The notes under the pieces are model-generated. The model saw only the letters and a list, made by a program, of their open reading frames with translations, was not told where the DNA came from and made no database searches. Positions 1 to 64,000 of a DNA stretch of 64,000 bases are shown piece after piece; within the stretch, counting starts at the first letter, position 1; the number at the start of each line of letters is the position of its first letter. Position numbers and translations under genes: made by a program. Origin of the DNA: a virus (Duplodnaviria; Caudoviricetes). The DNA is taken from the IMG/VR virus record IMGVR_UViG_3300027971_000051, positions 2,971-66,970 of that record; one strand, written 5' to 3'.

Positions 1-1
1 C

Positions 2-676
2 AGACCATTCTTAGTGAAGGAACAAAAACTTCTTTTGCTTGCTTTAGAAGGCAACAATCAAAATGAAGTTTTGACTGCAATTAAACAGATTGTTGGTAAT
101 TGCGCTATCGATGATATTGACCCAAGCAAAATTGCATTATTCGATTTAGAATATTTCTTTATGAGACTTAGATCAAAATCTATTGGTGAATCAATTGATT
201 TGAGATTGAGACATCCAACAGGATTCAATTCTAATAATGAAGAGTGTGACCACATGACTCCAATCTCAGTAGATTTGCTAGGTGTTGAAGTTGAGAAATT
301 GGAAGATCATACGGATAAAATTATTCTAGATGATGAGACTGGAATTGGTGTTAAACTTAAATATCCAAATGTGGACATGGCAATTGCAACAAATAAAACT
401 ATTGAAGGCAAGAACCAAATGGATATTGCCACAGATGCAATCATTAACAGCATCGAATACATTTTTGATAAAGAAACAGTATACAAAAAAGAAGATTCTA
501 CCAAGAAAGAATTGGTTGAATTCATTGAGAATTTAACTCAAGATCAATATTTAAAACTTACAAAGTTTTTTGAAACTATGCCAAAGTTAAAGCACAAAGT
601 AGAGTGGACTTGCAAGAAGTGTGGATGTAGAGATGACGTAACTTTGGAGGGCTTGTCAAATTTTTTCGGCTTCTGA
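2..676 (+). CDS. T4-like baseplate hub subunit (gp26-like), 5' truncated by the window edge
   Basis: RPFLVKEQK at the start, FDLEYFFMRLRSKSIGE motif, C-terminal CxxC followed by LEGLSNFF; adjacent to a gp51-like gene. Confidence 0.85.
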   Translation, partial: RPFLVKEQKLLLLALEGNNQNEVLTAIKQIVGNCAIDDIDPSKIALFDLEYFFMRLRSKSIGESIDLRLRHPTGFNSNNEECDHMTPISVDLLGVEVEKLEDHTDKIILDDETGIGVKLKYPNVDMAIATNKTIEGKNQMDIATDAIINSIEYIFDKETVYKKEDSTKKELVEFIENLTQDQYLKLTKFFETMPKLKHKVEWTCKKCGCRDDVTLEGLSNFFGF

Positions 677-867
677 TGGGGTCTGAAAATTTAGCAAACT
701 ACTATAAAACTAACTTTGCGTTAATGCAACATCATAAATATGATTTGGAGATGTTGGAGAACTTGATTCCTTTTGAACGTGAATTGTATATTATGCTACT
801 TTCTCAACATATTGAGGAACAAAACCAGCAAGCAGAATTACAAAGACAGCAAAAAGGAAGAAGATAA
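676..867 (+). CDS. baseplate hub assembly catalyst (gp51-like)
   Basis: LANYYKTNFALMQHHKY..LENLIPFERELY motif typical of T4-like gp51. Confidence 0.85.
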   Translation: MGSENLANYYKTNFALMQHHKYDLEMLENLIPFERELYIMLLSQHIEEQNQQAELQRQQKGRR

Positions 868-1392
868 ATGACGACAGCCAAAGAGTATGCAAAATTAAGT
901 GCTAGTGAGCAGAAAAAAGAAGATTGGATGAATGCTAAATGGCGTCCGATGATGGGTTGGATTTATATGCTGACATGTGTGACTGACTTCATTATCTTTC
1001 CTATTTTGTGGAGTATTTTACAAGCCGCATTGAAACAACCTGTGACTGCATGGCAACCCATCACCTTGCAGGGTGCAGGTTTATTTCACCTCTCTATGGG
1101 TGCTATTATTGGTGTTGCGGCTTTCGGACGTACACAAGAAAAACTAGCAGGAGCAAACAATGGCGGAATGCAACCCTTGGGACAAAGCGTCACAACAACA
1201 TATGGCTCTCCGTCAGCAGGCGGATTCGGAGCATCCAATACTTTTGGTGCACCAATATCAACACCAAGCTATGGCGGAAATTCAGGCTTTGGAACGCCAA
1301 CGACTGGGACTGGAGGATTTTCAAAACCAGCAACCGGAAAGTCAGCAAGATTTGCAGAAGCCGATCCCGACTCTGTATTTGACAGAGGGTAA
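868..1392 (+). CDS. 3-TM holin-like membrane protein with Gly/Ser-rich tail
   Basis: WRPMMGWIY..DFIIFP and FHLSMGAIIGVAAFGRTQEK hydrophobic segments. Confidence 0.7.
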   Translation: MTTAKEYAKLSASEQKKEDWMNAKWRPMMGWIYMLTCVTDFIIFPILWSILQAALKQPVTAWQPITLQGAGLFHLSMGAIIGVAAFGRTQEKLAGANNGGMQPLGQSVTTTYGSPSAGGFGASNTFGAPISTPSYGGNSGFGTPTTGTGGFSKPATGKSARFAEADPDSVFDRG

Positions 1393-1399
1393 TTAACAT

Positions 1400-4300
1400 A
1401 TGGCAACATTAGGCAATTATGGCGCCGCTCTTGGCGGAATGGCTAAAGAAGCTATCACAGGTACTGCTAAAGGACTTGTAGGTGGGCTGAAGGGTGCAAT
1501 GATCCGTGAGGCTCCAGGAATTGCTGGCGCATATGCATTTGGTAAAGATTTAAATAAACGTGCAAATTCACAAAGTTCATCACCAAGAATGAGTGGGGTA
1601 AATTCGCCTTCACCATCTCTATCACAAACTTCTCCTGGAGCATCATCACCTTTAGGTGGACTACCTCAAGCAGTATCTCTTGTTGCCGAACAACATAAAT
1701 CAAATGTTATTAATCTTGAAGAAGTTCGTCAATTAAAGCAATTAAATGCTAATGTTATTAATCAATCAAAACTTATATCTTTTAACGTTGAAGACACTAA
1801 GCGAAAAAATGTATTTGCAGAAGAAGTTGCAAATGAACAAGCAATTCGTGATGATAAGTTATTAGATGCAATCAATAAGTTGGGCGAGAAGATTGAAAAT
1901 CTCGGTGGTGTTGGAGGAGGAAAAAAAACTGATGGAGAAGGTGCCGGCGGGTTAGCCTCTGTAGCTGGTCAAGTTGCGGCAGCTACGGCTGGAGGATTTT
2001 TAAAAGATGCGCTTAAGTGGATGGGTGGTGCTATTATTAGTGCTATAAGTGCAGGCTGGGTACTGTTAAGAACTTCATTTTTCTCATTTGCGAGGTCGCT
2101 TGTATTATCAGCCGCATTACGATTTGGTGGTGGCATGGCTCTTGGTGGAGCCGCCGCTGTTGCGGCACCTGCACTAGCTACAGGCGCATTAGCGGCTGCC
2201 ATTGTTGCTGGTTTAGCCGCACTATTATGGCCTAGAAATGCTGGTGCCGCAACAGGAAAAAGTGCAGATACTATAACTGGTAGAGATGCCGCAATTGATC
2301 CAGAAGGAGCCGCACGAAGAAGAGCCGCTGAAGACGCTACTCAAAAACGTGTACCGTCAAGAAAATTCGTGGGAGATAACAAGAAGTGGTATGAGAAAAG
2401 AGCAGACATAGAAGCGAAGTGGGATGAAAAATACGGAAAAACTCACGATCCCGAAACCGGTCTATTAAAAGATCCAAAAGCGACAACAATTTATAATCCT
2501 CCTGCGGCCGGAAAAGTTTCTAGTAATTTTGGCGAGAAAAGAAAAGATGCTACAGGAAAAGATGTAACGCATCAAGGCGTTGATATTGCAATGGCTGTAG
2601 GTACTGATGTGCGCCCAATTGCACCAGGAAAAGTTACGAAAGTTGTTGCTGGCGGTGCCGGTGCCGCAGGCACATATGTTCAAGTTACTCACCCTGACGG
2701 AAAAATTAGTGAGTACATGCACCTTAGTCAAGCACTCGCTAAAGTTGATGATGAAGTTACACCAGCTAGTGTTATAGGTAAAAGCGGCGGCGCAAAAGGT
2801 GACGTAGGTTCTGGATCATCAACAGGTCCACATTTACATTTACAATTAAAAACAAGTAGTGGTGAGCCAGTTGATCCTACTAGTTTACCTGGTCTTGCTG
2901 GACTGACTAAAGGTGAAAAAGTTTCGCCAGCAGACAATACACCAAAAGTAACTGGTGCCGCTAACAACCCCAACAACAAAAATACAAAAGAAAAACGTCC
3001 TGGAACTAAAGTTGAAGTTAATAATAAAGAGGTACAAGACTTTTATGCAGAAGGCAAGTTGCCAAGTCGAACTAAAGGTGGTGGTCTTTTATTTCCTCCT
3101 GAAGCAAATGTTCCGAAAAAACCTCCTGAAGCAAGTGTTCCAGAAAAAAAATCTACATGGATGGGACAAACCGATGAGTGGGGTAGTTTAGCTACACCAG
3201 TCGCAACACCAACCACAAGATCACTTAGTGGTGGTACTAAAATTGCTGTTAAGAATGCACCAATTAAAACAGAAGACGATAAGCTAAGAAAAGTAACAGA
3301 AAATATAGCTAAACAGCAGGGAATAGATCCTAAAAAATCTAGTGCAACACAAACGCCCACACAAAAGCAAAGAGAAACTGCAAGATTAGCTTCTATTGTT
3401 AAGCCTTTATACAAGTCTAACACACAATTAATTAACGAAACAAATCAGAAGTTTCTACAGGCATTTAAATCTACTGCTACAAGAGCATTCACTCAAATCT
3501 TAACAAAAGAATTACTTCCAAATGGTGTTGGTGTATCATATAAAACTGCACAGCAAGAAAGTAATTATCGTGGTCAGCAATTACAAAAGATTTTTGGAAC
3601 ACAAGCCGCATCACAAAAATTTGCAACTGGACTGTTAGGTAAAACTTACGGTCCTATGTTTGCGCCTTTGTTCAACCAAATGGCGCAAGGTTACTTAGAA
3701 GTTGGTTCTAGAATTGCAGGCAAAGCAATCTTTCAGGGCATTGGTGGATTAGGTGCTGAAGAAACAATGGGCCTAACAGGACAAGTTCTTGGTAACTATG
3801 CTGCCGGAAAGAAACAATTAGCATTTGAACAATTGTTGTTTGGTATGTCAGGTGGAAGAAAAGGCGGTGGTATTGCATTAGGACCAGAGACTCTTCTTGC
3901 TAAGTATGGATTTGATAATCCAGCACAGGGCATTTCATATTTTGCTGGTGGACTTGCAGACATGGCTACTGCACCTCTTGCAAATTTACTTGGTGGTGAT
4001 ACAACTAATGGTGTTACTTTTAATCCAAGAGCAAACAACGGACAAGGTGGCTATATAAACAGAGATGGCACAGCCGCTACACCTGCACAATATGCGGCAG
4101 CGGCAAGACAGTATGGTGCATCAATTAATCAAGGACCATTGTTTAGTGTTGCTAATGATAATTTTGGTGGTTCTAGACAAGCAGGTTATAATCCATATGA
4201 AACAACGCAGATGCGTGGTGGTCCAAATTCTGTTGTTCAAGGTTATGGACAACAATATGGGTCAACACCTGCGCCTGGACAATTTAGAGTTGTTGCACCA

Positions 4301-6853
4301 ACAGTAAATTCTATTACTGGAGTTTCTACTGCACCAACAATGGCTCAAGCATTCGGATTGACTCCACAACAACAAGCAGGATTATCTAAAGAACAACTTG
4401 AAGTTCAACAAGCACAACTTGATTTAGCTAGAATAGAAGGTACTAAAAGGGCTGAAGAAGCAAAAGCTAAATTGGTATCAGATGCAGAATCAAGAGCGCA
4501 AGCATTAGGTTTAGAAAAAGATAGTGCAGAATATAATAGAATGGTTGCGGCCGCCTCCGATAGAGGTAACGCAATGGTTACTATGGAAGCCGCAAAATAT
4601 ACTGTTTCGGGTTTAAGTGGACAGGCCAAAGAAGGTGGTGGAACTGAACTACGGAATCCAGGAGATTCACTCCAACTTGGAGATAAAGGATATGTTTCGG
4701 GTCAACTATTTCAGAAAAATCTTGCCGGTGAACTTGGTATTGGTAAAGAAATAGGAAACTTTGCATTCGACATGGGTAAGAACATGTTGGGTAAGCAGTT
4801 GACACAAAATATTAAGAATCCATACATGCAGATGATTGCAAACTTTGCAATTCAAAAAGGATTGAATAAAGGTGTTGATTGGCTATTTGATAGCAAAGGC
4901 GGTGGTTTTGATTTTGGAAAAATGTTTAGTGGACCGTCTAGCACGTGGATGGGACAAACCGATGAGTGGGGTAGTTTAGCTAATGCCGCAGGTGATGTTA
5001 CTGATGTTGCTACTGCCGGAAGTGATATTGGTGACTTTGCAGACTTATTTGATTGGTTCGCTGATGGTGGTATTGCAACTAAAGCAACTCCTGGTGTTTT
5101 TGGTGAAGCTGGTGCTGAAGCTATTATTCCTCTTTCAAATCCTACTGCAACAAAAGCATTGTCTTCAGCTATGGGTACAGACAAACAATTGTCTGCGTTA
5201 GGAGACCAAACACAGTTATTGTCTAGCATCGATAATTCACTATTGACAATATCAGGAAAATCAGCTGGCTCGGGAACTAACATTGGTGGTGGAAGTTTAT
5301 CATCATCAGGAAGTTCTTATATGATGAGTGGCGGCCTAGGTGGAGTTTGGAATCCAACTGCTACTACCTCATCAGGACTTAAACCTGGAGTTAATGCAGG
5401 AAAACCTGGTGCTCCTAGCACAATGGACATTGTTGGGTCTATAGCAACTAGTATGGCAAAATCATACGTAATTAAAACTGCTATCGGTGCGGCATTAAAT
5501 CTTGCCGTTCCAGGAACTACAGCCGCTTTAGCCGCAGGATTTGAAGGTGGTATTATGGCTGGCGTATCAAATGCAGTTGGTATGGTTCCAGGATTTGTTA
5601 GTGCCGCAGGAACTAATATTTCAAGTGCTTTAGGTTTGGGTGAAGGTGTTGGTGTTTTAGCGTCTGGTGCAAGTTCTGTTGCTAGTGCTTTAGGTGCTAC
5701 TGAAGTCGCCGCCGCATTTGCGTCAGAAGGTTTGATGGCTGGCCTAGCCGCTATGGGACCTGTTGGTTGGGCAGGGCTTGCTGTTGTTGGTGTTGCGGCC
5801 GCATTAGGATATGGCGGTGGCGGTGGTGGAGGAAGTGCGCCTCCACCAAAAGAACCTAAATTCCATGCCGCAATCTATGTAACAGGAAATAACAATATTG
5901 ATGCGATAGCGCCAGTATATGAAACAGTCGATTATCATGCAGTTCCTGATGTATACAAAACGATTGCGTATGGTTTATTGCGTGTAGCTTTCAATGCGGC
6001 AAAGGCAGCCGAACAAGTTACAAAAATGGCGTCTCCATTTGACTATCTATACATTAAAGTCGAATATAATAGAATTTCTTTATGTTGGGGTAAAGGCGCA
6101 CCTAATGCAAATACTCTAGCGACAAGTGATGCTAATCAAGTCGGTTCATGGGGTCCACCAAGCAAAGAGCAAAATCTTAATGCTGTTGCAAGTGATATTG
6201 TAGATTTAATTAATAAAGAATTTAAAAAGACAGCAAACGCACAACAACTAACTAAACTAGATACTGCGGCTAAAGCATTGGGTAACATGACATTAGACCA
6301 ATTGAGTTCTGGTTTGATTCAAGACTTGAAGACTGGTGAGTTCAAATTAGATAAATCTGTAGAAAAAGGAATATATGCAAATAATGTAGCCGAATCTAAC
6401 AGAATTGGTTCCCTAATTAATGCATCATCTACTCATGCAGGATATGTGTCAACTGGAACGTCAGCAGAATATGATGCCGATGGTAATTTGATAAAGGAAG
6501 GAACCACAGGCGGAACTCCTATGATTTGGAGTATGAAAGATAACGCATATGTTGACGCTACTAAGTCTCCTGGTGCATTACTATTAGATGCACAAGGAAG
6601 ACCTGTGTATGATATTCCAGGAACGTCAGCAGGTTTAACTGCTGAAGATTTTGGTGGAACAGACGTTGTTGGTATTGATAGACCAGCTAACTTGTATTCT
6701 CCTACTACAGGAAGTGTTACTTCGGGTTCAGGTTCTGGCGGCACTGTTATTAGCGCACCATCAAATACAAAAATTGATAACTCAGCGGTGAATAATTTCT
6801 ATAATAACGTATCAAATTCTTTAGATATGTTGAGAAGTACAGGACCTAAATAA
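1400..6853 (+). CDS. tail tape-measure/baseplate hub protein with M23 peptidase domain
   Basis: 1817 aa, Ala/Gly-rich; M23 motifs HQGVD, YMHLS and STGPHLH; FADGG..GEAGAEAIIPL tape-measure motif; follows gp26/gp51. Confidence 0.75.
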   Translation: MATLGNYGAALGGMAKEAITGTAKGLVGGLKGAMIREAPGIAGAYAFGKDLNKRANSQSSSPRMSGVNSPSPSLSQTSPGASSPLGGLPQAVSLVAEQHKSNVINLEEVRQLKQLNANVINQSKLISFNVEDTKRKNVFAEEVANEQAIRDDKLLDAINKLGEKIENLGGVGGGKKTDGEGAGGLASVAGQVAAATAGGFLKDALKWMGGAIISAISAGWVLLRTSFFSFARSLVLSAALRFGGGMALGGAAAVAAPALATGALAAAIVAGLAALLWPRNAGAATGKSADTITGRDAAIDPEGAARRRAAEDATQKRVPSRKFVGDNKKWYEKRADIEAKWDEKYGKTHDPETGLLKDPKATTIYNPPAAGKVSSNFGEKRKDATGKDVTHQGVDIAMAVGTDVRPIAPGKVTKVVAGGAGAAGTYVQVTHPDGKISEYMHLSQALAKVDDEVTPASVIGKSGGAKGDVGSGSSTGPHLHLQLKTSSGEPVDPTSLPGLAGLTKGEKVSPADNTPKVTGAANNPNNKNTKEKRPGTKVEVNNKEVQDFYAEGKLPSRTKGGGLLFPPEANVPKKPPEASVPEKKSTWMGQTDEWGSLATPVATPTTRSLSGGTKIAVKNAPIKTEDDKLRKVTENIAKQQGIDPKKSSATQTPTQKQRETARLASIVKPLYKSNTQLINETNQKFLQAFKSTATRAFTQILTKELLPNGVGVSYKTAQQESNYRGQQLQKIFGTQAASQKFATGLLGKTYGPMFAPLFNQMAQGYLEVGSRIAGKAIFQGIGGLGAEETMGLTGQVLGNYAAGKKQLAFEQLLFGMSGGRKGGGIALGPETLLAKYGFDNPAQGISYFAGGLADMATAPLANLLGGDTTNGVTFNPRANNGQGGYINRDGTAATPAQYAAAARQYGASINQGPLFSVANDNFGGSRQAGYNPYETTQMRGGPNSVVQGYGQQYGSTPAPGQFRVVAPTVNSITGVSTAPTMAQAFGLTPQQQAGLSKEQLEVQQAQLDLARIEGTKRAEEAKAKLVSDAESRAQALGLEKDSAEYNRMVAAASDRGNAMVTMEAAKYTVSGLSGQAKEGGGTELRNPGDSLQLGDKGYVSGQLFQKNLAGELGIGKEIGNFAFDMGKNMLGKQLTQNIKNPYMQMIANFAIQKGLNKGVDWLFDSKGGGFDFGKMFSGPSSTWMGQTDEWGSLANAAGDVTDVATAGSDIGDFADLFDWFADGGIATKATPGVFGEAGAEAIIPLSNPTATKALSSAMGTDKQLSALGDQTQLLSSIDNSLLTISGKSAGSGTNIGGGSLSSSGSSYMMSGGLGGVWNPTATTSSGLKPGVNAGKPGAPSTMDIVGSIATSMAKSYVIKTAIGAALNLAVPGTTAALAAGFEGGIMAGVSNAVGMVPGFVSAAGTNISSALGLGEGVGVLASGASSVASALGATEVAAAFASEGLMAGLAAMGPVGWAGLAVVGVAAALGYGGGGGGGSAPPPKEPKFHAAIYVTGNNNIDAIAPVYETVDYHAVPDVYKTIAYGLLRVAFNAAKAAEQVTKMASPFDYLYIKVEYNRISLCWGKGAPNANTLATSDANQVGSWGPPSKEQNLNAVASDIVDLINKEFKKTANAQQLTKLDTAAKALGNMTLDQLSSGLIQDLKTGEFKLDKSVEKGIYANNVAESNRIGSLINASSTHAGYVSTGTSAEYDADGNLIKEGTTGGTPMIWSMKDNAYVDATKSPGALLLDAQGRPVYDIPGTSAGLTAEDFGGTDVVGIDRPANLYSPTTGSVTSGSGSGGTVISAPSNTKIDNSAVNNFYNNVSNSLDMLRSTGPK
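3158..3194 (+). repeat. 37-bp exact direct repeat, copy 1 (encodes WMGQTDEWGSLA)
   Basis: tggatgggacaaaccgatgagtggggtagtttagcta is identical to 4946-4982. Confidence 0.95.
4946..4982 (+). repeat. 37-bp exact direct repeat, copy 2
   Basis: identical to 3158-3194. Confidence 0.95.
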
Positions 6854-6882
6854 AAAAGGGAAAGCATTTTATTGCTTCCCCA
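6852..6882 (-). terminator. intrinsic terminator between convergent genes
   Basis: gggaa(a)gca..tgcttccc hairpin; the adjacent A-run is a U-tract on the minus strand. Confidence 0.6.
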
Positions 6883-6911
6883 AAGTCTCACAGGAGAGAA
6901 ATTACAAAAGA

Positions 6912-7829
6912 TTAATCTTCAGCAAGTTTTTCAAAGTAACTCAAATCCTCATCGTCATCATCAACTGAGTCTGCAACTGTAGGTTTCTTAGCAGATGTTG
7001 CCGCAGGTTTTGCTGTTGAAGCAGTAACTGGCACATTAGGTTTAGTGGAGTAGAAATTATCTCCAGCAGAACCATCATCAAGCCCAAGCACTTTATTCAA
7101 ACGTGCTTTCAATTCATCATAAGACTTGAAATTCTTTTCGCTTAAGAATTCAGACAAACTAAACTCTTGCTTCCAGATACGCTCTAAGTCATCTTCATCG
7201 CCAGACAAAGGTGCTGGTGATTCAAACTCAGACTTATCATAGTTCTGATAACCTTCAACTTTACGAATCTTCAACTTGAAGTTCGCACCTTCCCAAAGGT
7301 CGAATGGGTTGACAGGAGTTTCATCTTCAAACTCAGGATTCATCAAGTCATTCAACTTGTCGAAAATCTTCTTACCGAATTTGAACAATTTAACTGTTCC
7401 GTCATTATCAGGATTTGCAGGGTCCTTGATAACATAGATGTTTGCGATATACTGCAACTTACGTTTTTGCTTACGTGCAATATCTTTGTTAGCATCAGAA
7501 CCAGAGTTCCAAAGGATGCTATTGTGTTCAGATACTGGATCCTTTTTGTTGAGTGTAGTCAACGAATTTTCAATGTACCATCCACCAGGACCTTGGAATG
7601 AATGATTGAATACTTGAACCCAAGGTACATCTTCGCCTGCGGGTGCGGGAAGAAAACGGATCGTTGCGAAACCGTTACCTGCTTTGTCTACTGTGGGTTT
7701 CCAGAATCGGAGGTCTTCATAAGACTTCTTACCCTCTTCTTTATTTGTGAGTTTGGAAACTGCGTCTGTGAGTTTTTCCAAATCTTTGGTGCGTGACTTT
7801 TTCAAATCTGCAAATGATGTTGATGCCAT
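6912..7829 (-). CDS. 32: single-stranded DNA-binding protein gp32
   Basis: RFWKPTVDKAGNGFATIRFLP, GGWYIENSLTTL and GANFKLKIRKVEGYQNYDKSEF motifs; acidic tail. Confidence 0.97.
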   Translation of the reverse strand: MASTSFADLKKSRTKDLEKLTDAVSKLTNKEEGKKSYEDLRFWKPTVDKAGNGFATIRFLPAPAGEDVPWVQVFNHSFQGPGGWYIENSLTTLNKKDPVSEHNSILWNSGSDANKDIARKQKRKLQYIANIYVIKDPANPDNDGTVKLFKFGKKIFDKLNDLMNPEFEDETPVNPFDLWEGANFKLKIRKVEGYQNYDKSEFESPAPLSGDEDDLERIWKQEFSLSEFLSEKNFKSYDELKARLNKVLGLDDGSAGDNFYSTKPNVPVTASTAKPAATSAKKPTVADSVDDDDEDLSYFEKLAED

Positions 7830-7908
7830 ATTAGTATATTCCTCGTATGTTAAGTATTAAATGTATGTTTTGCTTGTCCACTTTTATCATAATCTACTAT
7901 AGTATATA

Positions 7909-7937
7909 GTCTATCATAATTCTCTACAGGTGTCAAT
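7909..7937 (-). promoter_or_regulatory. sigma70-type promoter for gp32
   Basis: TTGACA-N17-TAGACT on the minus strand. Confidence 0.55.
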
Positions 7938-7980
7938 AGTCGGCAAACCTTCTTTGGTTTACGCATTACTGCCGACACCA

Positions 7981-8577
7981 CTACGTCACTACTAATTCTC
8001 TGAGCGACTTTTTCATCCTTGCCGTATCGTAATTTAAAAAGGGCTGGTACTTTTTGCATAACTTGCTTACCTCTTTGTAGATTGGGTCATGTATCATTGT
8101 ATCATACCTTTTGACAAAATGCAATAGTGAATTCAATATTGCTAGTGTCTCCAGACTGATTTCTCCTCTTAAGTATTTCTTGATGATTGGTGGATGGTCG
8201 CCACCTTTCGCATTAAAAAATTCATTCAGTTCGTCTGGCTTCCAACCAGAAATAAAATCCATCTCATTTTTAAATACATACGTCAAAGATTCTTGTTTAC
8301 GTTTCCATTTTTTGTATCGTTCTTCACATTCTTCAGAGAGAAGTTCGCCAACCCAAATTTTTGTGTCGTGCAAGAAATTAGAAACTAAAAATTCTTCTAA
8401 GTAAGCATCTTTACGATTACCGAGTTTAGCAAAAAAGATTTTGTCTTTACGTTTCAAAAAAGAATCGTATGTGACATTGACTTTCTTGTTGTACTTGAAC
8501 CAATCGTAACTGTCTTGCGTGAAGTGATTTTTAACTCCCAAATAAACTTTGTATGCGTCTATAGCATCCATCTTCAT
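7981..8577 (-). CDS. 59: helicase loader gp59
   Basis: AYKVYLGVKNHFT..YDWFKY..SFLKRKDKIFFAKL; synteny 33-59-32. Confidence 0.92.
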   Translation of the reverse strand: MKMDAIDAYKVYLGVKNHFTQDSYDWFKYNKKVNVTYDSFLKRKDKIFFAKLGNRKDAYLEEFLVSNFLHDTKIWVGELLSEECEERYKKWKRKQESLTYVFKNEMDFISGWKPDELNEFFNAKGGDHPPIIKKYLRGEISLETLAILNSLLHFVKRYDTMIHDPIYKEVSKLCKKYQPFLNYDTARMKKSLRELVVT

Positions 8578-8819
8578 TAATCGTCCACCTCAATAGGCAA
8601 TCTTGCTTTCGGTGCAATCATCTTTAACTTCATTGCTTCACCCTCAATAGAAGATTTCATACGTGGTGTAATTAAAGATGCCGCAGTTTCGACTTCAACG
8701 TTTTTAATTGAGCAGTACTCTAAGATAGCATCAATCATTGTGATAGGATGTTTATCACGTTGTATCTGTTTAATCTCTGCCTCAAATTCTTTCTGTGTTA
8801 AAATCTTAAGACTCATCAA
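8577..8819 (-). CDS. 33: late transcription co-activator gp33
   Basis: IDAILEYCSIKNVEVETAASLI..MKSSIEGEA; synteny with 59 and 32. Confidence 0.88.
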   Translation of the reverse strand: MMSLKILTQKEFEAEIKQIQRDKHPITMIDAILEYCSIKNVEVETAASLITPRMKSSIEGEAMKLKMIAPKARLPIEVDD

Positions 8820-9003
8820 ATGAAACTCTCATTGAAGTAATTCGCCCGTTTCGAAATGTTCCAGATGCGTTTGGAGTGCTTGCGGGCTTTGCAGTACGAA
8901 ACATAGGATTTTTCATATCACTCTCCGATGCATAGTAACTTAGTGGATATCCATTCTTGCGTTGGTAAGTTTTAACTTTAACTTGTTTTTTCACGATACT
9001 CAT
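8806..9003 (-). CDS. hypothetical protein
   Basis: ORF starting MSIVKK after an aaagga RBS, overlapping the gp33 start. Confidence 0.6.
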   Translation of the reverse strand: MSIVKKQVKVKTYQRKNGYPLSYYASESDMKNPMFRTAKPASTPNASGTFRNGRITSMRVSFDES

Positions 9004-9016
9004 TTCAAAGTTCCTT

Positions 9017-9523
9017 TTACATTCTATAAAAAATATGACCTTCGATAGTCGCAACTTTCGTCACCTTACTACGCCATGATGGTTTAATATCAATAGCATG
9101 AAAATGTGTTGCGCCTTCTAATAGTTTAATTATATCTGATCCACCTGTTTTTGTCAAGAGCATCTTAGCAACTTCATAGCACTCTTTCCATCGTTTGCTG
9201 TTTGATGGTGGTGTACTTGCAACTTTGCTATTATACCATGAGAACTGTTGTGGCTCAGTTACAACATCACGGATGTTTTTTGGAAATCTGCTGTCATGCA
9301 ATCTGTTGAGTGTGACTGCACCAACTGCCATTTTACCGATTAGAGGTTCGCTACCTGCTTCGTAATAGATGTTCATTGCCATCCAATATAGGTCCGACTT
9401 ACTAGAATTTTTTGGTGCGCCAGCGGCATCTTGAATTTCTTTTAATGATGGCAATTCAGTAGCAATCACATTTGTAGAAAATAGTGCCGATACAAATACT
9501 ACAGCCGCTAATAGTGCTTTCAT
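9017..9523 (-). CDS. SleB-like cell wall hydrolase (Hydrolase_2) with signal peptide
   Basis: AMNIYYEAGSEPLIGKMAVGAVTLNR, QFSW, GATHFHA and GHIFY motifs. Confidence 0.9.
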   Translation of the reverse strand: MKALLAAVVFVSALFSTNVIATELPSLKEIQDAAGAPKNSSKSDLYWMAMNIYYEAGSEPLIGKMAVGAVTLNRLHDSRFPKNIRDVVTEPQQFSWYNSKVASTPPSNSKRWKECYEVAKMLLTKTGGSDIIKLLEGATHFHAIDIKPSWRSKVTKVATIEGHIFYRM

Positions 9524-9569
9524 ATTGTTCCTTTCTTTAGTGCCCACTAAATTTTAGTGGGTCTTTTAT

Positions 9570-10808
9570 TTAGCATTTAACTAATGTGCTTAGTAAATGT
9601 GGTCCATCCCATGTTTGGCTTTCGATTCTGAATTGACCTTTGAAGCCATATACTTCTTTAGCCCACATTCTTTCATTGTCGAAATAAAATGGAAATGTTT
9701 GTTCTGTGATGATGTTCACATGTGTTGGATCCCAAAAGGCAGCCGCATGAGGAAATGCAGGTGTCTTTGAATAGAATTTTCCTCCAACTTTCAATACTCG
9801 CCAAATCTCACTCATCAATTCTACAAATGGATATCTACGATTTGGATTATACATCAGTCTAGGAATGTGTTCGATGAAATCATGTGCAGTCACATAATCA
9901 AAGAAATTATCAATAAACGGAATTGGTTCAATAACTAAATCTGCCCGTGTGATTTTATTCTTAGTATCATCTCTAACATCAATACCATATACATGTTTTG
10001 CGTTAAATGGATTTTTAGGATACTCACCACAACCTAAATCAAGTGAATAAGTTTCTTCTGGTTCTTTAGTGTATCGAATAATGTCTTCGCTACAATCTGT
10101 TACTTTAGGTAAATCTTTACTCCATAATTCTTTTAGTGTTTCTGCTGTCATAACACCATTTGGTCCATGATAGTGATGGCTTCCCCATCCACGAATTCTA
10201 TCGTGTTCTGGTACTTTATTTTGAATCTGCAACCTACGTTCAAGCATACCTCTACTAGCAATACAATTTGCATAGTGGAAAATCATCATCTCTTCATTGT
10301 TGAATGAGGCAAAATGGCGACCAACATCATATTCCATCGTCTTCACATTATGCAAACTTCTAGCACGGCGAGCCATGAAGTCTGTCTTATAGTGAATACC
10401 TTGTTTCTTCTGTGCCCACAAAGGTTTAGTTCTGTCTAACTCACCATCTGGATTCCAATCCCAGAATGTGATTGTTGGAATTAAATGTTGTGTAGACCTA
10501 ATGGTGTCTGCTAAAAACTTTTTATAATCGCCAACTAAAAATTCTGTGACATTCAAACAAATGCGCCAGCCTTCAATCTTGCGTTCATATTCTAATACTT
10601 CAACGTCAACAAGTCTAGCATTAAATTCTGAATTTTTAGATTGTACAACTTCCCATGTCGGACAAATCTCTTTGATGATTTCACGGGACCTGTCTGTAGA
10701 TGCATAGTCGATAATGATACCATGATCGAAAATTTTCTTATGATGTTCTAGCCACCAAGGTAGAATATATTCTTCATTATAAATGTGTGCAATTACTGTT
10801 GATGCCAT
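9570..10808 (-). CDS. fused glycosyltransferase (GT2-like) and SAM methyltransferase
   Basis: N-terminal YNEEYILPWWLEHH..IIIDYASTD; C-terminal LDLGCG..DFIEHI..EIWRVLKVGG..DPTH. Confidence 0.85.
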   Translation of the reverse strand: MASTVIAHIYNEEYILPWWLEHHKKIFDHGIIIDYASTDRSREIIKEICPTWEVVQSKNSEFNARLVDVEVLEYERKIEGWRICLNVTEFLVGDYKKFLADTIRSTQHLIPTITFWDWNPDGELDRTKPLWAQKKQGIHYKTDFMARRARSLHNVKTMEYDVGRHFASFNNEEMMIFHYANCIASRGMLERRLQIQNKVPEHDRIRGWGSHHYHGPNGVMTAETLKELWSKDLPKVTDCSEDIIRYTKEPEETYSLDLGCGEYPKNPFNAKHVYGIDVRDDTKNKITRADLVIEPIPFIDNFFDYVTAHDFIEHIPRLMYNPNRRYPFVELMSEIWRVLKVGGKFYSKTPAFPHAAAFWDPTHVNIITEQTFPFYFDNERMWAKEVYGFKGQFRIESQTWDGPHLLSTLVKC

Positions 10809-10815
10809 TGTGTCC

Positions 10816-11505
10816 TCAATTTTCAATTAAACTTGTATCTATCAAAATCGGTACTGTGCTTGTTTTTAATAAGTTCTCAACTGATCCAGGTTTTACATTT
10901 GGGTTTCTCAATTGTCCAAACTCATAGAATGAACGTCTAGGTCCACCAACATGACAAATGCCTGTTTGTTCACTTAAACATTTCTCTGCAATCTTAGGTG
11001 CAATAATATCTATGTACTCTTTAGATGAATACTTATCTGTAAATGCTGTGTCAAATGGAAAATCAACATCGCAAAATTCTGTTCGTATCACTAAAGATTT
11101 TTCATAAATTAGAGTAGCCATCTCACCAGCAACTTTAGATTTTGCATATCGTGTTAATGGATTAGGCAAATCTGTATGTGTGTAGTTTCCTTTTTGTCCA
11201 TCGAATACATGTGACGATGAAATAAAAACAAATCTAGCATTCTGATTCATCGCATGTTTTAATGCGTTACATGTGCCTTGAATGTTTGTTTCAATTGTGC
11301 CAATAGGATTTTTTTCTGCATCAGCAAATTTTGCGATAGCCGCACAATGAATAACCAAATCGCAATCAAATAGTGTAAAGAAGAGTGGATCGGTAATGTC
11401 TAACTCACTACTACTAGGTGCAATGATTTCATGTCCTCTTACTCTTAAATGGCGAATTAAATTTCTGCCAAGAAGTCCTGATCCACCAGTTAACAAAATT
11501 TTCAT
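10816..11505 (-). CDS. rmlD: dTDP-4-dehydrorhamnose reductase-like (RmlD)
   Basis: TGGSGLLG, HCAA, ISSSHVFDG and YAKSK motifs. Confidence 0.8.
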   Translation of the reverse strand: MKILLTGGSGLLGRNLIRHLRVRGHEIIAPSSSELDITDPLFFTLFDCDLVIHCAAIAKFADAEKNPIGTIETNIQGTCNALKHAMNQNARFVFISSSHVFDGQKGNYTHTDLPNPLTRYAKSKVAGEMATLIYEKSLVIRTEFCDVDFPFDTAFTDKYSSKEYIDIIAPKIAEKCLSEQTGICHVGGPRRSFYEFGQLRNPNVKPGSVENLLKTSTVPILIDTSLIEN

Positions 11506-12464
11506 TTGCCTAAAACTTTCTGAAATGTTGTTATGTTAGAATATTCATCACTATCGAAATTATAGCTTAACGGATCCATATTGTCAAGTATCTCAGCCAA
11601 AGAGTCTAGAGGGGTAAATTGTGCTTTGAAACCTAACTCATCTTCGATTTTTTCTGTACTCACTTTGTAGTTACGAACATCATTGTTTTCGTTGATAACT
11701 AAGTCAACAACATATCCTCTTTTTCTCAACTCTCCGTGAATTGCTTCACCCAACTGACCAATCGTCATATTGCCGCCAGAAAGATTATAAACACCAGACA
11801 CATTCAAGTCTGCTTCTAACGCTTTTTGATATCCCTGAATCACATCACGAATATCTACAAGTGGGCGCCAAATCTTTGGATTATTAACTACAATCTTTTG
11901 TGTAGTGAATGCACTCTTCAACATAGTGTTCACAACTAAGTCGTAACGCATCTTTGGAGACCAACCACCAACTGTGCCTTTACGAAACAAAATTGGTTTG
12001 AAGTTATCATCTTCTAATGTTTCTAAGCCACGTTCACATTGTAGTTTAGAAATACCATATGCATATGCAGGTTTAACAAGACTGCTTTCGTTCAATGTTT
12101 TATTCTTAGTGAATCCATATACGCTACAAGAACTTGCACAAATAAAACGTTTTACTCCAGCTTCTTTAGCAATGAATGCAAGATACATTGGCGCAGAAGA
12201 ATTCTCAATGAAGTTTAAGTCTGGTCTAAACATTGCCATTGGATCATTAGATAATCCAGCAAGAAACATAATTGCATCATATGAAGTCAACTCTGCGGGT
12301 TTGATATCCCAAAGGCTTTTTCTTTCCTTTGAAATATTTGGATTGAGTTTATCTCCAAACCAGAAGTTATCAATAACATGTACTTTGTATCCAAGATCAA
12401 ATAGATGATTTGAGAGTCTTGTGCCAATGTAGCCTGCGCCACCAACGATAAGAATATTTTTCAT
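11502..12464 (-). CDS. NAD-dependent epimerase/dehydratase
   Basis: GGAGYIG, LAGLSNDP, ASSCSVYG and YGISK motifs. Confidence 0.9.
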   Translation of the reverse strand: MKNILIVGGAGYIGTRLSNHLFDLGYKVHVIDNFWFGDKLNPNISKERKSLWDIKPAELTSYDAIMFLAGLSNDPMAMFRPDLNFIENSSAPMYLAFIAKEAGVKRFICASSCSVYGFTKNKTLNESSLVKPAYAYGISKLQCERGLETLEDDNFKPILFRKGTVGGWSPKMRYDLVVNTMLKSAFTTQKIVVNNPKIWRPLVDIRDVIQGYQKALEADLNVSGVYNLSGGNMTIGQLGEAIHGELRKRGYVVDLVINENNDVRNYKVSTEKIEDELGFKAQFTPLDSLAEILDNMDPLSYNFDSDEYSNITTFQKVLGK

Positions 12465-12466
12465 AA

Positions 12467-13030
12467 TTAAAATTTCGGGTTTAGTTTATAATCTGCGAAA
12501 GAGCCTGCGGCTCTATCTTTGTCTGATAGAATGATATTTTGTTTGCCTTCGGCAAAATGTTTCCATACCTCATTTAAACCTATTTCATCATCAAATGGAC
12601 TTATCGCAGATTCTGCTAATGGATTGTGTACTGCTGTGCATTTGTACATAAGGTGAGTATTATCCTCTAATGATAAAAATGCATGACCAAAACCAGGAGG
12701 AACCCATAGCTGAGTATTATTATTAGCACTTAATCCTTCGGCGTGCCAATAACCATATGTTTTAGAATCTTTTCTGAGATCAATTGCAATGTCAATTCCA
12801 TTTCCGTGAGTTACACGAACCAATTTTCCCATTGGTTCATCCCATTGAAAATGAATTCCTCTTACAACATATTTTCGTGATGATGATTGATTGTCCTGAA
12901 CAAATTTTACGCCTAGTGCGGCTTCAACTTTTGGGTTGAATGTTTCAGTAAAAAAACCACGGTGGTCTTTGTATACAGGTAGTGTGATGGATTTAACATC
13001 GGGGATTGTTTTAGAATCAACTATATGCAT
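12467..13030 (-). CDS. rmlC: dTDP-4-dehydrorhamnose 3,5-epimerase (RmlC)
   Basis: DHRGFFTETF, VQDNQSSS..VRGIHFQ, LWVPPGFGHAF and YKCT motifs. Confidence 0.92.
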   Translation of the reverse strand: MHIVDSKTIPDVKSITLPVYKDHRGFFTETFNPKVEAALGVKFVQDNQSSSRKYVVRGIHFQWDEPMGKLVRVTHGNGIDIAIDLRKDSKTYGYWHAEGLSANNNTQLWVPPGFGHAFLSLEDNTHLMYKCTAVHNPLAESAISPFDDEIGLNEVWKHFAEGKQNIILSDKDRAAGSFADYKLNPKF

Positions 13031-13049
13031 TATTATTCTCCATAAATTA

Positions 13050-13218
13050 ATGACAGGTTATTCTGTTACGAGGAAACCTGTCGAAACCCTAGTCAGCGTT
13101 TAGGCTGCCAATGCGAAACGTGAGTCGTTTGCGTTTACTTTTTTTGCTTGATTTACGGTCATCGCCTACCGTGCTGTCCACTCTGGTACTCTTTGCCCTG
13201 TCGAAACTATGCACCCCC
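13050..13218 (-). ncRNA. ssrA: two-piece tmRNA, coding piece (tag ANDSRFALAA* at 13132-13100)
   Basis: 5' GGGGGTGCATAGTTTCGAC, pk1-like ACGGT/ACCGT stem, resume codon GCA, tag ending ALAA-TAA, 3' hairpin. Confidence 0.92.
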
Positions 13219-13230
13219 ATCAAAAATAAA

Positions 13231-13383
13231 TTATATAATTGTATTTTCTGCAACAACATATACTTTCCATTTCGGATGTTTTTTAGAAAGACTTTCTGCT
13301 TTAACAAGCAAATGTTCTTTACTCTTACTTACATCTTTTACGAAAGTTTTGTCGCCAGTTTTTACTACAATTTTATATTTCAT
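13231..13383 (-). CDS. 50-aa basic protein inside the tmRNA intervening segment
   Basis: open frame MKYKIVVKTGDKTFVKDVSKSKEHLLVKAESLSKKHPKWKVYVVAENTII* fills the spacer; no clear RBS. Confidence 0.6.
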   Translation of the reverse strand: MKYKIVVKTGDKTFVKDVSKSKEHLLVKAESLSKKHPKWKVYVVAENTII

Positions 13384-13393
13384 AATTTACTTT

Positions 13394-13457
13394 TGGTGGA
13401 GGTGGGGGGATTCGCACCCCCGTCCAGAACCTGTTTCTCTTTGCTTCATACAGCAAT
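13394..13457 (-). ncRNA. ssrA: two-piece tmRNA, acceptor piece
   Basis: GACGGGGGTGCGAATCCCCCCACCTCCACCA; CACCTCC pairs with GGGGGTG giving the G3.U Ala determinant; GTTCTG/CAGGGC and TGCTGT/ACAGCA helix-2 pairings; 5' end approximate. Confidence 0.92.
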
Positions 13458-13458
13458 A

Positions 13459-13596
13459 TCAATCGTAAGGTGGCCAACCAGTGTCCGCCTTACTATCTTC
13501 TTCAAAATTATTCCAATCGTAGGTTGCAAGTTTGTAAATCCAAAATGCATGTAGTCCTACAACAAGAATTAATAAAATTATATCACTATTTATCAT
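13459..13596 (-). CDS. small membrane protein (45 aa)
   Basis: MINSDIILLILVVGLHAFWIYKLATYDWNNFEEDSKADTGWPPYD*, read manually; single TM segment. Confidence 0.55.
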   Translation of the reverse strand: MINSDIILLILVVGLHAFWIYKLATYDWNNFEEDSKADTGWPPYD

Positions 13597-13597
13597 G

Positions 13598-14266
13598 TTA
13601 GTCAATCAGTACGGCATCATATGCTTCTCGGTAAGAAATAAAATCTTTGATGTAGTCGTTGCGTTTCTTAATGAACACTTGTGGATGTTCAGAATCAACT
13701 GCTATCATAATTACAATTTGTGATACTGGTATTCCAGTTCGTTCTTCATACATGACTGCATACGCAGAGCATTGCATAAAGTATCCTTTAATCCAACTCT
13801 CTTCTTTTAATTTGCTTGAAGTCTTGAAGTCAATGATAGATAACTTACCATCATATTCTGCAATACAGTCAACTCTACCAGCAACTTTTAAATGATGAGA
13901 ATACAAAGGAATCTCTAGCGCATGAATGTTATTTACATGTTCATCCAATAGAGGTTGTAAAGACTTGAACATAGCAACAGAATCTGGCATCGTCTTACGT
14001 GCAAAGTCTTCTTCGTTGTTTAAATAGTTTTCGCAAATCTTGTGTACTCTAGTTCCACGGCTGGATGCTTTAGTGGAGATACGATTGGCTTCTTCTTCAC
14101 CGACACGTTTTCGCCATTCTATGATTTTATCTTTACCATGCTGAGATGTGATAGTAGTCACGGAAGGATATAGATTGCCTTCAGGCGTTTTATAAAAACG
14201 CTTGCCGTTTATTGTTTCGGTTTCTAGGTCATAATCAATATCACAACCAACATGTTTAAAGTTCAT
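13598..14266 (-). CDS. PD-(D/E)XK exonuclease (Cas4/RecB-like)
   Basis: YPSVTT, RGTRVH, AGRVDCIAEYDGKLSIIDFKTS and YFMQCSAY motifs. Confidence 0.9.
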   Translation of the reverse strand: MNFKHVGCDIDYDLETETINGKRFYKTPEGNLYPSVTTITSQHGKDKIIEWRKRVGEEEANRISTKASSRGTRVHKICENYLNNEEDFARKTMPDSVAMFKSLQPLLDEHVNNIHALEIPLYSHHLKVAGRVDCIAEYDGKLSIIDFKTSSKLKEESWIKGYFMQCSAYAVMYEERTGIPVSQIVIMIAVDSEHPQVFIKKRNDYIKDFISYREAYDAVLID

Positions 14267-14268
14267 TT

Positions 14269-15042
14269 TTATAGTACCATAAAGTATAGATTAAAGTATT
14301 TATCTCCGTTGCTTTCAACTCCACCAGAAAAATGTATTAAAGGAAGTCTTGCCAAGTCTCTTAGTTTAACACGAATGTCGATATCTGTCAATAGTATAAC
14401 GTCATCAGAAATATCTTTTAGATATGTATCCTTTAATTCAATCTCAAATCCTCGCTTATCGGTATTTTCATCTCTTACCGAATACAATTGGCCAATTCTT
14501 TCTTGTGTTATGAATTTTGGATACAATCCAAAGCCACTTGAGTCTATGAGAGATTTATACTTGTCTTTAGATTTTATCGATTGATATCGTGTGACAGCAC
14601 ATTTAGATTTAGTCCATTTGAATCCATAGCCAAAACCTTTTGTAACAGTTTCACAATATACTTTATACTTAGCGACATTGGTATCGGCTTCAATTGCAAA
14701 AATAATAAAATCACATGTAGAAAATTCACTCAACAGCATGTCGATATATTTTTCTGGAAAGTTATATTTTTTAACAATTTTTAATACGCTGTTAAAATTT
14801 GTAAACTTCTCTTTTCTAAAAACCACAATAATACGATCCCTGTTAAAGTTACTTTTAGTAATTTTAACGGAATGGTGTATTTTCATTTTGTGATCTAGCC
14901 AAAATTCACTTTGAAAATTTTCTAAAAATTCTATTACATATTGATTATCAGTACGAATTGAATCCAAAGCAATATACTTTGGATCCAATGAACGAATATC
15001 TATGTTCGCTAGACTAACTTGTTGCGGTAACTCCATCTTCAT
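14269..15042 (-). CDS. hypothetical protein
   Basis: 257-aa AT-rich ORF in operon. Confidence 0.6.
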   Translation of the reverse strand: MKMELPQQVSLANIDIRSLDPKYIALDSIRTDNQYVIEFLENFQSEFWLDHKMKIHHSVKITKSNFNRDRIIVVFRKEKFTNFNSVLKIVKKYNFPEKYIDMLLSEFSTCDFIIFAIEADTNVAKYKVYCETVTKGFGYGFKWTKSKCAVTRYQSIKSKDKYKSLIDSSGFGLYPKFITQERIGQLYSVRDENTDKRGFEIELKDTYLKDISDDVILLTDIDIRVKLRDLARLPLIHFSGGVESNGDKYFNLYFMVL

Positions 15043-15790
15043 ATTGTAATTTCGCTAAAATATAATCTTTCACTAATGAGGAACGAACAATATCATCCAC
15101 GGTAAATTCGATCTTTGTGAATGCATTCATGTGATATGCAATGTCAAAGAATTTAAGAATTCCTGATACATCATTTTTCTTTTTATTTAAGTCTGTTTGT
15201 CTATAGTCGCCACACCAAATAATTTTAGATCGATAACCAACCCGTGTCATAACAGTATCAATCTCTTCATACGTCATGTTTTGCATCTCATCAACAATAA
15301 TGATAGCATCATCAAATGACATACCACGAATGAATGATGTTGAAATGAATTCAATATGTCCCTGCTCTTCTAATCTATCCCATGCGTCTTTGCGACCAAA
15401 TAGTGTTTCGCAGATTTGTCGATATGGTTGTTGATAGATTTCCATTTTCTCATTTACGTCACCTGGCAAATGTCCAATCTCTCTTGATTGAACAGCAGAA
15501 CGTACTACGATAATTTTATTAAATGGATTTGCTTTATCCATTACTTCTTCAATTGCTTTATACAATGCACAGAATGTTTTACCTGTACCTGCTACACCAT
15601 GAAGTGCTACAAAATAGTCTCCACGTTTATATGCATCGAAAAAAAGTTTTTGATTTTCTGTTAAAGGGTCAAAAGTTTTTAAATCATCTAGTCTGAGTCT
15701 GAGTGTATTATTGACGGTTTTGTTTCTAGGAGTCGATTGAAGTTCTGGTTCGGTATTTGCTGATTTAGGCACAGCAGGTTTTCTTGCCAT
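15014..15790 (-). CDS. phoH: PhoH family ATPase
   Basis: GVAGTGKT, IGHLPG, FIRGMSF, IIVDEMQN, TRVG, GDYRQTDL and DIVRS motifs. Confidence 0.95.
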   Translation of the reverse strand: MARKPAVPKSANTEPELQSTPRNKTVNNTLRLRLDDLKTFDPLTENQKLFFDAYKRGDYFVALHGVAGTGKTFCALYKAIEEVMDKANPFNKIIVVRSAVQSREIGHLPGDVNEKMEIYQQPYRQICETLFGRKDAWDRLEEQGHIEFISTSFIRGMSFDDAIIIVDEMQNMTYEEIDTVMTRVGYRSKIIWCGDYRQTDLNKKKNDVSGILKFFDIAYHMNAFTKIEFTVDDIVRSSLVKDYILAKLQYEDGVTATS

Positions 15791-15831
15791 GGGAGTCCTT
15801 TTACTTGTTGTAGTGTAATGTATCCTCATTA

Positions 15832-16068
15832 TTAGAAAGTGTTAACATTACCTCTAGGGTGAGCCTCTTTAGCTTTTGCAAGGACTTCTCTAAATCCATT
15901 GTCTGGCTTTCTGAGACCCAATCTAATAGGATCACCTAATGATGGGGCGCCTAGCATAACAGATTCATAGTGAGGATTTTGTTCTAAGAATTCCTCTCTA
16001 TCAGCAATTTTAAAAAGTCTTTCGATTATTTCGCCTGTTTCACGATGGCGAAAGTTGTATGTTGGCAT
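15832..16068 (-). CDS. FmdB-like small regulatory protein
   Basis: MPTYNFR..TGE start and KPDNGFREVL motif common in T4-like phages. Confidence 0.65.
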   Translation of the reverse strand: MPTYNFRHRETGEIIERLFKIADREEFLEQNPHYESVMLGAPSLGDPIRLGLRKPDNGFREVLAKAKEAHPRGNVNTF

Positions 16069-16615
16069 TCTTTACTCCGTATGAGAACCACTCTGGTGTT
16101 TCTCTGTTTTTCCATTTTGCAAATCTACTCTTATCATGTATATAGTAATTTTGATAAGAACGAATTGAGTCGTTTGTCACTTTATATGTATCTGGCATTG
16201 CAGGTGTAGGTTCAGTAAAGATTCCTTTAGGAATATTCATTGGATCCAAATAAAGTGCAGACATTAACTTTTCACATGCATGTTTCTTACCATATCTATG
16301 TGTGTATTCTTGCAAAAGATAAAACCACATGCGATAAAGCCAACGATAATTTTCTTTCGATTGTCTCACCCAAATAGCGGATGGATGATTAACATGGCTT
16401 GCTTTATATAACGTATGTTCAGATAATTCATCTTTCATGCGCCAACGCTGAATGCTACGATTGTTAGAAGTCTTATCAGTATACTGTTCGCCATCAAGCA
16501 CACGGTGTGCAGTTGACATAAGCTGTGCATACTCAATAATCATTTTAACAACGTGTTTATCTAAATGCATTTTGGCGCACGTTGATGGATCAGGATCAAG
16601 ATAAAAAATGTTCAT
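16040..16615 (-). CDS. pyrimidine-dimer glycosylase (DenV)-related conserved phage protein
   Basis: MNIFYLD..DKHVVKMIIEYAQLMSTAH, HVNHPSAIW and EYTHRYGKKH motifs. Confidence 0.65.
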   Translation of the reverse strand: MNIFYLDPDPSTCAKMHLDKHVVKMIIEYAQLMSTAHRVLDGEQYTDKTSNNRSIQRWRMKDELSEHTLYKASHVNHPSAIWVRQSKENYRWLYRMWFYLLQEYTHRYGKKHACEKLMSALYLDPMNIPKGIFTEPTPAMPDTYKVTNDSIRSYQNYYIHDKSRFAKWKNRETPEWFSYGVKNANIQLSPS

Positions 16616-17187
16616 ATAAAATTCATTGAAATTGAAATTCTGTCTTCTTCATTAGTTCCGTGTTGAACCATGTGCCTTAGATATGATCTAAAAATTAAAA
16701 GCATACCTTGCTTAGGTTCATATGAACATGTGGGACGATTAAATTTTGTTAGGTTAACAATATTTTTAGGCATCATCATATCAGGCTCACTTGGACTTTC
16801 AAATACTATATTACCACAACCAACTGGAGAAGTCAAGTAATATGCACAAGAAAAAATAGAATTGTTGTGTACGTGATACTCTTGGTAGTTATTTTTATTG
16901 GCAATGTTTACCCACGCATTCGATGGCGTATACATTGCCATTGAACCAAATGATTTCGAATATTCTACTACATGCTTATTGATTTCATTGACTAAAGGAA
17001 AAAATGTTTTATCCTTAGTCAATTCATAAACACCAAAAGTATTGTACATGTTTCCTAGCCATCCTTTTCCTCCTGATGGAATGTTCTCTCTATTAGTCTG
17101 AATGTATTCAGCCCAAATGTCGTTTTGTTCTTTTGAGAACAAATTTTCAATTCTATAGATAGCAGTAGGAAACCACTCATCAATCAA
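16612..17187 (-). CDS. putative 2OG-Fe(II) oxygenase (TIGR02466-like)
   Basis: WFPTAIY, AWVN, HVHNNS, FRSYLRHMV and RISISMN motifs. Confidence 0.85.
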   Translation of the reverse strand: MIDEWFPTAIYRIENLFSKEQNDIWAEYIQTNRENIPSGGKGWLGNMYNTFGVYELTKDKTFFPLVNEINKHVVEYSKSFGSMAMYTPSNAWVNIANKNNYQEYHVHNNSIFSCAYYLTSPVGCGNIVFESPSEPDMMMPKNIVNLTKFNRPTCSYEPKQGMLLIFRSYLRHMVQHGTNEEDRISISMNFI

Positions 17188-17609
17188 TCTATTTTCTCCA
17201 CCAATACTTTATCGCCTTGATCTCTACCAAACGACATATTATCGTAGTATACACGAACAAGCCCTTTACGTGCAAGTGAAACACATGTCACACATGCACC
17301 AAAGTAGTTTACATTTTCCGTAATGTCTTCAATACATTGACTTGGAACACCTTCAGCACGGGACAACATTTCTGTCATCAATACGACATCTTCCATACCA
17401 TCATTGAATTCACTATCACCTTCATCAATAATTTCCATTAACACTTCTAAGTTTTCATCAGACAATTTCTTAAAGAATTTGCCTAATGATGTATACGGAT
17501 TTCGCATCAGCATTTTTGCTACTGATTTTGTGACAGGAAGAAGACCTTCTGCATCAATAATTTTTTCCATATTTGGATGTGAGTTCTCAAAATCAATAGG
17601 GTTTTCCAT
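17184..17609 (-). CDS. hypothetical protein
   Basis: 141-aa ORF in operon. Confidence 0.65.
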   Translation of the reverse strand: MENPIDFENSHPNMEKIIDAEGLLPVTKSVAKMLMRNPYTSLGKFFKKLSDENLEVLMEIIDEGDSEFNDGMEDVVLMTEMLSRAEGVPSQCIEDITENVNYFGACVTCVSLARKGLVRVYYDNMSFGRDQGDKVLVEKID

Positions 17610-18272
17610 TTAGTGTTCCATGTTATAATAAAAGTCGTTGATGTATCTTTCGCTATCGCCCATTCTGTGCATGTCCGATGACGTTCTAATTCTAAGATTT
17701 TCTGGCAGAGAAGTTATGAAACTATTTGTGCTATATCTTGCACCACTAATAACTTCTTTCACTTCGTGCACCCAAAATGGATCCGCAGGAAAAATTAATG
17801 CATCTCCAGTTTTAAGTTCAACATCGTATTTACCATTAAAAAATGTAAATTGTCCGCCAGTATAGTCTTCATTTAAATTAAACGTGCAACTGGCATGAAC
17901 AAAATGATCCCAATCTATATGAGGATGAATCCAACCACCAGGTTCATATTTTAATAACCTATACATATGAGAATATTTCAAAACATTTTTTAGTGCATGT
18001 GTGTGAAACATTTTTTTCGATTCTAAATATTCAAGCCATTGTTTAATTAGATTTTTTGTTGCGGAATGAATAAGATCAAAATTTTTTGTTCCTGGATTTA
18101 AACAAACTCGTTTGAAGGTAGATTGTGTTGGATTTCCAGTAATTGCATGAGTGCAGTTTTCATATTCGAATTTATTTTTTTCTTTTTCATACTCGGAAAT
18201 TAAAGAAGCACATTGATCTTTGCTCAATGCACCTCTAACTATTAATAGAGAATCTTTATAATTTATTTCCAT
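17610..18272 (-). CDS. 2OG-Fe(II) oxygenase (prolyl-hydroxylase-like)
   Basis: LLKY..HPHID, LNEDYTGG and HEVKEVISGARYS motifs. Confidence 0.88.
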   Translation of the reverse strand: MEINYKDSLLIVRGALSKDQCASLISEYEKEKNKFEYENCTHAITGNPTQSTFKRVCLNPGTKNFDLIHSATKNLIKQWLEYLESKKMFHTHALKNVLKYSHMYRLLKYEPGGWIHPHIDWDHFVHASCTFNLNEDYTGGQFTFFNGKYDVELKTGDALIFPADPFWVHEVKEVISGARYSTNSFITSLPENLRIRTSSDMHRMGDSERYINDFYYNMEH

Positions 18273-19141
18273 TAAATCTCCACGTATTTAAGTTTAAAAT
18301 TATCGGCACGGTCTTCGTAATTAATATAGCCACGTGGATTGCAAACAACCCTAGTGGTGCCAATCATGTAGTCAAAGTCTTCATGTGTATGTCCATGGGT
18401 CCACAATTTAATTTGAGGACGATCCAGAATGAATTGATCTAAGCGGCTACTGTATGCACCATTCACAATCACTTCATCTTTGTATCGTGGATGAGTAGAT
18501 GCCTTGCTAGGTGCATGATGCCCAACAACAACATACTTACCAAGAGGCTCACTTGCTACATTAATGTATTGTAACATTTTCTTGTGATCCTGTACAGTAT
18601 CTTCTGGTGTAAATCTAGCAGGACGTTTATGAAACGTAGGGATTTGCTTACCCTCTTCATTTACATCAAATGTTTTGTAAGATACCATTTCGGTACTGTT
18701 TATAATAGTACGAAAATCATTCATCACACCACGAATGTGTGAAAGAGTAACAGGGTCTTGTGCATTCATATCAGTCCACAATGTACCACCAATGAATGTT
18801 ACATCACCAAGTGTAACATGCTCTTTGTCAAGAATGTGCAAATTTGGAATGTGTCCAAGAAAGTTTCGTAGAATCGTAAATGTTTCTGCATAATCACCAT
18901 TATAGTGTTCGTGATTACCCGCAATGTAAATTACTGAAGGAAATTCGAAAGCACAGCGAGTAAAGAAATCAATATAACGTTGACTTCTACCATTCTCTAC
19001 AAGCCCATATGGATCAGACTTACGAAAGTCAGCGGCAACACAAATATCGCCAGACAGAATTAATACGTCAGCGTTCTCTTCGTTCTTTAAAATTAAATCT
19101 CCGAATTCAAGATGAACATCGGATGTAATAGCAATTTTCAT
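18272..19141 (-). CDS. calcineurin-like metallophosphoesterase
   Basis: SDVHLE, GDI, GNHEHY, HHAP, HGHTH and NPRGY motifs. Confidence 0.92.
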   Translation of the reverse strand: MKIAITSDVHLEFGDLILKNEENADVLILSGDICVAADFRKSDPYGLVENGRSQRYIDFFTRCAFEFPSVIYIAGNHEHYNGDYAETFTILRNFLGHIPNLHILDKEHVTLGDVTFIGGTLWTDMNAQDPVTLSHIRGVMNDFRTIINSTEMVSYKTFDVNEEGKQIPTFHKRPARFTPEDTVQDHKKMLQYINVASEPLGKYVVVGHHAPSKASTHPRYKDEVIVNGAYSSRLDQFILDRPQIKLWTHGHTHEDFDYMIGTTRVVCNPRGYINYEDRADNFKLKYVEI

Positions 19142-19626
19142 TGTAGCAGTCTTTTCATAGTTTCAATAGTCACATTGACATTGTTGTGTAAAATACCGAT
19201 ACCTCCAGCATTAGAAAAAGAATCGATTACGTCTGGTGTATCATCCACCAATATGATTGTGGATTCTGCATATTCGGCTTTCAATCTACGCCCAGGCACA
19301 GTATTTATTTTATATTCAATTCCCCGTTCACAAAGCCATTGCGTCTTTTGGATTGTCACTTCCGCATGATACTTTTGTCCGCCGCTAGAAGTCAGCATTT
19401 CAATAGGAATACCACGAATGGTTCTTACGTATGCAAGTAATTCTTCTCCACCTTCGTACCAATCTAATGTTGCAAAACTTTCGGCTTCAATAAATTTAGT
19501 CCAATTGGGAGAAAACTGTTTTCGATCCCGTGATTCACCCGCAGTTTCGCCAAACAATTCAAAATAACGTCTATTGAAATCACAAAAAACGCCATCCATG
19601 TCTAGATAAATTTTAGTTATAGCCAT
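19138..19626 (-). CDS. HAD 5'(3')-deoxyribonucleotidase-like protein
   Basis: IYLDMDGVFCDF, ILVDD and GGIGILH motifs. Confidence 0.85.
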   Translation of the reverse strand: MAITKIYLDMDGVFCDFNRRYFELFGETAGESRDRKQFSPNWTKFIEAESFATLDWYEGGEELLAYVRTIRGIPIEMLTSSGGQKYHAEVTIQKTQWLCERGIEYKINTVPGRRLKAEYAESTIILVDDTPDVIDSFSNAGGIGILHNNVNVTIETMKRLLQ

Positions 19627-19910
19627 AAAATAAGTCCAATCATTATTACAAAAAGTAAATATTCCATAAGAGTGAAGTTTATCATTAGTTTATAAAACCA
19701 AGGATACTGCATCAATCTATCATATATGGAAAGTTTCATTCTGACATTCTCGCAATTAAATTTTGTAAAACAGGTTCTATCTCAAAAACGGGAATGCTTG
19801 ACATATACTGCACATATGTTACAACGTCAGTACCAGTCAAGCCTAAGTCCCATGCTTCAAGGATGTATCGTTCTATTACTGCACGGTCATCCATATCACC
19901 CCAATCAATA

Positions 19911-20375
19911 TCATGTTCGAATATATGCTTCAGCGAATGCACGGTCTTCGTAATCCGCAACGTCTGTATCAATCTCATCTAACAGATTAACAGGTTTCTT
20001 TGCAGAAGATTTAGCCATCGCATTCATAATTCCATCAAGGGAATCACCAGCAGGAACAGGCGTAGGAGTAACTTTCTTTGCTTTCGCAACAACAGGCTTA
20101 GCCGCTTTCACAACTGGAGCCTTAACAGCCTTCACTTTGGCAGGTTTTGCAACAGGTGCAGTACCAGCGCCAACGAGTTCATAACTCACAACTGTGCGGC
20201 CATCACGATTGGCACGAACAGCAAAGCCCGTGTTTTTCTTGATTTCCCACAGATAAGTAGAAAGGCGAGTCGCAACGATACCATCAATCGCACGAATGGT
20301 GCTAACAGGTACAGGTGCTTTTGCGTTTTGCAAAACTTCAAAAATCTTTGTGTATTGTTGAACAGATTTAGTCAT
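19911..20375 (-). CDS. hypothetical protein (winged-helix-like N-terminus, AKP-rich linker)
   Basis: ORF downstream of a promoter and aagga RBS. Confidence 0.65.
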   Translation of the reverse strand: MTKSVQQYTKIFEVLQNAKAPVPVSTIRAIDGIVATRLSTYLWEIKKNTGFAVRANRDGRTVVSYELVGAGTAPVAKPAKVKAVKAPVVKAAKPVVAKAKKVTPTPVPAGDSLDGIMNAMAKSSAKKPVNLLDEIDTDVADYEDRAFAEAYIRT

Positions 20376-20411
20376 AATATATTTCCTTAAAAAGAGTTAA
20401 CTAAGAGATAC

Positions 20412-20440
20412 ATGGTAACACACCATGTGGTGTTTGTCAA
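20412..20440 (-). promoter_or_regulatory. sigma70-type early promoter
   Basis: TTGACA-N17-TACCAT. Confidence 0.65.
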
Positions 20441-20850
20441 GCGGTAACAACAAAAGGTTTGTCCCACTTGCCAACATTGATATGAGCATAGTAAGCGGTG
20501 TCGAAATAATCCGTTTGTGCATCACTATTGTCATAATAATCACCAGAATACATTGCAGTAACGATTTTGGTCATTAGTTCTTTTGCCTTACCAGAATAGT
20601 GGTTCTGATAATGGTAAGGATTCACTTGGTCGTAACCAGTGTCATTGGGACGGAAGCCACGGGATACTTGGTAGAAGTCTGCCAAGCAAGTTTCGTTAGA
20701 GTTCGCAATAAAATCTACAGGCGCAGATTTAATTGTGCATGTGATAGAAAGATTATCGCAACGCAAGGAATACTTAACGCCAGTACCTTTGAGGGCGGCA
20801 TCAAGGTTTGCTTTGATCTTTGCTTTGCGTTCTTGATTCATATAAGCCAT
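20437..20850 (-). CDS. conserved hypothetical phage protein
   Basis: MAYMNQERKAKI..DNSDAQTDYFDTAYYAHINVGKWDKP. Confidence 0.75.
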   Translation of the reverse strand: MAYMNQERKAKIKANLDAALKGTGVKYSLRCDNLSITCTIKSAPVDFIANSNETCLADFYQVSRGFRPNDTGYDQVNPYHYQNHYSGKAKELMTKIVTAMYSGDYYDNSDAQTDYFDTAYYAHINVGKWDKPFVVTA

Positions 20851-21058
20851 GTTCAATTCACTCCATAAAAAATAGCGTCTTCATCATACGAATGGGATGC
20901 ATACATCATCATATCGTGGTAAGCATTCATTGTATCAAGGAAGTCCTGATAAGTCAAGTCAATTTCCTCTTGCTGTTGGGTTAAAGCAACATTCTGTAAT
21001 TCAGCATTTATCAAGTCAAGATTCATAATTAGTCCTTAATCTCACAACCAACACCCCT

Positions 21059-21121
21059 AGTATCGCATGAAATACCGCACCTGTCAAGGGCTTTTCTGGC
21101 AAATGTCGCAAAAAAACAACA
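21059..21121 (-). promoter_or_regulatory. early promoter cassette with upstream TGTTG-N8-CAACA-like palindrome
   Basis: TTGACA-N17-GATACT; palindrome at 21104-21121. Confidence 0.7.
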
Positions 21122-21126
21122 AAATT

Positions 21127-21212
21127 AGGGCGGTTTTGGGTGGTTTTCCGCTATAGTTTGATGCTAGAGTACGTCCAAGCCGTCAGAGCCGCCCAAACGG
21201 CGGTCTAGGGCG
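21127..21212. repeat. GC-rich stem-loop repeat element, inverted relative to the copies at 25646 and 40822
   Basis: reverse complement shares ctatagcggaaa.cc.cccaaaacc and tttgggcgg with 25646-25730. Confidence 0.7.
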
Positions 21213-21798
21213 TCAATATCATCGCCTAAACGGCGGTGAAAAGAGTCCTCCCCATCATCCCCCGAAACCAGCCAGTCGATCCTCTGCACATAAATTTGTG
21301 CCAATAAAAGTGTCATATGAGCCAGTTTAAATTTTGCAATAGTTTCTGGCGAATAACCATAACCTTTTATGTCTCCGTATTCGTTCACTTCCTCGGAATC
21401 ATTGTCTAGGATAAGTTGTTCAATTTCATCTGCAATATATCCAAGTTCATATTGTTTGTATTGAAAATGTCCGCCACTCATAATTATCTTCCTGTAATAA
21501 ATCCCACAACAAAACCAAACGTTCGAATACACCAAACCTTGAAACGGAATCTTTTGTTTATACCATTCCGTTTGGATTCATCGTATCGATTACGCAATAT
21601 TGGATTCACACGGTTCCTCCGTAGTACGGAATCAACAGTTCTAAAGCGGCAATAAGTTTGATGTTGTTTGTAACATCTTCTGGATGCAAATATTTACCTT
21701 CTTTGAAATCTTCAAGTTCTTTTCGCAAATATTTTAATTGATCCTTCAATACCAACAGAGTGATTCTGTCAGCAGTATCAAAATCAATCATAAGTCCG

Positions 21799-22131
21799 TT
21801 ACTCATAATTCAACTCCATAAAATTTGTTTCTTCAGGAAGAATTTCCATCACTAAAGTATCTTTACTTTTCTCAATCATATTCGTCAATACGCCATGTCC
21901 GTATCCGCTTGTACCATACAAACGTTTGTTGCATTGATATACTGAACCAGACAAACCTTCAAAATAATATGAATGTTTGTCTTCAGTAATTTTAGTCACT
22001 CCAGAATTTAATTTCCAAGAGTCACTACCAAGATAACCACCATACCAACATGCAAAAATCCTGTAATGGAATTCATTGACATTGTTAGTCAGTTTGACCA
22101 TTAGCCATTTGTCTGGTGTGTAATCGCTCAT
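21799..22131 (-). CDS. conserved hypothetical phage protein
   Basis: YTPDKW..WYGGYLGSDSWKLNSG..SGSVY motif. Confidence 0.75.
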   Translation of the reverse strand: MSDYTPDKWLMVKLTNNVNEFHYRIFACWYGGYLGSDSWKLNSGVTKITEDKHSYYFEGLSGSVYQCNKRLYGTSGYGHGVLTNMIEKSKDTLVMEILPEETNFMELNYE

Positions 22132-23165
22132 TCTTCAACTCCGAAATGTGCCATAATCTGATTACGAACCTCATACTCGCCACCCTCATACAGATGACCA
22201 ATGTCAGCGCATTCCCGCACAATCAACTCGGCGAACTTTTCGCACCATTTATCAAACGGCATGGATAAAGGAACACCTGTTTGTTCCATCAGTTTTTTAA
22301 TTCGTTCGTTCATCTTTTGTTTTCTTAATGAATAGTTGCGTACCAGCAGGAAGATTCTTAAACATCATAGGCACAGTTCGTTCGTCAGATTGATCGGTAT
22401 GGACTGTATGCCCGTTCCATAATTGTCTAACTTCGGGAAACTTTTCTGTTCCTATCACTCCTGCTATTTCAAATTCTTCGTTCATTCTTCAACTCCAGCA
22501 AGTTCTTTAATTAGTTCGTTCATGCGAATTCCTCAATGTCAAATTTAGTCATAACAATTTGACCCTTCACTTTCTTTGGATAGAATTCTGGTGCTGTCAT
22601 TGTCTCTGCAACAAGAATTTTACCAAGTGCGATCCATTCAACAAGTGGCATTGAAATGTCAGTATATGCTTCAAGATATTCTTGGCATTCAGCAAACGTT
22701 TCAAATTGTTTTGCGTCTAGTGTATTAGTCAGTTTTGGTTTTGCGAGTAACATAATTTATTCCTTATAAACAAGTGAGGAGGTACCATCGTAACGTGAAA
22801 TGTCTTCGTTCCATGAAGGTGGTTGTCCGCATTCAAAATGCGCTACATCACGACCTTCAATGTCTTCTTCAACATCCAGAATATCAACTTCATCGGTGTA
22901 GTGCCAATCATGGCACCATTCACAATAGACTTTGAATCTATCTTGTGCCATTTGGCGTTTGCTTTTAAAGCCTGTCATTGCTCTACCACTCCAAATAGTT
23001 CTTGAATGTTTTCAATACATGCACGTATATCTTCACCAATATTTAAACACGCCGTATTGTATCCTTTATCCCAATCATCTTTAGGTTTAGTTCTTTGATC
23101 GGCAACTTTATCTTCCAATTCGTATAAAAATTCCAATGCTTTAGAATAGTTTTTTTTCATAATAT

Positions 23166-23600
23166 TCACTCCGCAGAAACTGGGTCTAAACAAAATTGTG
23201 CAAACTCTTCCCACGTACCTTCGAACAATGGTTCTTGGTCATATGGACTTTCGCCATATGGAAAATCGTGATACACAATTACTTTGTTTTCGTATACGTG
23301 ATATTCATAATCTTGGCTGTAGTCACGGCCAGTCATTGGTGCGTAGATATAAATTCCACCAACACCATGTTTTAATTGAACAACCAATTGTGCGGCAAGG
23401 CAACCCATGCCATTTGCTTGTGCAGAATTTTTATCGCTATACCCATTGACTAGGGTTTTAGAATTTAAAAACTGAGCCAGTTCGTGGCCATGCCCTGAGG
23501 GATAGCCATCGAATTGCCGATAGATGCACATGATTGGTTCATTAGTTCCGTCATCGGAATTGGAACCATCGTACACAAAAGTTAAAGACCGAGTACCCAT
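23166..23600 (-). CDS. conserved hypothetical phage protein
   Basis: MGTRSLT..YRQFDGYPSGHG..NGMGCLAAQL. Confidence 0.75.
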   Translation of the reverse strand: MGTRSLTFVYDGSNSDDGTNEPIMCIYRQFDGYPSGHGHELAQFLNSKTLVNGYSDKNSAQANGMGCLAAQLVVQLKHGVGGIYIYAPMTGRDYSQDYEYHVYENKVIVYHDFPYGESPYDQEPLFEGTWEEFAQFCLDPVSAE

Positions 23601-24157
23601 TACATATTCTCCTTAGCCATATCATAGCCATTCATAAAATCAGCATCGGAAAACAACAAGTCATTCCAACGCTTCTCAACAATTTTCTCAACCCATTCAA
23701 CTGGACAACCAACTTGCTCTGCAATTTCTTCGCAAAGCATAACTGTAGTGTCTAGTATCTCATTAATTTCAATTTCAATATCGCTCATTATGCATCCTCA
23801 CGCATTACACTAACACCAATCAACATGCCGATTAGACCGCCAATCGCAACCATCATTAGGGTCAACAAGTCGGCATCGGGATTCACTTCAATACCACCAA
23901 CGGCACCAAAGACAATTAGAAAACTAACAAGCATTATAACAGAACCACGCATTAATTCCAACTCCTAACATTAAGTACTTCAATTTCAACAAATTCATCT
24001 TCAATATCATCGGGTATTTGCTTTTCAACGGTATTAGCAAAATACACAGCGGCATCATTATTATCAAATGCCTTCAAATTGACCCAACCATTCTCAGGAC
24101 CGAAACTCTTAACGATATAAACTTCCATTTTAATCTCTTTTCAACTGAACAAATTCT

Positions 24158-24219
24158 AGTATAGCACAATGGGAAACAATGTCAACAACTATTTTCAAGA
24201 CTGTTGTTTTCTTGCAACA
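24158..24219 (-). promoter_or_regulatory. early promoter cassette with palindrome
   Basis: TTGACA-N16-TATACT; TGTTG-N8-CAACA at 24202-24219. Confidence 0.8.
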
Positions 24220-24444
24220 CCAGAAATTTGCCACAATTTCTCTTCACCTTCATAATCGTATGCGTGGACAAAAAGTTTTTGTCCGTATGCTTCGATAGTA
24301 CCCCAATTATCATAAACATTATTCGGGTCTGGTTCTACAGTAACGTTCCGCATAATTTCACAATAACCTTTTTGTCCCGTAAACAATTTGCTTTTAAAAT
24401 ATTTGTAATTATCGGGATAAGTGATAAAGATTTTAGATTTCATT

Positions 24445-25194
24445 TTAAGCGGCCATTAACATAAGAGTAGGATATTTCACAAAACCAGTGGTGTCTTTCT
24501 TAGCCTTGCCTTTAGCATACAGACCAACCACAACACCTTTAGGGTCAAGGAAACGCAGGTCGGATTCGTCACCATTGAAAACTGGCAAGCCCATATAAGT
24601 CTCAGGCATTGGCAAAGTTTTCTTGATACCAAACACGGTAGCAACATTATAACCTTGTTGAATTGCTTTTGCAACATCGGCATCATTGCCGTCAGCGGCA
24701 GAGAATGTCAGGTGGTAGTTAGCGATATCAACAATTTTACGACCAAGAATCTTGGTGTAGTCATAGAATTGGACTTCAGGAAAAGCGGCAAAAATATTAC
24801 GGAAGAATTTTCCGTTACGTACAACCTCATACTTTTCAAACGCAAGGTCGGAAGTACCATTCAGACGGAAAACAGGAATCAGGTTCATCCGTTTGCTTTG
24901 TTTGATAGCCAATTCAATATCAGCAACAAGCAAAGTCATAAAATAGTTACGGGTTTCGAAAAACATTTTGGTTTTGCGAATACGTGCCTGTTGAATAACG
25001 TTAGTGGTTTCGCCACGCTTAAACATACCACCACGACCAGCGGTGTTCAAACAAGCGGCAGTACAACCGGCAGTACGCTTGGCACAGGTTTCATAACCGC
25101 TCAAGTTGGCAGGCGCAAGGTGCAGAATGTAGGTATTGTAACCTTGTGACATTCCTTTAAGTACTTTGGGATTTCCGGTAGATAGTAATTTCAT
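24445..25194 (-). CDS. GP88-family protein (Cys-rich, radical-SAM-related)
   Basis: LAPA..C...TAGC...CLNTAGRG, RLNGTSD, FYDYTK and GDESDLRFLDP motifs. Confidence 0.75.
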   Translation of the reverse strand: MKLLSTGNPKVLKGMSQGYNTYILHLAPANLSGYETCAKRTAGCTAACLNTAGRGGMFKRGETTNVIQQARIRKTKMFFETRNYFMTLLVADIELAIKQSKRMNLIPVFRLNGTSDLAFEKYEVVRNGKFFRNIFAAFPEVQFYDYTKILGRKIVDIANYHLTFSAADGNDADVAKAIQQGYNVATVFGIKKTLPMPETYMGLPVFNGDESDLRFLDPKGVVVGLYAKGKAKKDTTGFVKYPTLMLMAA

Positions 25195-25229
25195 AAATTT
25201 TTCAGTTCTTTTCTCAATCTCTAGACTCT

Positions 25230-25291
25230 AGTGTAACAGGATCGGTAAACATGTCAACAACTATTTTCAATGCTGTTGTTTTTCTGCAACA
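25230..25291 (-). promoter_or_regulatory. early promoter cassette with palindrome
   Basis: TTGACA-N16-TACACT; TGTTG-N8-CAACA at 25274-25291. Confidence 0.8.
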
Positions 25292-25549
25292 CTATGCAAA
25301 TTCGTAAAATTTAACGGAAGGGTCAAGTTTTTGCAGTTCTTTAGCCGCCATTGTCAATTCCTTGTAGCGTTTCTGGACCAAACTACGGGGCAGTTCACCA
25401 TCACAAGTCAAATTTTCAGGACTCAAATCTGAATCGATTGAATCGGCAATCTTCTGACGGTCAGTAGCACTATCTAATGTAAGTGCTTTGGCACCAAAGA
25501 TTGTGGCGTATGCGTTCTTGCGTACCAGATATGTGTTTAATGCTGACAT
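25292..25549 (-). CDS. conserved hypothetical phage protein
   Basis: DLSPENLTCDGEL motif; downstream of a promoter. Confidence 0.75.
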   Translation of the reverse strand: MSALNTYLVRKNAYATIFGAKALTLDSATDRQKIADSIDSDLSPENLTCDGELPRSLVQKRYKELTMAAKELQKLDPSVKFYEFA

Positions 25550-25579
25550 TTTGTTTCCTTTTCTTAATTTCTAGACTCT

Positions 25580-25641
25580 AGTATACTACAGTAGGAACAT
25601 AAGTCAACAACTATTTTCAGAAATGTTGCAGAAAAACAACG
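25580..25641 (-). promoter_or_regulatory. early promoter cassette with palindrome
   Basis: TTGACT-N16-TATACT; TGTTG-N8-CAAC at 25624-25640. Confidence 0.8.
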
Positions 25642-25645
25642 CAAA

Positions 25646-25730
25646 AAACCGCCTTTTGGGCGGTTCTTCTAGTCTCGGAGGGGTATGAGTACAGTCTATA
25701 GCGGAAAGCCGCCCAAAACCCCGCCTACGG
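25646..25730. repeat. GC-rich stem-loop repeat element
   Basis: aaccgccttttgggcggtt hairpin and ccgcccaaaa arm; homologous to the copies at 21127 and 40822. Confidence 0.7.
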
Positions 25731-26177
25731 TGCTGTATTCTTCCAATTTTTGAGTGCTTTTTCCAATTCCATGAACGCTTCCTCTTCGTAAGAATTACTG
25801 TTGTTTTGTACAGTACTACCTTGGTGTTCAAATGCATATGGGGTTGTTGTGAAAGTGTTTGATGGCGAAACGCCATTCATATTATCAAATGGCCATTTGC
25901 TTTCGTATTCTTCCTGAAGGCTGTCGAATCCAAATTCTTCCTCGCCGCCTTCGGTTGTGTCTTCATTCTTAACTGCATCCCATACAATTTGAAATTTTTC
26001 ATACAATGTAGAATCGATATCGTCAATCATACCTTCTAGTGTATATATCGCAGATTGCAATACTTTAATGTCCACATAGTTTTCTGTGCCTGCGACAAGA
26101 AGTTTAAAGAGATTTTTAAATTCTCCAACTCGGATGATTTGAGTTTCTAAATCAGTTAATTCGCCCCAATGTTTCAT
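25725..26177 (-). CDS. hypothetical acidic protein
   Basis: 150-aa ORF in operon. Confidence 0.6.
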   Translation of the reverse strand: MKHWGELTDLETQIIRVGEFKNLFKLLVAGTENYVDIKVLQSAIYTLEGMIDDIDSTLYEKFQIVWDAVKNEDTTEGGEEEFGFDSLQEEYESKWPFDNMNGVSPSNTFTTTPYAFEHQGSTVQNNSNSYEEEAFMELEKALKNWKNTAP

Positions 26178-26346
26178 ATTGACTCCATTTTCAATTGTTG
26201 ATTGTGTTGCCGTGGTTGTTGTTCACGAACGGACTCTTTGATAGTATTTTGAAATTTAATAACACTACTATCTATAAGCATTGCAATACCGGAAGTTCCT
26301 GCTGTTGCTAGAAAGATACCAACAGCACATCCACATAGAAATTTCA

Positions 26347-26673
26347 TCATGCTATGTTCCATTCTATATCATCACGAATCTCTACAGATTCGCTACCATC
26401 ATATTCGTGAATGCGAAAAGCAGTACCAACAGGCAACCATTCGATTGTCAAATCGTCAGCACCGCCACAGTATGTATTTGGATGTTTAGCAGTAACATAT
26501 GCTTCAATCGCTTCTACTGAATCTCCACGTTCAACCATAGTGACTAGTGTTGGATCATACAACATAAAGTCACGATAATCTTCTCCACCGCAATATGCCC
26601 ATGAAGACCAACCAGCACCAAATCCTGGAGATACTAGTACTGCAACTTTTCCATCACGAATAACTTTGTTCAT
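26347..26673 (-). CDS. conserved hypothetical phage protein
   Basis: KVAVLVSPGFGAGWSSW..GTAFRIHEYDGSE. Confidence 0.8.
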   Translation of the reverse strand: MNKVIRDGKVAVLVSPGFGAGWSSWAYCGGEDYRDFMLYDPTLVTMVERGDSVEAIEAYVTAKHPNTYCGGADDLTIEWLPVGTAFRIHEYDGSESVEIRDDIEWNIA

Positions 26674-27284
26674 TAGTCCACCTTCATCGCATTCAATTCA
26701 CTAATTTTTTGTGCTTCGATTTTATCTGTTTGTTTGTCTAACTCACGGAAAGATTTAGATGCACGTAACTGAGCATAGAGTGCGGCATTACGTTGTACTT
26801 CAGCAAGCATAATTTTGTTTGATTCATCAGCAGAGAAACGTAGTCGAACAAACGAACGGAAACCAGAACCTTCTTTCACTACCATAAAGTTTTGACGTTG
26901 CACACCAACTAGATTTACTTTAGCAACAATCAATCGTGTAGTACGTTCGATATCAGCATTAGCAACACCTTTACCTAGCACACCAGATTCAACTGCAAAG
27001 TCTTTCATCATAGCACTAGTGTATGACGAATAGTTTGATGCAAGTTCACGTTTAGCGGACAACATTGCCTTGTCTACTGCAAATTGAAAATCGTTTGAGT
27101 ATTCAGTACCAACACCATAGATAGCAGAATCGTCTTTCTTGGGTGCATCAGCATACCACTTAGGGTAGTCAACTTCGTTACTAAACATTTTCGTTTCACT
27201 CACACTTGGACCATCTTTGATAGTGCTACATGCGCTTAATGAAATTACAAATGGCAATACGATATAACAGATTAATTTTTCCAT
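26673..27284 (-). CDS. LPP20-like lipoprotein
   Basis: lipobox LSAC; PKWY..YGVG..AVDKAMLSAKRELA. Confidence 0.75.
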   Translation of the reverse strand: MEKLICYIVLPFVISLSACSTIKDGPSVSETKMFSNEVDYPKWYADAPKKDDSAIYGVGTEYSNDFQFAVDKAMLSAKRELASNYSSYTSAMMKDFAVESGVLGKGVANADIERTTRLIVAKVNLVGVQRQNFMVVKEGSGFRSFVRLRFSADESNKIMLAEVQRNAALYAQLRASKSFRELDKQTDKIEAQKISELNAMKVD

Positions 27285-27417
27285 GATTTATTTTCCTACA
27301 TTCTTAATGTATTGACCTGCTTGATTCAAGTCTTGTCCAGCACCTTGCAGAGTGCCACCCACAGTACCACAGCCAGTTAAGACTACCAGTACACCCATAA
27401 TAAAAAACAACTTCATT

Positions 27418-28140
27418 TTACTGCCTCTCAATACTTACATGATGATTAATAACTTTTCTGCTAGAGAACGGAATGTCCTTTACCAGCGCCTCAAACTCCA
27501 TTGTACTGTACCTAGGTTTGAAAGTCAAATTCTTATCGGTAAATAAAAACACCAGTAGTTCATTAGAATGACTTTTGCCATTTGGCAATTCAGCTTGCAG
27601 TTTATAATTAGCAGATGGAATTTGAATTTGTTTGTTAGTCTCCAGTACTTTGTCAGTATAGACCATTTGGTACTCTTTGTCAACTAGATTAAAAATGCCA
27701 ACGGTACCGGCAATCCCAGAGACGGCTTGGAAAACAAATCGTTCGCCAGCCTTCAATTGATTTTTGCCCTCAACATGAAACTTCATAGTATTGGTAATCT
27801 TCTCTACGTTCGCAACAATGTCAACTTCACAAACTTGTCGATTCCTATCGGGATAAACTTGTTTGTCTTTTTTGATGATTGTTTTAATCTCACCACTTAC
27901 TTCAGTATAAAGAGTAGAAAGCACGGTACATTTCTCATCTTTACAATTTTCGTTTTGTGCGGCTTCAATCATTTCACCGACAAAATTTGCAATTGCATTT
28001 TGCTTTGCCTTTTCTTCAGCAAGTCTACATGCAACATTCTCAGCAGTATCAGGACCGAATGAATACTCACCAGTACCTGATACACGTTCAGCATGTGCAA
28101 TACTTGCACAAAGCAAAGTCATAACAAATAGTTTACGCAA
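27418..28140 (-). CDS. secreted/periplasmic protein (FlgT N-terminal-like)
   Basis: signal peptide; GEYSFGPDTAENVACRLAEEKAK. Confidence 0.55.
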   Translation of the reverse strand: MRKLFVMTLLCASIAHAERVSGTGEYSFGPDTAENVACRLAEEKAKQNAIANFVGEMIEAAQNENCKDEKCTVLSTLYTEVSGEIKTIIKKDKQVYPDRNRQVCEVDIVANVEKITNTMKFHVEGKNQLKAGERFVFQAVSGIAGTVGIFNLVDKEYQMVYTDKVLETNKQIQIPSANYKLQAELPNGKSHSNELLVFLFTDKNLTFKPRYSTMEFEALVKDIPFSSRKVINHHVSIERQ

Positions 28141-28603
28141 CTTTCAATCCTTTCAGTCTGTCTGCCGCATACGATGCCGCAAACGCATTTGGTTTAACCA
28201 TTGGAACAACATTACATGTTCCTTTGATGTAGCCAATTGCTTCATTAATAACGCAAGAACTTCCATGCATCTCATTCGGATTGATATCCAAATGAACTTC
28301 AACATCACGACCTTCAAGTACATCCGCAAGTTTGATATACAACTCAGAAAGTTTATACACTTCGTTCATCAAACGATATCTTGGACGATTCACTTTCTGG
28401 TCATAGTCACGCTCACGCTGTACTTCTCCAAACAATTTGCATCCATTATTTCCGTTGATATGAACTACAATAGCAAGAATATAATCTGCGTACCATAATC
28501 CACCTATGTTAAATCTTTCAGAATCACAACCAATATAGATTTTAGTATCGGGTGTTTGATCTTCTATGAATTGCCGCACCTCTTCTAAATCTAATTTTCG
28601 CAC
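28133..28603 (-). CDS. RNase H-like YkuK family protein
   Basis: IYIGCDS, RLMNEV, EVHLDIN and KPNAFAASYAADR motifs; GTG start after aaggag. Confidence 0.85.
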   Translation of the reverse strand: MRKLDLEEVRQFIEDQTPDTKIYIGCDSERFNIGGLWYADYILAIVVHINGNNGCKLFGEVQRERDYDQKVNRPRYRLMNEVYKLSELYIKLADVLEGRDVEVHLDINPNEMHGSSCVINEAIGYIKGTCNVVPMVKPNAFAASYAADRLKGLKVA

Positions 28604-28624
28604 AACGTACTCCTTAATAAAACT

Positions 28625-28699
28625 TGGTGGGCAGAGAGAGAATTGAACTCCCACTCAAGCGATTATGAGTCGCCTGCTTTACCATTAAGCTACCTGCCC
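28625..28699 (-). tRNA. tRNA-Ile2 (CAT, lysidine type)
   Basis: GGCGA-CTCATAA-TCGCT arm resembling bacterial Ile2; encoded CCA. Confidence 0.85.
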
Positions 28700-28706
28700 T
28701 AAAACT

Positions 28707-28789
28707 TGGTACGAGTGGAGGGACTTGAACCCTCAATCCGAAGCGGCAGATTTTAAGTCTGCTGTGTATACCAATTCCACCACACTCGC
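28707..28789 (-). tRNA. tRNA-Leu (TAA)
   Basis: cloverleaf; GCAGA-CTTAAAA-TCTGC; long variable arm; CCA. Confidence 0.95.
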
Positions 28790-28794
28790 ATAAC

Positions 28795-28871
28795 TGGCCT
28801 GCCCTGAGAGATTCGAACTCCCGACATGCGGTGTAGAAGACCGCTGTTCTATCCAACTGAACTAAGGGCAG
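28795..28871 (-). tRNA. tRNA-Arg (TCT)
   Basis: GCGGT-CTTCTAC-ACCGC; GCCA end. Confidence 0.95.
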
Positions 28872-28892
28872 TTATTTAATTTCTATACATGT

Positions 28893-28921
28893 AGTATAGT
28901 TGATATTGATTGTGATGTCAA
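28893..28921 (-). promoter_or_regulatory. internal sigma70 promoter in the tRNA array
   Basis: TTGACA-N17-TATACT. Confidence 0.75.
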
Positions 28922-28922
28922 G

Positions 28923-28998
28923 TGGAGCGGGAGGCGGGATTCGAACCCGTCTATTTCAGTTTGGAAGACTAACGTGTAACCGTAAACACTTCACCCGC
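28923..28998 (-). tRNA. tRNA-Gly (TCC)
   Basis: GCGGG..TTAGT-CTTCCAA-ACTGA..TCCA. Confidence 0.93.
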
Positions 28999-29002
28999 AA
29001 AT

Positions 29003-29515
29003 TTATATTAAAAATATTTGTATTGTTCTTCTAATTTTATTTTCTACAACAGAACTTGTGCCATGAAAAACTTTATAATCTGATATGACTGCAAGATTTT
29101 TTTCTGGCACCACAGCGTTTATTATATCATCATTCTTGTACAAATACAAGCCACCATCATTTATATGCCAATCATCATTTAGATATATTGTGACTGCACC
29201 CGATCTGTTAAGATCGTAGTGCCATGGTATGTAACTATTTTTAGTCCAGTAGAAAAAAGAAATCTTGCATGTTTTATATTTGAATGGTATGTGGCTTTTT
29301 ATTTCATCTGTAATTTTTTCATATAGTATGCCATCATTTAATTGAGAAATAAAAACCTCTGTACTTTGATTTACAACTTCATCATCCCAAAGACTATTCG
29401 TGATTAATTTTGATTTATCTTTAATTTCAGTATTTGAGTAGTTATTACACAGTTCAAATAATTCATTAGATAGAATGTTTGGTACGATTTTAATCATGGA
29501 GTTTTTAATCTGCAA
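29003..29515 (-). CDS. 2OG-Fe(II) oxygenase
   Basis: IPWHYD, TIYLNDDW..GG, FHGT and RRTIQIF motifs. Confidence 0.85.
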   Translation of the reverse strand: MQIKNSMIKIVPNILSNELFELCNNYSNTEIKDKSKLITNSLWDDEVVNQSTEVFISQLNDGILYEKITDEIKSHIPFKYKTCKISFFYWTKNSYIPWHYDLNRSGAVTIYLNDDWHINDGGLYLYKNDDIINAVVPEKNLAVISDYKVFHGTSSVVENKIRRTIQIFLI

Positions 29516-30126
29516 TTAAATGCGAGAATAATTCTGGTATCATCTCCATTATGCACTTTACTTTCATGTTGTACCCAAGCTGGGAATAGTAACATATCTC
29601 CATCATTGCAATTGATTTTTTGTGGATCCGTTGTATATTTTGTCGTAGGTGAAGAAAAATCTCTAGGTATCATCTGAGAAAATGGATTTGGTGTACTAAA
29701 ATACGTATCGCCATCATCACCAGACTTTCTAATATAAATTGATGCGGCTAAAATTGCAACTCTTCCATGCAGATGTTTAAATGTTTTTGCTCCTTTTTCT
29801 TGAACATTTATCCAAGAATTAGAAATCACAACTTCTTCAATACCAAAATGCCTACAATATGAATCGATAACACGTTGAATAGATTGTTTTAATCCTTTGC
29901 ATGATGGTATATTTTCGTCAAAATATTCTATCACATTGTTTTGTGTCCAAAACGTGGATTTAGAATTGTCAGGATCACCAAAGGCTCTATGATACCCAAA
30001 GTAGTTATCTGGTAACGATTCTAAAAATTTAATTATATCCGAAAGTTGTTCTTTAGATAATGCATCGATCCCACGAAAAAATGGAGTCGGAAAAAGGTCA
30101 ATTGATTGTATTTTCATATTATGCAA
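29494..30126 (-). CDS. putative 2OG-Fe(II) oxygenase (TIGR02466-like)
   Basis: LFPTP, NSWIN, HLH, LFPAWVQHES and RIILAFN motifs. Confidence 0.85.
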   Translation of the reverse strand: MHNMKIQSIDLFPTPFFRGIDALSKEQLSDIIKFLESLPDNYFGYHRAFGDPDNSKSTFWTQNNVIEYFDENIPSCKGLKQSIQRVIDSYCRHFGIEEVVISNSWINVQEKGAKTFKHLHGRVAILAASIYIRKSGDDGDTYFSTPNPFSQMIPRDFSSPTTKYTTDPQKINCNDGDMLLFPAWVQHESKVHNGDDTRIILAFNCRLKTP

Positions 30127-30715
30127 ATGTGTTAAAAGATAAAATTATTCTGTCTTCATTTGAAGAAACTTCATTGTTGTCGTGAGGAAACCATGATGGG
30201 AATAAAATCATATCAGATTGTTTTGATGAAATTTCTGTTTTGTGGGTTGTATATTTTGTGTCATAGCTTTTATCCATATAATCGATATATGGATTTACAG
30301 AATAAAAAACTGTATTGTCTTGACTATCATTTTTTTTCAAATACAAAACTCCAGATACTGTAGATTTAGGATGTACATGTTTTTTTAGTTTTGTTCCTTT
30401 TGGCTGAATACTCAACCAGGAATTATCTATAGGTTTTGTACTAACCCCATATCGTAAACAATAAGAATTTATTTGCGTTTGGATACTCTCTTTGATATTA
30501 AAACAACTAGAAATGCATTTTTGTATGTCATCTAAAATCAAATCATCTATGGGATATGTAGTTGAAGCACATCCCGTCACTATTCCAACATCAGTTTTAA
30601 ATTTTGTTTTTGATTTTTCTACATAATTTAAAATATCGACTCTTTGTTGTTCCGTTATAAAATTATCATATTTTATGATAAGTGTTGGGAATAATTCAAT
30701 TTCGTTTTTTTTCAT
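30119..30715 (-). CDS. putative 2OG-Fe(II) oxygenase (TIGR02466-like)
   Basis: LFPT, NSWL, HVHP..SGVLY, LFPSWFPH and RIILSFN motifs. Confidence 0.85.
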   Translation of the reverse strand: MKKNEIELFPTLIIKYDNFITEQQRVDILNYVEKSKTKFKTDVGIVTGCASTTYPIDDLILDDIQKCISSCFNIKESIQTQINSYCLRYGVSTKPIDNSWLSIQPKGTKLKKHVHPKSTVSGVLYLKKNDSQDNTVFYSVNPYIDYMDKSYDTKYTTHKTEISSKQSDMILFPSWFPHDNNEVSSNEDRIILSFNTFA

Positions 30716-31931
30716 CTTGAATATTATACATCATTTTTAATTTGTTCATAATACCTAGCGAATTTAAATTACTGTGAAAACTTGCAGGACTCCAAGTGCC
30801 ATAGTGTTCCAACTGCGAACGTGTCATCGGACCATCAGGTTTTGGATATTCTTCTGCATTAATGGATTCTTCAGTAGCAGGTTGAAATTCTAGTTTCGAT
30901 GAATATTTAACTATGTGCTTGAACCAATTTGCACTATCAACCATATTCTGATGACCAACTTTTTTTGCATGTTTCCAAAACTCTGTATCGTATATAGAAC
31001 CTGAAAAATAGTGAATCATGATGACGTTTTCTATTTCTCTGATTTTAGTTGAATAGAATTCATTGGCTCTTTGTGGTGTGACAATTCCCCTAACCGTCAG
31101 GATGGAGTATTGAAAAATATCCATCATCATAGAAATGGATGTTGCTTCTAATGGCTCTAAGAAAAATGAAGAATTTCCATTAAAACTAATTCTATCAGTA
31201 AAATTTTGTTTTCTGTAATAGTTTGGAAATTCAATTGAATTAGTCTTGTCACTAGGTACCAAATTGTACTCATCAAAAATATTCTTAACGTCTTCTTTAA
31301 CTTCATCAAATGTATTGAAATTTTTGTTAAAAATATATCCTATAGAACATCTGTTTCTTAGGGGAACACCAAAGACCCAACCATATGGCCGTGCGATAGC
31401 CAAGGTGTGATTAAATCTTGGATAGTCCCAATAGCATTGCGTAACGTATGCGGCATTTACTGGTATGTATGGCGTTTTGATAAATGAATCGTCAACTATT
31501 GGTCGACCCGAACAATCCATAATATAATCCGCATCAATCTCATCATGAGAATTTATGTGTTTATCTGTCAATTTTATTTGATCCGACACCCTATCTGATA
31601 CATAATCTTGTAGTGCTACCGCATTAAAGTGATATCCAAAATGTCCTGCGCCGAGATTATGATAAAACATTTCTCCTGTCTCACCCCAACCTTGCTTTTT
31701 TAAACCAGTTTTAAATGTGCCGTCAATCTTTTTAATGTCTTCTGACGTAAGACCTAAATGTTTACCAAGCATTTCAGGAAATCCAAGAATCGATCCTTCA
31801 CCAACGGGTTGAGTTTTGATATTGGAATCATATATCCATTCGGTTTCAAAGCCATGACGTTTGTACATCATAGCCGCAGAAATTGCTCCTGCTGTTCCTC
31901 TACCTAAAATCGCAATCTTTTTTTTCCTCAT
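30696..31931 (-). CDS. tryptophan halogenase-like flavin-dependent enzyme
   Basis: GRGTAG, VGEGS, K in TFKTG, DCSG, GWVFGVPL and FLEPLEATSI motifs. Confidence 0.85.
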   Translation of the reverse strand: MRKKKIAILGRGTAGAISAAMMYKRHGFETEWIYDSNIKTQPVGEGSILGFPEMLGKHLGLTSEDIKKIDGTFKTGLKKQGWGETGEMFYHNLGAGHFGYHFNAVALQDYVSDRVSDQIKLTDKHINSHDEIDADYIMDCSGRPIVDDSFIKTPYIPVNAAYVTQCYWDYPRFNHTLAIARPYGWVFGVPLRNRCSIGYIFNKNFNTFDEVKEDVKNIFDEYNLVPSDKTNSIEFPNYYRKQNFTDRISFNGNSSFFLEPLEATSISMMMDIFQYSILTVRGIVTPQRANEFYSTKIREIENVIMIHYFSGSIYDTEFWKHAKKVGHQNMVDSANWFKHIVKYSSKLEFQPATEESINAEEYPKPDGPMTRSQLEHYGTWSPASFHSNLNSLGIMNKLKMMYNIQDEKKRN

Positions 31932-31949
31932 ATACTTCTCTCTATAATT

Positions 31950-32023
31950 TGGCTACCCACCAGGGACTTGAACCCCGACCAACGGTTTTGGAGACCGACA
32001 TGCTGCCATTACACCAGTGAGTA
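31950..32023 (-). tRNA. tRNA-Trp (CCA)
   Basis: TCGGT-CTCCAAA-ACCGT; GCCA end. Confidence 0.93.
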
Positions 32024-32029
32024 TTTTAT

Positions 32030-32572
32030 TCATGGATTTGTTTTTGAATGTGGAAGATCAAATACAAATGTTATTCTATCAATAGTTCCATTATTATCAG
32101 CAGAATGAAATTTCTTATTATTAAACCAGAAAAACGTTCCAGGCTCAATTTGATGCGTTTCACCATCAACTTCATATAGATACGTACCCTGTATGGATAA
32201 ATGATATCTATCTCTAGTTAAGTAATAATTCCCATCATCAATATGTCTACCTACTTTACCACCAGGTTCTAATTTAAAGAATCCGGCTCTAGACGTACTT
32301 TTTATTCCTTGACTTTTTAGAAACTTTTTGACTTCATTATATTTATCATAGAGTGGTGTGCGTTGTTGTAGATTAGAATCTTTAATATTGTCACTTGGAT
32401 TTTTAACTCTACCCATAACTAAAGGAAGAAATCCATAAGGATATACAAGCCCACCGATGTTTGCGTATGTTGAAACTGCTTGCCAATCTTTAGGGTTATC
32501 AAGCAACTGTTGTAAAATTTTTGATACGTCAACATTCTTTTGAATGAATCTAAAATTCTCACTCATCACCAT
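32030..32572 (-). CDS. aspartyl/asparaginyl beta-hydroxylase family 2OG oxygenase
   Basis: HIDDGNYY..RYHLSI, WFNNKKFHSA and RITFVFD motifs. Confidence 0.85.
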   Translation of the reverse strand: MVMSENFRFIQKNVDVSKILQQLLDNPKDWQAVSTYANIGGLVYPYGFLPLVMGRVKNPSDNIKDSNLQQRTPLYDKYNEVKKFLKSQGIKSTSRAGFFKLEPGGKVGRHIDDGNYYLTRDRYHLSIQGTYLYEVDGETHQIEPGTFFWFNNKKFHSADNNGTIDRITFVFDLPHSKTNP

Positions 32573-33218
32573 ACTCCATTAATTCCATGTTGTCTATTTG
32601 TGCAAAATTATATCTGTCGAAATGATCTGCATTTGTTTTACCTACAGGCATAATGTTTGCGCCAACAATAATTCTATACTGAGACTTATTGGGTTTAGTG
32701 AAATGTGATGCCCAAGATGGAAATACTAATAATGTTCCAGGTTTAAAATCAAATGCTTTTTCTTTAACAAGCATTGGTTCTTTATTGTGATTGACTGGTG
32801 GCTGAATTACATATTTTTCAAATGACGAATTGTTGAAAACTGTACCGCCAGCAGAATTATCTATATCAAATGCATAGAACGAACAACCCAAAAAACTATT
32901 ACAATGAACATGATTATGATGTGATGCACCAACACCTTGTCTAGTTGCCCACATACTTGTTATGCCGCACTTGTCTTTGTATCCCATATCAGACATTGCA
33001 TACTTTGCAGATTCAATAATAAACTCTGTCAGTTTACGAATTGCCTGATGCTTATGTAGATTTGGATTTGTAATTTGCAGACCAGAATATTCTCTAGCCT
33101 TAAGATACAATGAATCTTGTGCTAGGTATTTTACTATCAATTCCTGATCGTTCTTAAAATCGGGATATTCAAACTCCCATATTGGAGTGTAAAATAATTT
33201 ATGTAATTCAGCTTTCAT
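32559..33218 (-). CDS. putative 2OG-Fe(II) oxygenase (TIGR02466-like)
   Basis: LFYTPI, SMWAT, HVHCNS, VFPSWASH and RIIVGAN motifs. Confidence 0.85.
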   Translation of the reverse strand: MKAELHKLFYTPIWEFEYPDFKNDQELIVKYLAQDSLYLKAREYSGLQITNPNLHKHQAIRKLTEFIIESAKYAMSDMGYKDKCGITSMWATRQGVGASHHNHVHCNSFLGCSFYAFDIDNSAGGTVFNNSSFEKYVIQPPVNHNKEPMLVKEKAFDFKPGTLLVFPSWASHFTKPNKSQYRIIVGANIMPVGKTNADHFDRYNFAQIDNMELMEYGDE

Positions 33219-33523
33219 TTTTTATATGTTTGTCTGAATTTAACATCCTGCGTTTCTTCGTTGTACTTATGAATTGCATCAAACTCATCATCATACAAAC
33301 CTAATTCTTGACTTACACGAACCATTTCATCTAATGCGGCTTCTTGTCGCTTTTTTGCAAAGGCTTCATAGTCTTCTTTATTTCCCAATTGATATCCTTT
33401 ATCAGAATGAATTTCTTCTGCGGCTTTCATATTCTTGCGAAAGATTGCATCAAAGTTATCTGCAAATTTTTCTTGACTCACGCTAAATGGACGTGGTGCG
33501 CTTCCTTTTCCACCATCACTCAT
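33215..33523 (-). CDS. hypothetical protein
   Basis: MSDGGKGSAPRPFSV N-terminus common in phages. Confidence 0.7.
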   Translation of the reverse strand: MSDGGKGSAPRPFSVSQEKFADNFDAIFRKNMKAAEEIHSDKGYQLGNKEDYEAFAKKRQEAALDEMVRVSQELGLYDDEFDAIHKYNEETQDVKFRQTYKK

Positions 33524-33966
33524 AAAATCACCCTATGATATTCGTAGTTAACTGTGTCCTCATTCTCTCTGAAAACAACTGCGCCATTACGCATATGAAA
33601 ACGTTTAGCCATTTCAGTCTTAGGACTTAGCGTAACGTATCTTTGAATTTCTGGTTTGTTTTCTTTGATATGTTTAACAGCATCAAAAATTAATGTGCGA
33701 CCAGCACCTGGAGCATAACTCCAAATGGTATAAAAGATTGCGACAACTGGTTCAGATGATATCTGAAACAACTCTGTTTCTTTTGTCGGAATTTCTGTTT
33801 GATAACTCACGCATGTGATTGCTTTCACTTGTTCAGTTTCGTCACGCAACACAAAGATATCTTTGTTGTCGCCAACTCTATCAACATGTGGAATATGAGG
33901 GCGCACTGGATCTTCATTCAGCATTCCCATTACACTATCAGTAAACGATTTTATTAGATATAACAT
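33520..33966 (-). CDS. conserved hypothetical protein (possible GNAT-like fold)
   Basis: DPVRPHI, FYTIWSY..GAGR and VTLSPKTEMAKRFH.RNGA motifs. Confidence 0.7.
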   Translation of the reverse strand: MLYLIKSFTDSVMGMLNEDPVRPHIPHVDRVGDNKDIFVLRDETEQVKAITCVSYQTEIPTKETELFQISSEPVVAIFYTIWSYAPGAGRTLIFDAVKHIKENKPEIQRYVTLSPKTEMAKRFHMRNGAVVFRENEDTVNYEYHRVIL

Positions 33967-33996
33967 TTTATACTTTCACTTTATTTCCTAAATTAA

Positions 33997-34071
33997 TGGT
34001 GGAGGATGGGAGGATCGAACTCCCACTTCATGCTTGCAAAGCACATGTGCTCCCATTATCACTAATCCCCC
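33997..34071 (-). tRNA. tRNA-Ala (TGC)
   Basis: GGGGGAT/ATCCTCC with G3.U70; TTTGCAA loop. Confidence 0.93.
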
Positions 34072-34075
34072 AAAT

Positions 34076-34152
<77 letters not shown>

Positions 34153-34161
34153 TATTTATAC

Positions 34162-34236
34162 TGGTGCCGGATGAAGGATTCGAACCATCGACCTACCGCT
34201 TACAAGGCGGTTGCACTACCCCTGTGCTAATCCGGC
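34162..34236 (-). tRNA. tRNA-Thr (TGT)
   Basis: ACCGC-CTTGTAA-GCGGT. Confidence 0.96.
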
Positions 34237-34249
34237 AAAAACTTAAAAC

Positions 34250-34324
34250 TGGCTCCAGAGGCAGGGATCGAACCTACGACCAATTGATTAACAGTCAACT
34301 GCACTACCGCTGTGCTACTCTGGA
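34250..34324 (-). tRNA. tRNA-Asn (GTT)
   Basis: GTTGA-CTGTTAA-TCAAT. Confidence 0.96.
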
Positions 34325-34331
34325 ATGAAAC

Positions 34332-34407
34332 TGGTTGCGGGTGAAGGATTCGAACCTCCGTCTCTCAGGTTATGAGCCTGATAGTCTGACCTCTGACGTA
34401 ACCCGCT
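34332..34407 (-). tRNA. initiator tRNA-fMet (CAT)
   Basis: 1:72 mismatch; CCCGCAACCA end; TCAGG-CTCATAA-CCTGA. Confidence 0.85.
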
Positions 34408-34412
34408 ATAAA

Positions 34413-34865
34413 TTATTTTGGCATTTTTTTCTTTGCCACATTCTTAATGATAATTCCTTTGTCGGCATAAAATTCTCCTACGCCTACAATTCCTTTTTTT
34501 CGATCAACTTGATTCGCCACATCAGCTAATGTTCTAGACTCAATTACCATTGACGGATCAATGATTTCATCGTCTAAATCTCGCAATGCATGGATACATG
34601 TTGCTAGACTATCATCTTCTAATGCTGTTATTTTATGGATGACTTCTTTTTCGATGAAAATAAAAGTTGGTGCGGTAAAAACTTTTGATGAAACCAAATT
34701 ATCATCATCATCAAATTTTTCAACAAGAACTTTACCTTTAGCTAAAAGAGTGCCATGATTATATTCATGGTGATGTCCAATTTCTTGGTCTCCCGTTTTT
34801 TTAAAACTCATTAGTCTACAGTAAACATTGCTTACTGCCAATATTTGTATTTCCGGTCTATTCAT
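34413..34865 (-). CDS. cupin-like protein
   Basis: GHHHEYNHGTLLAKG..HKITALED..CIHALR. Confidence 0.7.
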   Translation of the reverse strand: MNRPEIQILAVSNVYCRLMSFKKTGDQEIGHHHEYNHGTLLAKGKVLVEKFDDDDNLVSSKVFTAPTFIFIEKEVIHKITALEDDSLATCIHALRDLDDEIIDPSMVIESRTLADVANQVDRKKGIVGVGEFYADKGIIIKNVAKKKMPK

Positions 34866-34905
34866 ATATTATCCTATCTATCGAAATTTAATCACACTAA
34901 TCTAA

Positions 34906-35670
34906 TTATGTATAACAAACAAATGTTAAATATTTCATGCCATTTTTTGTATAGTTAAAATACATACCGCTTGTAGTATTCTCAATGAATTTTTTAACAA
35001 TACCATTTGGCATTTTAGGAATATTTTTTTCTAACATCTCTTCACATGCTAAAATAACGTTATTGGTTATGTCAGTCGATATGATATTTTTAAAACCATC
35101 TTCAAATGTCGATAATTTAAGTTCGTCCAGCTGTAATGTTGAAAAACTATCGGTGTAACAAAATACACCATTGGGTTTCAATATAGATTTGACTCCATCA
35201 AAGAACATATTTAGACCCAAAATATGCTTTTCCCGTATAGCGTTACCGCCTCCAATTTTTGAGATTGGATCAGCATATCCATCATAGTAACAATGTGATG
35301 ATTCAACATTTGTGATGATATCAAAAGATTTTTCTTTATATTTTTCCGATAAACTAGTTGCGCTACAAACATCAAATTCTATTCCAGTATGAGTATGTTT
35401 ACAAAAGTCTATGAACTTTTCATTGTAATCACACGCATGAATTTTATTGAATTCTAAAACTTCACTATATGTTTTTACTCCACCGCCTCTTCCGCAACCA
35501 ACATCTAATATTGTTTTTCCTTTTGTATCAATATCATCTAACAATTTTAAATATAACGATGCTGAATTTATAAAAATGTTATTCTCATCTAGCAATTTTG
35601 ATGCGGGAGAATATCCATGATTCATAAAAATGAACCAAGGAGAATCTTCTAAAAATTTATAATTATCCAT
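34906..35670 (-). CDS. class I SAM-dependent methyltransferase
   Basis: FMNHGY, ILDVGCGRGGG, NVESSHCY and LKPNG motifs. Confidence 0.9.
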   Translation of the reverse strand: MDNYKFLEDSPWFIFMNHGYSPASKLLDENNIFINSASLYLKLLDDIDTKGKTILDVGCGRGGGVKTYSEVLEFNKIHACDYNEKFIDFCKHTHTGIEFDVCSATSLSEKYKEKSFDIITNVESSHCYYDGYADPISKIGGGNAIREKHILGLNMFFDGVKSILKPNGVFCYTDSFSTLQLDELKLSTFEDGFKNIISTDITNNVILACEEMLEKNIPKMPNGIVKKFIENTTSGMYFNYTKNGMKYLTFVCYT

Positions 35671-35683
35671 AAGCACCTTTACT

Positions 35684-35759
35684 TGGAGTGAGTGACAGGA
35701 ATCGAACCTGCATTATACGGACTTGCAAACCGTTGCCTAGCCTTTCGGCGCACACTCAC
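35684..35759 (-). tRNA. tRNA-Cys (GCA)
   Basis: ACGGT-TTGCAAG-TCCGT (one T.T mismatch); U73 discriminator. Confidence 0.88.
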
Positions 35760-35768
35760 ATAAAAACT

Positions 35769-35844
35769 TGGCGGTCTTAGGGGGTAACGATCCCCACTCT
35801 TATGGCGTGACAAGCCATCGTGCGTCCATGAACACTTTAAGACC
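35769..35844 (-). tRNA. tRNA-Asp (GTC)
   Basis: ATGGC-TTGTCAC-GCCAT; atypical T loop ATCGTTA. Confidence 0.9.
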
Positions 35845-35850
35845 AAAACT

Positions 35851-35943
35851 TGGTGGAGTAACTTGGAGTCGAACCAAGAATGTTTACCACAAGGGGACGG
35901 ATTTACAGTCCGCCGATGCACACGCCATAGCATCAATTACTCC
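35851..35943 (-). tRNA. tRNA-Tyr (GTA)
   Basis: GCGGA-CTGTAAA-TCCGT; long variable arm; enlarged D arm. Confidence 0.9.
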
Positions 35944-35944
35944 A

Positions 35945-36070
35945 TGGTATTAGATTAGTTGACGCACTATTTGCTACGCTTCAACGGAGTTAGTGGCCAC
36001 TTTACCGTTTATGTTCGTAGTTACTCAGGCTTAGCAATACCCATGGCTTACGTCAACTAATCTAATACCA
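35945..36070 (-). ncRNA. candidate structured ncRNA A (126 nt, 20-bp closing stem, 3' ACCA)
   Basis: perfect inverted repeat 35945-35964/36051-36070 inside the tRNA array; no ORF. Confidence 0.65.
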
Positions 36071-36071
36071 C

Positions 36072-36273
36072 ATTTAATTACACTGGATGATTGACAAAAA
36101 TAACAGTTTTGAACCTGCCCTACCGTGCCGTCCACGGACTTGTCTATCAACCACATTACGGACCAAGTTGTTCCAGCGTGATTCGCTCGTTCATGTAATC
36201 TAGAAGTGCCAGTCCGTCAACTGGTTCTCACTTGTTAAATTACCTACTGGCTTGGTAACCAATGTAATTAAAT
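36072..36273 (-). ncRNA. candidate structured ncRNA B (202 nt)
   Basis: 15-bp closing stem with a G.U on the minus strand; internal CCAGT/ACTGG, CCGTG/CACGG and T-loop-like hairpins. Confidence 0.65.
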
Positions 36274-36274
36274 C

Positions 36275-36350
36275 TGGTACACGATAGGGGAATCGAACCC
36301 CTCTTCCCGCCGTGAAAGGGCGGTGTCCTAAACCGATAGACGAATCGTGC
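36275..36350 (-). tRNA. tRNA-Glu (TTC)
   Basis: CCGCC-CTTTCAC-GGCGG. Confidence 0.96.
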
Positions 36351-36357
36351 ATATATT

Positions 36358-36369
36358 TTTTAAAGAACA
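36358..36369 (-). promoter_or_regulatory. boxA-like antitermination element
   Basis: TGTTCTTTAAAA between the promoter and tRNA-Glu; resembles rrn boxA TGCTCTTTAACA. Confidence 0.6.
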
Positions 36370-36397
36370 TCTGATTGATTTCTCAATCTATGAATAG

Positions 36398-36460
36398 AGT
36401 ATAACACTCTAAACATTTTCTGTCAACAACATTTTCGGTAACTGTTGTTTTTTATTAACA
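36398..36460 (-). promoter_or_regulatory. internal tRNA-array promoter with degenerate upstream palindrome
   Basis: TTGACA-N17-TATACT; TGTTG-N8-TAACA at 36443-36460. Confidence 0.75.
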
Positions 36461-36461
36461 C

Positions 36462-36549
36462 TGGCAGAGAGTATGAGATTCGAACTCATGCACCGCTTTC
36501 GCAATGACGGTTTAGCAAACCGCTCCTTTAACCACTCAGGCAACTCTCT
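36462..36549 (-). tRNA. tRNA-Ser (GCT)
   Basis: GCGGT-TTGCTAA-ACCGT; long variable arm; G73. Confidence 0.95.
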
Positions 36550-36556
36550 ATAACTT

Positions 36557-36648
36557 TGGCGGAAGACGGAGGAGTCGAACCCCATCCCATTTCTGAGAAC
36601 CTAGTTTTCAAGGCTAGTCGGCGGACCATCCCACCTGCATCATCTTCC
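36557..36648 (-). tRNA. tRNA-Ser (TGA), non-canonical 8/4-type fold
   Basis: GGAAGATG/CGTCTTCC acceptor, 4-bp T stem, CTTGAAA loop, long variable arm. Confidence 0.8.
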
Positions 36649-36654
36649 ATATCT

Positions 36655-36730
36655 TGGTAGGACCTAGTGGAATCGAACCACTTTCCATCGCTCTTCAGGC
36701 GACCGCTATGACCACATCAGCTAAAGTCCC
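36655..36730 (-). tRNA. tRNA-Phe (GAA)
   Basis: GTCGC-CTGAAGA-GCGAT. Confidence 0.93.
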
Positions 36731-36732
36731 AT

Positions 36733-36807
36733 TGGCGCACCCTGAGAGAATCAAACTCCCAATTCCTCGTTCGTAGCAAGGTGTGATATTCATTTCACTA
36801 AAGGCGC
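36733..36807 (-). tRNA. tRNA-Arg (ACG)
   Basis: CCTTG-CTACGAA-CGAGG. Confidence 0.9.
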
Positions 36808-36814
36808 TTACATT

Positions 36815-36891
36815 TGGTGCCCTCTCTCAGATTCGAACTGAGACTTTACGGCTTCTAAGACCGTCCTCTCTACCAATTGGAGTAAGAGGGC
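36815..36891 (-). tRNA. tRNA-Leu (TAG) with short variable loop
   Basis: ACGGT-CTTAGAA-GCCGT; 77 nt; A73. Confidence 0.88.
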
Positions 36892-36896
36892 ATTTT

Positions 36897-36970
36897 TGGT
36901 GCTCAGTACAAGAATCGAACTTGTGATAAACGCTTATCAAGCGTCCGTTATACCATTTAACTAACCGAGC
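36897..36970 (-). tRNA. tRNA-Ile (GAT)
   Basis: GACGC-TTGATAA-GCGTT. Confidence 0.93.
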
Positions 36971-36976
36971 AAAATC

Positions 36977-37051
36977 TGGTACCTTGTGACGGGATCGAAC
37001 CGCCGACCTTCTCCTTGTAAGGGAGACACTCTACCGCTGAGTTAACAAGGC
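36977..37051 (-). tRNA. tRNA-Val (TAC)
   Basis: TCTCC-CTTACAA-GGAGA. Confidence 0.96.
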
Positions 37052-37060
37052 AATTTTCTT

Positions 37061-37136
37061 TGGGGTGACCTATGGGATTTGAACCCATCCTATCGGAATC
37101 ACAATCCGAGGTGCTGACCGCTAACACTAAGATCAC
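37061..37136 (-). tRNA. tRNA-His (GTG)
   Basis: TCGGA-TTGTGAT-TCCGA; C73. Confidence 0.93.
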
Positions 37137-37148
37137 ACCAAAGAAAAC

Positions 37149-37223
37149 TGGTAGGGGCACGGAGAATCGAACTCCGATTAATAGGTTAAAAGCCTACTAC
37201 TTTAGCCGTTAAGTTATACCCCC
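37149..37223 (-). tRNA. tRNA-Lys (TTT)
   Basis: GTAGG-CTTTTAA-CCTAT. Confidence 0.93.
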
Positions 37224-37226
37224 ATT

Positions 37227-37301
37227 TGGTGGTGACAGTTGGATACGAGCCAACGACCTCCTGCGTATGAAGCAGATGCACTACCGCTGTGCTATGTCAC
37301 C
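37227..37301 (-). tRNA. elongator tRNA-Met (CAT)
   Basis: TCTGC-TTCATAC-GCAGG; paired 1:72. Confidence 0.88.
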
Positions 37302-37307
37302 ATTTAT

Positions 37308-37381
37308 TGGCAGAGGGTACAAGGATCGAACTTGTGCTAACAGAGTCAAAGTCTGGTGTGCTACCGCTACACTAACCCCCA
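37308..37381 (-). tRNA. tRNA-Gln (TTG)
   Basis: CAGA-CTTTGAC-TCTG; GCCA end; first tRNA of the array. Confidence 0.93.
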
Positions 37382-37401
37382 ACATAAAAAATATGGATGC
37401 A

Positions 37402-37416
37402 AATTGTTAAAGAACG
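37402..37416 (-). promoter_or_regulatory. boxA antitermination element at the head of the tRNA array
   Basis: CGTTCTTTAACAATT closely matches rrn boxA (TGCTCTTTAACAATT). Confidence 0.7.
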
Positions 37417-37440
37417 TTTGTGTTATATTCGATGATATAC

Positions 37441-37479
37441 ACAAAGAAAAACCCCCTAGAGTTTTCAGTCTCTAGGGGG
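37441..37479 (-). terminator. intrinsic terminator of the putative attenuator
   Basis: CCCCCTAGAG-ACTGAAAA-CTCTAGGGGG followed by TTTTTCTTTGT. Confidence 0.9.
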
Positions 37480-37531
37480 CTTGTCTTTGTATTCTCTTTG
37501 GACTTATGGTCCTCAGGTATAACAAGCCCCC
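37475..37531 (-). promoter_or_regulatory. antiterminator helix competing with the terminator
   Basis: GGGGGCTTGT (37531-37522) is perfectly complementary to ACAAGCCCCC (37484-37475), which overlaps the terminator 5' arm. Confidence 0.8.
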
Positions 37532-37629
37532 ATCACTGGTGCGTGGCAATCGGATTTCTCAAAGCGAGAAATACTCTGCCACGTAATTGGCATATAATTT
37601 CTTGCTGAGAGTTTCGAAATTAAATTCAT
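37513..37629 (-). CDS. putative attenuator leader peptide containing all 20 amino acids
   Basis: MNLISKLSARNYMPITWQSISRFEKSDCHAPVMGACYT*; ATG is 1 nt after the upstream stop; last codons overlap the antiterminator strand. Confidence 0.75.
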   Translation of the reverse strand: MNLISKLSARNYMPITWQSISRFEKSDCHAPVMGACYT

Positions 37630-37630
37630 T

Positions 37631-37915
37631 TTAGAGTACCGTTTCTTTCGTATAAATGTTAGACCATTTCTGGAGTTTTTCTTTTTTCTTTCGTGATGCG
37701 TTATCTACTTCATCAATATTAATAATACCTGTTTCAATCATCAATTGAATCATGCAAAATAAATCACCAACTTCTTCTGTCAATCGTTCACGATTAGATG
37801 CGCCATTATGTTGTGCATGTAATCCAAATCGAAAAACCTTACTGATTGCCTGTGTCACTTCTGCACATTCTTCCTGTGCAATCAATAAAATTTCTTTCTC
37901 ATTCGCATTAATCAT
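37631..37915 (-). CDS. MazG-like NTP pyrophosphohydrolase
   Basis: QEECAEVTQAISK..RFG..LTEEVGDL motif. Confidence 0.8.
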   Translation of the reverse strand: MINANEKEILLIAQEECAEVTQAISKVFRFGLHAQHNGASNRERLTEEVGDLFCMIQLMIETGIINIDEVDNASRKKKEKLQKWSNIYTKETVL

Positions 37916-37944
37916 TATCCAAACCTTTTCTCAATTCATAAAAT

Positions 37945-38142
37945 GCTCTGCGAACCTCGGCGGTAATTATAGAACATCAAGATATGACGCTATCATACCC
38001 ATCACACGTTCCTTCCACCCGCTTCCCGACAGATTCCGTTCTCGCATTGCCAGCGGCCTTTCGGTTCAAAGACTACCACCCGTAGTTGTCACGCTACTTC
38101 TCATCCTGTGGGTCACAGTATCTGGTGACTAGCCAGAACGTT
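37945..38142 (-). ncRNA. candidate structured ncRNA C (about 200 nt)
   Basis: GC-rich intergenic segment with TCTGG/CCAGA, GTAG/CTAC and CC-GAAA-GG hairpins; no credible minus-strand ORF. Confidence 0.55.
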
Positions 38143-38144
38143 CT

Positions 38145-38447
38145 TTACATATTCTGAATGAATTGCTTCACCAAGAATCGTTTCACTTCCCATGCGTTAG
38201 TCATTCGCACAGTCTTTTCTTTACTATTCAATCTGTATGTAATATATAGCCTTTTCGGAGCAGAAATTACCACAGCACCAAAAATATTTTTACTGAGTCC
38301 AAATGGTATCACATAAGCATCACCGTTGTCAAGTTTTTTCTTGGCATAACCATTAGCACCTTTGATTTTATCAAGACCACCAAATCGAACTGTATCTAAA
38401 ATTTCAACAGCCATCGATTGTCGTGGACCCATACCATCAATATACAT
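38145..38447 (-). CDS. hypothetical protein
   Basis: ORF from MYIDG overlapping the upstream stop. Confidence 0.6.
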   Translation of the reverse strand: MYIDGMGPRQSMAVEILDTVRFGGLDKIKGANGYAKKKLDNGDAYVIPFGLSKNIFGAVVISAPKRLYITYRLNSKEKTVRMTNAWEVKRFLVKQFIQNM

Positions 38448-38580
38448 ACTGTTCCTTATGCTTTGGTTCTCTCTTACGCTTGTCTGTAACCACACGCATA
38501 CGATACTTAGGGCTACGCAAGTCCTTCGCTACCATATTACGTGGTTTTGTTTTCGACAATTTAAAATTCAGGCTCTCCAT
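38437..38580 (-). CDS. small basic conserved phage protein
   Basis: KPRNMVAKDLRSPKYRMRVV..K..PKHK motif. Confidence 0.65.
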   Translation of the reverse strand: MESLNFKLSKTKPRNMVAKDLRSPKYRMRVVTDKRKREPKHKEQYVY

Positions 38581-38797
38581 AACTTCCGTAATCCTCATCG
38601 GTTCCATATCCTGCTGAAGCCATAGCGGAATCAAAATCTCCGTCCATGCTTTCATTATACTCTGCATCCATAAAACTTTCAACAAAACCATTCACTAATT
38701 CGACTGGTATATTAAGCATCATCGCAATGGTAGATTCTTCATAACCTTTTACATACAACTCTTCAATCTCCAACGCCAACTCGCCCATTTTACTCAT
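38561..38797 (-). CDS. hypothetical protein
   Basis: MDGDFDSAMASAGYGTDEDYG acidic motif common in phages. Confidence 0.7.
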   Translation of the reverse strand: MSKMGELALEIEELYVKGYEESTIAMMLNIPVELVNGFVESFMDAEYNESMDGDFDSAMASAGYGTDEDYGSYGEPEF

Positions 38798-39138
38798 GCT
38801 AGTTCCTTTTGTTTATCCAAAACTTCTTGATACGTCATTGTAGGTTCTTTGCTGGTGATAACACCATCAAACTCCAACTGAGATTTTTCGAACCATGAAA
38901 GATAATCATCACTTTCAATGGACCAATCGATCATAGTCTCACGATTATATTCATTGTCCGTTTCGATACCAGTCAACGCAAATTTGACTAACTCATTATA
39001 GTCCACATTAAGCGGAATGTCAAGTATCTTATACTCACAACCGCCTTTTGCTTTCCAATACTGTGGACACTCACCCACACCATCCCAATCATGTGCGCCA
39101 TAATTTTCGTGATATTGGGTAGAGATAACTATCATCAT
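38794..39138 (-). CDS. conserved hypothetical phage protein
   Basis: TQYHENYGAHDWDGVGECPQYWKAKGG. Confidence 0.75.
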   Translation of the reverse strand: MMIVISTQYHENYGAHDWDGVGECPQYWKAKGGCEYKILDIPLNVDYNELVKFALTGIETDNEYNRETMIDWSIESDDYLSWFEKSQLEFDGVITSKEPTMTYQEVLDKQKELA

Positions 39139-39426
39139 GTTATTTATTCCTTAAAACCTAAATTGAATTCCATCATCAACATTTTGGCAATATTGATATA
39201 CTGCCGTGCATCATTTAAACCACGCTCGGTACCAGACTGCATCACTTCCTGTGCATCGGAAAGATAACTTGCAATTATCATGCCGGGACCAGAAAATTTG
39301 AAACTAATTGAATCCGTAACGGACTCAAGGATTTCGGATTTCGTAGCACCATATGCTTGGATTTCCCAGAGGGTTTGTTCATTCGCTGTTCGCATTTCAA
39401 TGTCCTTTATCAACTCAACAGACTCT

Positions 39427-39488
39427 AGTTTAACAGGTTGGGTGGGTAAGTCAACAACTATTTTTGGTAGTGTTGTTATTCTGCAACA
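39427..39488 (-). promoter_or_regulatory. early promoter cassette with palindrome
   Basis: TTGACT-N16-TAAACT; TGTTG-N8-CAACA at 39471-39488. Confidence 0.8.
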
Positions 39489-40196
39489 GGTGCAAACATC
39501 TTGCGACCATCGACCATGAACCGTTCAAAGGCTTCCATCACTCGTTCGGAGTAAATCATCTTACCTTCTTTTTGGATATCTTGCAACAACTCCAAGAAAC
39601 CCAAACCCAAAAACTCACGTTCTTTATTCAGAATACCAATTGCTGTTTCGATTTTCATATTAAGCACCATAAAAGTCAGAAGTAAAACCACAAGCATTAT
39701 AGACACACTCACGAACTTCGGTGTCCATCGCCTCACCAAATTTGCTATAGTCAGATTTCGCTAACATGTTAAGACACTTATAAGTCTGTGGCCATGTCAG
39801 GTTCATTGTAATTGCAGTAACGACAACACCGTGAACGGCTAAGTTACCAACTTCGCTAAACATTCCGTAGGAGATATCTATAGTCAATGTAGTCATTTTA
39901 TTTCCTTAAATCAAATCAATCTGAACTTGCATACCACGGGTTGTATAACCCAAACCAGTTGGAACCAACTCGTTATCTTTTTTAGCCATGTAACGCATAT
40001 AAGACAATTTCAACAATGCATCACAAGCGGCGGCACTATGAGTGGCGGTAGCAAAGGTACCACACACACCACCTACAGTAGTGTAGACACCAAATCCGTC
40101 AAACATCACACGGATTTTTTGTGAATTCTTAAAGCCGTCAATAAAAGTCTTAGTACGCATATCAAATTTCCTTATTTCTCAATCACTACAGAATCT

Positions 40197-40258
40197 ATTC
40201 TACTCTCTTCGGCAGAAAAGTCAACAACTATTTTTCAAGTTGTTGCTTTTTTGCAACA
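40197..40258 (-). promoter_or_regulatory. early promoter cassette with palindrome
   Basis: TTGACT-N16-TAGAAT; TGTTG-N8-CAACA at 40241-40258. Confidence 0.8.
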
Positions 40259-40259
40259 A

Positions 40260-40613
40260 TCACAGATAGTGAGGACCCATCCACTGGATTGAATATCCAC
40301 CGTCCAGAATGTTACCACGGGCGGCGTTACGTGCAGGAGCCGCCCAACCAGCCGCTTTCAGAATGTCGCCTTTACGGAATTTTTTGTCCGTATCAGTTTT
40401 CACAATGAAACCCCAAACCGAGGAACCAGTAACAATCTTGATGTACTTGCTACCTTCATCAATCCGAATTCCGTTGATAAACTCGTCAAGCATCCGTGCT
40501 TGGATTTCGGTGCGAGGTTTACCGCTTAGTGTCTGCCAACTTTCATAATCGGCAACAATGTCATTCTTCAAGGTTTCTAGTGCTTCGTACATCATTTTCA
40601 TTTCCTTTATCAA
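40260..40613 (-). CDS. conserved T4-like hypothetical protein
   Basis: KYIKIV..SVWGFIV..GDILKAAGWAAPARN.ARGNI. Confidence 0.8.
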   Translation of the reverse strand: MIKEMKMMYEALETLKNDIVADYESWQTLSGKPRTEIQARMLDEFINGIRIDEGSKYIKIVTGSSVWGFIVKTDTDKKFRKGDILKAAGWAAPARNAARGNILDGGYSIQWMGPHYL

Positions 40614-40742
40614 TTAACCGAGGGTTTTAACAGAACCGCCAACTGCGGCACCGAACAGAACCATCGCAACAAACAAACCCATCAAAATCGCTAAAATCGT
40701 AATCATTTAAATCTCCAATCAATCTCACTCACTACAGAATCT

Positions 40743-40822
40743 ATTATACAGGTACTGGTGGGCAAGTCAACGGTTATTTTGGCTTTGTGTGAAAATACAA
40801 CACTTGTGGGGAAAAAACAACA
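40743..40822 (-). promoter_or_regulatory. early promoter cassette with degenerate tandem palindromes
   Basis: TTGACT-N16-TATAAT; two AAAA..CAACA boxes. Confidence 0.75.
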
Positions 40823-40913
40823 GCCCTAGAACCGATTTTGGGCGGTTTCTAGGGCTGTGGAGGGGTGTCAGTACACTAGACGGTCAAAACCGTCCTAGAA
40901 GGCGGTTTTAGGC
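40822..40913. repeat. GC-rich stem-loop repeat element
   Basis: agccctagaaccg..cggtttctagggct and aaaaccgtc..ggcggtttt hairpins; homologous to the copies at 21127 and 25646. Confidence 0.7.
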
Positions 40914-41510
40914 GTCTTCTTCGGCTTCATCCTCGTCCTGTGGGAGGGTTTCGCCACGTTCTAATCGATGGGTGTCGCACAATGTTGAAATCCATCCGTA
41001 GTTATTTGAACGACCAGGACTGCCACACACTTCGCATGTGCGATATGACATGGACTCTGCCATTGAAATCATTGCACTAATTCCATCAGTATATCCATTC
41101 GTATAAAATCGTAATCCACCAAACTTTTCTTTCACTTGACTTGCTGTGATGTATGGCATAAGTGGAGGAACTTCTTTGTACTCTGCCCTTTCAATTGCTT
41201 TGTTTGCATATTCGATTCCAAATGAAGTTGGTTCTGTTTTGCTACCAAAACTAAAATGCATTTGAAGTGGACGTACATCTCCAGCCAATGCACGTTTTAA
41301 CGCACGATTAAATTTCAATGCATTTGCACGATTTTTGCGTTTGTGGTCCACATGATGTTGAATGTTTGAACACAATGCATCAACAATGTTGTACCAACCA
41401 TCACCACATTCAAAACCCCAACACATAGCAGTATGTGTCATTGGCGCATGACGATACTTAAAAATCTTTGGGTATTTTGCTACTAGTGCTTCATCCAATT
41501 CTTTTTTCAT
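40908..41510 (-). CDS. conserved hypothetical protein
   Basis: GFECGDGWY, QVKEKFGGLRFY and CEVCG.PG motifs. Confidence 0.8.
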   Translation of the reverse strand: MKKELDEALVAKYPKIFKYRHAPMTHTAMCWGFECGDGWYNIVDALCSNIQHHVDHKRKNRANALKFNRALKRALAGDVRPLQMHFSFGSKTEPTSFGIEYANKAIERAEYKEVPPLMPYITASQVKEKFGGLRFYTNGYTDGISAMISMAESMSYRTCEVCGSPGRSNNYGWISTLCDTHRLERGETLPQDEDEAEEDA

Positions 41511-41719
41511 AATATACTTTTGTAAGTTATTTTATTTTGTCAAATTCTTCAAATTCATCCCACTCATCTTCGGCAAGATTTTTGGGGTCGATAAACTTTG
41601 TCTGATGCTTGAACTTGTCTTTTTGTTTTTTAGATTCGTTCAACTTCGGTTTCCTTGCTCTGCCTTCGTCTTCATAGAAGTCACGGAAACTTGAATATTT
41701 CTTTGTTTTGGCCATTTTG

Positions 41720-42163
41720 TTACTCTGACTCTCCCTGCAAAATTTCGGGCAACGCTTCTTCGATTAGTTTTCGATTGATGCCTTTGTAAGTAAGTTTTTT
41801 TTCTTTCATCATCAAAACCAATTTGGCTTCTTCTGGTGAAACGCTCTCTAGAACCTCAATAAACATTGCTTCCCGTTTGATGGGATTCAAATTATTTCCA
41901 GTTATAAAATACTGAAACTTTCTTAACTCTCTAGGCAATCTATTGTGCCCCCAATTTGCTGGAGTCTCCATCTCTTTATATGGAGGAGCACCTTTGGGTA
42001 ACTCAAACTGTATATTCTTATGAAATGTATATTTGAGGACAGTTTTCAATTCTGGTGTCAAATTTGCAATTTGCTTCAATGCACTTGCTTTCTTTGCCGC
42101 AGGCAAATCTCCGATATGCTGTAGCAACTCGGGCAAAGTCATCTTATCAATATTAATAGCCAT
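41720..42163 (-). CDS. conserved T4-like hypothetical protein
   Basis: LPKGAPPYK..KREAMFIEVLESV.PEEA; adjacent to rnh. Confidence 0.75.
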   Translation of the reverse strand: MAINIDKMTLPELLQHIGDLPAAKKASALKQIANLTPELKTVLKYTFHKNIQFELPKGAPPYKEMETPANWGHNRLPRELRKFQYFITGNNLNPIKREAMFIEVLESVSPEEAKLVLMMKEKKLTYKGINRKLIEEALPEILQGESE

Positions 42164-42164
42164 T

Positions 42165-43031
42165 TTAAAATTCCTGTATATGTTCCATCAACTGCTTCAT
42201 GCGGTTTTGGATAAAATAGTTAAGTAGTTTTTCCCTACCACGTTTAGGGGTATTTTCGTATGCATCAAGAATCTTCTCTTGATACTCAGTTGGAATCTTC
42301 GACAGGTCAATCAGTAATTCGTTTCGCTTGTAATTTCTCAGCATCACTTCATCACAAAAAGACTCAGGTTCTTCTTCTAACCACTTATTTAGCTTTTTTT
42401 CAGTTACAGGTTTTTGTCGTGCTTCTACGACAAATGTGTCATCGGAAGACATGAAGTTGGGAATACCGTCACTTCTATCGCCTCTGATAATGTGTTCTTT
42501 TAAGAATGCTTCTGGTGTATTGGTACGCAAGAATTTCTTACCCATTGGGCTATATTGTTCCACATTAGCGAACTTCTGCAATTGCATAAAGTCTTTGTCG
42601 CTAGACAGAATCAGAATCTTTTCAGTAGTGCTGTTCTTAAGTGGAACACCGAACTTGTGTGTCAACGTAGCAATAACGTCATCGGCTTCAGTCTTGTCAA
42701 CTTGAATCACTTTATACGGAAAGTATTCTTTGATTTCATCACGTACTTTGTTTAACGTTTCAAAAATTAGATTCCAATCAAACGGAGATGCTTCTCTGTC
42801 TTTCTTACGGCTAGCTTTGTAGTATGGAAAGTAATCACGCCTCCAATACTTTTTGTCATCGCAACAAATAACAATGTCGCCGTAGTCATCACGGAATTTA
42901 ACATTGTACATGCGAATGCTATTCAATACCATGTGACGAATCAGATTCTCATCAATAGGGTTTGACGCATTCGAATTCACTTGCATCATCAAGTTTGAAA
43001 TCATTACCTGATTCAGGTCGACTAAAATCAT
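42165..43031 (-). CDS. rnh: T4-type RNase H / 5'-3' exonuclease
   Basis: MILVDLNQ, YWRRDYFPYYKA.R, EADD, SSDKDF.QL and GDRSDGIPN motifs. Confidence 0.95.
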   Translation of the reverse strand: MILVDLNQVMISNLMMQVNSNASNPIDENLIRHMVLNSIRMYNVKFRDDYGDIVICCDDKKYWRRDYFPYYKASRKKDREASPFDWNLIFETLNKVRDEIKEYFPYKVIQVDKTEADDVIATLTHKFGVPLKNSTTEKILILSSDKDFMQLQKFANVEQYSPMGKKFLRTNTPEAFLKEHIIRGDRSDGIPNFMSSDDTFVVEARQKPVTEKKLNKWLEEEPESFCDEVMLRNYKRNELLIDLSKIPTEYQEKILDAYENTPKRGREKLLNYFIQNRMKQLMEHIQEF

Positions 43032-43037
43032 TTTAAA

Positions 43038-44159
43038 TTATCCAGTTATTACTCTTACAATAATTGTATCAGGATTAATACGTCCTGTCAACTCGGAAGG
43101 CTTGGTAGTCAATCCATCCAATAACTTCTTCAATACAATCTTACCGCCATCAAGTACTTGCTTAACAGTCACTTCAGGCTTACGCAAACGTTTGCCAGAA
43201 GACGATTCTGTATTGAAGTTTTGAATTGTTGTACCTTTGATTGTCAAACCTTTTGCATTGTCGGCATTGTACATGCCAAGCAATTTTGTTTTTGTATTGT
43301 ACAACCACACTTGATTTGCACCGATAATCTTTTCTGGTAGAACACTCTTCAAATTCAATTCGGGAAACTCTTTCATGTATTGCACTTTAGCGGCAATGAC
43401 ACTAGCAGGTTTCTCTTTTACTTTACGTGCTTTGCGGGTGGGTTTCTTTTCTGCACCACGATTTGTTTCTGCAACAATCGCATCATAGAATTCTTTAACC
43501 TTACGCAATTGCACTTTGGTAAAATTAGAATATGCTTCTTTTGTATCTGCATCCGTTGCATTCATTACTTCTTCAAATTCTTTAGAACGTTTAATGAACA
43601 CTTCACACATGCGTTTCTGCACAACGGAAGACAACTCTTTGCTCTTCAGATATGATTGCATATCTGGTGCAGACTTACATCCACCAACAATGAAGTCATC
43701 TACAAGTCCTTCAATCTCTCCGACTTCTTCAGCCGCTTTCTCACGAATTCTATCCTGAATAGAAACGACTGGTGCAGTTGATGCAACAACAGGTGCTTTT
43801 GCTTTTTTAGTTTTCTTTGCGGTCTCTATAGCAGTCTTAAACTCTTTGACAAAGAATTTTTTGAATGACTCGGATGGTTCATAGCCCATGCACATCATAC
43901 GTGCTACCCAACCAAGTTGTACTGGAATAGATGCGTCACTTGATGCAACCAAAGAAATTTCTTCCTTTGGTCTGTCAATGCTAGCCATGTATTCGACAAC
44001 AAACGTTTTTGCTTGTTTGTTGTCACAAAAATAATTATACCAATTCAATGCACGAATTTCTTCGCTTCTGAGATTTTGCATCTCGGCTTGATTGGTCCAA
44101 GAAGGTTCCATGCCATATGCTTTTGCATCGGCACCAGGATTAATCTTGGAAAATTTCAT
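43038..44159 (-). CDS. conserved T4-like hypothetical protein
   Basis: ALNWYNY..LKSV.PEKIIGA..KGTTI..LRKP..GRIN.DTII. Confidence 0.8.
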   Translation of the reverse strand: MKFSKINPGADAKAYGMEPSWTNQAEMQNLRSEEIRALNWYNYFCDNKQAKTFVVEYMASIDRPKEEISLVASSDASIPVQLGWVARMMCMGYEPSESFKKFFVKEFKTAIETAKKTKKAKAPVVASTAPVVSIQDRIREKAAEEVGEIEGLVDDFIVGGCKSAPDMQSYLKSKELSSVVQKRMCEVFIKRSKEFEEVMNATDADTKEAYSNFTKVQLRKVKEFYDAIVAETNRGAEKKPTRKARKVKEKPASVIAAKVQYMKEFPELNLKSVLPEKIIGANQVWLYNTKTKLLGMYNADNAKGLTIKGTTIQNFNTESSSGKRLRKPEVTVKQVLDGGKIVLKKLLDGLTTKPSELTGRINPDTIIVRVITG

Positions 44160-44162
44160 AGT

Positions 44163-44495
44163 TTATTCACCCAATGTAAATGATACAGATTTGATAGAAT
44201 CGTAGCGGAATGAACGCCATTCGTTTTTCTCTAAGTCAACTACAGAGATAGACTCATCAGTTGAAGTGGTGCGAACACGTTCGGTTTTCTTTTCGTATGT
44301 TGGAATTGCACTCTCTTGCAATGTGCATTTCATGGTACGCATTGTACCGTCTTTCTTAAGAAAGTCAACAGTCACAGGACCGTATTTGAGATGGCTAACA
44401 AGCCAATCACGAAATAGTTTTTGTTCTTTTGGTGTAGTTGTTGCATAATTAAAAGTTGTCATATCAAAATTCTCCATGTTAAAAATATCTTTCAT
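44163..44495 (-). CDS. WYL_2 / Sm-like SH3 beta-barrel protein
   Basis: VDFLKKDGTMRTMKCTL..VVDLEKNEWRSFR. Confidence 0.75.
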   Translation of the reverse strand: MKDIFNMENFDMTTFNYATTTPKEQKLFRDWLVSHLKYGPVTVDFLKKDGTMRTMKCTLQESAIPTYEKKTERVRTTSTDESISVVDLEKNEWRSFRYDSIKSVSFTLGE

Positions 44496-44506
44496 TCAAT
44501 GTCTCT

Positions 44507-44535
44507 AGTATACCTACAATCCGTTCAGTTGTCAA
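44507..44535 (-). promoter_or_regulatory. sigma70 promoter
   Basis: TTGACA-N17-TATACT. Confidence 0.7.
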
Positions 44536-44545
44536 GTTTGCCATG

Positions 44546-44791
44546 CTAACTCTTTTCTATTCTCAACTCATCATAAAGATAATCATGCAATTCATTGATA
44601 CCACCAATATAAGTTAAGTTGTGGTATATGTGTGGAACAAAAGTAGTTCCTGGAATTAGCTTATCCAATTGATCTCTTGTATAGTCTTGTCCTAAGATAA
44701 AAAGTTTATATTTTCGTCTACAAACATTTAAAAGCAATTCTGCTTTTTCGGTAGACTTGCTTCCTATTGCACCATAAACATAGTACGTCAC
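44546..44791 (-). CDS. glutaredoxin-like protein lacking CxxC
   Basis: TFVPHIY..YIGG..L glutaredoxin C-terminal motif; GSKST in place of the active-site Cys. Confidence 0.65.
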   Translation of the reverse strand: MTYYVYGAIGSKSTEKAELLLNVCRRKYKLFILGQDYTRDQLDKLIPGTTFVPHIYHNLTYIGGINELHDYLYDELRIEKS

Positions 44792-45192
44792 GGCGCATTG
44801 TACACCTGCACAAATTCACTTGGTTCATAATGTAGTATTGCAGTTTTTAGTGTACCCTTAAATTCATATGTAACTTGATAGCCTTTAATTACATCATAAT
44901 AATTTTGATGTGTCACAAGATTACATACAGGTCTTGAATCTGTTTCAGTTTTTGCAATTATGGGAGAATTTACAGAAGTACCGCTGTAATGCGTAGTCCC
45001 ATAATATCTCTCACAATAATTTTTTGTTGCCATATATGCTACCTTTTCTACTATAGGTTTTTTTGATATAACCCTTGCCATATAGATTCCACTTTGGGTA
45101 GAAGAATCTTCGACAAGAACAACTCCAGCTTTTGCAATAGATGCAAAAAAAGAAATTGCTATAATACTATGTAGCGCACACAACTTTTTCAT
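44788..45192 (-). CDS. secreted YcfJ-like protein (paralog 1)
   Basis: signal peptide; ARVI..P, two Cys, GYQVTYEFKG. Confidence 0.6.
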   Translation of the reverse strand: MKKLCALHSIIAISFFASIAKAGVVLVEDSSTQSGIYMARVISKKPIVEKVAYMATKNYCERYYGTTHYSGTSVNSPIIAKTETDSRPVCNLVTHQNYYDVIKGYQVTYEFKGTLKTAILHYEPSEFVQVYNAP

Positions 45193-45194
45193 AA

Positions 45195-45647
45195 TTACTG
45201 AATTACGTATACACTAGTAACCGCTTTAATTCTTACTGTATCACCGGGATCGTTTTCCATACGAACTGTACGTATCTGTCCAAAATATTCAAACGTAACG
45301 TCATATCCATTAACGACTTGTTTATATTCTCTGTCATTATATGGAACGCAACGTTGAATCATCTTTGATTGTCCCGCACCAACAACGCCTCCAGAGACTG
45401 CTGGAGATGGAGATAAGTCTTCAACTAACGTGCATGATTGGCGAATAACACTATAAACTTTTGAGGTTGTAATGGGCTGAATTCGCACAACTCTAGCTAA
45501 GTCATATTTTACAAAATTATCACCGCTACCTGTGCTATATCCTCCAGTAACTTCTGGAGAAGTATTACGTCCCGACCCATAAAAAGCCTCTGCACTTGAA
45601 TTTGTTATTACGCAAATGCCAAGCAGACTGGCAAGTAAAAGTTTCAC
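45195..45647 (-). CDS. secreted YcfJ-like protein (paralog 2)
   Basis: signal peptide; ARVV..P, two Cys, GYDVTFEY.G..TVRM..DPG. Confidence 0.65.
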   Translation of the reverse strand: MKLLLASLLGICVITNSSAEAFYGSGRNTSPEVTGGYSTGSGDNFVKYDLARVVRIQPITTSKVYSVIRQSCTLVEDLSPSPAVSGGVVGAGQSKMIQRCVPYNDREYKQVVNGYDVTFEYFGQIRTVRMENDPGDTVRIKAVTSVYVIQ

Positions 45648-45891
45648 TTTGAACTCCCCAATAGTGCATTAACTAATGCAGTCAACCAAAACATTGACAT
45701 TACAGTTTCCCATGTCACGGGAATATCCGTAGAAAACAAAGTATTAACTGCACACAATGTAATGTATGAACCTAAAATGTACAATGATATCCAAGCAAAC
45801 AATGCGCCAGCAATAACACCGCCAGTCATTTTTTCTTGTGCGAACGTAAACGGACCGATTTTCATAAAAAACTCCTATTTAATGTTTGTAC

Positions 45892-45920
45892 AGTATAACA
45901 CATCATATCCAATATGTCAA
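45892..45920 (-). promoter_or_regulatory. sigma70 promoter
   Basis: TTGACA-N17-TATACT. Confidence 0.7.
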
Positions 45921-46234
45921 AATGTATTTAACGATGGTTCATATTCGGCAATCAATTCTCGTTCACGCTGGTGTGCAGGTTTACGCCCACGGATCACTTC
46001 GACAACTTCATATTGCCAATTTGCACCAGCCAACTCACGCAATGCATTACACATTGCCCAATTTTTGTTTTCACACTTAGCACGACTCACATGTTTTTGC
46101 CAACGGATTTTAACCGAACGCAAATAGGCTTGACCCTGTGCAACAGTCAAGCCAACATATGTATCGCCAGTATCAACGCATGTAACTTTGTACAGTACAT
46201 GGTTTCGGTCGCAACGTTTCTTTCTCAATGTCAT
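45917..46234 (-). CDS. small GIY-YIG nuclease-domain protein
   Basis: VLY..TGDTYVGLT..RWQKH..E.ELI..PSLN. Confidence 0.75.
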   Translation of the reverse strand: MTLRKKRCDRNHVLYKVTCVDTGDTYVGLTVAQGQAYLRSVKIRWQKHVSRAKCENKNWAMCNALRELAGANWQYEVVEVIRGRKPAHQRERELIAEYEPSLNTF

Positions 46235-46240
46235 ATAGAC

Positions 46241-46301
46241 AGTATACCATACTGGGACAGCAGGTCAAGGGTTATTTTGGCTTTGTTGCTCAAAAACAAC
46301 A
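46241..46301 (-). promoter_or_regulatory. early promoter cassette with palindrome
   Basis: TTGACC-N16-TATACT; TGTTG-N8-CAACA at 46284-46301. Confidence 0.75.
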
Positions 46302-46377
46302 AAAATCCCCCTCTGAAACGTGTCAAAAACTTGGTTTACCATAAATATGTTGTCAAGTCCTAGGGAGGATAATAGTT

Positions 46378-46527
46378 ATGGACATTGTAGAGATACTTTT
46401 AAAAGCATGGCCAGTATTCTTAGCATTCATTACTTTAGTCATAGTTTTGGCTAAAATGGACGTGCGAATCGGGGTATTAGAAGAAAAAGTCAAATCATTA
46501 TTCGATTTGCATAACAAAGGAAAATAA
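46378..46527 (+). CDS. small membrane/coiled-coil protein (49 aa)
   Basis: GGAGG RBS; MDIVEILLKAWPVFLAFITLVIVLAKMDVRIGVLEEKVKSLFDLHNKGK*. Confidence 0.75.
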   Translation: MDIVEILLKAWPVFLAFITLVIVLAKMDVRIGVLEEKVKSLFDLHNKGK

Positions 46528-46528
46528 A

Positions 46529-46879
46529 ATGGCAGAAAAAACAGCAGAACAAGCACATGAAAAAGGTGCGTTTATAGAGAAATTATTATTTGCTCTATTA
46601 CCTTTATTAGTTGGTTCAGTTGGATATTTAATTCAAGCATTAGGTTCTATTCAACATGATGTGACCATTCTGAATCAAAAAGTGAGTTTAGTTGTTACTA
46701 CAGATAACAAGCAGGCTAGCAATAGTGGTGCTGAATTGGCACGTGAAAAACTACGTCAAGACTTAGAAAAAGAAATTCAAAAGAACCGTGACGCTATTAT
46801 GGAGAATAGAACACACATTGCTATTCTTGAAGACAGAGCAGGTGTAACGAAAAAAATTGGACCAATGAAGGAACACTAA
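46529..46879 (+). CDS. membrane-anchored coiled-coil protein
   Basis: one TM segment followed by heptad-like repeats. Confidence 0.7.
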   Translation: MAEKTAEQAHEKGAFIEKLLFALLPLLVGSVGYLIQALGSIQHDVTILNQKVSLVVTTDNKQASNSGAELAREKLRQDLEKEIQKNRDAIMENRTHIAILEDRAGVTKKIGPMKEH

Positions 46880-46880
46880 A

Positions 46881-47438
46881 ATGGCTGAAGTAGTATTACA
46901 ACAGAAACCATTGTCACGTAGCGAACGTGAGGCACATATTAAAGATAAAGCTGGATGGGTAATTACCGTCTTAGCCGCTTTACTTGCAATTAACACTTAT
47001 ATATCAAATGGTAACAGCAGTAAAGTTTTGAACAATACAATTAGTGCAAACAATACTTGGGCATTCTATCAAGCAAAATCGGTTAAACAAACTCTTGCTG
47101 AGATGGCTAGAGATGATGCTATCGATAGAAAACAATTAGATAAAGCAGAAAAGTTAACTGCAAAGATTGATAGATACGAATCGGATCCTACTACTGGTGA
47201 AGGTAAGAAAGAATTAATGGCAAAGGCAAAAGGTCTTGAAGCCGAACGTGACCAGATTCGCAAATCTAGTCCTTGGTTGACATTTGCGGGTTCTGCATTT
47301 CAAATTGCAATTGTTTTGTTAACTGCAAGCATTCTAGCAGTCAGCATGTCATTGTATTTCGCTAGTATTGTTGTTGGAATTTTTGCCTCAGTACTAATGA
47401 GTCAGGGTCTGTGGCTTTGGCTTCCTATCGTCTTGTAA
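46881..47438 (+). CDS. DUF4337-like membrane protein
   Basis: ANNTWAFYQAKSVKQTL and FQIAIVL..SI motifs; 3 TMs. Confidence 0.75.
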   Translation: MAEVVLQQKPLSRSEREAHIKDKAGWVITVLAALLAINTYISNGNSSKVLNNTISANNTWAFYQAKSVKQTLAEMARDDAIDRKQLDKAEKLTAKIDRYESDPTTGEGKKELMAKAKGLEAERDQIRKSSPWLTFAGSAFQIAIVLLTASILAVSMSLYFASIVVGIFASVLMSQGLWLWLPIVL

Positions 47439-47649
47439 AGTTTTCATCAATTATATTATGTTTCATTATTTTAACTGGAAGTGCTGAAGTAAAAGAAAGT
47501 CCTAAAAAACAGGATGAAGTAAAAACCTGCACCAAATGGAAATGGGCGGGTGATGTTTTCAATCGAACAGTCTGGTGTGTGGAATGGACCATAAAAGATT
47601 GTTCTCAACGATTACATAAAGACATATGTAAACTTGGCGGCTAATAGTC

Positions 47650-48267
47650 ATGGATCCAATTACAATCGGACTTGCATTCTCAGCCGCCCAGAGTGCAGTC
47701 AGTCACATCAAGCAGGCAATCGCATTAGGCAAAGACGTTAACAGTCTTGTTGGACAATTCAGCAAATTTTTTGAATCTTCAGATGCCATTCATCGTGAGA
47801 GATCAAAGGTAAAAGCAAAAGCAAGTCGATTAGGAAAAACTGACGCAGAGTTAGGTAAAGAAGCACTTGAAATTGCTATGCATAGTGATGCTTTAAGACA
47901 AGCAGAACGTGAATTGAAAGATATGATTCTGTGGCAGTTAGGTAAACCACAGATTTGGGAACAAATGATTCAAGAGCGAACTAGATTATTCAAAGAACGT
48001 GCTGATGCTGAACGTGCAGAAGAAGAAAGAAAACTAGCCCATAAAAAGAAAGTGGCAGACCAGATTTTATTTGGAATGTATTTTATTGGGTTTGCCGCTA
48101 TCGTTTTTGCACTTGTAATGGGTGGTATTGGAATATATGGTGCTGTTGAAGAAAAAAGAATTTATGAAGAAAAGGTTGCTAAAAGAAATTTGCTTATACG
48201 ACAGCAACAAAAAGAACGTGATGCAAAAGAACGTGATGCAAGAGATAAAGCAATTGGAGGAGGCTAA
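47650..48267 (+). CDS. hypothetical membrane protein
   Basis: MDPITIG..A start, coiled coil, one TM. Confidence 0.7.
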   Translation: MDPITIGLAFSAAQSAVSHIKQAIALGKDVNSLVGQFSKFFESSDAIHRERSKVKAKASRLGKTDAELGKEALEIAMHSDALRQAERELKDMILWQLGKPQIWEQMIQERTRLFKERADAERAEEERKLAHKKKVADQILFGMYFIGFAAIVFALVMGGIGIYGAVEEKRIYEEKVAKRNLLIRQQQKERDAKERDARDKAIGGG

Positions 48268-48270
48268 CTT

Positions 48271-48384
48271 ATGTACTTTAATATAATTATTACATTTAAC
48301 GATTTATTATTTTTATTCTGTATGACTCCGTTACTTGCTGTCTTTTGGGTTATGTTTAAAGATTGGTTAAAGGATAGAAAATGA
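48271..48384 (+). CDS. small membrane protein (37 aa)
   Basis: GGAGG RBS; hydrophobic ORF whose stop overlaps the next ATG. Confidence 0.55.
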   Translation: MYFNIIITFNDLLFLFCMTPLLAVFWVMFKDWLKDRK

Positions 48385-49145
48385 AAACATATCGTTCTAT
48401 TTTTGTGAGTGATGTACATTTAGGTACCAAAGATAGTCAGGCTGATAAGTTAAATAACTTTTTAAAGCATAACAGTTGTGACACACTATATCTAGTGGGT
48501 GATATTATTGATGCATGGCGCATACAACAAAACAAGTGGCGTTGGAAACAAAGTCATACCAATGTAGTGCGTAGAGTATTAGGTCACGCAAAACGTGGCA
48601 CTAGAGTTGTTTATGTTGCAGGCAATCACGATGAGTTTCTTAGACCCATGATACCATATGGTTTTAGTTTTGGTCTTATCGAAATTCACAATCAAATAGA
48701 ACATATAGGTGCAGATGGCAAACACTATTTAGTTACACATGGTGACTTGTTTGATGGCATTACTAGACTTGCACCATGGTTGAGTTTTTTAGGAGATAAA
48801 GCATATGATTTCATTCTTTCGCTCAATAGCAAGTTCAATTGGATACGTCATCGTTTTGGTTTTGGGTATTTTAGTATTAGTAAATATCTTAAGCATAGAG
48901 TAAAAAAGGCTGTAGATTTTATATTTCAATTTGAAAAAAATCTAGCCGCTTACTGTATCAAACGAGGTTTTGATGGGGTAATATGCGGACACATACACCA
49001 CGCAGAGATTAAAGAAATCAATGGTGTTATGTATATGAATGATGGCGATTGGGTTGAAAGTTGTACAGCACTTGTAGAACATCATGACGGTCGATGGGAA
49101 ATTATAACTTGGACTAAGGAGAAAGATAATGATGAAACTCTGTGA
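48381..49145 (+). CDS. LpxH-like UDP-2,3-diacylglucosamine hydrolase family metallophosphoesterase
   Basis: SDVHLG, GDIID, GNHD, HGD, CGHIH and NDGDWVES motifs. Confidence 0.88.
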   Translation: MKTYRSIFVSDVHLGTKDSQADKLNNFLKHNSCDTLYLVGDIIDAWRIQQNKWRWKQSHTNVVRRVLGHAKRGTRVVYVAGNHDEFLRPMIPYGFSFGLIEIHNQIEHIGADGKHYLVTHGDLFDGITRLAPWLSFLGDKAYDFILSLNSKFNWIRHRFGFGYFSISKYLKHRVKKAVDFIFQFEKNLAAYCIKRGFDGVICGHIHHAEIKEINGVMYMNDGDWVESCTALVEHHDGRWEIITWTKEKDNDETL

Positions 49146-49842
49146 TAAAATTACTATTGTTGTGCCTTGTAAGAATGAAGAAAATTATATTCATCATCTA
49201 CTAGATTCATTACGTTCACAAAACATAGGTGACACTAGAGTAATCATTGCTGACTGTTCAACCGATGCCACTAGACAAGTTATTAAGGATAACAGTATTG
49301 GACTGAATGTTGAAATCATTGATGGTGGTCCAGTATCTATTGCTAAGAACAACGGAGCAAGACTAGTCACTACTCCGTACATTCTGTTTATCGATGCTGA
49401 TGTTCGATTCTTTAAAGATACAGTTATTAGAGATGCTGTCAACAAGATGGAATTAAAGAAACTGCATCTTGTTGGACTAAACATTAAATGTTACGACAAA
49501 GACATACGAGCAAAGATTGGATTTACAGCATTTAATGTAATCAATCACACACTAAAATTCTTTAGCCCATTTGCTGTAGGTGCATTCATGCTGACACGTA
49601 AAGATAAGTTTGAAGAGTATGGTGGGTTTCCCGAAAACTTATTAACATCTGAAGACTACTTTTTATCTAAGAAATATAGTCCTAGAAAATTTAAGATTAT
49701 TCGACATCACTTTGGACAAGATAGCCGTAGATTTAAAAAGATGGGCTACTTAGGTATGGGCAAATATCTTGTTAAAAATTTTGTCAATCGCAATAACAAA
49801 AAATATTGGGAAAGTTTATACCATAATAGATACTGGAATTAA
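49129..49842 (+). CDS. glycosyltransferase family 2
   Basis: VVPCKNEE, ADCSTD, LFIDAD, GGF..SED and SRRF motifs. Confidence 0.9.
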   Translation: MMKLCDKITIVVPCKNEENYIHHLLDSLRSQNIGDTRVIIADCSTDATRQVIKDNSIGLNVEIIDGGPVSIAKNNGARLVTTPYILFIDADVRFFKDTVIRDAVNKMELKKLHLVGLNIKCYDKDIRAKIGFTAFNVINHTLKFFSPFAVGAFMLTRKDKFEEYGGFPENLLTSEDYFLSKKYSPRKFKIIRHHFGQDSRRFKKMGYLGMGKYLVKNFVNRNNKKYWESLYHNRYWN

Positions 49843-50243
49843 ACTTTTGGTGCAGGATTTCTCTTCTTAGGCGCAGTAGTTGTAGGCGCTTTAGTAGTAT
49901 TTTGTGGTTTTGGCTTAGCAGTTTTAGAAACTGCTGGTGGTGTCTTTTTAGTCCACGATTGTTCTTTTGCGGCTGTGGGCTTAGGAGTTTCCGCAACAGC
50001 AGTTACAACTGGAGTTTCTTTAGGCTGAGTTACGATTTCAGCACTAACAACTTTTCCCATAACAGGCGCAGTAGTCTCTACGATATTCTTTTCGATATCC
50101 TCAGACTTTACATTGGGATTCAAGTAAGGACACTTTGCAGGATCGCCGCCATGTGCATCTTCTTCTTTTTTGTTTTTCACATACCATTGGTGTGCCAAGA
50201 AAGCAAGCACGCCAAATATAAATGATCCGATAATAATTTCCAT
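49839..50243 (-). CDS. membrane-anchored protein with PTK-rich tail
   Basis: N-terminal TM; downstream of the endolysin. Confidence 0.6.
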   Translation of the reverse strand: MEIIIGSFIFGVLAFLAHQWYVKNKKEEDAHGGDPAKCPYLNPNVKSEDIEKNIVETTAPVMGKVVSAEIVTQPKETPVVTAVAETPKPTAAKEQSWTKKTPPAVSKTAKPKPQNTTKAPTTTAPKKRNPAPKV

Positions 50244-50253
50244 GATTTTCCCC

Positions 50254-50874
50254 TTAAGTTAAAATTTCAATCGCATGATTGTAATGATTGATTCTGTCTT
50301 CTAAGCCAAGATAACCGCCATTGATGCGTTTTGTCATTGTCTTAATGTCTCCAATATCTGCTAGTTCATTTAGTCTAGCCGCAGACCAGAACCAACAAGC
50401 AGAATGAATAGCATATTCCGCTTCAAGTAACAAATCAGGATTCTCAACTAGTACATTGCTTTCGAACAATGATTGTGAGCATTTAGTGTAATTATTTTTT
50501 CCTGTAATTTGTACAATACCTCTACCACGAAAGTACCAACCTTCTCCAGAGGCTTCATCTCCATTACCCATACGATTTGCATATACACGATTTGCAATCA
50601 TTTCTGGTCTACGTTCGTATTGTTTTGCTACTGCTTCAGTAGGAAAATATTTCTTAAACGTTCCAACTAAACCTTTTGCCGAGTAATTTAAATTCTCTTG
50701 AAGGGTAGTAAATCCACCAGACTCATGTCCACATTGTGCCATAAATGCGGCAACTCTATGTGGTGTGTCTATGTCATACTCAGGCAAGATATTAATTAAA
50801 TTACTATACCACTCATCAAAGTTTTTAACTTTTGGAATTAGTTGTCTTACTGTCTCTTCCGTAAAAAAGTCCAT
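50254..50874 (-). CDS. GH19 chitinase-like endolysin
   Basis: AAFMAQCGHESGG, ENLNYS, FRGRG.VQITGK.NY and TKRINGG motifs. Confidence 0.92.
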   Translation of the reverse strand: MDFFTEETVRQLIPKVKNFDEWYSNLINILPEYDIDTPHRVAAFMAQCGHESGGFTTLQENLNYSAKGLVGTFKKYFPTEAVAKQYERRPEMIANRVYANRMGNGDEASGEGWYFRGRGIVQITGKNNYTKCSQSLFESNVLVENPDLLLEAEYAIHSACWFWSAARLNELADIGDIKTMTKRINGGYLGLEDRINHYNHAIEILT

Positions 50875-50915
50875 TGCTATCTCCTATGATTATCATAGAA
50901 GTATTTAGCATTGAA

Positions 50916-51641
50916 TTAATCCCAAAGTGCTTGATAGTACTTACCGAACAAACGAAATCCGTTTTGAATTCGTGTCTCAACAACTTTCATGCCTTCATAG
51001 TCACACTTGTATGTGTTATTGGGACCATCTGTCATTCGAAACAATTTAGCATCTTTCTTAGGAACTTCATTGCCATCTTTATCGACAGGTAGCCAAAGCA
51101 AGTCATGTTCACCAGAACGAAACTCTTCTTCCCAAGAATCATCATTCTTGCAAGTGAATGCAAAAATCATTTCATCTAATACCCAGTCCCAACGCTTGAA
51201 ATGATTTTCGTCAGTATCCCATTCATTTTCTTTTGCTGGCGCTGAAGTTGACTTTAGTTCTTCTGGCACATCTTCATCATCAACATTGGGGGCGCCATGC
51301 TTTGTTGCTTGCAATTGTTTCAGCATAGGTAAGACAATCATTGCAAGTGTGTGGTCCATTGACCATGTGTCGTATTTGTCAATCTTGATATAAGATTTAC
51401 GATTACGCTTAGACTCTATCCATTGACACAGTTTCAAAAGCCAAGTTTCTGGAGCATTTTTTGAATCTGTAATTTCTTCATTTGTAGTTCCATGAGAAAG
51501 CCATGTACCAAAGTTATGCACCCATTTAGGTTTGCTTTTGTATCCATATTCATCCTCAACTTTTTTTGCCCAAAAGCAAAGTGCTTCAGCAATTTGATAT
51601 GGTCCAACCCAATTCTTATAGGGTCCGATATAAACTTTCAT
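50916..51641 (-). CDS. conserved T4-like hypothetical protein
   Basis: DTWSMDHTLA, RWDWVLDEMIFAF and NGFRLFGKYY..LWD motifs. Confidence 0.8.
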   Translation of the reverse strand: MKVYIGPYKNWVGPYQIAEALCFWAKKVEDEYGYKSKPKWVHNFGTWLSHGTTNEEITDSKNAPETWLLKLCQWIESKRNRKSYIKIDKYDTWSMDHTLAMIVLPMLKQLQATKHGAPNVDDEDVPEELKSTSAPAKENEWDTDENHFKRWDWVLDEMIFAFTCKNDDSWEEEFRSGEHDLLWLPVDKDGNEVPKKDAKLFRMTDGPNNTYKCDYEGMKVVETRIQNGFRLFGKYYQALWD

Positions 51642-52276
51642 TTCAATTTCTTTCTAATGTGTGGACACGGATTCGGTCTAGTGCGAGTTAGTTCTCCTCC
51701 AGCAAAAGGATCGTCATCTATTAACACACCGAACTCTTTTTCTATATAGTACTTACCCATCGCTTTGATACATTGATCCATCAAACTATTAGAACCAGAA
51801 GAATCATCTTCTGCCCAAAAGCAAATCGGAGACCTACCCCATGTACGATATCTTAAAACATCGTGGAAAATTTTTCTATGTTTTTTATTACTAGGGTCAA
51901 ACGTTTCGAACACTCTGCCGAATTGTTGAATCTTGCTCATTACTTTCACTTTCTATCATAATTAAAAGGCGCTTTGATTCTTTACGAACCTCAGCAGTTA
52001 CTGACCATCCAAAACCTTCAGGATGTAGCAACTCTTGCAAAAAATGCACAACTTCATTTTCAGTTTCCAGTTTCATTCGTCACCTTCACAAATGGACTGT
52101 TGACGGAAAAATCTTCAGGCAACCTCTCCACAATCTTAGTGAAATGATATGGATCGGGATAGTGTCGTAGAACACTCAAAGCACGTTGACGAATGTACTT
52201 TGGCACTCTAGGTGTTACTTTCGGGTTCAACAAATCTAAAAGCATTTGATGCCCACAACGTAACGCACGATATCTT

Positions 52277-52765
52277 TCATCGGGTAGAGTCATAATTATT
52301 CTCCCGAATATGTTCTTCCATTGTTGTGAAGAATGCTTTAATCTTCATTTCATCATTCCAAACTTTTGCGTAGTCATTGTCTTTATCACACATTACCAAT
52401 GCTTCTTCTTTTGTAACGACACGGTGTGACACGATAGTTTCACCCAAGTGTTCTTGTGAAAACTCTTTGGCTTCTTCTAGTGTAACTGTATCAAGTGCCC
52501 AATCTGCTTTGTCTTTACCATATCTGTCAACACCAACAGGCACTTCTACCATGTAGCGTTCACGGAACATGGATACAGTTTCAACAAGCACCCATTGTGT
52601 TTCAATTTTCTTCATAGTCCAACTTCCATCTTTGTTGTCAATCCAATCAATAGTGTCACCAGTTTTCCAACCAGTTCCTTCTAGTATCTCATCATTCAAA
52701 GGAAGAATCAAGTCACCTGTTTCGGGGTCTTCTTCCAGTGAAATAGTCCAAGATTTGTTTGCCAT
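52277..52765 (-). CDS. AbrB/MazE-like N-terminal domain fused to a hypothetical domain
   Basis: LEEDPETGDLILPL..GWKTGDT..W. Confidence 0.6.
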   Translation of the reverse strand: MANKSWTISLEEDPETGDLILPLNDEILEGTGWKTGDTIDWIDNKDGSWTMKKIETQWVLVETVSMFRERYMVEVPVGVDRYGKDKADWALDTVTLEEAKEFSQEHLGETIVSHRVVTKEEALVMCDKDNDYAKVWNDEMKIKAFFTTMEEHIRENNYDSTR

Positions 52766-52790
52766 GTGTGCTCCTCAAGTTGATAATACA

Positions 52791-52819
52791 ATTATAACTC
52801 AAGTGTCATGGAAAGTCAA
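52791..52819 (-). promoter_or_regulatory. sigma70 promoter
   Basis: TTGACT-N17-TATAAT. Confidence 0.7.
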
Positions 52820-53166
52820 ACTAGATGTTTGGCAAGTACCATACAGGAAATCCATGCCCATATAGTATTGAATCCCACCAATGTCGGTAGTAGTTTCTTT
52901 TCGCTTGCCCAAATAAGTGTCAGACTTGTTGCAAGTGTGAAAAAATACAACCACCAAACGCTAATTCCGAATATCAAACCTGGTACGATAATAATTGCCT
53001 TAGCCGCCCAACTTAAAAACTCTACAGTATTGTAATCAGTCCAATACTCTCTCTTAAACCACATGCCATAACATTCTTTAATTTTAGTGAATGTGATGTG
53101 TCGATATACAAGTGCTAATAAAATTCCAAATACTAATGTTGCAACTAAAATTTGATTTAATTCCAT
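52816..53166 (-). CDS. membrane protein
   Basis: multiple TM segments; KKLLPTLVGFN. Confidence 0.7.
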   Translation of the reverse strand: MELNQILVATLVFGILLALVYRHITFTKIKECYGMWFKREYWTDYNTVEFLSWAAKAIIIVPGLIFGISVWWLYFFTLATSLTLIWASEKKLLPTLVGFNTIWAWISCMVLAKHLV

Positions 53167-53450
53167 ATCATCCTCATAAGTCCAATAGTGTCAATAGTCG
53201 TTAGCAGAATATAGTTAGCCAACATGCCAAAAGATTTCCTAGTCCAACTAGCCCAAGCATACAAAGCACAGCCAAGGATCCAGACAGGATAAAGAGCAAG
53301 AAGCGGAGGGGTGGGGACCGTGAGTGCCATAGTAATGCTACAACCAATGCTAATAGCCCAAGCAAGCAACTCAATAACAAAGCGAATTCTGTTAGACTTA
53401 AAATCATCTTTAATCCATTCTATAGTTGGTCTAAACAAATCAATAATCAT
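53157..53450 (-). CDS. membrane protein
   Basis: 3 TM segments starting at MIIDLF. Confidence 0.7.
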   Translation of the reverse strand: MIIDLFRPTIEWIKDDFKSNRIRFVIELLAWAISIGCSITMALTVPTPPLLALYPVWILGCALYAWASWTRKSFGMLANYILLTTIDTIGLMRMIWN

Positions 53451-53454
53451 AATC

Positions 53455-54273
53455 TCAATCCAAGTTAAACAAATCGGGATGTGTCTTTGCAAAATACAAT
53501 CGTAGCAAGTTCCAATGTTCAAATAATTCTGTTGATTGTCGCTCAACAACCATACGCTTAATGCCATACAATGATTCTAATACTTTGCTAAAATCATTAA
53601 TCTGATTTTGATACACGCTATAGTCGTATGGCTGACTATAGACTTTATATTCTTTCATCTGAAGAAACGTAGAGAACAATCGTTCAACGATAAAGGGAAA
53701 CATATTCAGATTTGCATCTCTACTGTAGTTTGCACTACCATGATAAATCTCAGCATCTTTACCCGTCAATGCTTCAAGTTTTTCTTTGATATCTTTTACG
53801 AATGCAATGTACTCTAACCAAAATGCTTTTGTCGCAACAAAGTAACTGCAATAGCAAGTTGAATCTGTCATAACTGCATTAAGCACAGAAGGATCATACC
53901 CTCCAGCAACAAATGCGGCATGAACAACTTTTTTAATTCCTGGATGGAAATAATCTCCTTGTTCCCATACATTTGCAGTCAATGCATTCTGCACTCTAGC
54001 ATGATTAAAAATGTAAACATCAAAACCATCATTATTATCAATAGCATGTTTAATTACATTCGCTTCATATCGCATTTTGCTTTGCCAACGAGGACCAAAT
54101 ACACCCCAAGCATCTAAGTCATCTGCAAAACCTTCGTCAATAATACGATTGAACGAATGAAACTCACGTAACTCAGGACGTTCATTAGTTGTATTATCAA
54201 ATGACGTTAGTAAAGGATCAACTAAAGGAATCTGCCTGTCTTCAAAACAAATCTGAAAAATTTTATAGTTCAA
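53455..54273 (-). CDS. hypothetical protein, possibly glycan-related
   Basis: PELRE, NVWEQG..HPG, CSYFVA..FW and PFIVERLFS motifs. Confidence 0.6.
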   Translation of the reverse strand: MNYKIFQICFEDRQIPLVDPLLTSFDNTTNERPELREFHSFNRIIDEGFADDLDAWGVFGPRWQSKMRYEANVIKHAIDNNDGFDVYIFNHARVQNALTANVWEQGDYFHPGIKKVVHAAFVAGGYDPSVLNAVMTDSTCYCSYFVATKAFWLEYIAFVKDIKEKLEALTGKDAEIYHGSANYSRDANLNMFPFIVERLFSTFLQMKEYKVYSQPYDYSVYQNQINDFSKVLESLYGIKRMVVERQSTELFEHWNLLRLYFAKTHPDLFNLD

Positions 54274-54995
54274 TCTGACACCCCATTACCATTAGGAGCA
54301 ATATTTCCTTGCACTCCAATTTTTGAAATTCTTTGAATCAACTCTTCTCTCAAATGCGAAAATAGTAAATGTTCAATATCAATATACCCACCAGAATTCA
54401 AAACGTTGTTCATAGTGGCAAACATGTTTCTATAGGTGTGTGCAATCTCAGGAAGTAATTCGGAATCAAAACTCCAAAGTCTACTCATATATTGAAAGAT
54501 AACATTTCCAGTAACTGCTGGCGTAAACTGACTAGTGAATGGTCCACGAATAATAATTTTTCCTGTCGCATTGTAATGTGTATCATAATTAAATGCATCA
54601 TTTAATGTATATCTACCACTCATCTTGAAAATGCGTTTGTAGTTTTTGTATTCTCCACTATCAAGTAGTTGTTCGTACATAGTACCAAACGTCATTATCT
54701 CAGCCATGTTCTTTACGATATCTTGACTAGGAATGACAAGAATATTTTTCAGTTGTGGTGATTCGCAAAAGCTAACAAACGTATCGATATGTGGTGATAA
54801 TTCTTTTTTCTCATCATCAGACAAGTCTTTATCACCACCATCAATAATCATAATGTCGGCAGGACACCGACTCTTAATTGATTTACAAGTTTCGATTGTT
54901 TGTTGTAGTCTTTGTGCAGGATTAAAGATTCCGTGTTTAGTATGTATTGCAGACGATACTAAAAATAGACTTTCATTCTTTTGGTTTTCTGACAT
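54270..54995 (-). CDS. hypothetical protein (GT-A-like)
   Basis: FLVSSAI..RLQQT..IFKMSGRY..DIEH. Confidence 0.6.
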   Translation of the reverse strand: MSENQKNESLFLVSSAIHTKHGIFNPAQRLQQTIETCKSIKSRCPADIMIIDGGDKDLSDDEKKELSPHIDTFVSFCESPQLKNILVIPSQDIVKNMAEIMTFGTMYEQLLDSGEYKNYKRIFKMSGRYTLNDAFNYDTHYNATGKIIIRGPFTSQFTPAVTGNVIFQYMSRLWSFDSELLPEIAHTYRNMFATMNNVLNSGGYIDIEHLLFSHLREELIQRISKIGVQGNIAPNGNGVSD

Positions 54996-55635
54996 TTGGT
55001 TTTCTCACAGGTTTAGCAACAGTCTTTTTTGCTCTAGGTTTTCTAGTAGCTTTCTCGGCTGCCGCAATCATCAATTCTTCTTTCTTATTTAACCTCTTAA
55101 AGACTTCCTCAGGTGCCATCCATATATCTTTATTTTCTAGAATAGATTGAATCTCTTCTTCGGTTAAAAAATTGTCGTATACACTACGCATGAATTTATC
55201 GGACCATTTACGTTCATACATGATGTTATCATACATCTCGCCGCCTTTGCCTATTGTTCCACCAGAGTAGTTGTGGAACATAAACATTGAGTGTTCGGAG
55301 ATTTCAAATCCGTGTCCGCATAAAAATATCATAGTAGCCGCAGACATACATGCGCCTTCTACCGATGTGATAATTTTAGCTTCACATTCTGCCATCACAC
55401 GCATCAATTGTATAGCAGTAAATAAATTACCACCAGGTGAGTTAATATGGATTTTAATGATATCAGTCTCTGAAGCATTTCTGATAATTTCATACCATTC
55501 AACGTAATCTTCCGGAGAAGATATTTCACCAGTCAAATATAGGGTATATAAATGACCAATCGGCTTAGGTTGCCTAGGTTTTTTGGAATCATCTAAGTTA
55601 AATATTGATCCCAATTTGTTTTCTTCTTCATCCAT
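54973..55635 (-). CDS. clpP: ClpP-like serine protease
   Basis: INSPGGN, CMSAAT (catalytic Ser), FMFHNY (His), DIWM. Confidence 0.85.
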   Translation of the reverse strand: MDEEENKLGSIFNLDDSKKPRQPKPIGHLYTLYLTGEISSPEDYVEWYEIIRNASETDIIKIHINSPGGNLFTAIQLMRVMAECEAKIITSVEGACMSAATMIFLCGHGFEISEHSMFMFHNYSGGTIGKGGEMYDNIMYERKWSDKFMRSVYDNFLTEEEIQSILENKDIWMAPEEVFKRLNKKEELMIAAAEKATRKPRAKKTVAKPVRKPNVRKPKE

Positions 55636-55670
55636 AGTTACTCACTTTCTACAGTAATATAGAGTATACT

Positions 55671-56255
55671 CTATTTTGTTTTAGATGTCAAACTTTCAAC
55701 TCCATATTTGCACAACCAGTATGCATCAATCAAGTCAGAAGAAGGATTCCATTGCTTCTCAGTCATATGTAGTTCGTCTTTTAAACGAATGTCATTGAAT
55801 TCTTCAAAAACTTCCTGCATTCGTTCTTTATTTGCATTGCCTTTACCAGTAGCATATTTCTTAAGTACCGTTGGTGGAACTTCTGTACATTCTACGGCAA
55901 ACAACCATAGTCTATATTTTAGAATGCCAGCATTCTCTGCAATGTTGAATACTCTGCCTTTTGATCCCATAGAATAACCTTCTAGGAATACGTGACAGTC
56001 TTTGTCTGTTTCTAACAATTTATCGATAAAGAAATTTGATATACCATCGTATCGCAATACGTCAGTCATTCCTTCGTGGTCGAAAAATTTACCTGTTATG
56101 TTTTTAAATTGTACATCATATTTTCTAGATTGGGTTAGAAAATAAAAATTACAATCAGAAAAATTAAAATGTCCAATCCTGTCATTGTTTTCTCCAGTAT
56201 CAAATACGCACATTGCAGGACATGTTAGGGAATAATCTATTCCTGCTACAATCAT
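55671..56255 (-). CDS. RuvC-like Holliday junction resolvase
   Basis: AGIDYS, FLEGYS, KKYATGKGNANK and DLIDAY motifs. Confidence 0.85.
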   Translation of the reverse strand: MIVAGIDYSLTCPAMCVFDTGENNDRIGHFNFSDCNFYFLTQSRKYDVQFKNITGKFFDHEGMTDVLRYDGISNFFIDKLLETDKDCHVFLEGYSMGSKGRVFNIAENAGILKYRLWLFAVECTEVPPTVLKKYATGKGNANKERMQEVFEEFNDIRLKDELHMTEKQWNPSSDLIDAYWLCKYGVESLTSKTK

Positions 56256-56473
56256 CTATCGTCTTCTTCCGTGTTCCATTCATCTTCTATTAGGCTATCC
56301 CAATCTTCATCCGTCCACTCTTCTTCAATTTCCGTAATTGTTTCTTCCGATATTTGTGATCCACAATAGGAACAATTTGTTGGAATTAAATCTGATACTC
56401 CTGCCGATGGTGTTACCGAATACTCAGCTTCGCATGTATCGCAGAATACTTTATATGTTGTCATGTTTTCTCC

Positions 56474-57100
56474 TTATTCGTACATTACTGTACTTGTGTC
56501 TCCAAGTGCCCATTTTGGGTCTAATTCAACATTCCATCTTTTTGTAGCAACTTTAAAATCTGGTGTCTTCATTTGTTTAGGATTGCTTGCAGGTTCTAAT
56601 ATGATTAATCTATTATTTGGTTGAGCCGCAAACTGTCCATTATCACATTTGATAAAATTAAATGATTTGTGATCTTCAATATCTTCACTATGACCACAAT
56701 CCAATGTATTGAAATCTGTATGTGCAGAATCAACGGTGAAGAGATACTCGCCATACATCCAATCGCCGCCTTTTAACTTAAACTTACATTTCATGTTAGC
56801 AATCATAGATTTTCTTATGACTGTTATATCTGACGATAAACTATTCCACAACTGTAAATAGTCTAATGACAATGGCTCACCTTGAATTGGTTTCCAACAA
56901 TATGCATGAAGAGGTAATTTATCGTACAATGCACCATATTCGTTTAAATATGATTCTATACGAAATGCTTGACTTCTTAATGATTTTATTGTTATCCACC
57001 AACATGGAACTAACTCCCCAAAACCTTTTTCAAAGTCATAGAGAAATTCTTTGCGTACAAAACATTTAACTGCCGGAAGATTTGCTACGATATGTGCCAT
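56474..57100 (-). CDS. conserved phage hypothetical protein
   Basis: GALYDKLPL, YLFTVD, HKSFN and NGQFAAQPNNR motifs. Confidence 0.8.
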   Translation of the reverse strand: MAHIVANLPAVKCFVRKEFLYDFEKGFGELVPCWWITIKSLRSQAFRIESYLNEYGALYDKLPLHAYCWKPIQGEPLSLDYLQLWNSLSSDITVIRKSMIANMKCKFKLKGGDWMYGEYLFTVDSAHTDFNTLDCGHSEDIEDHKSFNFIKCDNGQFAAQPNNRLIILEPASNPKQMKTPDFKVATKRWNVELDPKWALGDTSTVMYE

Positions 57101-57257
57101 TTACCAATGCCTTATAACGCCCGCTACGATGAATATGTTCGTTATTATATAGCAAAGCACAATACATGTTCTGATGATTGCAACTCTGTCCGACTCTTTA
57201 TCACATACACTAGCTTTTTCACCTAGTGCTTTTGCCCATAGTCGCCACATGAATCCC

Positions 57258-57725
57258 TCAATTGCACCAAGATTGTTTCGCTTCTCCGTAGTATTCACGG
57301 GCTAAACCGTTTGCAATCAATGCTTGTCTTAAACTATTCCCGTCTAAGATAACGTCACCCAAGACACGCCCACCATACTTATCCCAATCCATCAACATAA
57401 CTTGTCTGTGTTTTGCCGATGCAACTGCTTTCTTTGTGAATTCTGTAGCACGTTGTCCTCTCAAGTCTTCTTGTGGACATTGCGCTCTGAATCCCTTTTC
57501 TGGTGTGTCAACACCAAATACACGAATACTCAATTCTTTTTTGAGTGGCTCGGGAAGGAATGTCGCTTCAAACGCAACAGTATCTCCATCGATAACCCTA
57601 GTAATATTAGCGTCATAGATAACTCCCGGTTTTTGTTTTCCTGTTTGTGCGTGTGCATTCAATGCAGAGCATACAAACCCTGCAACAATTACTGTGAGCC
57701 AAAATGTGTATTTTAGATAGTTCAT
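57258..57725 (-). CDS. thermonuclease (SNase) family protein with signal peptide
   Basis: RVIDGDT, RVFGVDTPE, DKYGGRVLG and GLAREY motifs. Confidence 0.9.
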   Translation of the reverse strand: MNYLKYTFWLTVIVAGFVCSALNAHAQTGKQKPGVIYDANITRVIDGDTVAFEATFLPEPLKKELSIRVFGVDTPEKGFRAQCPQEDLRGQRATEFTKKAVASAKHRQVMLMDWDKYGGRVLGDVILDGNSLRQALIANGLAREYYGEAKQSWCN

Positions 57726-58717
57726 GCCGCTTTCCCCCATACGTCTGCCCAATCACCTTTTGTAGCACCCTTTGCATAATCGGTTGCTCTGTTCTCAAAG
57801 AAATTTGTATGCGTTGGAGCATTAATCATTTCTTCAACCCAAGGTAATGGATTCTTTTTAACTTTAAAAATGCCTTTTAGTCCAAGACTGATAAGGCGCC
57901 TGTCTGCAATATAGCGAATGTACTTCTTAACTTCTTCTGAAGTGAGTCCTTCCATCGCATTGATACCGAACGCCAAGTCAATAAACTTGTCTTCAAGTTC
58001 AACCATTCGTTCTGCAATAGTATATATCTTAGATTTTAATTCGTCATTCCAAATTTCATTATTCTCTTGGATAAATGATCTGAATAATTTAATCATAGAT
58101 TCTGCATGTTGCGTTTCATCAACGATAGACCATGTAATAATCTGTCCCATGCCTTTCATCTTACCCATACGTGGAAAGTTTAATAGCATAATGAATGAAG
58201 AGAATAACTGCATACCTTCTGTGAATGCTGAAAATACTGCAATGTGAGTAGCAGTAGATTGCAAGTCGCCATTCTTATCTGAAATGTCTAACACATAATC
58301 GTGTTTGTCTTTCATTTCTTGATATGCTAAGAATTCGTTATATGTTGTATCTGGTAGACCTAATGTTTCAATCAAATGCGAATATGCGGCAACGTGCAAT
58401 GCTTCTCTAGCCGCAAAGCCAAGCAACATCATACGTACTTCTGGTTGTTTGAAGTATGGTAGATAGTTCTTTACATAGCCACCAGCAACATCAATGTCAC
58501 CCTGTGTAAAGAATCTAAAAATATTTGTTAAAAAGTGTTTCTCTTCTGTTGTTAATTTTTTCTTCCAATCTTTAACATCTTCAGCCATCGGCACTTCAGT
58601 ATGTAGCCAATGACTCTGTTCATGTTTCAACCATGCATCATATGCCCATGGATAGTTAAAGGGTTTGAATGCATCTCTGCCATCCATTAAATTACTTTTT
58701 GTTTTTATTGCATTCAT
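57722..58717 (-). CDS. nrdB: ribonucleotide reductase class I beta subunit
   Basis: FRFFTQGD, EALH..AY, FTEG.QLFSSF, DETQH and NFFE motifs. Confidence 0.96.
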   Translation of the reverse strand: MNAIKTKSNLMDGRDAFKPFNYPWAYDAWLKHEQSHWLHTEVPMAEDVKDWKKKLTTEEKHFLTNIFRFFTQGDIDVAGGYVKNYLPYFKQPEVRMMLLGFAAREALHVAAYSHLIETLGLPDTTYNEFLAYQEMKDKHDYVLDISDKNGDLQSTATHIAVFSAFTEGMQLFSSFIMLLNFPRMGKMKGMGQIITWSIVDETQHAESMIKLFRSFIQENNEIWNDELKSKIYTIAERMVELEDKFIDLAFGINAMEGLTSEEVKKYIRYIADRRLISLGLKGIFKVKKNPLPWVEEMINAPTHTNFFENRATDYAKGATKGDWADVWGKAA

Positions 58718-59004
58718 TCGTTGACCTCAAACACTATTCTTTTATTCGGATTGTTTTTTAAAAAATTCTTTATTGCAGTTTCAATAGTTGAGCCTTGGGA
58801 TAAAAATGCGTTTGTGTTTTTGTCCCAAAGAAAAATCTCATTATTATGAACTTCACTTTTACCAACAATAACTTCAACTTCTATTTGAGGTTCATTGTTT
58901 GTTATATTTGTTATTTCATTGCTAGCCTTTGAAATCTTACGAAAAGTTAAAAATGCAACTGCTAGTAGAAATAATAGTTCTAAAATTCCAAAATCAAAAT
59001 TCAT
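58714..59004 (-). CDS. small membrane protein
   Basis: N-terminal TM; FLSQG motif. Confidence 0.55.
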   Translation of the reverse strand: MNFDFGILELLFLLAVAFLTFRKISKASNEITNITNNEPQIEVEVIVGKSEVHNNEIFLWDKNTNAFLSQGSTIETAIKNFLKNNPNKRIVFEVNE

Positions 59005-59624
59005 ATAATTGGTATCCAATGATTGTCTGGTAAATTACCATCATTCCAACCTTCCATAACAGTTTTTCTATTTACTACATCAAACGCAATAGTAATTCTA
59101 GGTCTATTTTCATCCCAAGGCCAAGTTCTATGTTGGTCGCCGTCACTTGGACTCATTACCAACAAATTATTTTCACTAGGAATATCAATTTGATTATCAC
59201 TATTGGGAAGTTTATATGTAGTTTTACTAGGTTCGCAATCAACACAATAAAACCCATGCCAAGACAAAGTGTTTGCTGGCCAGTGCCCGTGCCAATCTAT
59301 AAACTCGCCCTTTCGATAAAAGTTTAACCAACATTGCATATAAAATTGGTTGTTATCGAATTCATCTTTAGGACAAATTTCCTTGAACATGAGACATATT
59401 TCTTTATATAGAGAATGAAATTCTGGTGATACTGGATATAAAAGTAAATTATATTGCTGAAATAATTGCGTTGTCATAGTTGAATGACCACTATAATGAT
59501 TTTTTCCAAGAGCAAATGTTTTTTTAATGTGATAATACATTTGATACGACTTTAGCTTCATTTCAACTAAATCTAAATTAATTTTTTTAGTATGAATATA
59601 ATTTTCAATATTATTAATTGTCAT
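59001..59624 (-). CDS. putative 2OG-Fe(II) oxygenase-like protein
   Basis: CWLN..WHGH..HGFYC, HRT..RITIAFD. Confidence 0.7.
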   Translation of the reverse strand: MTINNIENYIHTKKINLDLVEMKLKSYQMYYHIKKTFALGKNHYSGHSTMTTQLFQQYNLLLYPVSPEFHSLYKEICLMFKEICPKDEFDNNQFYMQCWLNFYRKGEFIDWHGHWPANTLSWHGFYCVDCEPSKTTYKLPNSDNQIDIPSENNLLVMSPSDGDQHRTWPWDENRPRITIAFDVVNRKTVMEGWNDGNLPDNHWIPII

Positions 59625-59627
59625 TAG

Positions 59628-59870
59628 TTAAGCCCCAAGCCACTCAGCCAATTCATTTTTCATTTTCATGCCAGAAAATCTTTTGACTTCAATATCGCCA
59701 TCCAACATCACTAAAGTTGGGACGCCACGTATGCCGTATTGCATTGCAACTTCTTGTCTTTCATCAATATCAAAAACTTCAATTGGAATTTTACTATCAA
59801 TATCTTCCAATGTTTTTGCTAACATTTTGCACGGTTGACACCATGATGCCGTAAATCTAAGTACTCTCAT
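59628..59870 (-). CDS. thioredoxin
   Basis: WCQPC and GIRGVPTL motifs. Confidence 0.93.
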   Translation of the reverse strand: MRVLRFTASWCQPCKMLAKTLEDIDSKIPIEVFDIDERQEVAMQYGIRGVPTLVMLDGDIEVKRFSGMKMKNELAEWLGA

Positions 59871-59873
59871 TTT

Positions 59874-61655
59874 TTATCCCTCACATGCTAAACAAGTATC
59901 ACCATCGATAAGTGCTTTCATATCTAGTTCTTTAATAACTTCACGTTCAATACGTTTTGAAACTTTATCTGCTTTACCAATCTTTTCTGAACGGCAATAG
60001 TAGAGTGTTTTCAGTCCTTGCTTCCACGCTTGAAAGTGTACTGCATGTAAATATTTAATATTCACATCAGGACGGAAAAATAGATTTAATGATTGCGCTT
60101 GATCTATATATGTTTGTCTGTCTGCGGCATGACTGACTAGCCAACGCTGGTCAATCTCCATAGAAGTCTTGAATACATCTTTCTGCCAATCATCAAGAAT
60201 ATCCAAGTGCTGTACACTACCATCATTAGCAATGATGCTAGACCAAACTGTCTGATATTCATCATCTGATTTTACTACACTTTTGATGATTCTGTCAAGC
60301 CATTTGTTTTTGGCTAGAGATGATCCCGATAAAGTGTCCTGACGATAAGCATTGGCACGATAAGGTTCTATTGAAGGACTGGTATTGCCCATAATAATAG
60401 AACTAGAAGCATTGGGAGCAATAGCCATAAGATGACTAAACCTATTCCCAGTACCAACTGCATCAAGAGCCTCACCTCGCTCTTTACCCAACTTAAGATT
60501 CGCATCATTGAGTTGTTCCCTTACGTGTTTAAAGATTTGTTTGTTTCTTCCGACTGCAAGTGCTGATTCGAATGGGACGTTATTTCGTTGTAGATAAGCA
60601 TGAAACCCAAGAGAACCGATGCCAATACTGCGCTCACGTATGGCAGAGAACCTTGCACGTTCAACGGCGGCAGGAGCATTATCAATAAAATACTGAAGAA
60701 CATTGTCAAGCATTTCTGCAATATCAGAAAGAAATAAAGGATCCGTTTTCCATTCATCAAAATACTCCAAGTTAACTGAAGACAAACAACATACTGCTGT
60801 TCTATCTTTATCTGTAGGCAAAATAATTTCAGAACAAAGATTACTTTGCTTAATACTTAGTCCCAAGTCTTTTTGAAACTGTGGCATAGCACGATTGCTT
60901 GCGTCAATGAAGTGTAGATATGGTTCACCAGTTTGCATACGAATGTCAAGTATACGTTGCCACAAGTCTTTTGCAGAAACAACTTCACGAACTTCATTAC
61001 TGTGTGGATCTCTTAATTCCCAAGAATCATCTGCATCTTTGTCTTGCATACAATTCTCAATGATTTGCATGAATGAATCTGGAATGTTGATACCATGATG
61101 TAAATTTAATGTGCGTAGATTAGGATCGCCCGTAGGCTTTCTCATTTCCAAAAATAAAAGAATGTCTGGATGAGAAATATCAAGATAAGTAGCGTAGGAG
61201 CCACGGCGAGTCCTACCTTGTCTATAAGCGAGAGATGATGCGTCATATGTGCGTAAGTGGGGCATGACTCCAACCGATTTATCATCCGAACTGCGAATGC
61301 CGACACCGATTCCGACACCGCCGCCCAACATCGAAAGCCAATTAACTTCTGCAAGACAATTGACAAGCCCTTCTGCACTATCATGTAGATATGGAAGAAA
61401 ACACGAAATAGGGAGCCCACGCTTACTGCGACCAAAAGACAAAATGGGAGTAGAATAAGACAACCAATGCCTACTGCTGTATTCATATAATCGTTGTGCA
61501 TGTTCTGGATTGGAACCAAACGCTTTTGAGACATAAGCAAACCTTTCTTGTGGGGAAGTTTCATCTTCTCTCATATAACTTTCTTTCAATCTTTTGATGC
61601 CCAATTCATCAAATAATGAATCTCTGCTATAGTCGATTACAATTTCAGTTGTCAT
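59874..61655 (-). CDS. nrdA: ribonucleotide reductase class I alpha subunit (no ATP cone)
   Basis: PISCF, SNLCSEI, CCLSS, APNASSS, TLYY and C-terminal CLAC motifs. Confidence 0.96.
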   Translation of the reverse strand: MTTEIVIDYSRDSLFDELGIKRLKESYMREDETSPQERFAYVSKAFGSNPEHAQRLYEYSSRHWLSYSTPILSFGRSKRGLPISCFLPYLHDSAEGLVNCLAEVNWLSMLGGGVGIGVGIRSSDDKSVGVMPHLRTYDASSLAYRQGRTRRGSYATYLDISHPDILLFLEMRKPTGDPNLRTLNLHHGINIPDSFMQIIENCMQDKDADDSWELRDPHSNEVREVVSAKDLWQRILDIRMQTGEPYLHFIDASNRAMPQFQKDLGLSIKQSNLCSEIILPTDKDRTAVCCLSSVNLEYFDEWKTDPLFLSDIAEMLDNVLQYFIDNAPAAVERARFSAIRERSIGIGSLGFHAYLQRNNVPFESALAVGRNKQIFKHVREQLNDANLKLGKERGEALDAVGTGNRFSHLMAIAPNASSSIIMGNTSPSIEPYRANAYRQDTLSGSSLAKNKWLDRIIKSVVKSDDEYQTVWSSIIANDGSVQHLDILDDWQKDVFKTSMEIDQRWLVSHAADRQTYIDQAQSLNLFFRPDVNIKYLHAVHFQAWKQGLKTLYYCRSEKIGKADKVSKRIEREVIKELDMKALIDGDTCLACEG

Positions 61656-62342
61656 TCAGGTTCCTTCTCTTATGCTTTTAATTATTGGAAATACTTTTGC
61701 AATTACTTCTGCACATGCTATTGCAATTTCTGCGTGTTCTTTTTGTGTTCCATTTCCATCTCTGAGGTCGATGTAGTGGATCCATGATCTGAGTGTTCCG
61801 TTAACGTATAGTCTTGAGATTGTGTTCCCTTCAGGAAGAACCACTCTCGCCTGCTCCTTTGCGATACCATGTTCAATCGCCCAATTGTACGCATATTTTG
61901 CCTCATCAATTACTCTTTGTTGCATTAGTGCCCAACGTGTTTGCAATTCAATATCTTCTGTCTTTATACTGTTTTGTCTATTTTTATTGTCTTGTAGCCG
62001 TGCTTCTCTAAGTACGAAATTGAGTTCTTTAGTAGGATCAGCATATCGTTGGCTGAATTCTTGGAAACTAAAACTTCTGTGTCGCAACAATTGTCTTGCA
62101 ATATCTCTTGTTGTTTCAACTTCAATACATGCGGAGACCATTTCAAGTGGACTCCAATGTTTGTGTTTGATGAGGTATTTGATGAGTCTTTCTGAAGTCT
62201 CACTATTGGACTGATTGGATGGATTCGATACTCTTGCACAATATGCGACAAGGTCCTGTAAGTTTGGTAGTTCGAATTCAAATTCATCTTGTTTGCTCGG
62301 ATCAATTGCTTGTTGTGAATAACTTATTAATTTTACGTTCAT
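61656..62342 (-). CDS. thyX: flavin-dependent thymidylate synthase
   Basis: CARVS, HWSPLE, RHRSFSFQEFSQRY and TQKEH motifs. Confidence 0.97.
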   Translation of the reverse strand: MNVKLISYSQQAIDPSKQDEFEFELPNLQDLVAYCARVSNPSNQSNSETSERLIKYLIKHKHWSPLEMVSACIEVETTRDIARQLLRHRSFSFQEFSQRYADPTKELNFVLREARLQDNKNRQNSIKTEDIELQTRWALMQQRVIDEAKYAYNWAIEHGIAKEQARVVLPEGNTISRLYVNGTLRSWIHYIDLRDGNGTQKEHAEIAIACAEVIAKVFPIIKSIREGT

Positions 62343-63361
62343 CTCATCTTCCATATGTTAAATTCAAGTAGTGCTTTTGGGCCGTGAAAAGTAAAGTTAT
62401 TTATAGTATTGATGATTTCATCCTGTTCTTTTCCGGCGAGTATCATATCATTTATATCTTTTTCATCATATGATTTAGGCCAGATCACAACATTCGCATC
62501 TGATTTAATTGCTTCACCAATCTCTCTTACGATTTCTTTATTACGTGGTTCGTTGTCATAAATCAATACTAACTTATCTTTAGGTAAGTAATTGAGTACG
62601 TACTTTAAATTAGAATTTCCAACTGCAACAGCATTAGGTAAAAATAGACTATCAATCGGACCTTCAGTAACAAAAATAGTCTGTGTTATATCTATCCCGT
62701 TCATATTGTAAATCATGGGCAAATCATCTTTTATTTTCATCACAAGATATCTTTGTTTCTCACCACGAATGCCACGTGCCGTTAAGCCAACTAATTCATC
62801 ATCTTCATCATAGAATGGTAATACGATTCTAGGTTCTTCAGTTACAATCTTCTCTTCATACTCTGGCGAGAAAACTTTTAACTTCTGCACATTGTCAACG
62901 TAATAAAGTGTCTTTAATTTATCTTCAGGAATCTTTCTAGAACGTGCGTATACAATCGCTTCATGCGTATCGCTGAGTTTAGATAGTGGAGTTAGAACAC
63001 CTTTTAGATTGTCTGTTTTATTACTGCCAAATGTGACGGGTTTAAAAACGAATCCGTGTTCTTTGTGTGCTTTGCGACCAGTCTCACCCTCTTTGTATCG
63101 CTCTAAGCAATACTCTTTGTAGAGGTTTGGGTCAACCGCTTTGATTAGATTGCCTAGTGAAATGCTGACTGCACAATTGTGGCATTTGTAGAAGAGTCCA
63201 CCTTTTTGTGCAAAGATGTATCCACGTGCCTTGTTTCGATTTGTTTGGGAGTCACCGCAGATAGGGCATCTGAAGTTGTAGGTGTAGTCGCCTTTGCGAA
63301 CGAATTTGTCCAAGCGAACTGAGAGTGTACCGATGTACTTTTGATCGATCCAAATACTCAT
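62339..63361 (-). CDS. 61: DNA primase gp61
   Basis: RCPICGDS..CHNC zinc finger; EGPIDSLF, DNEPRN and KDINDM motifs. Confidence 0.96.
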   Translation of the reverse strand: MSIWIDQKYIGTLSVRLDKFVRKGDYTYNFRCPICGDSQTNRNKARGYIFAQKGGLFYKCHNCAVSISLGNLIKAVDPNLYKEYCLERYKEGETGRKAHKEHGFVFKPVTFGSNKTDNLKGVLTPLSKLSDTHEAIVYARSRKIPEDKLKTLYYVDNVQKLKVFSPEYEEKIVTEEPRIVLPFYDEDDELVGLTARGIRGEKQRYLVMKIKDDLPMIYNMNGIDITQTIFVTEGPIDSLFLPNAVAVGNSNLKYVLNYLPKDKLVLIYDNEPRNKEIVREIGEAIKSDANVVIWPKSYDEKDINDMILAGKEQDEIINTINNFTFHGPKALLEFNIWKMR

Positions 63362-63402
63362 AATTAATGTTTCTCATAATATACAATGTTCATCGAATGT
63401 AC

Positions 63403-63431
63403 ATTATAGCATACATTCGACTGAAAGTCAA
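63403..63431 (-). promoter_or_regulatory. sigma70 promoter upstream of primase
   Basis: TTGACT-N17-TATAAT. Confidence 0.7.
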
Positions 63432-63863
63432 TTAGTTACCAAATAGTTTTGATACCGCATCTATTTTGATGTTAGACATGATCCATGCAAGCACAACAAT
63501 TGCGCCAGCGGCCATCCACTTCCATTCCATGATCTTACGCAATTCATTATCCTCTTTGCGATTATGCTCTTGAATTTCTTCACGAAGTGCTTTAATTTCA
63601 TCCATGATTCTACGTTCCGTCAATTCTACCTTGTCGGAAACTTCACGGCTAATTGTGGTGATTCTAGAGTGCAATTCTTTGATATCCGTGTTGGTGTCTG
63701 CTTTTCTTTTTTCCATATCGTCATATATTTGATTGACCATACGGTCGTGATTATCCACCAGCTTTTCAATAAGCGAATCCATTTTACCACAGAGTTGTGT
63801 GATTGTCAAGACTTGATTTTTTAAAACCTCAACGTCAACTTTTAATTCTACTATATCACTCAT
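63432..63863 (-). CDS. coiled-coil protein with C-terminal TM
   Basis: DIKELHSRITT motif; EWKWMAAG plus a hydrophobic tail. Confidence 0.7.
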   Translation of the reverse strand: MSDIVELKVDVEVLKNQVLTITQLCGKMDSLIEKLVDNHDRMVNQIYDDMEKRKADTNTDIKELHSRITTISREVSDKVELTERRIMDEIKALREEIQEHNRKEDNELRKIMEWKWMAAGAIVVLAWIMSNIKIDAVSKLFGN

Positions 63864-64000
63864 TTCTTTAGTTTCTCGTAAATTTTCTTTTGAGTTTCGT
63901 ACCATTCTATCCAAGCGTCATTTCTAACTGCACATTCGTAATACGTTGTGTAGTTTTGGGTTATTGTTTTAGATATCTCAGATAATTTAGATCCGTCCAT

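Follow-up and report, generated by a model that had tools for sequence, protein, structure and literature searches.

A candidate ribosome-mediated attenuator between a MazG-like gene and the tRNA array of an uncultured phage

Described attenuators and the phage locus

In the leaders of amino-acid operons (trp, his, leu, thr and pheA), the position of the ribosome picks either a terminator or an antiterminator. Ribosome-mediated attenuation that answers general translation stress is described for bmrB-bmrCD in Bacillus subtilis: in the part of the source available to us, bmrB is a small ORF that contains mutually alternative stem-loops, one of them an intrinsic terminator, its translation is required for induction, and rare codons are reported to affect the attenuation decision (PMC4191407). 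In E. coli, a regulatory upstream ORF (uORF) that senses ribosome stalling precedes topAI-yjhQ (PMC12121999, available part). According to the available parts of three further sources, the tRNA arrays of phages are now regarded as a means of countering defences that cleave tRNAs (PMC10264068, PMC11464382, PMC11555353). In the literature searched, which was available in part, we found no account of how phage tRNA arrays are switched on and none of an element such as the one described here.

The window, i.e. the whole stretch of 64,000 nucleotides that was analysed, belongs to an uncultured virus record of 66,970 bp that is estimated to be 41% complete. The element lies at the junction of what would be an early protein-coding unit, consisting of a MazG-like gene and a small ORF, and the tRNA array (Table 1), and all genes around it are on the minus strand. 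The product of the MazG-like gene matched Pfam MazG PF03819 with 26.4 bits (cut-off 22) and PHROG 4856 with E = 1.1e-23. With blastn, the region had no counterpart among 50,697 cultured-phage records, and the relatives of the element are uncultured contigs only.

Like the trp/his-type systems, the locus has a short leader ORF, which we take to be translated, an intrinsic terminator and an antiterminator sharing the 5' arm of the terminator; moreover, by geometry and folding, a ribosome at the leader stop would mask the antiterminator strand. Unlike in those systems, no residue is enriched and there are no runs of regulatory codons, the 38 codons specifying 20 residues; the leader is coupled to the preceding gene and lacks a start region of its own; no 1:2 anti-antiterminator was found, and a lack of translation would give read-through and not termination; and the genes downstream are tRNA genes, with a promoter past the terminator in most relatives. 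The element resembles bmrB-bmrCD, as far as the available part of that source describes it (PMC4191407), in having a small ORF with alternative stem-loops and an intrinsic terminator, in having impaired translation in general, and not one amino acid, as the proposed signal, and in its rare codons, since 8 of the 38 codons in the window leader have a share of 13% or less in their family. The same part presents bmrB-bmrCD as bacterial, antibiotic-responsive, controlling a transporter and having its terminator inside the ORF (PMC4191407), whereas the element described here is in a phage, ahead of tRNA genes, and is a candidate known from its sequence. The topAI-yjhQ uORF, compared by its description only and in the available part of the source (PMC12121999), is similar in that the signal is the translation status of a short ORF.

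Table 1. Features in and around the element, in window coordinates
Feature	Position	Strand	Basis or remark
Structured RNA, about 200 nt	37935-38140	-	between ORF 38495-38145 and the MazG-like gene
MazG-like nucleoside triphosphate pyrophosphohydrolase gene, 94 aa	37631..37915	-	stop (TAA, 37633-37631) coupled to small ORF start
Small ORF, 38 codons and stop, candidate leader peptide	37513..37629	-	conserved frame, coupled start, in-frame indels; ATG at 37629, TGA at 37515-37513
Internal hairpin GUGGCA..AUUUCUC/GAGAAAU..UGCCAC	37543..37582	-	folding
Antiterminator 5' strand GGGGGCUUGU (region 2)	37522..37531	-	spans codons 33-36 of the small ORF
Stop UGA inside invariant ACCUGAGGACC, then small GGAC/GUCC hairpin	37500..37515	-	conservation
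Antiterminator 3' strand ACAAGCCCCC (region 3)	37475..37484	-	8-nt overlap with terminator 5' arm
Intrinsic terminator, stem AAGCCCCCUAGAG/CUCUAGGGGGUUU, 8-nt loop, U tract	37442..37482	-	extendable to 37490-37440
rrn-type boxA with spacer	37400..37416	-	14/17 positions as in E. coli rrn boxA-spacer
tRNA-Gln(UUG), first gene of the tRNA array	37308..37381	-	ARAGORN, Rfam
tRNA-Ser(UGA), likely	36561-36648	-	missed by ARAGORN; sub-threshold tRNA-Sec model match
Permuted two-piece tmRNA, betaproteobacterial type	13043-13490	-	tag ANDSRFALAA

By ARAGORN, the window has 24 tRNAs and one permuted tmRNA. The tmRNA scored 124.6 bits with the Rfam model RF04321 and 90.4 bits with RF01850, and is also carried by the complete relative G003; being of the betaproteobacterial type and encoded by the phage, it hints at a betaproteobacterial host. 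The likely tRNA-Ser(UGA) is based in the window on the tRNA-Sec model match only (32.7 bits), and relatives have a tRNA-Ser(tga) at the matching position.

The structured RNA upstream of the MazG-like gene has compensatory changes in 15 of 53 predicted pairs among 16 relatives, and no Rfam family was matched at E up to 10. It had the highest contig depth of the examined stretch in two lake metatranscriptome runs. Its 17-nt core is present in more than 119 viral contigs, some of more than 300 kb, and its locus is surrounded by tRNA genes in 18 loci examined; in one relative (L017) a copy lies inside the tRNA array, and in five compared by position (L158, L161, L170, L201 and L220) it lies between tRNA genes on the same strand. 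Judging from these sequences, it probably represents a stable RNA gene, as yet unclassified, that belongs to the tRNA arrays of phages. That such arrays may contain large RNAs is already known from GOLLD, according to the available part of the source (PMC12286853).

Conservation of the small ORF

The sequence-only reading of this stretch had proposed an attenuator that gates the tRNA array and is a candidate general sensor of tRNA depletion, with a leader peptide of all 20 amino acids and a leader ORF beginning 1 nt past the MazG-like stop. This ORF is present, and its peptide, MNLISKLSARNYMPITWQSISRFEKSDCHAPVMGACYT, contains all 20 amino acids; the codons include TTA and CTC, TCN and AGT, and AGA and CGC. 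The added claim of a codon for every tRNA of the array except Ile2 is slightly generous because CTC is not a standard wobble partner of the array tRNA-Leu(UAG).

Relatives were sought via the MazG protein in viral contigs, and the best 80 of 598 were examined. In the 16 closest of these 80 (at least 72% identity), two of which end just past the start of the small ORF, the element is present between MazG and the tRNA array; the remaining 64 have a different sequence at that place. More relatives were obtained with a nucleotide-pattern scan and with peptide-pattern scans of viral and metagenome contigs. Altogether, 27 distinct versions of the small ORF, each of 37-42 codons, were found in uncultured lake phages, and all 27 keep the frame, the MazG-adjacent start and the antiterminator and terminator strands. 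The alignment comprises 29 of the 33 distinct element sequences, and the four omitted (L011, L099, L132 and L139) are identical or very close to included rows.

The small ORF begins at the MazG-like stop, as TAAAATG, TAATG or an overlapping ATGA, throughout the 33 distinct sequences except for one with a 6-nt gap. The five indels within the small ORF of the aligned relatives are of 3, 3, 6, 6 and 3 nt, and indels in the spacer after the stop are of varied lengths and not limited to multiples of three; in L146, one extra T two bases ahead of the stop shifts the stop 9 nt downstream. Based on the start coupling and the in-frame indels, we conclude that the small ORF probably behaves like a translated frame.

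A translated frame at this place could be a small protein gene that ends the MazG operon and is followed by an ordinary terminator, which would insulate the tRNA promoter and the array, the complement to the terminator having no switching role. We regard this as rather unlikely, though by no means negligible. By default, a unit has a terminator behind its final gene; this and the invariance of 11 to 13 positions in the peptide favour such a gene, and the invariance, being compatible with a function of the peptide itself, counts against an attenuator. By contrast, the peptide matched no family in Pfam and PHROGs, and the pattern of substitutions is not that expected from this explanation. In 10 pairs, the pairwise synonymous difference was 0.17-0.40 in the small ORF vs 0.35-0.77 in MazG, i.e. 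the synonymous sites are about twice as conserved as those of MazG. The dN/dS of the small ORF was 0.24-0.70; that of MazG was 0.10-0.21 in eight pairs and 0.45 in one, while the tenth pair was synonymously saturated and gave no ratio. In 8 of the 9 pairs having a ratio, dN/dS was higher in the small ORF than in MazG, which likewise argues against an ordinary protein gene.

The invariant residues point in the same direction. Only 3 of the 36 invariant-residue columns of MazG keep one codon vs 3 of 9 in the small ORF, i.e. GGG, GCT and ACC, which sit at the antiterminator strand and just ahead of the stop; the region 2 codons GGG and GCT are invariant in 27 of 27 sequences. In the long ORFs of the phage, only 4% of Gly is encoded by GGG and 10% of Thr by ACC, and the invariance of these rare codons exactly in the complementary strand argues further against an ordinary gene and terminator. 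Because of the low synonymous difference, the raised dN/dS and the invariant rare codons, the constraint on the small ORF lies largely at the level of the RNA (or DNA), in addition to the open frame.

Expression data for the region consist of assembled contigs (24 runs), and four metatranscriptome runs were examined. Contigs of the runs X1, X2 and X4 cover parts of the small ORF and of the MazG-like gene. None of the contigs listed spans the terminator; contigs cannot show transcript ends, and assemblies break at inverted repeats. One contig of run X1 joins 37294 to 37958, i.e. the structured RNA to the tRNA-Met region, with 24 other letters between them, which implies a relative in which MazG-like gene, small ORF and terminator are all missing.

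Antiterminator, terminator and the leader of the tRNA array

The complementarity that the sequence-only reading had described was confirmed: within the last codons of the small ORF, GGGGGCTTGT is perfectly complementary to region 3, which overlaps the 5' arm of the terminator (stem 37482-37449, 13 bp, 7 of them G-C). Of 20,000 shuffles of the upstream 143 nt, 7 produced a perfect complement that was at least 10 nt long and extended over at least 5 nt of the terminator arm, and the folding energy of the antiterminator (-24.0 kcal/mol) is matched to that of the terminator core (-22.4 kcal/mol). Both the improbability by chance and the matched energy argue against a complement without a switching role. 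Moreover, the 196-nt stretch had a folding z of -7.09, and none of 200 shuffles folded as well.

The terminator was found in all 29 aligned relatives. In the 29 sequences, the antiterminator is paired in 99.6% of cells, the variants being one C-to-U change that keeps a G-U pair and the L016 type, which is short of two end pairs. No covariation was found in the antiterminator in these sequences because both strands are invariant; thus, the covarying antiterminator/terminator helices that the sequence-only reading had proposed as a check were not seen for the antiterminator, and its pairing is deduced from complementarity and conservation only. This lack of covariation counts against an attenuator and in favour of an ordinary gene and terminator.

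Predicted folds are compatible with a switch. The nascent RNA up to region 3 folds as the antiterminator in the window, and regions 2 and 3 pair in 29 of 29 sequences, while the full-length RNA folds as the terminator in 28 of 29. The exception is L016, which has a weak terminator (-11.6 kcal/mol) and whose full-length fold retains the antiterminator. When the footprint of a ribosome at the stop is masked, the terminator forms, as far as folding and geometry only are considered; the stop is 3 to 6 nt past region 2 in 28 of 29 sequences and about 9 nt further in L146. A conserved anti-antiterminator (1:2) was not found, the default nascent fold being the antiterminator in 29 of 29 sequences, and the weak local partner in the minimum-energy fold of the window is not conserved in the L016 type. 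Thus, an untranslated element would simply read through. The lack of a conserved anti-antiterminator, together with the lack of runs of regulatory codons, counts against an attenuator.

The internal hairpin, which the sequence-only reading had suggested as a pause site, is present in the window but is conserved only in part: the share of paired cells is 87.4% for its outer helix and 82.8% for its inner helix, with two pairs changed on both sides. Its UGGCA may pair instead with UGCCA at 37592-37588, and this alternative helix is paired in 100% of cells. The GGAC/GUCC hairpin after the stop is paired in 77.6% of cells.

The blocks ACCUGAGGACC and AAUACAAAGACAAGCCCCCUAG, which lie between and around the two antiterminator strands, are non-coding and invariant. 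This invariance, and the dominance of constraint at the RNA level, would suit a switch that is not operated by a ribosome, i.e. one in which an RNA-binding protein, a small molecule or a tRNA acts at ACCUGAGGACC and the hairpin region, the ORF being incidental or serving against Rho. The conserved frame and the coupled start point instead to translation, and the loop between the antiterminator strands is variable in length and sequence. In addition, an Rfam search of the region at E up to 1 gave only sub-threshold His_leader matches (RF00514: 28.5 bits vs a gathering cut-off of 49, E = 0.34), so that no family reached threshold; the match comes from the hairpin, since the opposite strand gave a match of 27.5 bits. 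We consider a switch of this kind improbable.

As the sequence-only reading had stated, boxA and the first tRNA gene directly follow the terminator. The boxA sequence is CGTTCTTTAACAATTTG, the comparison being with the E. coli rrn boxA-spacer (PMC2724277 Table 1); it is conserved in relatives, and the window has an exact copy of the boxA core only here on the minus strand. In 26 of 32 distinct downstream variants, a promoter of the form TTGACA-N17-TATACT/TAAGAT lies between the terminator and the tRNAs, and the order in these 26 is sigma-70 promoter, small boxB-like hairpin and boxA, as in the leader of an rrn operon (boxB, boxA). Unlike in an rrn leader, boxA here precedes a phage tRNA array and not an rRNA operon, and in the window the promoter and the boxB-like hairpin upstream of boxA are absent.

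In the six promoter-less variants, including the window, only 16 or 26 nt separate boxA from the terminator, and all six keep intact tRNA genes. Two different junctions indicate that the cassette was lost in two independent deletions. Between the terminator and tRNA-Gln, no other sigma-70-like site matching at least 10 of 12 positions was found in the window, and for the window block from tRNA-Gln to tRNA-Ser no promoter of its own was found. In the promoter-less variants, the first tRNA block would therefore depend on read-through. In the relatives with a downstream promoter, i.e. most of them, read-through would only add to tRNA transcription.

A tRNA promoter downstream of the terminator, which the sequence-only reading had named as evidence against gating, is thus present in most variants and absent from the window. 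The strong promoter past the terminator in the 26 variants counts against an attenuator; together with the boxB-like hairpin and boxA, it is what an ordinary terminator insulating a separately transcribed array would have downstream. The six variants that do without this promoter and nevertheless retain intact tRNA genes argue against such insulation. Finally, ahead of the other tRNA blocks, at 27.5 to 35 kb, there is no comparable terminator.

In total, we conclude that the sequence-level observation is right and that, as judged from the sequences compared, the architecture of an attenuator is real and conserved.

The promoter-bearing cassette and similar promoters were also noted elsewhere. 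The cassette of about 68-90 nt, which has the promoter and the boxB-like hairpin and leads into boxA, is a presence/absence polymorphism (window 37416-37449; L002, L009, L016, L093 and others). The promoter-less junction ATCATCGAATATAAC was tried as a repeated motif and rejected, with 4 matches at up to 3 mismatches vs 3.65 expected in the window. TTGACA-N(16 or 17)-TATACT promoters occur seven times in the window vs 0.08 expected, all on the minus strand (24185, 27683, 28921, 36426, 44535, 45920 and 55691). The one at 36426-36398 is inside the tRNA array and is followed by the boxA-like TTCTTTAAAAA before tRNA-Glu.

Amino-acid content of the leader and proposed working

The sequence-only reading went further than an attenuator responding to translation in general. 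The leader would sample all 20 amino acids, i.e. hold a codon for every amino acid or phage tRNA, and the loss of any one tRNA would stall the ribosome and turn the array on. Completeness is indeed rare in peptides of this length (37-42 aa): among the window ORFs of 30-45 aa, 1 of 284 has all 20 residues (the small ORF itself), as do 60 of 28,955 stop-free 38-aa segments (0.2%). Rarity alone is not compelling because there are about 284 short ORFs to choose from.

In the relatives, completeness is kept in 16 of the 27 distinct peptides; the other 11 are short of Phe, Val or Tyr (Phe is lost in nine, Val in four and Tyr in one), so that the conserved completeness anticipated by the sequence-only reading did not hold. 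Coverage of both Arg codon families is lost as well in the L016 type, which has no AGR codon in the alignment. The losses of Phe are replacements by S, L, I or T at a single codon, which sits in a hairpin loop, where the RNA is most free to vary. Completeness is retained in the divergent L016, L093 and L116 types, in which the places of Tyr, Val, Ile, Cys and Gly differ, and this keeps the all-20 idea alive. Against it stand, in addition to the incomplete peptides, the single codons per residue without runs, the Val and Gly codons of the window, which lie in or beside the antiterminator strand, and the downstream promoter in most relatives. We consider a sampler of this kind improbable.

The content of such a sampler would be expected to track the tRNA repertoire of the phage, with anticodon nucleases or starvation being sensed and the Phe codon let go together with tRNA-Phe. 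In 23 rows, the Phe codon and tRNA-Phe agree in 20 (both present in 12, neither in 8); two have the codon only and one the tRNA only. The exceptions are L014, with tRNA-Phe and no Phe codon, and L004 and L121, with the codon and no tRNA-Phe in view; moreover, L127 has a leader without Val and an array with tRNA-Val. These mismatches speak against tracking. The relative G003 (the record of L011), which is complete (150,107 bp, terminal repeats) and has 24 tRNAs for 19 amino acids, fits it in that tRNA-Phe is missing and the leader has no codon for Phe. tRNA-Phe in relatives was called by ARAGORN; a DNA search in five relatives missed the tRNA-Phe of L016 and was too insensitive.

On the tree, there is one independent contrast between Phe codon and tRNA-Phe on supported branches and there are four on the best tree, and a sign test cannot reach significance with only one to four; moreover, leader and array are linked. 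From these comparisons, the loss of the Phe codon tends to accompany arrays without tRNA-Phe, the independent events being few, and we deem it doubtful that the leader follows the repertoire. Altogether, the all-20 feature is not reliably kept, and a specific all-20 sensor is possible, the evidence giving it little weight. Thus, the frame, the antiterminator and the folding of the proposed all-20 attenuator stood, while the completeness and, in most relatives, the promoter-less array did not.

With the all-20 sampler set apart, we tentatively favour, at somewhat less than even confidence, a ribosome-mediated attenuator: transcription would terminate when the small ORF is translated promptly, and lagging ribosomes would give read-through into the tRNA array. 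From the features, their conservation and the folding energies, we infer both that the small ORF is translated and each step of the switch. Ribosomes coming from the MazG-like gene would be handed on to the small ORF, the last codons of which would form the 5' strand of the antiterminator helix. A ribosome that keeps pace with RNA polymerase would reach the UGA and cover region 2, and with region 2 covered, the terminator would form and the transcript would end. If ribosomes lag, are stalled or are missing, region 2 would pair with the 5' arm of the terminator once this is made, and with the antiterminator formed, polymerase would continue over boxA into the tRNA genes. In this way, the element would report the general state of translation and not each of the 20 amino acids. 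By analogy, its most likely working would be that of a translation-coupled attenuator of the general stress-sensing kind represented by bmrB-bmrCD, as described in the available part of the source (PMC4191407).

This is a small, conserved element. Should the attenuator work in the way proposed, it would be one that is coupled to the gene ahead of it and not located in a 5' leader, and through it poor translation would, in a feedback loop, increase the supply of the phage's own tRNAs.
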